A DNA stretch of 26,959 bases, from NCBI GenBank assembly GCA_039809285.1, contig JBDHUU010000001.1:1-26959 (forward strand), written 5' to 3'. Shown here one piece after another: positions 1 through 26,959 of this stretch; position 1 is the first letter of the stretch, and the number at the start of each line of letters is the position of its first letter. This DNA is from Candidatus Levyibacteriota bacterium. GTDB lineage: Bacteria; Patescibacteriota; Microgenomatia; Levybacterales; UBA12049. The notes below the pieces were generated by a model. The model had not been told where the DNA came from and ran no database searches. It worked only from the letters and a program-made list of their open reading frames with translations. The translations under genes and the position numbers were made by a program.

Positions 1-1452
1 TTCGCTTTTCAAGACAATGGTAAGAAAGGGAAGCTCATCAAATCGCCTCAATTTATAGATCTTGATAAAGCGCTTAAGGGACAATTAACCAAAGTTTGTG
101 AAGTAGAAAAATTCACCGGAACTAGAGGAGAGACAGTAAGTATGTATACTTCGGATAAGATTGTTGCCAGCAAAGTCGTGGTTATGGGCCTTGGTAACAA
201 AGATGAATTCGTACTCAATGATCTTCGGAAGGCAGTTGGTAAATATGTCTCATCGGTTAAAAAAAGACTTGATTCAGTTGTAATTGTGCTCCCTGAAGAC
301 CTTGATGATGTAGTTCTGGAAGATACCGTATCAGTGATAATTGAAGGATCAGAATTAGGCGCTTATGAATTTGCTAAGTATAAAGAAAAAGATGAGCGAT
401 CACTTGAGCTCATTATTTTAGCTACATCAACACAAATTGACTCAAAGAGTCTTAAAAAGGCTATAGATCATGCAGCACTATATGCGCAGGGGACAATTCT
501 CGCACGTGACTTAGTCAATGAACAAGCCGCAATTGCTACCCCTACTTTTCTTGCAAATTTAGCTCGCGATATTGCTAAAGGAAGCCCCGAGATTTCCTGT
601 AAAATTTTTGATAAGGCTCAAGCAGAAAAAATGGGGATGGAAGCCTTCTTAGGTATTGCTAGAGCATCGGATACACCTCCAAAATTTATTGTTCTTGAAT
701 ATAATCCAGTAAAAAGTAAAAGCAAAAAGAAGCTGGCTATTGTTGGTAAAGGAATTACTTTTGATAGTGGAGGAATAAATGTTAAACCTGGTGATCATAT
801 GCAGGATATGAAAATGGATATGTCTGGCGCTGCACTTGTTTTGGGAGTTTTCTCAGTTATTTCTAAAATAAAACCAACATTTCCTGTAATGGGTATTATT
901 GCTGCTACACCAAATCTCATTTCAAGTAGCTCAATTGTTCCTGGAGATGTTGTCAGAGCTATGAATGGCAAAACAATTGAGGTTCTCAATACTGATGCTG
1001 AAGGTCGAGTAACAATGGCAGATAGTTTGTCGTATGCAGTTTCCAAAGGAGCAACAGAAATTATTGATTTTGCAACCCTTACAGGAGCTTGTCTGGTAGC
1101 TCTTGGGGATGAGATTGCAGGCATGTTCTCAAATAATCGTGATTTACTTGAAGCGGTAAAGACAGCAGCATTTGAAGAAGGGGAGAAGGTCTGGGAGCTG
1201 CCTTTGGAGAAAGATTATAAAGAAATGAACAAAAGTGACGTTGCTGATATTGCTAATATTCCAAATTCACGTTATGGCGGAACTATCACTGCAGCACTTT
1301 TCTTACAGGAATTTATTGCCAATACTCCATGGATGCATTTTGATATAGCCGGACCAGCTTTTGCTAACAAACCTCAAGCGCTAAGCCCTAAAGGGGGAAC
1401 AGGTTTTGGAGTGAGAACTATGCTAAAGTATATAGAGGGAGTGAACAAATAA
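1..1452 (+). CDS. pepA: Leucyl aminopeptidase, M17 family (5'-truncated by window edge)
   Basis: M17 motifs KGITFDSGG, MKMDMSGAA and NTDAEGR. The frame is open from base 1 (FAFQDNGKKG...), so the ATG at 142 is probably internal. Confidence 0.96.
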   Translation, partial: FAFQDNGKKGKLIKSPQFIDLDKALKGQLTKVCEVEKFTGTRGETVSMYTSDKIVASKVVVMGLGNKDEFVLNDLRKAVGKYVSSVKKRLDSVVIVLPEDLDDVVLEDTVSVIIEGSELGAYEFAKYKEKDERSLELIILATSTQIDSKSLKKAIDHAALYAQGTILARDLVNEQAAIATPTFLANLARDIAKGSPEISCKIFDKAQAEKMGMEAFLGIARASDTPPKFIVLEYNPVKSKSKKKLAIVGKGITFDSGGINVKPGDHMQDMKMDMSGAALVLGVFSVISKIKPTFPVMGIIAATPNLISSSSIVPGDVVRAMNGKTIEVLNTDAEGRVTMADSLSYAVSKGATEIIDFATLTGACLVALGDEIAGMFSNNRDLLEAVKTAAFEEGEKVWELPLEKDYKEMNKSDVADIANIPNSRYGGTITAALFLQEFIANTPWMHFDIAGPAFANKPQALSPKGGTGFGVRTMLKYIEGVNK

Positions 1453-1453
1453 T

Positions 1454-2008
1454 ATGATTTCTGTTACCGATCTGAGAGCAGGTACTACGTATGAAGAAGA
1501 CGGCAACTTACTCATGGTTGTTTCCTACGAGCATATCAAAATGGGGCGGGGAAGTGCCAATATTAAGGTAAAAGTTAAAAATTTAAAAAGCGGAACTACA
1601 CTTGAGAAAAGTTATATCAATGGCGCAAAGGTAAATAACGTTCAAGTTCTTAAAAAAGACCTCCAATACTTATATAAAGATGATCAATATGCGTACTTTA
1701 TGAATCCTGATACTTATGATCAAATTCAGATTGAATTAGGTAAAATTCCGGATCATCCATATCTTAAAGAAGGAGATACCTTTAATATTTCTTTTTTGGG
1801 TGATGAGGCTCTTACCGTTACTCTCCCTTCCAAAATGGTTTTTAAGGTTATTGATACAGCCCCTGGGATTAAAGGTAACTCTGCCACAAATGTGTTTAAA
1901 GATGCTACACTAGAAAATGGGATTAAGACCAAAGTTCCCCTTTTTATCAATATCGGAGAGTCTATCCGAATTGATACTCGAACTGGAAGCTATTCTGAGA
2001 AAGCATAA
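1454..2008 (+). CDS. efp: Translation elongation factor P (Arg32-tip type)
   Basis: 184 aa; loop HIKMGRGSA; C-terminal PGIKGNSA..KDATLENG..VPLFINIGESIRIDTRTGSY signature. Confidence 0.97.
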   Translation: MISVTDLRAGTTYEEDGNLLMVVSYEHIKMGRGSANIKVKVKNLKSGTTLEKSYINGAKVNNVQVLKKDLQYLYKDDQYAYFMNPDTYDQIQIELGKIPDHPYLKEGDTFNISFLGDEALTVTLPSKMVFKVIDTAPGIKGNSATNVFKDATLENGIKTKVPLFINIGESIRIDTRTGSYSEKA

Positions 2009-3279
2009 TGAAAAATCGCTTATTTCAGGCCTTTAGTGAAAGATCATTTTCATTTCTGTGGTTATCAGAGATTTTCACTATTCTCGCCTTTAATCTTTTC
2101 AATTTTCTTCTGCTTTTGCATGTTTATTCGCTGACTCGTTCAAATACAGCTGTCGCGTTTGTTGTTGTTTCTTTTACACTTCCCGCTATCCTTTTCGGGA
2201 TTTTGGCAGGAGTGTATGTAGATAGGTGGAGTAAAAAAAGAGTATTGCTGATTTCAAATATTATTCGAGGTACTTTGCTTATCCTTTTAGCAGTTTTTCA
2301 CCAAAGCCTCATTGCAGTCTATGCCATATCGTTTCTTGTAGCGCTTGTTACGCAGTTCTTTGTTCCTGCAGAGACTCCGATTATTCCACTTATTGTGAGG
2401 AAAGACCTCCTTTATTCAGCTAATGCACTTTTTGGACTCGGATTATATGGGGGAGCTTTCCTTGCATATTTATTATCAGGACCTTTAATTTTATTTTTTG
2501 GGGAAGTAAATACGCTGATTATTTTAGGAGTTATGTTTTTTGTCAGTTCTATTTTTATAACTGGAATTCGTATTGAGAGTAAAAGTGAGAAAAATAAAAA
2601 AGGAATACTAAGCGCTTCGAAATCAGCACTCTTAGATGAAGTGAGAACTGCGATTGATGTTATGCGAAACTCCAGAGAAATATATAATTCAATTTTTCTT
2701 TTAGCTGTTTCTCAGACACTTCTCTTAGTCTTAGCAGCAATTGCTCCAGGGTATGCTAGCCAGATTCTTAACATTAGTATCCAAAAGTTCCCATTATTCT
2801 TTATTGTCCCAGCAGCACTTGGAGTGTTAGTTGGAGCAATTATTTTAGTTACATGGCTCCATGAGCGTTCTAAAGAAAAATTAACAACTCTGGGGCTTTT
2901 CTTATCAGGGGGAGCTATGCTCTTATTACCGTACGGTTCACGAATCACGGCTCGAGAAATAGTTCATGACCTTAACAATTTGTTGCCGCATTTCTTAGAC
3001 TTAACGACACTCCACTTTGTCATTGTTTTGGCATTTATACTAGGGCTTGCTAATGCATTTGTATTTGTACCCTCAAATACCATTCTCCAAGAAAAAACTA
3101 AAGATGAATTTAGGGGAAAAATTTATGGAGTACTCAATGCTCTCGTTGGAATATTTTCACTCATCCCAATTCTTGCAGTTGGTGGTCTATCGGATTTTTT
3201 TGGAGTTGGTGTAGTAATTATTGGTATTGGTGTATCGTTGTTTGTAATAGGAGTATCAAGAATTCTTTTTGAAATCTAA
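2008..3279 (+). CDS. MFS transporter (DHA3/MFS_3-like)
   Basis: 423 aa with about 12 hydrophobic segments; motif A GVYVDRWSKKRV; second-half motif LQEKTKDEFRGKIYG. Confidence 0.9.
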   Translation: MKNRLFQAFSERSFSFLWLSEIFTILAFNLFNFLLLLHVYSLTRSNTAVAFVVVSFTLPAILFGILAGVYVDRWSKKRVLLISNIIRGTLLILLAVFHQSLIAVYAISFLVALVTQFFVPAETPIIPLIVRKDLLYSANALFGLGLYGGAFLAYLLSGPLILFFGEVNTLIILGVMFFVSSIFITGIRIESKSEKNKKGILSASKSALLDEVRTAIDVMRNSREIYNSIFLLAVSQTLLLVLAAIAPGYASQILNISIQKFPLFFIVPAALGVLVGAIILVTWLHERSKEKLTTLGLFLSGGAMLLLPYGSRITAREIVHDLNNLLPHFLDLTTLHFVIVLAFILGLANAFVFVPSNTILQEKTKDEFRGKIYGVLNALVGIFSLIPILAVGGLSDFFGVGVVIIGIGVSLFVIGVSRILFEI

Positions 3280-3977
3280 TGCATTTACTCATTATCATTT
3301 TAGCGGTTAGTCTAATTGTTTTTCTTTTTTGCCTCCATGTGCTCGCAAAAGAGGATCTTATATTTGTTCGAAAAAATATTACCATGGAGATTCTTTTTAA
3401 TGTAGCTTTTTTTACTATTGGAGTAGGGTTGCTATCCGCACGTGTAATCTATGTGATAGAACATTTTAGCCTCGGATTTCTTAATCCTTTGGTATTCTTC
3501 TTGTTTCCCTATTTTCCGGGATTATCATTAGCAGGTGGGGTGGGAGGAGCAATGTTATTTACTCTTATTTATAAAGCGAAGAAATATCCAATCGGAAGGA
3601 TTTTTGATTTTTTCTCAATGGCGTTTTTAGCGGCTCTTCCAGTAGGTTTTTTTGGACAAGGGTTGTTGATGGGTATGCGTGATAGATTCTCAGGAATATT
3701 TATGCCTATTATTTTTCTTATTACACTGATCTTTTTTGTTAAAATTTTGCTTCCTCTCAATACAAGAGGTGAGATTGAAGATGGAAGTCTTGGTTTTCTA
3801 TCAGTAATAGTATTTTCACTGACAACACTTATCTCACTTATCGTTAGGGCTAACAATATCATGGGTTTTATCATGCAGCTTGATGTTATTCTTCTCATTG
3901 TTCTTCTTATATCTTCATTCCTTATGCTACTTATGAACGAGAAGTATATCTCGTTTATAAGAGTTAAAAAGGAGTGA
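3279..3977 (+). CDS. lgt: Divergent prolipoprotein diacylglyceryl transferase (Lgt)-like membrane protein
   Basis: Lgt-like layout (GLLSARVIYVIEH, PGLSLAGG, GRIFDFFS), but the canonical HGG and RxGNF residues are not evident. Confidence 0.65.
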   Translation: MHLLIIILAVSLIVFLFCLHVLAKEDLIFVRKNITMEILFNVAFFTIGVGLLSARVIYVIEHFSLGFLNPLVFFLFPYFPGLSLAGGVGGAMLFTLIYKAKKYPIGRIFDFFSMAFLAALPVGFFGQGLLMGMRDRFSGIFMPIIFLITLIFFVKILLPLNTRGEIEDGSLGFLSVIVFSLTTLISLIVRANNIMGFIMQLDVILLIVLLISSFLMLLMNEKYISFIRVKKE

Positions 3978-3981
3978 GCTA

Positions 3982-4758
3982 ATGACCTATAGCAATAACA
4001 AGCTGATAATTATATGTGAGGATACTGATCTCTTGGTTATTAACAAACCAGCTGGAATTACTGTTAACAGATCTCAGACCACAACAGGGGAGAAGACAGT
4101 TCAGGATCTAGTAGAGGAGTATTTACATATCGAGGGAGTAAGTACAAAAAATGAAGATAGTGAAGGGGAGGAAGAAGAGGTGTCAGATTTTAGGGGAAGA
4201 TCGGGGATAGTCCACAGGATAGATAAAGAAACATCTGGTATTTTGCTTATAGCAAAGAATGAGAAGTCTTTTATTAATCTTCAGTCACAATTCAAGCAAA
4301 GGGAAGTACATAAAACCTACCAAGCGTTAGCTCATGGCAGAGTAGTGCCTGAAAGAGGGGAGATCAATGTGCCAGTTGGAAGGCTTCCGTGGAATAGAAG
4401 ACAGTTTGGTATTGTTGCAGGAGGGAGGGAGTCTGTGACTTTTTATGAGGTCATGGGGTATTATCGTACAGATGATAAAAGGCGAGAGGTAGTAACTATG
4501 GTAAAACTTAAGCCTATTACTGGTCGTACTCATCAAATACGTGTTCATTTACAATACCTAGGATATCCAATTTTTTCTGATTTTCTCTATGCTGGACGAA
4601 AGACCCAAAGAGAAGATCGTAAACTCTTAGGACGGGTTTTTCTTCATGCACAAGAAATTTCTTTTATACACCCGACTACCAATGTTAGGATAGATATCAA
4701 AGCTCCTTTACCTCGCGAGTTGGAAAAAGTGATGGATCATTTAGTCCCCATTGTGTAA
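3982..4758 (+). CDS. rluA: RluA/RluD-family pseudouridine synthase
   Basis: Motifs INKPAG, VHRIDKETSG (catalytic Asp), GRTHQIRVH and FLHA. SD-like AAGGAG at 3969-3974. Confidence 0.95.
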   Translation: MTYSNNKLIIICEDTDLLVINKPAGITVNRSQTTTGEKTVQDLVEEYLHIEGVSTKNEDSEGEEEEVSDFRGRSGIVHRIDKETSGILLIAKNEKSFINLQSQFKQREVHKTYQALAHGRVVPERGEINVPVGRLPWNRRQFGIVAGGRESVTFYEVMGYYRTDDKRREVVTMVKLKPITGRTHQIRVHLQYLGYPIFSDFLYAGRKTQREDRKLLGRVFLHAQEISFIHPTTNVRIDIKAPLPRELEKVMDHLVPIV

Positions 4759-4775
4759 AATCAGACACTCTTGTG

Positions 4776-4800
4776 TATAATTCAATAATAGGAGGTGATC
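4776..4800 (+). promoter_or_regulatory. -10 box (TATAAT 4776-4781) and extended Shine-Dalgarno AGGAGGTGATC (4790-4800)
   Basis: Read directly. The 11-nt string is the complement of the canonical 16S 3' end (GAUCACCUCCU). No clear -35. Confidence 0.8.
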
Positions 4801-4803
4801 TTT

Positions 4804-4950
4804 ATGGCAAAAAATGATGGATTTTTCAAAGGCGAAAAGAAAAAACCGAAAAAGGGAAAAGACAAAACGATCTCTGGATTTAACCAAAGCACTGCACCAA
4901 CTTTTGTAATGCCTGAGGTTATCTCAAAGAAAAAGAAAAACTCGTTTTAA
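4804..4950 (+). CDS. Small Lys-rich protein, 48 aa (not in ORF track)
   Basis: MAKNDGFFKGEKKKPKKGKDKTISGFNQSTAPTFVMPEVISKKKKNSF; perfect SD and own -10; fills the rluA-LytR gap. Confidence 0.85.
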   Translation: MAKNDGFFKGEKKKPKKGKDKTISGFNQSTAPTFVMPEVISKKKKNSF

Positions 4951-4964
4951 ATTTTTTTCTGCCC

Positions 4965-5777
4965 ATGAGAAAAAAAACGAATCAAAAAAAATCATCGGAG
5001 AGTAGTCTAAGAATTTTGTTCCTTTTTTGTGTTATTGTCGTGATGGCAATCAGCCTTTCATTAGGGTATAGGCTTTTTACTCTGATGAGAGATAGTAAGT
5101 ATGATACCAATCATAACTTTATAGTTGCCTTCACATACCACAATGACATTGACTATGTCCAAATTAATTCCTCACAAAAAGAATTTAGCCATCTTGAAGT
5201 ACGAGGAGGAAGTAGTCTTCAAGAAGCTAAAAAAGAGGTAGGAATTCTTAGTGATACCGACATATCTCTTGCCAAACCATTCTCACTTGATTCATTGTCT
5301 AGTTACTTTACTGATGCTGCATGGCGTAAAAATAGCACTTCATCTAGTCTGAATATCTTTGATTTGTATAGGCTAAGCCTCACTACTAAACACATTTCTC
5401 CTCAAAGCATTACATCTCAAAGAATTCACATTCCATTTGATTCATCGCTTTCGAGTACTATGCTAGAGCAGCTTTTTCTTGATCCAACAATTGACCAGGA
5501 GAATAAAACAGTAGCAATTGTTAATGGTGCGGGAGTTGCAGGACTTGGAACAAGACTTGAGAGGGCGTTAGCGACTATGGGGGTCAATGTGATATCGGTG
5601 AAAAATGCAGATAAGGTAGAAAGCATGTCATCAATAAGCTATAGCGGTGAGAAAAGCTATACTCTTGATCGTTTGCATAGCCTCTTGTCATTTCCCCTGA
5701 CAGAAACACCATCTGCAGCACTCTCTGATATAATCATTTTGATCGGAAAGGATATAAGTCAGACGACTAAGTTCTAA
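4965..5777 (+). CDS. Membrane-anchored LytR C-terminal domain protein
   Basis: N-terminal TM helix; C-terminal VAIVNGAGVAGLG...NAD...DIIILIGKD typical of LytR_C. Confidence 0.8.
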   Translation: MRKKTNQKKSSESSLRILFLFCVIVVMAISLSLGYRLFTLMRDSKYDTNHNFIVAFTYHNDIDYVQINSSQKEFSHLEVRGGSSLQEAKKEVGILSDTDISLAKPFSLDSLSSYFTDAAWRKNSTSSSLNIFDLYRLSLTTKHISPQSITSQRIHIPFDSSLSSTMLEQLFLDPTIDQENKTVAIVNGAGVAGLGTRLERALATMGVNVISVKNADKVESMSSISYSGEKSYTLDRLHSLLSFPLTETPSAALSDIIILIGKDISQTTKF

Positions 5778-5778
5778 T

Positions 5779-5937
5779 ATGCAGTTTTATCTTATTTTGC
5801 TAATTTTACTTCTTACTTCTCTCATTCTTGCGTATAGGTCACTTCGGCATGCAATGCATTTAAAAGAGATTGGTACGGTAAAACAAGAATTACACAAGGG
5901 GAAAATACTCTTTAAGAGTGACCATCATTCTTCCTGA
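5779..5937 (+). CDS. Small single-pass membrane protein, 52 aa (not in ORF track)
   Basis: MQFYLILLILLLTSLILAYRSLRHAMHLKEIGTVKQELHKGKILFKSDHHSS; starts 1 nt after the LytR_C stop; overlaps the convergent TPR gene end by 13 nt. Confidence 0.7.
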   Translation: MQFYLILLILLLTSLILAYRSLRHAMHLKEIGTVKQELHKGKILFKSDHHSS

Positions 5938-6635
5938 TTGTCTGGATCATCGCTGTCATTATCCTCATCGTAGGATCTATCTTTTCCTGTTTTCACATTA
6001 TTGCTAACGACAAGCTTTATTCTATCTGATGAAAGAAATGATGGCTGATTCTTAAACTTTGTAGTTCGTTTAGTTTCTCTGGCAAAGATAGTTACTTTAT
6101 TCCCATCAACTGATTTGACATATGCTTCATACAGATTACCTCCATCAATAAATCTGATAAGTCGTCTGCCAATATCATCTGGAAGCATCCCTATATATTG
6201 TTTGTTTTGATCTAGGACAAAGATCTTCATGCGTTTGATAACTAAATTAAGTGTTTCACCCGAGCGAAGAGGAGTAATAACTTTTTTATCTGCGACATTA
6301 AGAAGCTCAATAACCTTTGTTCTACCGGGCTCTTCAATGAAAAGATTACTGACATGAGCAGGGGTAACGATATTTGCATTTTTATTACCTCCGCCTTCAT
6401 TTAGTCGCTTCAAATTTCTTAATGCAATTGGATTCTGGGTATCAAGAGATAATACACGCTGATAGATATTTTTTGCCTCTTTTAAATTGCCGCTACTTGA
6501 GTAGGCAAATGCGAGTCTATTCAGTGTATCAATGTCCGTGGGATTTTCTTCAAGAAGTTCAAGATTGAGAGTTATTGAGGCTGCCCAGTCACCCGAGAGT
6601 GCAGTTTGAATAGCTTGCGCTTTTAGTTGAGTCAT
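5925..6635 (-). CDS. TPR-repeat protein with possible HIRAN-like C-terminal domain
   Basis: TPR pattern (DTLNRLAFAYSSSGNLKEAKNIYQRVLSLDTQNPIA); beta-rich C-domain with YIGMLP; acidic tail. Confidence 0.8.
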   Translation of the reverse strand: MTQLKAQAIQTALSGDWAASITLNLELLEENPTDIDTLNRLAFAYSSSGNLKEAKNIYQRVLSLDTQNPIALRNLKRLNEGGGNKNANIVTPAHVSNLFIEEPGRTKVIELLNVADKKVITPLRSGETLNLVIKRMKIFVLDQNKQYIGMLPDDIGRRLIRFIDGGNLYEAYVKSVDGNKVTIFARETKRTTKFKNQPSFLSSDRIKLVVSNNVKTGKDRSYDEDNDSDDPDNQEE

Positions 6636-6676
6636 GGGGAAATTTTCTTTAGATTAAAGAGAAATTATAAGATGAA

Positions 6677-6705
6677 ATTTTACTGAGTTTATTTGCAAAA
6701 GTCAA
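6677..6705 (-). promoter_or_regulatory. Sigma70 promoter for the TPR gene
   Basis: TTGACT (6705-6700), 17 nt, TAAAAT (6682-6677). Confidence 0.8.
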
Positions 6706-6722
6706 TAGTGACAGAGTATAAT
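6693..6722 (+). promoter_or_regulatory. Sigma70 promoter for yebC, back-to-back with the TPR promoter
   Basis: TTGCAA (6693-6698), 18 nt, TATAAT (6717-6722). Confidence 0.7.
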
Positions 6723-6741
6723 TGTACTTCAGTTAGGCGAT

Positions 6742-7470
6742 ATGAGCGGACACTCCAAATGGTCTACAATTAAGCGTCAAAAAGGCGCCAACGATGCAAA
6801 AAGGGGCTTGGCTTTTACCAAACTTTCTAATGCTATTACTATGGCTGTTCGTGAAGGGGGAGGCATTACCGACCCGAATGGTAATTTCAGATTACGGTTA
6901 GCAATCGATGCAGCTAGGGCTGAGAATATGCCCAAAGATACGATTGAAAGAGCAATCACAAGAGGAGAGGGGAAAAATGCTTCTGAAATGTTTGATGTCG
7001 TGTATGAGGGTTTTGGACCTGGAGGATTTAGCGTCATTGTTGAAGCGATTACCGATAACAAGCAACGTACAACTCCAGAAATAAAAAGTATTTTCGATAA
7101 AGCAGGAGGAACACTCGGTGTACCAGGTAGTGTAAATTATCAATTTGCCCAAAAAGGTCAGATAGTTGTCGGCAAAAAGGGAAAAACGCTTGATGAAATA
7201 TTTTTGATTGCTGCAGATTTTGGCGCAGATGATATTGAAGAGGAAGAAGATGATGTACTCGTCTATACATCTCCCGAAGAGTTAAGTAAGGTGAGATCAA
7301 GCCTTGAAGAAAATGATCTCTCTATAAAGTCAGCAGAAATACTCTATAAGCCTATAGTAATTAAGGATGTTACGGATCCACATGCTGCTGAAAAAGCTGT
7401 TACTTTTATGGAAAAGTTAGAAGATCATGGTGACGTCCAAAAAGTCTACGCAAATTTTGCCATCTCATAA
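6742..7470 (+). CDS. yebC: YebC/PmpR family protein
   Basis: Diagnostic N-terminus MSGHSKWSTIKRQKG, plus YEGFGPGG, TDNKQRT and DVQKVYAN. Confidence 0.97.
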   Translation: MSGHSKWSTIKRQKGANDAKRGLAFTKLSNAITMAVREGGGITDPNGNFRLRLAIDAARAENMPKDTIERAITRGEGKNASEMFDVVYEGFGPGGFSVIVEAITDNKQRTTPEIKSIFDKAGGTLGVPGSVNYQFAQKGQIVVGKKGKTLDEIFLIAADFGADDIEEEEDDVLVYTSPEELSKVRSSLEENDLSIKSAEILYKPIVIKDVTDPHAAEKAVTFMEKLEDHGDVQKVYANFAIS

Positions 7471-7490
7471 TACAAAACAGAGAATACCAC

Positions 7491-8357
7491 ATGAAGTTTT
7501 TTACAAGAAAGAAGACGGAAGAATCGGGAATTACCAAAAGCTCTACGCTAAACTCTGCTAAAAAAGGGAAGAGGACATTCTTAGTATCAATAGATAAGAG
7601 GCAGACGTTTGTTTTAGGAACTATTGTTTTGTCACTTGGATTATTTCTTGCGGAATTTCAATTTGAGAGAGCGGGAATAGTTGTTGCTATTATTTTGGGG
7701 ATTTTGACAGATCTCATTTTATATTGGGCAATTAGAGAGGATCTAGAAGACAATTTTTCTATTGGGTTATTCATTTTACCGTTTTTTTATAGTCTAGCAT
7801 TTACGCTTTTTTATTTTCTTCTACCAACAAGAATATTAATACGGCTTGTTTTAACCTCTCTTTATGCATTTGGACTTTATTCATTATTCTTAAGTGAAAA
7901 TATTTTTACGGTGGGTGCAATTAGAACTATTGCGTTATTATCTGGAGCAAGGATAGTTTCATTTGTATTAACACTTTTATCGTATTTCTTCTTAACTAAT
8001 ACGCTTTTTTCTCTTCATCTCTGGATCTTTCTTACAATTCCGCTTCTAGCACTTTATACCTATCCATTAGTGTATCAAGCTTTGTGGACCTATGACTTGC
8101 AGAAAAATATTGTATCTCTTAAAGAATGGGCAGCGATAGTAAGTCTTTGTATTATAGAGGCGGGGATAGGGGTATGGTTTTGGCCAAGTAGCGCAACAGT
8201 TATAGCCCTTTTCTTAGCTGGATTTTTGTATACGCTGGTAGGGCTATCACATGTGTGGTTTGAGAAAAAATTATTTAAAAGTGTCATGTGGGAATATGTG
8301 TGGGTTGGTGTAGTTGTCGTATTTGTTCTGATGTTATTTACCTCATGGGGAAAGTAG
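7491..8357 (+). CDS. Polytopic membrane protein of unknown function
   Basis: 288 aa with a basic N-terminus and about 9 hydrophobic segments; no catalytic motif recognised. Confidence 0.85.
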   Translation: MKFFTRKKTEESGITKSSTLNSAKKGKRTFLVSIDKRQTFVLGTIVLSLGLFLAEFQFERAGIVVAIILGILTDLILYWAIREDLEDNFSIGLFILPFFYSLAFTLFYFLLPTRILIRLVLTSLYAFGLYSLFLSENIFTVGAIRTIALLSGARIVSFVLTLLSYFFLTNTLFSLHLWIFLTIPLLALYTYPLVYQALWTYDLQKNIVSLKEWAAIVSLCIIEAGIGVWFWPSSATVIALFLAGFLYTLVGLSHVWFEKKLFKSVMWEYVWVGVVVVFVLMLFTSWGK

Positions 8358-8447
8358 GAGAGAGAAGAGACCTATAATAATTATTTGATATAGTTTGATA
8401 CACTATAGGGCTCATTTAAAAAAAATTAGCTACGATTTGAAGCTAAA

Positions 8448-8476
8448 TTGAGGCTAAGTGATGCTACACATATAAT
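8448..8476 (+). promoter_or_regulatory. Orphan sigma70-like promoter with no downstream ORF
   Basis: TTGAGG (8448-8453), 17 nt, TATAAT (8471-8476). Confidence 0.5.
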
Positions 8477-8713
8477 TGCATACTCTCACTGTTAAGAGTA
8501 CTACGCAAAAAATACGAAAATGTTAATAATTTGAGGCTAAAAGCTTAAATTTAGCTTGATTTATCAAGCTAAATAGAAATCTGATAAATATATTGCCCTC
8601 TCTGGAGGGAGGAGGGTTCAGGGAGATGAATTTTCACGAAACTTTTCACAGCCTTCCTGAGTGAGAGAGAAGAGCTGACAATAGAGATAAAACATTTTTT
8701 TAAGATCTTTGGG

Positions 8714-8734
8714 GTAGGCACGTTTTGTGCCTAC
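8714..8734. repeat. REP-like GTAG hairpin
   Basis: GTAGGCAC-gtttt-GTGCCTAC, a perfect 8-bp stem; single copy in the window. Confidence 0.55.
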
Positions 8735-8821
8735 AGTTCTTGTTCCTATTCTTGCTTCTATCTCACACCGACGCTTACTACCATGAGACCAAAATCTACT
8801 CTAACGGTTCGTTAATTAGTT

Positions 8822-16291: not shown

Positions 16292-17002
16292 TTAGCGTTT
16301 TTTATTGTTAAAGGAAGTATATTCTTGGAGCTTTTGGATATCAAGAATTGTTACCTGTCCACGTTTTATCTGAATGATTTTTTCATCCTCTAACCGATGG
16401 AGGGCGTTGGTTACAGTTTCACGAAATGCTCCTACAAATTCGGCAATCCTTTGGTGAGTTAGCTCAAGGTCAATAACGATGTTGCCTTGTTTCTCTGTGC
16501 CAAAACGTATAGCACAATCTGCAAGAAATATCGCTACACGAGCTGTTGTACTAGCATAAATGAAGCTTTCGAATTTTTGTTCTGTATAGGCAAGGCGGTC
16601 TCTAAAGACTTGCAATAGATCAACGAGAAATTCGGGATGATCAGTTAGTATCTGAAAGCATTCTTGACGTGAGATTGTGATAACTTTAACCTCAGTCAAC
16701 GTCTCGGCAGTGTGCTTGGTACGATCCTCTTTAGTAAGCAGAGTTCGAATTCCAAGTACGTTGCCGGGGCCTAATAGGTAGCTTGTTGTTTCTTTGCCTT
16801 CTTCCGACAAACGATAAATTTTAATGTATCCCTCTTTCAAATAATATAATCTACCAAGAGGATCACCTGTATTAAAAAGAATAGTTCCCTTTTTTATAAA
16901 TTGAGTTGGATACTTTGTAGCACTAGAAAATAGCGATGAAAAATCTGCTGGTTCCCAAATCTTATTGAGGCGTTCTAGGACACGGTGACGATATTCATCC
17001 AT
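16292..17002 (-). CDS. Crp/Fnr-family transcriptional regulator
   Basis: cNMP-binding beta-roll (KKGTILFNTGD...YYLKEGYIKIYRLSEEGKE) plus HTH LTHQRIAEFVGAFRETVTNAL. Confidence 0.95.
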   Translation of the reverse strand: MDEYRHRVLERLNKIWEPADFSSLFSSATKYPTQFIKKGTILFNTGDPLGRLYYLKEGYIKIYRLSEEGKETTSYLLGPGNVLGIRTLLTKEDRTKHTAETLTEVKVITISRQECFQILTDHPEFLVDLLQVFRDRLAYTEQKFESFIYASTTARVAIFLADCAIRFGTEKQGNIVIDLELTHQRIAEFVGAFRETVTNALHRLEDEKIIQIKRGQVTILDIQKLQEYTSFNNKKR

Positions 17003-17010
17003 TGGTGTTT

Positions 17011-17019
17011 AGTATAGCA
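17011..17019 (-). promoter_or_regulatory. Extended -10 promoter for the Crp/Fnr gene
   Basis: TGcTATACT, 8 nt before the ATG. Confidence 0.7.
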
Positions 17020-17027
17020 AAAGTAGC

Positions 17028-18122
17028 TTATTGCCATTTAAATGTACGTGCAGCAAGAAGATACATTACTGTTCCCCAGATAGCTAGACCAAAGAGATAA
17101 GGAAACGTAGCAGTTAATGGTGCTCCCTCTGTTGCAATCATACGAACGGCATGGTTGAAGTAGGATAAAGGTAAATTATTAGCAAGAGGCTGAACCCAGC
17201 TTGGTAAAGAATCGGTAGAAAAAAATACTCCACTTAATAGAAATTGTGGAAGCGTAATAATATTAGTCAGTGGGCTGGCTGCGTTCTCATCATTAACTCT
17301 TCCTGCGATAAAATAACCAAAGCCTAAAAATGATATCAAGCCAAAGCTAGAAACAAGCATAAGGTCAATAAATGTAATCCAGCCATGTGGGAGATAAAAA
17401 TGAAATAGTAAAACAGCAACTCCTAAAATAAGAACAGTCTGAATGAGTCCCATGATAAGTCTGCTTGTTCCTTGTGCAAGTAATATAGTGAGCGCTTTTG
17501 TCGGCGTCGCAAACATTCTTTTGAGAATGAGAGCTTTCTTAAGATAAATTAAACCAAAGACGGTTCCCATAATTGCCGTTGAAAGAAGTGCGAAACCAAT
17601 TTGTCCAGGTACAGCAAAGTCGATATACCGATAGGGATGTCCTGCTACTTCTTTCTGAGTGAGATTAATTGGCGGTGTCGTTATACCGCTTAATCCTAAG
17701 TTAGCCTTATCAATAACACCTTGAACAACTCCCTTAACTTCACTTGTCTGAACAGGATTAGCTGATGAAGTAAGTAATGTGGCCTGGTAAGCGTTCTCAC
17801 CCGTTTGGGTTACCTCGATAATTCCTCCTAACTTCCCTGTTCGGAGTGAATTGTAGAGGTCAGTTTTGCTGCCAGATTGAATCGTAATAAAGTCGAGCTT
17901 TAGGAGCGTTTGCTCAACAATTGTCTTGGGTTGAGCTTTAGGAATTCCGATAGTAACTCGTTCGGGATTGTTACCAATTAGTCCAAAAATACTAATGAAT
18001 GCAATGGGGAAAATAAAGCCAAAAGCAAATGTTGCAGGATTACGTGTTTGGGCACGAAAGGCGTACCACGCGATCCTTAAGTAGGCTTTCCATTGTCCGG
18101 GTTTGTGGTATTGTTTACTCAT
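17028..18122 (-). CDS. ABC-2 type exporter permease
   Basis: One N-terminal TM, an extracytoplasmic domain, then YIDFAVPG, ILKRMFATP and FLLSGVFFS...PLSYF. Confidence 0.93.
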   Translation of the reverse strand: MSKQYHKPGQWKAYLRIAWYAFRAQTRNPATFAFGFIFPIAFISIFGLIGNNPERVTIGIPKAQPKTIVEQTLLKLDFITIQSGSKTDLYNSLRTGKLGGIIEVTQTGENAYQATLLTSSANPVQTSEVKGVVQGVIDKANLGLSGITTPPINLTQKEVAGHPYRYIDFAVPGQIGFALLSTAIMGTVFGLIYLKKALILKRMFATPTKALTILLAQGTSRLIMGLIQTVLILGVAVLLFHFYLPHGWITFIDLMLVSSFGLISFLGFGYFIAGRVNDENAASPLTNIITLPQFLLSGVFFSTDSLPSWVQPLANNLPLSYFNHAVRMIATEGAPLTATFPYLFGLAIWGTVMYLLAARTFKWQ

Positions 18123-18885
18123 CTCGTAAGTGCCTCCCTGTTAAGTGGATAAAAACATCCTCTAAGGTTGCTGGCTGAGGTCGGACTTCTTTTTTGAATC
18201 CTGTTTTTAACAGTTCATCAATTAACTTCTTAGGGGTTCCAATTTTTACAATCCTTCCATGATCCATTATAGCCAATCTGTCACACAGTTTTTCTGCTTC
18301 ATCCATATAGTGAGTAGTGAGGACAAGTGTTGTTCCCGATTTTTTGATAGCTTCAATCATTTCCCAAAGATTAATACGTGCTTGCGGATCTAACCCTGTT
18401 GTAGGTTCGTCCAAAAAAATAACACGAGGATTGTTAACAAGTGTTGAGACTATCGAGAAACGTTGTTTTTGACCTCCTGATAATTTATCGACAAAGCTTT
18501 TTGCTTTGTCTTCTAATTGAACTTTTTTAAGCATAGCCATGGGGTCGACCTGTACATCATACATCGCACCAAACATGTTAAGAAGCTCCACCAATGTTAG
18601 TTGTGGGTAAAAATTAGAAGACTGAAGTTGTACTCCAATTCGGGATTTAACTTCCCATGGATGGACAAGCGTATCTACACCATCGACGAGAATTTGACCA
18701 TCGGTTTGTTTTTGGAGAGTTTCTATGATCTCAAGGGTCGTTGTCTTCCCGGCTCCATTTGGTCCCAAAATACCAAATATCTCTCCTTCCTCAACTGCAA
18801 AAGATACTCCATCTACAGCAGTAAAATCACCAAATTTTTTAACAAGATTTCTCACTTCAATAATAGGAGTTTTAGCATTTGCCAT
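18115..18885 (-). CDS. ABC exporter ATP-binding subunit
   Basis: Walker A GPNGAGKTT, signature LSGGQKQR, Walker B IFLDEPTTGLD, H-loop TTHYMDEA. Confidence 0.97.
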   Translation of the reverse strand: MANAKTPIIEVRNLVKKFGDFTAVDGVSFAVEEGEIFGILGPNGAGKTTTLEIIETLQKQTDGQILVDGVDTLVHPWEVKSRIGVQLQSSNFYPQLTLVELLNMFGAMYDVQVDPMAMLKKVQLEDKAKSFVDKLSGGQKQRFSIVSTLVNNPRVIFLDEPTTGLDPQARINLWEMIEAIKKSGTTLVLTTHYMDEAEKLCDRLAIMDHGRIVKIGTPKKLIDELLKTGFKKEVRPQPATLEDVFIHLTGRHLRDE

Positions 18886-18891
18886 AACTAC

Positions 18892-18900
18892 ATACTAGCA
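18892..18900 (-). promoter_or_regulatory. Extended -10 promoter for the ABC operon, leaderless geometry
   Basis: TGcTAGTAT, 6 nt before the ATG at 18885. Confidence 0.65.
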
Positions 18901-18904
18901 TGAA

Positions 18905-19963
18905 TTAAGGGAGAATGTGCCCAACCCCAGGAGATGTTACTATTTTTTCATCCTCAAAAACGATAGCTCCTCGAATAATAGTTTTTTTAAGTTTCCCTTT
19001 CATCTTCCAGCCATTAAAAGGAGTCCATTTAGCCTTTGAATGCATCTTAGTCTGGTCGATTACATACTCTTCGTCTAGATCAATCTCGATGTAGGTCTTA
19101 TCACCTTGGTTGATAGTAAATCGTTGGCTGGGTCCGACGTAACATAGACGTTTTAGCGTATCAAGTGTAAGCGTATTTTGTGAGACTGCGGTAAGAAGAA
19201 GTGGAAGCGTGGTCTCAAGTCCTGGAATCCCATTGGGTGGATTTTGTGACTCTTTTTCCTTTAACGTATGGGGTGCGTGGTCTGATTCGATCATGTCAAT
19301 TGCATCTATATTCTCCCATAAGAAGTCGACGTCTTTTTGGGGCATAAGAGGTGGACGCATCATTGCAAATGAACCATATTTTTTGAAGTGTTGCTCGGAC
19401 AAGAATAAATGATGTGGGGTAACCCCGCAGGTAACATCCATTCCTTTTTCTTTAGCCTCCATTACTCGCTTTAGTTCATAGGCCGTACTCATGTGGCAAA
19501 GATGAATTTTACGGGGGTGTTGGTAAAGTACTTCCAACACGTCGTCGAAAGTCTCGTCTTCTGCATGAAAAAGGATTGGCAGGGCTTTCGGCCATCGTTC
19601 AAAGATTTCAGCTAAGTGTTTCTTATCAAGCAAAAAATTACCGGTTGTCTGATTAAGATAGACCTTAAGTCCCTTTACTCCTCTTCCCTCCAGTGCGATT
19701 TTATCAAACTCATCAAGATTGTCTCCTAGCGTTCCGAAGTGAAAACCAAGATCGGAGACAATTTGCTTTTCAGCAATTGCAGTTTTTTCTTTAAGCCTAT
19801 CAATTGTGGTAATAGGTACATTGTTGTTGGGCATGTCAATAACAGCTGTAAACCCTCCGGCAATTGCCGCAGAAGTACCAGTGAAGAAGTCCTCTTTTTC
19901 CTCTTGACCTGGAGTTCTGAGGTGAACATGTGGATCGATGAGGCCTGGTAATCGTGTAAGCAT
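18905..19963 (-). CDS. pyrC: Dihydroorotase (CAD-like type)
   Basis: PGLIDPHVHLRTPG, GLKVYLN, FHAE, HLCHMS, TPHHLFL, SDHAPH and GIPGLET. Confidence 0.95.
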   Translation of the reverse strand: MLTRLPGLIDPHVHLRTPGQEEKEDFFTGTSAAIAGGFTAVIDMPNNNVPITTIDRLKEKTAIAEKQIVSDLGFHFGTLGDNLDEFDKIALEGRGVKGLKVYLNQTTGNFLLDKKHLAEIFERWPKALPILFHAEDETFDDVLEVLYQHPRKIHLCHMSTAYELKRVMEAKEKGMDVTCGVTPHHLFLSEQHFKKYGSFAMMRPPLMPQKDVDFLWENIDAIDMIESDHAPHTLKEKESQNPPNGIPGLETTLPLLLTAVSQNTLTLDTLKRLCYVGPSQRFTINQGDKTYIEIDLDEEYVIDQTKMHSKAKWTPFNGWKMKGKLKKTIIRGAIVFEDEKIVTSPGVGHILP

Positions 19964-19966
19964 ACT

Positions 19967-22900
19967 TTATTTATACTCGTCCCAAGCTTTAATTGGAAGA
20001 GTTTCAATTTTTTTCTCGGTAATTGCTTTAAGAAAAAGAATCGCTTTCTGTTGATTGGTAAAGACAGCCAGATTGTTGTCGATCGCAGCTCTCCTAATCA
20101 AGTAACCGTCATTAATTGCCCGTTCGACATCTTGGTCTGGAATATTGATTACAAGATCAATCTTCCCACTCTTGAAATAGTCGATGACATTAGGAGTTTT
20201 TGTCTCATAGAGTTTGTAGACTCGTTTGACAGGTATACCGTATCTGTGGAGGAATTTTGCAGTCTTATCAGTTGCAAAAATTGGTAGATCAAGACTAAAA
20301 AGATAGTTGATTGCTTCCTCAAGGAATTTATATTTGTTGACTTCGCCTCCGATACTAATAAATACACCTTTTTTAGGAATCTTCACGCCAACACTCAGTT
20401 CTGCTTTTAGGAATGCTTCCTCGACATCATCACCAAAGCATGCTACTTCTCCTGTTGAGGCCATCTCAACACCTAAAGTAGGATCGGCTCCAGCGATACG
20501 GGCGAAGGAGAACTGCGCTGCTTTGACAGCGACAAAGTCGAGGTCCGAAATATTTCCGTTGAGAGGTTTGATATTTTTACCAAAGAAAGCATCTGTTGCC
20601 ATTTCGATGAGGTTGGTACCAATAACTTTTGAGATGAAAGGGAAAGTCCGTGATGCACGTAAGTTAACTTCAATAATTGCTACGTTATTGCCTTTTGCGA
20701 GGCACTGAATATTAAATGGACCGGTAATAGCTAGTTCTTTAGCAATTGATTTTGTAATAAGACGAATTTTGCGAAGAGTTTCTAGATAGATTCTTTGGGC
20801 GGGTTGTGCAACTGTAGCATCTCCAGAGTGGACACCTGCATGCTCAATATGCTCAGAAACTACCAAGGCTTTAACGATACCTTTTTCTGCTACACAATCC
20901 ACCTCGATTTCTTTTGCGTCTTCAACAAATTTTGAGATAGTGACAGGGTATTCTTGAGAAATGCTTGCTACTTCACCCAAAAAATCACGTAATTCTTTTT
21001 CCGAATGACAAATCTTCATACTTTGTCCAGAAAGAACATATGAAGGTCTGATAAGAACTGGGAATCCTACTTTTTTAGAAAAGCTCATTGCTTTAGTGAC
21101 AGTTGTAAAGCTATCCCAAGGAGGTTGTGTAATCTCCAATTCATCTAGAAGTGCAGAAAAACGAGTACGGTTTTCTGCCCGATCAATATTGTCAGGATCT
21201 GTTCCTAGAAGAGGTGCTCCGTATGCTTTGAGTGCCTTTGCTCTATTGTTAGGAGTCTGGCCGCCCATTGAAACAATAATCCCATAGGACTTTTCAAAAT
21301 CATAAATATCTGCAATTCTTTCAAATGTGAGTTCCTCAAAATAGAGCCTGTCTGAGATATCATAATCAGTTGATACTGTCTCGGGGTTACAATTGATCAC
21401 AATCGATTTTTTATCATGATCCTTAAGCCGCATGACCGTTGTTACACTTGTCCAGTCAAACTCAACTGATGAACCAATACGGTATGGCCCGGAGCCAAGG
21501 ACTATAACTCCTTTATTCTTTAGTGGTTTGACGTCATAATGATTGGCGTTGTAGGTTAGATAAAGGTAGTTAGTCTGAGCTGGGAATTCACCTGCGAGAG
21601 TATCAATCTGGAGTATTGCAGGAACAATACCATAATTTTTCCGTAGTTCGCGTATTTCAAGACCAGTTTTGTTTGTAAGGCTGCCAATTCGCTTGTCGGA
21701 GGTTCCAATTTGCTTAAGAGAAAGTAAGATTTCCTTGGTCAGCTTCTTTTTAAATTTTAGCGCTTTTTCCTGTTGAACAATATTATCTATGCGATATAAG
21801 AACCAGGGATCAATTCCTGTCAGTTCGTAGATCTCCTCAACAGTTATTCCTATGATAAGCGCATGAGCAATTGCGAACATGCGATTTGGCGTTGGCCTTT
21901 TGAGCTGTTCTTTGATCTGATCATCATCTTTGAATAAAGATTCATGGATTACTCCTTCGAAATCAAGATCGAGCATTCGAATAGCCTTCTGGAATGCCTC
22001 TTCAAATGTGCGTCCCATACCCATAACTTCTCCAACTGACTTCATACTGCTACCAATAGTATTTTCTGCTTTCTTAAATTTGTTGAGGTCCCAGCGAGGA
22101 ATTTTTACCGTCAAGTAATCAAGAGCTGGTTCAAAGCAGAACTGTGTCGTCTTCGTAACTTTATTTTTTAATTCGGTAAGATTCTTGCCCAGTGCTAGCT
22201 TAGCTGCCACATAGGCTAATGGATAACCCGTAGCTTTACTTGCAAGAGCACTACTTCTGGACAGTCTGGCGTTCATTTCAATAACGTAATACTCAAAAGG
22301 AATTTTCTCTGGATCATCTACAGTCTGAGGCTTAGGATTGAGCGCAAATTGAACATTACACTCTCCTACTACATTAAGACTTCTGACAATTTTGATAGCT
22401 ATAGATCGCAGAGAATGATATTCGTAATTAGTTAACGTCTGACTGGGAGCAATGACGATAGATTCACCAGTATGGATTCCTAGTGGATCCATGTTCTCCA
22501 TGTTACATACTGTGACGCAGTTATCGAACTTATCTCTTACGACTTCATACTCCACTTCTTTATAATGATGAAGATATTTTTCAACCAGTATTTGTTTGAC
22601 AAAAGAAAATGCGCGGTCTGAGATATCCTTAAGTTCTTTCTCCGATTTTGCAATCCCTGAACCCTGCCCGCCTAAAGAAAATCCTGATCTAACCATAACG
22701 GGGTAGCCAAGCTCCTGGGCTATAGCAAGAGCGTCTTTTGTATTGTATGCGGGTTTGCTCACTGGAGTACTGATATCGAGTTTGTGTAAGTGATCAGCAA
22801 AGGCTTGACGATCTTCAGTTAATTCAATGGTAGAGACTGGTGTGCCAAGTACCTGAACGTTATATCTCTTCAGGATTCCCTGGTTAAAAAGATCGAGGCC

Positions 22901-23185
22901 ACAATTGAGTGCTGTCTGTCCGCCAAACGATAGAAAAATGCCATCTGGCCTTTCCTTATCGATTATCTTTTCAACGAAATCTGGATTAACTGGAAGAAAG
23001 TAGACTCGGTCGGCTAGAATTTTAGAAGTTTGAATAGTAGCAATATTTGGATTTACTAAAACTACCTCAATTCCCTCCTCTTTTAATGCCTTAATAGCCT
23101 GAGAGCCAGAGTAATCAAACTCTCCTGCCTCACCTATCTTTAATGCTCCTGAACCAAGAACGAGTACTTTCTTAATGTCTTTCAT
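19967..23185 (-). CDS. carB: Carbamoyl-phosphate synthase large subunit
   Basis: 1072 aa with duplicated ATP-grasp domains and an MGS domain; IGEAGEFDYSGSQA, RLSRSSALASKATGYP, IGSSVEFDW and HSGDA. Confidence 0.98.
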   Translation of the reverse strand: MKDIKKVLVLGSGALKIGEAGEFDYSGSQAIKALKEEGIEVVLVNPNIATIQTSKILADRVYFLPVNPDFVEKIIDKERPDGIFLSFGGQTALNCGLDLFNQGILKRYNVQVLGTPVSTIELTEDRQAFADHLHKLDISTPVSKPAYNTKDALAIAQELGYPVMVRSGFSLGGQGSGIAKSEKELKDISDRAFSFVKQILVEKYLHHYKEVEYEVVRDKFDNCVTVCNMENMDPLGIHTGESIVIAPSQTLTNYEYHSLRSIAIKIVRSLNVVGECNVQFALNPKPQTVDDPEKIPFEYYVIEMNARLSRSSALASKATGYPLAYVAAKLALGKNLTELKNKVTKTTQFCFEPALDYLTVKIPRWDLNKFKKAENTIGSSMKSVGEVMGMGRTFEEAFQKAIRMLDLDFEGVIHESLFKDDDQIKEQLKRPTPNRMFAIAHALIIGITVEEIYELTGIDPWFLYRIDNIVQQEKALKFKKKLTKEILLSLKQIGTSDKRIGSLTNKTGLEIRELRKNYGIVPAILQIDTLAGEFPAQTNYLYLTYNANHYDVKPLKNKGVIVLGSGPYRIGSSVEFDWTSVTTVMRLKDHDKKSIVINCNPETVSTDYDISDRLYFEELTFERIADIYDFEKSYGIIVSMGGQTPNNRAKALKAYGAPLLGTDPDNIDRAENRTRFSALLDELEITQPPWDSFTTVTKAMSFSKKVGFPVLIRPSYVLSGQSMKICHSEKELRDFLGEVASISQEYPVTISKFVEDAKEIEVDCVAEKGIVKALVVSEHIEHAGVHSGDATVAQPAQRIYLETLRKIRLITKSIAKELAITGPFNIQCLAKGNNVAIIEVNLRASRTFPFISKVIGTNLIEMATDAFFGKNIKPLNGNISDLDFVAVKAAQFSFARIAGADPTLGVEMASTGEVACFGDDVEEAFLKAELSVGVKIPKKGVFISIGGEVNKYKFLEEAINYLFSLDLPIFATDKTAKFLHRYGIPVKRVYKLYETKTPNVIDYFKSGKIDLVINIPDQDVERAINDGYLIRRAAIDNNLAVFTNQQKAILFLKAITEKKIETLPIKAWDEYK

Positions 23186-24264
23186 GACTTGATTTTTTCT
23201 AGATAAAAGTCAAACAACCATTCAGTATCATATGGCCCTGGAGTTGCCTCTGGATGAAATTGAACTGACATAAACGGTAACTTTGTATGGATGATACCTT
23301 CATTGGTCCCGTCGTTTGCATTGGTAAACCATTTTTTAAAGTTACTTGGAATATCGTTTACAGCAAAACCATGATTTTGGGTCGTGATATAACATCTCGG
23401 AGAGCCCTCCATAATACAAGGCTGATTTTGACTACGGTGTCCATATCTCAGTTTCGTCGTTTCCCCACCAGCAGCAAGAGTTAGAAGCTGGTGCCCAAGA
23501 CAAATACCCATTGTCGGAATTTTTAAGTCCATAGACTTTTTAATTGTTGTTATAGTTTTGGTAACAAACGTTGGATCACCAGGACCATTTGAAATGAAGA
23601 GTCCGTCAAAGTGTTTTTTGGAACCTGTTATTTCTTCAATTTTACTTTCTCCCTTTTTAGTAAATGGATCAAAATCCCACGGCGCTACAATGACTGAGAC
23701 ATTCCTTTTCCTTAGTGAATTAATAATATTTCGTTTGGCTCCGCAATCAAGAAGAAGAATAGTCTTGGCCTTTTTATTAGTTGAGGGAAGGTAACTGATA
23801 TTTTTTATTGAGACTTGCTTCACAAGATTTTCTTTATTTGGATCATAATATCCTATCGGCTTGTTGATGGAGATTTTGCCTAGAAGTGACCCTTTTTCAC
23901 GAATGTGCTGTGTCAGTCCCCTGGTATCTTTTATCTGAATGAGGGGTAACTTTTCATTCTTAAACCATTTTGCTAATGAGTTTTGACTTTGGAAATGAGA
24001 TGGCGTATCGATGTAGTTACTCACAATAAGTCCTGAGACCATAAGTCTATCTGCTTCCCAGAGATTTTTATTAGGGACTCCGTAATTTCCGACAAGCGGA
24101 TATGTCAGAACTAGGATTTGTCCTTTAAAAGAAGGGTCAGTTAATCCTTCAGGATATCCCATCATACCTGTTGAAAAAACAACTTCTCCGCTTGTAGAAA
24201 CTGGTGCACCGAAACTTTCTGCTTCAAGGGTAATTCCATCTTTTAATTGAAGTGTAGCGTTCAT
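23182..24264 (-). CDS. carA: Carbamoyl-phosphate synthase small (glutaminase) subunit
   Basis: GEVVFSTGMMGYPE, SNGPGDP, GICLGHQ (catalytic Cys), QNHGFAV and QFHPE. ATGA overlap with carB. Confidence 0.98.
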   Translation of the reverse strand: MNATLQLKDGITLEAESFGAPVSTSGEVVFSTGMMGYPEGLTDPSFKGQILVLTYPLVGNYGVPNKNLWEADRLMVSGLIVSNYIDTPSHFQSQNSLAKWFKNEKLPLIQIKDTRGLTQHIREKGSLLGKISINKPIGYYDPNKENLVKQVSIKNISYLPSTNKKAKTILLLDCGAKRNIINSLRKRNVSVIVAPWDFDPFTKKGESKIEEITGSKKHFDGLFISNGPGDPTFVTKTITTIKKSMDLKIPTMGICLGHQLLTLAAGGETTKLRYGHRSQNQPCIMEGSPRCYITTQNHGFAVNDIPSNFKKWFTNANDGTNEGIIHTKLPFMSVQFHPEATPGPYDTEWLFDFYLEKIKS

Positions 24265-24269
24265 AGTCT

Positions 24270-24317
24270 AAAAAAAGTCATCCAACTCCTGGAATAAATC
24301 CGCAGAATTTGAATGAC
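24270..24317 (-). terminator. Intercistronic terminator/attenuator between pyrB and carA
   Basis: Minus strand GTCATTCAA...TTGGATGAC (9-bp stem with one G-U, further inner pairing), then T7, 5 nt, and the carA ATG. Confidence 0.7.
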
Positions 24318-24320
24318 GTG

Positions 24321-25295
24321 TTATTTCAATTTACCCAGTGTCAAGCTAATAAGTGCCATCCTAACATACATGCCATTTTTTATTTGTGACCTGAAGTAGA
24401 CTGCTCTTTTATCACCATCTACACTTGTTTCGATTTCACCGACTCGAGGAAGCGGATGCATAAGGATCATTTTCTGAGAGGCTTTTTCTCTCAATAAGTT
24501 TGGTGTAACAATGAATGAGTGTTTAACCTTTTCGTAGTCACTGAGATTTTTGAAGCGTTCTTTTTGGACCCGAGTCCAATACCAGACATCAGCATTTTTA
24601 GGTATATCTTGACTATTGTGAATCTCAATTAACTTTAATCCTCTTTTTTCAAATAGCGCTTTTTCTTCTTTAGGAAGTTTGAGTATTTGTGGGGAAAGAA
24701 GATAGATAGTATTGTTCTCAAAAAGTGAAAGTCCTCGTAAAAGTGAATGGACTGTCCTGCCATTAAGAAGATCTCCAGCAAAAAGAATTGTCAGATTATC
24801 AAGCCTACCAAATTTTTCATAGATAGTATACATATCCAAAAGCGCTTGGGTTGGGTGCTCGCCTACTCCATCTCCAGCATTTATAATAGGTACAAAAAAA
24901 GCAGCCTCTGCTGCTTTTTTAGCTGCTCCTTTTTCTGGATGGCGAAGAATAATAATATCTGAATAGCTTTCCAAAGTACGAATAGTATCCTCAAGTGTCT
25001 CCCCTTTAGCAACTGAGGAGGTACTGGTTGGGTTTTGGAATTCTAGAGTCTGCCCACCTAAGCGTTTAATAGCGCTTGCGAATGAGCCAAACGTTCGACT
25101 CGATGGCTCGTAAAAAATAAGGGCAGCTATGCTACCCTTCAGAATATCTAGGACTTTCCCTCTTTCAGTAAAGGTTTGGAGGTGTTTAGCATGCTTAAAA
25201 AGATGATATAAGGAGGGAACGTCAAATTGATCAAGGGATAAAATATCCTGCGACTTAAATTTTTTTTGTAGTGTAGTCTTTTTTTGTGTGGGCAT
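24321..25295 (-). CDS. pyrB: Aspartate carbamoyltransferase catalytic subunit
   Basis: FYEPSSRT (STRT variant), KGETLEDT, INAGDG..EHPTQALLD, TRVQKERF and MHPLPR. Confidence 0.97.
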   Translation of the reverse strand: MPTQKKTTLQKKFKSQDILSLDQFDVPSLYHLFKHAKHLQTFTERGKVLDILKGSIAALIFYEPSSRTFGSFASAIKRLGGQTLEFQNPTSTSSVAKGETLEDTIRTLESYSDIIILRHPEKGAAKKAAEAAFFVPIINAGDGVGEHPTQALLDMYTIYEKFGRLDNLTILFAGDLLNGRTVHSLLRGLSLFENNTIYLLSPQILKLPKEEKALFEKRGLKLIEIHNSQDIPKNADVWYWTRVQKERFKNLSDYEKVKHSFIVTPNLLREKASQKMILMHPLPRVGEIETSVDGDKRAVYFRSQIKNGMYVRMALISLTLGKLK

Positions 25296-25338
25296 AAAAA
25301 AACCAGGACCCCTCTGCCGTCAGGCAGGTCGCTCCTGG
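25296..25338 (-). terminator. Leader terminator/attenuator immediately before the pyrB ATG
   Basis: Minus strand CCAGGA-gcgac-CTGCC-tgac-GGCAG-agggg-TCCTGG-TTTTTTT-ATG. Confidence 0.75.
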
Positions 25339-25344
25339 AGTATT

Positions 25345-25373
25345 AGTTTAAGCACTTTAGGTCTTCGTGTCAA
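25345..25373 (-). promoter_or_regulatory. Sigma70 promoter of the pyr operon
   Basis: TTGACA (25373-25368), 17 nt, TAAACT (25350-25345). Confidence 0.85.
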
Positions 25374-25380
25374 GAAGAAT

Positions 25381-26223
25381 TTAATTGTTCTCACTTGATT
25401 TAACCAGGTTTGAAAGGAGCATTGCGACATTAATAGGTCCGACTCCTCCAGGAACTGGTGTATAAAAGGCAGCTTTAGTGGAAATATCTTCCTCAGCATA
25501 GTCTCCGTGCAATTTTCCATCCATTCCTCTGCCCATACCAACACCTATTAAGATTACACCGTCCCTAATCATAGTACTAGTAACGACACACTCTTTTCCA
25601 ACAGCGCTGATAAGAATATCTGCATTTCTCAAAATCTCACCTCTATTGTCTGTCTTACTATCAATAATTGTAATGGGGAGATCTTTCTTTTGGAAGAAAG
25701 TAATAATAGGCATACCAGCAGTTTGGCCCTTGCCCATAATAACTACCCTTTTAGACTTTAGCCATTCTTCTAAAGTCATATCCTGATTTCCTCCTTGCTT
25801 GTACACTTCTTTCAAGATTCTCCACACGGCTAAGGCAACTGGTGCGTCAAAGGGAGTATTATCACAGAAGCCATCAACGTCCTTATTGATATTTGTTGCG
25901 TTAGTAACTTTATTTTTATCGATCTGAGGCGGAAGCGGACGTTGGATGATAATACCATGGATGATTGGATCCTCATTAAGTTCATCAATGAGATCTAAAA
26001 GTTCTCCTTCAGAAAAGTTATTTTTAAACCGGTGAATTGTGATTGCGCCACCAATTTCTTGAATCTTTAGCTCTTTTTGCCTGACATATGCTTTAGATGA
26101 CTCATCGTCTCCTATGAGGATAACTGCTAAGTGGGGTGTAATACCTTCCTCTCTCAGCTCTGCGACCCGAGTTTTAAGACTATCTAATATCCCCTGCGCA
26201 ATACTTTTTCCATCAATAACCAT
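25381..26223 (-). CDS. folD: Bifunctional methylenetetrahydrofolate dehydrogenase/cyclohydrolase
   Basis: VIDGKSIA, YVRQK, HGIIIQRPLP, KDVDGF and TPVPGGVGPINVAMLLSNL. Confidence 0.96.
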   Translation of the reverse strand: MVIDGKSIAQGILDSLKTRVAELREEGITPHLAVILIGDDESSKAYVRQKELKIQEIGGAITIHRFKNNFSEGELLDLIDELNEDPIIHGIIIQRPLPPQIDKNKVTNATNINKDVDGFCDNTPFDAPVALAVWRILKEVYKQGGNQDMTLEEWLKSKRVVIMGKGQTAGMPIITFFQKKDLPITIIDSKTDNRGEILRNADILISAVGKECVVTSTMIRDGVILIGVGMGRGMDGKLHGDYAEEDISTKAAFYTPVPGGVGPINVAMLLSNLVKSSENN

Positions 26224-26229
26224 GAGGGT

Positions 26230-26235
26230 ATTATA
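26230..26235 (-). promoter_or_regulatory. -10 box for folD, leaderless geometry
   Basis: TATAAT 6 nt upstream of the ATG; no clear -35. Confidence 0.6.
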
Positions 26236-26388
26236 TACTAAAAGCTTCTTTCAGGAGAAATTAGAAGAAGCGGGATTCGTCTGAAGCATCTTTGTCAAAA
26301 AGAATTTGAGGATTTGGCTGCGGATCTGGAATTTCGTTACCATTTAGGTCTTTAGTTCCTTTTGGATTACAATGTTAACTTAATTTAT

Positions 26389-26959
26389 TTAAGCTTTTTT
26401 GACACAAGTGGCAGCTGCCACACGATCAGCAGGATTTGAGAAGCGCATAAGGATTACTCCTTGTGTATCACGATGAAGTCGAGGAATGGAGACGATTTCT
26501 AACTTTACGACTTGTCCGCGCTTACTGGTAATAATAAGCTCTTCACTATTAGGTGGAATAATCTGGGATACTGCAACATTGCCTGTCTTGTCACTTACTT
26601 TAGCAACTTTTACGCCCTGCCCTCCCCTTTCTTGCTTAGGGAATTGGGTAACGATTGTCTTCTTGCCTAGCCCATTTTCCATAATAGTAAGAAGTTCGGC
26701 TGTGACATCCCCTTTGTTGAGAACATCCATACTGATTACTTCATCTCCAGGAATAAGTTTGATACCTCGGACGCCAATAGTTCCACGTCCTAGAGGTCTT
26801 ACAGATTTTTCGGAAAATCTAATTGCTTTTCCTTGGCGTGTCACCAAGAGCACATCATCATCTCCCGTTGAGATCTTACTCCACACGAGCTCATCTCCGG
26901 TATCGAGCTTAATTGCGATCATACCGTTACGGCGGATATTGTCAAACTCCGAGACGCTT
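26389..26959 (-). CDS. gyrA: DNA gyrase subunit A, C-terminal beta-pinwheel (5'-truncated by window edge)
   Basis: Pinwheel repeats (GKAIRF..VRPLGRGTIGVRGIKL; QERGGQGV; RDTQGVILMR). The frame is open to the window end. Confidence 0.93.
   Translation of the reverse strand, partial: SVSEFDNIRRNGMIAIKLDTGDELVWSKISTGDDDVLLVTRQGKAIRFSEKSVRPLGRGTIGVRGIKLIPGDEVISMDVLNKGDVTAELLTIMENGLGKKTIVTQFPKQERGGQGVKVAKVSDKTGNVAVSQIIPPNSEELIITSKRGQVVKLEIVSIPRLHRDTQGVILMRFSNPADRVAAATCVKKA

What the first reader, a model, noticed from the sequence alone, without database searches (positions are those of the whole stretch)
25296..25373. Ultra-compact pyr leader: a terminator whose 5' arm starts at the transcription start site, suggesting CTP-sensing start-site switching coupled to attenuation
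Seen: after TTGACA-17-TAAACT the sequence is AATACT-CCAGGA. Positions 6-8 after the -10 are U, C, C, and the first purines (A, G) follow. CCAGGA is itself the 5' arm of a hairpin closed by UCCUGG-U7, and AUG follows the U tract directly, so all pyrB mRNA must pass the terminator. Known: E. coli/Salmonella pyrC uses CTP-dependent start-site choice to form or avoid an inhibitory hairpin, and B. subtilis pyrG uses 5'-end changes to control a terminator. Inference: with high CTP, initiation at C gives the full stem and termination; with low CTP, initiation at A or G shortens the stem and allows read-through. This would be a protein-free 43-nt sensor, possibly also UTP-sensitive through the U tract. 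The hairpin could double as the folD terminator.
Basis: partly seen in the sequence, partly recalled or inferred. Interest (0 to 1): 0.75.

Follow-up and report, generated by a model that had tools for sequence, protein, structure and literature searches.

The report
Start-site hairpin terminator before pyrB
In front of the pyrimidine-synthesis operon of this tiny uncultured bacterium (Candidatus Levybacteria) sits a conserved promoter whose transcripts begin at the foot of a stop-signal hairpin, so which letter transcription starts with probably decides whether the genes are read; this would be a very small, protein-free nucleotide sensor, but it has not been tested.

Summary
On the minus strand, TTGACA-17-TAAACT is followed by 6 nt, a hairpin starting CCAGGA, U7 and the pyrB ATG. 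The same layout occurs once per genome in about 90 related genomes across more than 50 genera, with covarying stems. The consensus after the -10 is WAAAUY-YCAGAR. Leaderless genes of this genome place the transcription start 7-9 nt after the -10, which falls on C7, C8 and A9 at the hairpin foot. Starting at position 9 instead of 7 weakens the hairpin (median -8.6 to -3.7 kcal/mol) and separates it from the U tract. E. coli pyrC has the same geometry (TATCCT-6-CCGG).

No PyrR gene, Rfam match, leader peptide or antiterminator structure was found.

My best reading (about 40%) is a pyrC-like switch between a pyrimidine-NTP start and a purine-NTP start, coupled here to an intrinsic terminator and to access to the AUG.

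Four results complicate this. One genus has a separate second terminator hairpin. Some lineages lack the U tract. About 15 genomes carry the leader before non-pyrimidine genes. C8-A9-G10 also looks like a fixed optimal start site.

No RNA data exist. Earlier findings of this scan in other CPR genomes were leader-peptide attenuators, which are a different design.

The parts
25368..25373 (-). -35 hexamer TTGACA
   Evidence: TTGAC is kept in all 89 related leaders, but the search pattern required it.
25345..25350 (-). -10 hexamer TAAACT, 17 nt after the -35
   Evidence: The family consensus is TAAAGT/TAAACT, often preceded by an extended -10 TYTGn.
25339..25344 (-). Discriminator aatact (family consensus WAAAUY)
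   Evidence: Conserved in the leaders but not in other promoters of this genome.
25335..25338 (-). Start-site window: C7 (25338), C8 (25337), A9 (25336), G10 (25335) after the -10. This is also the foot of the hairpin's 5' arm.
   Evidence: Leaderless genes place the ATG's A at positions 7-9 after the -10 (21, 14 and 9 cases against a background of 1-3). YCAG is kept in 89 leaders.
25303..25338 (-). Hairpin: outer stem CCAGGA/UCCUGG, inner stem CUGCC/GGCAG (25327-25323 with 25318-25314), loop UGAC
   Evidence: Folds at -21 kcal/mol. The outer stem is conserved and covaries across 81 leaders, while the interior varies freely from 3 to about 80 nt.
25296..25302 (-). U7 tract directly after the stem (the U tract of an intrinsic terminator)
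   Evidence: Of 67 single-hairpin leaders, 61 have U6 or U7.
24321..25295 (-). pyrB (aspartate carbamoyltransferase). Its ATG (25295-25293) abuts the U tract. It is the first gene of pyrB-carA-carB-pyrC.
   Evidence: Pfam carbamoyltransferase domains OTCace_N and OTCace. The ATG directly follows the U run in 64 of 67 single-hairpin leaders.
25381..26223 (-). folD, the upstream co-directional gene. Its stop codon lies 7 nt before the -35, and the hairpin is the only terminator-like structure after it.
   Evidence: Pfam folD domains THF_DHG_CYH and THF_DHG_CYH_C. folD lies upstream in 25 of the related loci.

Best explanation
This is the conserved leader of the pyrimidine operon (pyrB-carA-carB-pyrC) of Candidatus Levybacteria, a lineage of the candidate phyla radiation (CPR).

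A near-consensus sigma-70-type promoter is placed so that RNA polymerase's start window, 7-9 nt after the -10, spans two pyrimidines (Y7, C8) followed by purines (A9, G10). Those same nucleotides form the foot of a hairpin that runs into a U6-7 tract and then the pyrB AUG.

**Proposed mechanism (inferred, not shown)**
- When CTP (or UTP in lineages with U7) is plentiful, transcription starts at Y7 or C8. The nascent RNA then completes the basal G-C pairs. The hairpin abuts the U tract, so the transcript terminates, and any read-through RNA has its AUG region held next to a stable stem.
- When pyrimidine NTPs are scarce relative to ATP and GTP, transcription starts at A9 or G10. One to three basal pairs are missing, the stem is about 5 kcal/mol weaker and sits 2-3 nt from the U tract. 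Polymerase reads through and pyrB is translated.

This is the logic of E. coli and Salmonella pyrC/pyrD, with the output moved from masking a Shine-Dalgarno sequence to an intrinsic terminator. It occurs in an organism that rarely uses Shine-Dalgarno sequences.

**What is shown:** the anatomy, its conservation and covariation, its register with the start window, and the energetic effect of the start position.

**What is inferred:** which 5' ends are actually made, their dependence on NTP levels, and termination itself.
For: **Register with the start window**
- In G000, promoter-like sites TTGA-N18-20-TANNNT followed by the ATG of an ORF of at least 80 aa peak at spacings of 6, 7 and 8 nt (21, 14 and 9 cases against a background of 1-3). 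Starts therefore fall at positions 7-9, which are C7, C8 and A9 in this leader.

**Conservation**
- The strict pattern hits 76 sites in 75 of 245 genomes of the order, against about 10 for the control.
- An unbiased look upstream of the remaining pyrB genes of the family adds variants with UCAG and one with CCGG.
- Across 89 distinct leaders, positions 5-8 are pyrimidines and positions 9-12 are purines.
- The discriminator WAAAUY is specific to this element.

**The first nucleotides are in the RNA and paired**
- C7 pairs with G in 51 leaders and U7 with A in 4, and the combinations never cross.
- The covariance-model alignment of 81 leaders is 87.8% paired. Pair types are CG68/UA5 at position 7, AU51/GC7 at position 11 and GC28/AU26 at position 12. 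None of 500 shuffles reaches the observed covariation score.
- CUGG is kept even where the upstream gene is divergent, in genera g30 and g6.

**Effect of start position on the hairpin**
- Median hairpin energy is -8.6 kcal/mol for a start at position 7, -3.7 at position 9 and -2.7 at position 10.
- Unpaired nucleotides between the stem and the U run rise from 0.4 to 2.5 to 3.3.

**Parallel with E. coli pyrC**
- The E. coli pyrC leader, read here, is TATCCT-ttgtgt-CCGG...CCGGAG-ATG, with C7 C8 G9 G10. Its hairpin goes from -8.1 to -3.0 kcal/mol.
- The published mechanism is summarised in PMC6524683.

**Variants without a U tract**
- These have the AUG in the loop or 1-2 nt after the stem (L009, L058, L101, L099, L073, L071). 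That is the pyrC-type translational form.

**Alternative regulators looked for and not found**
- PyrR scores at most 44 bits against a cut-off of 138, and the best hit is a hypoxanthine phosphoribosyltransferase (HGPRTase).
- There is no Rfam match, no leader ORF and no competing structure.

**The pathway is real**
- pyrD, pyrF and pyrG are present in near-complete relatives.
Against: - No transcript 5' ends or 3' ends are available.
- C8-A9-G10 matches the general optimal start signature of pyrimidine at -1, purine at +1 and G at +2. This signature is recalled from E. coli work and was not tested here. A9 could therefore be one fixed start site.
- In genus g30, and in L053, L026, L027, L082, L060 and L092, a second independent terminator lies between the CCAG hairpin and the AUG. 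Start-site choice cannot disable it, and no antiterminator pairing was found.
- About 15 genomes carry an intact leader before genes unrelated to pyrimidines. These are a small unknown protein followed by a SIMPL/DUF541 protein, and in two genomes the leader lies just after a leaderless pyrB.
- In the window itself the hairpin is still -15 kcal/mol for an A9 start. The effect there would depend on the 2-nt gap to the U tract rather than on loss of the hairpin.
- The covariation counts include related genomes and an alignment fitted to the model.
Confidence: 0.4

Rival explanations
1. Hard-wired promoter nested in a terminator. Transcription always starts at A9, inside the 5' arm. The operon's own transcripts lack the basal pairs and read through. 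Transcripts arriving from the upstream gene (folD) carry the full arm, plus the A-rich stretch that can pair with the U tract, and are terminated. This would be a space-saving insulator with no nucleotide sensing.
For: - C8-A9-G10 is invariant and resembles an optimal start site. A9 lies within the start window used by leaderless genes, with 9 cases at a spacing of 8 nt.
- Most loci have a co-directional upstream gene ending 0-50 nt before the -35, often folD.
- Pairing often extends into positions 5-6 and the A-rich discriminator, which only upstream transcripts would contain.
- The model works for any downstream gene, which fits the non-pyrimidine contexts.
- A 2026 bioRxiv preprint on coupling of promoters and terminators exists. 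Only the start of its abstract could be seen.
Against: - In genera g30 and g6 the upstream gene is divergent (ORFs of 140-335 aa starting 29-175 nt before the -35). The CUGG partner of C7 and C8 is still kept, and g30 still keeps a terminator plus U tract plus AUG.
- No enrichment of -10-like hexamers was found at a fixed offset before other terminator-like hairpins of G000.
- The element occurs once per genome and is conserved in sequence, unlike a generic design.
- It does not explain the leaders without a U tract that have the AUG in the loop.
Confidence: 0.2
2. Constitutive expression-setting leader. A 5'-terminal hairpin protects the mRNA from 5'-end-dependent decay, the U tract serves as an unstructured ribosome landing site in an organism without Shine-Dalgarno sequences, and the hairpin-U tract acts as a fixed partial terminator that scales down a strong promoter.
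For: - Shine-Dalgarno motifs are rare in this genome. GGAG or GAGG occurs before about 7% of starts, against 3% in the control window. About 30% of starts look leaderless.
- About 15 other genes of G000 have a hairpin plus U run 0-8 nt before the ATG, for example carA at 24264, C37:6846 and C39:2267.
- A hairpin at the very 5' end is what 5' stabilisers need (general knowledge from E. coli ompA and B. subtilis aprE, not tested here).
- Every architecture, including the two-hairpin leaders, keeps hairpin-U6-7-AUG.
Against: - It does not explain the invariant YCAGAR sequence, the conserved discriminator or the fixed 6-nt register. Any stem would serve.
- A consensus promoter feeding directly into a canonical terminator is wasteful unless it is regulated.
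- Leaders with the AUG inside the loop would block translation.
Confidence: 0.15
3. Control by a trans-acting factor. An unidentified RNA-binding protein, or a DNA-binding repressor, recognises the conserved AAAUY-YCAGAR block at the start site or hairpin foot. It would either stabilise or open the terminator, or make polymerase resistant to terminators, as in processive antitermination.
For: - An 18-nt block from the -10 to position 12 is conserved beyond what pairing needs.
- YCCARA is kept even in leaders without any hairpin (L076, L103, L116).
- In g30 and in the tandem-terminator leaders, the CCAG hairpin lies upstream of separate terminators, as processive antitermination signals do. The operon also has a further hairpin-U7 before carA.
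Against: - No PyrR gene and no candidate regulator gene is linked to the locus.
- The distance between the hairpin arms varies from 3 to about 80 nt, which argues against a dimeric DNA operator.
- These genomes are about 1 Mb and encode few regulators.
- The non-pyrimidine contexts argue against a pyrimidine-specific protein.
Confidence: 0.15
4. UTP sensing at the U tract, or ribosome-coupled attenuation of the E. coli pyrBI type.
For: - A U6-7 tract is kept, and the AUG abuts it in 64 of 67 leaders.
- Sister CPR lineages do use translated leaders. In Roizmanbacteria (L162) the pyrB AUG lies in the loop of a CUCAGA hairpin and the U9 tract is read as Phe-Phe-Phe. L158, L161 and L165 are similar. 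Earlier scan findings e1-828096 and e1-875615 describe this type.
Against: - There is no start codon between the transcription start and the hairpin, so no ribosome can follow the polymerase.
- Slow U addition at low UTP should increase termination, not decrease it. That is the wrong sign. This rests on established kinetic-competition models and is an inference.
Confidence: 0.05

Closest known systems
E. coli / Salmonella pyrC and pyrD leaders (nucleotide-sensitive selection of the transcription start site; Turnbough, Neuhard and co-workers; summarised in PMC6524683)
   Same: - The geometry is the same: a -10, then 6 nt, then C7 C8, then purines. E. coli pyrC read here is TATCCT-ttgtgt-CCGG.
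- The hairpin's 5' arm begins with those Cs.
- A purine start costs about 5 kcal/mol: -8.1 to -3.0 in pyrC, against a median of -8.6 to -3.7 here.
- Both control a pyrimidine-biosynthesis gene, and neither involves a regulatory protein.
   Different: - In pyrC the 3' arm masks the Shine-Dalgarno sequence (CCGGAG) and the control is translational.
- Here there is no Shine-Dalgarno sequence. The 3' arm runs into U6-7 and the AUG, forming a canonical intrinsic terminator.
- The purine is A (ATP) rather than G, and U7 variants exist.
- The host is a CPR bacterium with mostly leaderless mRNAs.
- NTP dependence is unproven here.
Bacillus subtilis pyrG leader (CTP-sensitive reiterative transcription controlling a terminator)
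   Same: The make-up of the transcript's 5' end decides whether a downstream intrinsic terminator forms. It is protein-free, and the signal is a pyrimidine NTP. This comparison rests on my own knowledge of the pyrG literature.
   Different: - pyrG adds extra Gs by slippage, and these pair with the terminator's 5' arm as an antiterminator.
- Here the 5' end is itself the terminator arm, and no homopolymer is required. The window has UCC, not CCC.
- No added-nucleotide antiterminator is possible.
E. coli pyrBI (pyrL) attenuator and the leader-peptide attenuators found by this scan in other CPR and Chloroflexota genomes (e1-828096, e1-875615, e1-936280)
   Same: A promoter-proximal intrinsic terminator lies directly before the first pyrimidine gene, and a U-rich tract is present.
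   Different: There is no leader ORF, no pause hairpin and no room for a ribosome. The whole leader is 24-45 nt and begins at the hairpin.
PyrR-dependent attenuation (Bacillus and many Gram-positives; Rfam RF00515)
   Same: A terminator in the leader of a pyr operon.
   Different: No PyrR gene, no RF00515 match and no antiterminator/anti-antiterminator pair.

Membership tests
pyrC/pyrD-type start-site-switch leader | Pyrimidines at the preferred start positions (about 7 nt after the -10), immediately followed by purines that offer an alternative start | tested here: met
   The window has t6 C7 C8 A9 G10. In 89 leaders, positions 5-8 are Y and positions 9-12 are R. The start window is calibrated at 7-9 nt. 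E. coli pyrC shows C7 C8 G9 G10.
pyrC/pyrD-type start-site-switch leader | The hairpin's 5' arm begins with those pyrimidines, so purine-start transcripts lose the basal pairs | tested here: met
   The C7-G and U7-A pairs covary. Median energy goes from -8.6 to -3.7 kcal/mol. In the window it goes from -20.9 to -15.1, with a 2-nt gap to the U tract.
pyrC/pyrD-type start-site-switch leader | The hairpin's 3' arm sequesters the Shine-Dalgarno sequence (translational output) | tested here: not met
   No Shine-Dalgarno sequence is present, and they are rare genome-wide. The 3' arm abuts U6-7 and the AUG. Only the variants without a U tract place the AUG in or next to the stem.
pyrC/pyrD-type start-site-switch leader | The start site shifts with the CTP/purine-NTP ratio | not testable with these tools
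   No RNA run holds the locus. This needs in vitro transcription or 5'-end mapping.
Intrinsic (Rho-independent) terminator / attenuator | A G+C-rich stem directly followed by a U run of at least 5-6, lying between promoter and ORF | tested here: met
   Of 67 single-hairpin leaders, 61 have U6 or U7.
Intrinsic (Rho-independent) terminator / attenuator | A competing antiterminator structure or a leader peptide that gates the terminator | tested here: not met
   No alternative fold was found and no start codon lies upstream of the hairpin.
PyrR regulon | A PyrR protein is encoded in the genome | tested here: not met
   NF003549 scores at best 14.8 bits in G000 and 44 bits in five near-complete relatives, against a cut-off of 138. 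The 44-bit ORF is an HGPRTase (TIGR01203, 153 bits). G000 is only 89% complete.
PyrR regulon | A PyrR-binding RNA (Rfam RF00515) is present in the leader | tested here: not met
   No match at E up to 10 in the window or at E up to 5 in 11 related loci.
Reiterative-transcription control (pyrBI promoter, pyrG, codBA, upp) | A run of at least 3 identical bases at the start site | tested here: inconclusive
   C6-C8 (CCC) occurs in about two thirds of the leaders. The window has UCC, and other leaders have UCUC or UUUC. The run is therefore not a conserved requirement.

The most novel reading that the evidence does not exclude
This would be the smallest known transcription attenuator, a protein-free sensor of 24-45 nt. 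RNA polymerase's choice between a pyrimidine-NTP start (C or U at positions 7-8) and a purine-NTP start (A9 or G10) decides whether the first nucleotides of the transcript complete an intrinsic terminator that abuts the start codon. The cell would in effect compare CTP/UTP with ATP at the moment of initiation. The element is conserved across a whole family of CPR bacteria that have almost no classical regulators.
Probability: 0.35. Interest if true: 0.8.

Novelty: new variant of a known kind. Interest (0 to 1): 0.6.

Why it matters
**Regulation in CPR bacteria.** CPR/Patescibacteria have genomes of about 1 Mb, few transcription factors and no cultured models, so how they regulate metabolism is largely unknown. 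This leader is a concrete, testable cis-element, conserved in about 90 species-level genomes.

**Mechanism.** If start-site choice gates the terminator, nucleotide-sensitive start-site selection would extend from translational masking (enterobacterial pyrC/pyrD) to direct transcription attenuation. That would be the most compact attenuator design described, needing only RNA polymerase and NTPs.

**Wider lesson.** It would also show convergent use of the same -10/CC/purine geometry in very distant bacteria. Even if the hard-wired reading is right, a promoter whose start lies inside a terminator arm is an instructive way to pack signals into a compact genome.

Tried and rejected
- **Rfam.** Searched at permissive thresholds on the window and 11 related loci. 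Only chance microRNA and sRNA hits appeared.
- **PyrR.** Not found in G000 or in five near-complete relatives. The best hit is an HGPRTase.
- **Other copies in the genome.** The leader and the inner palindrome each occur only once in G000. The pyrD/pyrF and pyrG upstream regions in relatives lack the motif, and pyrG looks leaderless.
- **RNA evidence.** Both searches for sequencing runs listed only tiny metatranscriptomes that do not hold the locus.
- **Promoter nested in a terminator as a general design.** A loose terminator finder gave 785 hairpin-plus-T5 sites, with no enrichment of TANNNT at any offset. The finder is permissive, so this negative result is weak.
- **Antiterminator pairing in the two-hairpin leaders of g30.** None was found. 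The minimum-free-energy folds show two independent hairpins for both start sites. The second hairpin looks like an inserted small palindromic repeat, which is an inference from similar AUCCUGAGCG...CGAAGGAU units in other leaders.
- **U tract absent only where the upstream gene is divergent.** Not supported.
- **Class-wide pattern search.** Outside the order the hits are near the control rate, and only two look real (L135, L140).
Full report
**What is in the window**

All genes around the finding lie on the minus strand. In order they are a gyrA C-terminal fragment, folD (26223-25381), pyrB (25295-24321), carA, carB and a dihydroorotase-like pyrC.

The 85-nt gap between folD and pyrB reads as follows:

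- TTGACA (25373-25368), then a 17-nt spacer
- TAAACT (25350-25345)
- aatact (25344-25339)
- CCAGGA, the hairpin 5' arm (25338-25333)
- a variable interior containing the small stem CUGCC/GGCAG
- UCCUGG, the 3' arm (25308-25303)
- U7 (25302-25296)
- ATG (25295)

The ATG is the only usable pyrB start. An in-frame TGA lies in the loop, no other start codon follows it, and the carbamoyltransferase domain begins at residue 17. Every pyrB message must therefore pass the hairpin-U7.

On its own the hairpin is only moderately unusual (-21 kcal/mol, z = -2.2). The promoter matches the consensus at 10 of 12 positions.

**The organism**

The assembly is 0.79 Mb, 39% G+C and 89% complete. Named relatives that carry the same leader are Candidatus Levybacteria and Levyibacteriota MAGs (L159, L164).

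Shine-Dalgarno motifs are rare. GGAG or GAGG occurs before about 7% of starts, against 3% in a control window. About 30% of candidate starts have a -10-like hexamer 6-8 nt upstream, which marks them as leaderless mRNAs.

This allows the start window to be calibrated. Promoter-like sites followed by the ATG of an ORF of at least 80 aa peak sharply at spacings of 6, 7 and 8 nt (21, 14 and 9 cases against a background of 1-3). The polymerase of this organism therefore starts 7-9 nt after the -10. In the pyrB leader these positions are C7, C8 and A9, the first three nucleotides of the hairpin arm.

**Conservation**

- pyrB upstream regions from relatives show the same layout with different stems.
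- The strict pattern TTGAC-N18-TANANT-N6-CCAG finds 76 sites in 75 of 245 genomes of the order. By family, that is 71 of 193 in f1, 2 of 49 in f2 and 1 of 2 in f3. The reversed control finds about 10. Sites occur almost always once per genome.
- 87 of 194 family genomes have pyrB.
- Looking upstream of the pyrB genes that the pattern missed gave further variants. Some have UCAG instead of CCAG, one has CCGG, some have an 18-nt spacer, and a minority have lost the element and are leaderless or have short leaders.
- In total there are 89 distinct leaders.
- The consensus is TTGACa, a spacer ending TYTGn, TAAAGT, WAAAUY, then YCAGAR.
- The discriminator is specific to this element, because other promoters of G000 show no such sequence.
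- Outside the order the pattern is at background level, except for two convincing copies (L135, L140).

**The hairpin**

The interior varies from 3 to about 80 nt and is not conserved, whereas the foot is. A covariance model built on ten leaders recovers 81.

On that alignment the six basal pairs are 87.8% paired. Compensatory changes occur at position 7 (CG 68, UA 5), position 11 (AU 51, GC 7) and position 12 (GC 28, AU 26). None of 500 shuffles reaches the observed covariation score, and sliding the 3' partners collapses the pairing. The alignment is fitted to the model and the genomes are related, so these are counts and not probabilities.

Reading the sequences directly gives the same picture:

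| Position 7 | Base following the 3' CUG | Leaders |
|---|---|---|
| C | G | 51 |
| C | none | 7 |
| U | A | 4 |
| U | none | 5 |

The combinations never cross. Position 7 is therefore part of the RNA in at least some transcripts.

The CUGG partner is kept even in genera g30 and g6. There the upstream gene is divergent, so no transcript can enter from upstream.

**Architectures of the 89 leaders**

- 67 are single hairpins running into a U run of 6 (24 leaders) or 7 (37 leaders). In 64 of these the ATG follows the U run with no spacer.
- 13 are of other kinds. Eight of these, from genus g30, have the CCAG hairpin followed 4 nt later by a second independent hairpin plus U6-7 plus ATG. The second hairpin resembles a small palindromic repeat that also appears in other leaders.
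- 9 have no U run. In these the AUG sits in the hairpin loop (L009, L058, L101), lies 1-2 nt after the stem (L099, L073, L071), or follows CCAGA directly (L076).

**Effect of the start position**

| Start position | Median hairpin energy (kcal/mol) | Unpaired nt between stem and U run | Leaders with stem touching the U run |
|---|---|---|---|
| 7 | -8.6 | 0.4 | 67% |
| 9 | -3.7 | 2.5 | 1% |
| 10 | -2.7 | 3.3 | 1% |

These values are for the 67 single-hairpin leaders. The calibrated start window therefore straddles the boundary between a competent terminator and a crippled one. In the window's own leader the hairpin stays strong (-20.9 to -15.1 kcal/mol), but an A9 start leaves two unpaired Gs before the U tract.

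**Comparison with what is known**

I read the E. coli K-12 pyrC leader from NC_000913. It is TATCCT-ttgtgt-CCGG-caaaaacatcccttcag-CCGGAG-catagagatta-ATG.

- The geometry is the same as here: six nucleotides after the -10, then C7 C8, then purines.
- The hairpin begins with the two Cs.
- The energy drops from -8.1 to -3.0 kcal/mol when the start moves to G9.

According to the review PMC6524683, high CTP/GTP makes pyrC and pyrD transcripts start with C, 6-7 nt after the Pribnow box. The two extra Cs then complete a hairpin that hides the ribosome-binding site.

The Levybacteria leader has the same input module, but the output differs. There is no Shine-Dalgarno sequence, and the 3' arm runs into a U tract and the AUG, forming a canonical intrinsic terminator.

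Other known systems were checked and do not fit:

- No PyrR gene was found in G000 or in five near-complete relatives. The best hit is an HGPRTase.
- No Rfam family matches.
- No start codon lies upstream of the hairpin, so there can be no leader peptide.
- No competing fold was found.

Sister lineages do use translated leaders. In the Roizmanbacteria locus L162 the pyrB AUG lies in the loop of a CUCAGA hairpin, again 6 nt after the -10, and the U9 tract is read as Phe-Phe-Phe. This is the type the scan reported before in other CPR genomes (e1-828096, e1-875615).

**How it most likely works**

- A pyrimidine-NTP start (CTP, or UTP in lineages with U7) gives the full hairpin. The transcript terminates at the U tract, or in the variants without a U tract the AUG is occluded.
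- A start at A9 or G10 gives a truncated, detached stem, and the polymerase reads through.
- The comparison of CTP/UTP against ATP matches the allosteric logic known for aspartate carbamoyltransferase. That point is my own knowledge.

None of this is shown. No 5' or 3' ends are available.

**What speaks against it, and the rivals**

1. *A9 may be a fixed start.* C8-A9-G10 also looks like a single optimised start site. If A9 is fixed, the element would be a promoter nested in a terminator: upstream folD transcripts stop and the operon's own transcripts pass (about 20%). Against this, CUGG is conserved where nothing is transcribed from upstream, and I found no general use of such a design in G000 (a weak test).
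2. *The g30 second terminator.* The second terminator in g30, and the tandem terminators before carA in L026, L027 and L082, cannot be disabled by start-site choice. This favours either a constitutive partial terminator with a 5' stabiliser (about 15%) or a trans-acting or processive-antitermination factor that recognises the conserved start-site block (about 15%). YCCARA is kept even in leaders with no hairpin (L076, L103, L116).
3. *Non-pyrimidine contexts.* About 15 genomes carry an intact leader before other genes. These are a small unknown protein, Cys-rich in several genera, followed by a SIMPL/DUF541 protein, often still downstream of folD.
   - In the window the same pair, a 171-aa unknown protein plus SIMPL, lies 9 kb downstream of pyrB. 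Loss of the pyr operon could therefore have left the leader in front of it.
   - In G081 and G236, however, a leaderless pyrB sits immediately upstream of the leader.
   - Behind the leader, G023 has a GTP-cyclohydrolase-II-like gene plus pyrF, and G022 has an unknown gene followed by dcd.
   - The leader is therefore not strictly tied to pyrB.
4. *UTP sensing or ribosome coupling.* UTP sensing at the U tract, or ribosome coupling, is unlikely (about 5%). There is no upstream ORF, and slow U addition should raise termination rather than lower it.

**Other checks**

- pyrD, pyrF and pyrG are missing from G000 but present in near-complete relatives, including the same genus. The pathway is therefore complete in the lineage and the gap is an assembly gap.
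- The upstream regions of those genes lack the motif.

**Verdict**

I classify it as a new variant of a known kind, with interest 0.6.

Noticed in passing
whole genome G000; in the window e.g. 9931, 12285, 12959, 15646, 16183, 26223: Leaderless mRNAs dominate. A -10-like hexamer lies 6-8 nt before the ATG at 171 of 578 candidate starts, against 64 in the control window. Shine-Dalgarno motifs are rare.
   Followed up: yes
window 24265-24323 (minus strand); G000 C37:6846, C39:2267, C14:11763, C2:9604, C46:4716: Other genes have a terminator-like hairpin plus U run 0-8 nt before the ATG, including carA inside the pyr operon. At C2:9604 and C46:4716 a promoter also sits directly before the hairpin.
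   Followed up: partly
L031, L032, L051, L064, L080 (first ORF after the leader); window 14885-16183: In genomes without pyrB at this locus, the leader precedes a 71-99 aa protein with no Pfam match. This protein shares the motif DxCG(L/F)EGV..RP..C.NNPW..PEN and is followed by a SIMPL/DUF541 membrane-anchored protein. The window has a 171-aa unknown protein plus SIMPL 9 kb downstream of pyrB.
   Followed up: partly
L008, L070 (after the leader ATG); L006, L049, L074, L104, L125 and genus g30 leaders: Small palindromic repeats have inserted into pyr leaders. One type is GTCATTGCGAGG...CGAAGCAATC and another is ATCCTGAGCG...CGAAGGAT. In L008 and L070 the insertion displaces the pyrB start, and in g30 it appears to have created the second terminator hairpin.
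   Followed up: no
L012, L083, L084: A 2-3 codon mini-ORF starts at the ATG after the U tract, and its stop codon abuts the real start (ATGACTACATAGATG; ATGAAATAAATG).
   Followed up: no
L162 (Candidatus Roizmanbacteria), L158, L161, L165: Sister lineages have translated pyr leaders. In L162 the pyrB AUG lies in the loop of a CUCAGA hairpin 6 nt after the -10, and the U9 tract encodes Phe-Phe-Phe. In L165 a terminator lies inside the 5' coding part of pyrB.
   Followed up: partly
L075 (G023): The same leader precedes a GTP-cyclohydrolase-II-like gene (49.6 bits to PF00925) followed by pyrF. This is reminiscent of the yeast URC uracil-catabolism gene URC1, a comparison made from memory.
   Followed up: no
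G000 as a whole: pyrD, pyrF and pyrG are not found in this 89%-complete assembly, but are present within about 25 kb of one another in the same-genus genomes G002 and G006. This is probably one missing contig.
   Followed up: yes
record titles of L153-L157, L160, L163, L165, L168: Many public MAG records of this CPR family are titled 'uncultured Gammaproteobacteria bacterium'. This is evidently a wrong default label.
   Followed up: no
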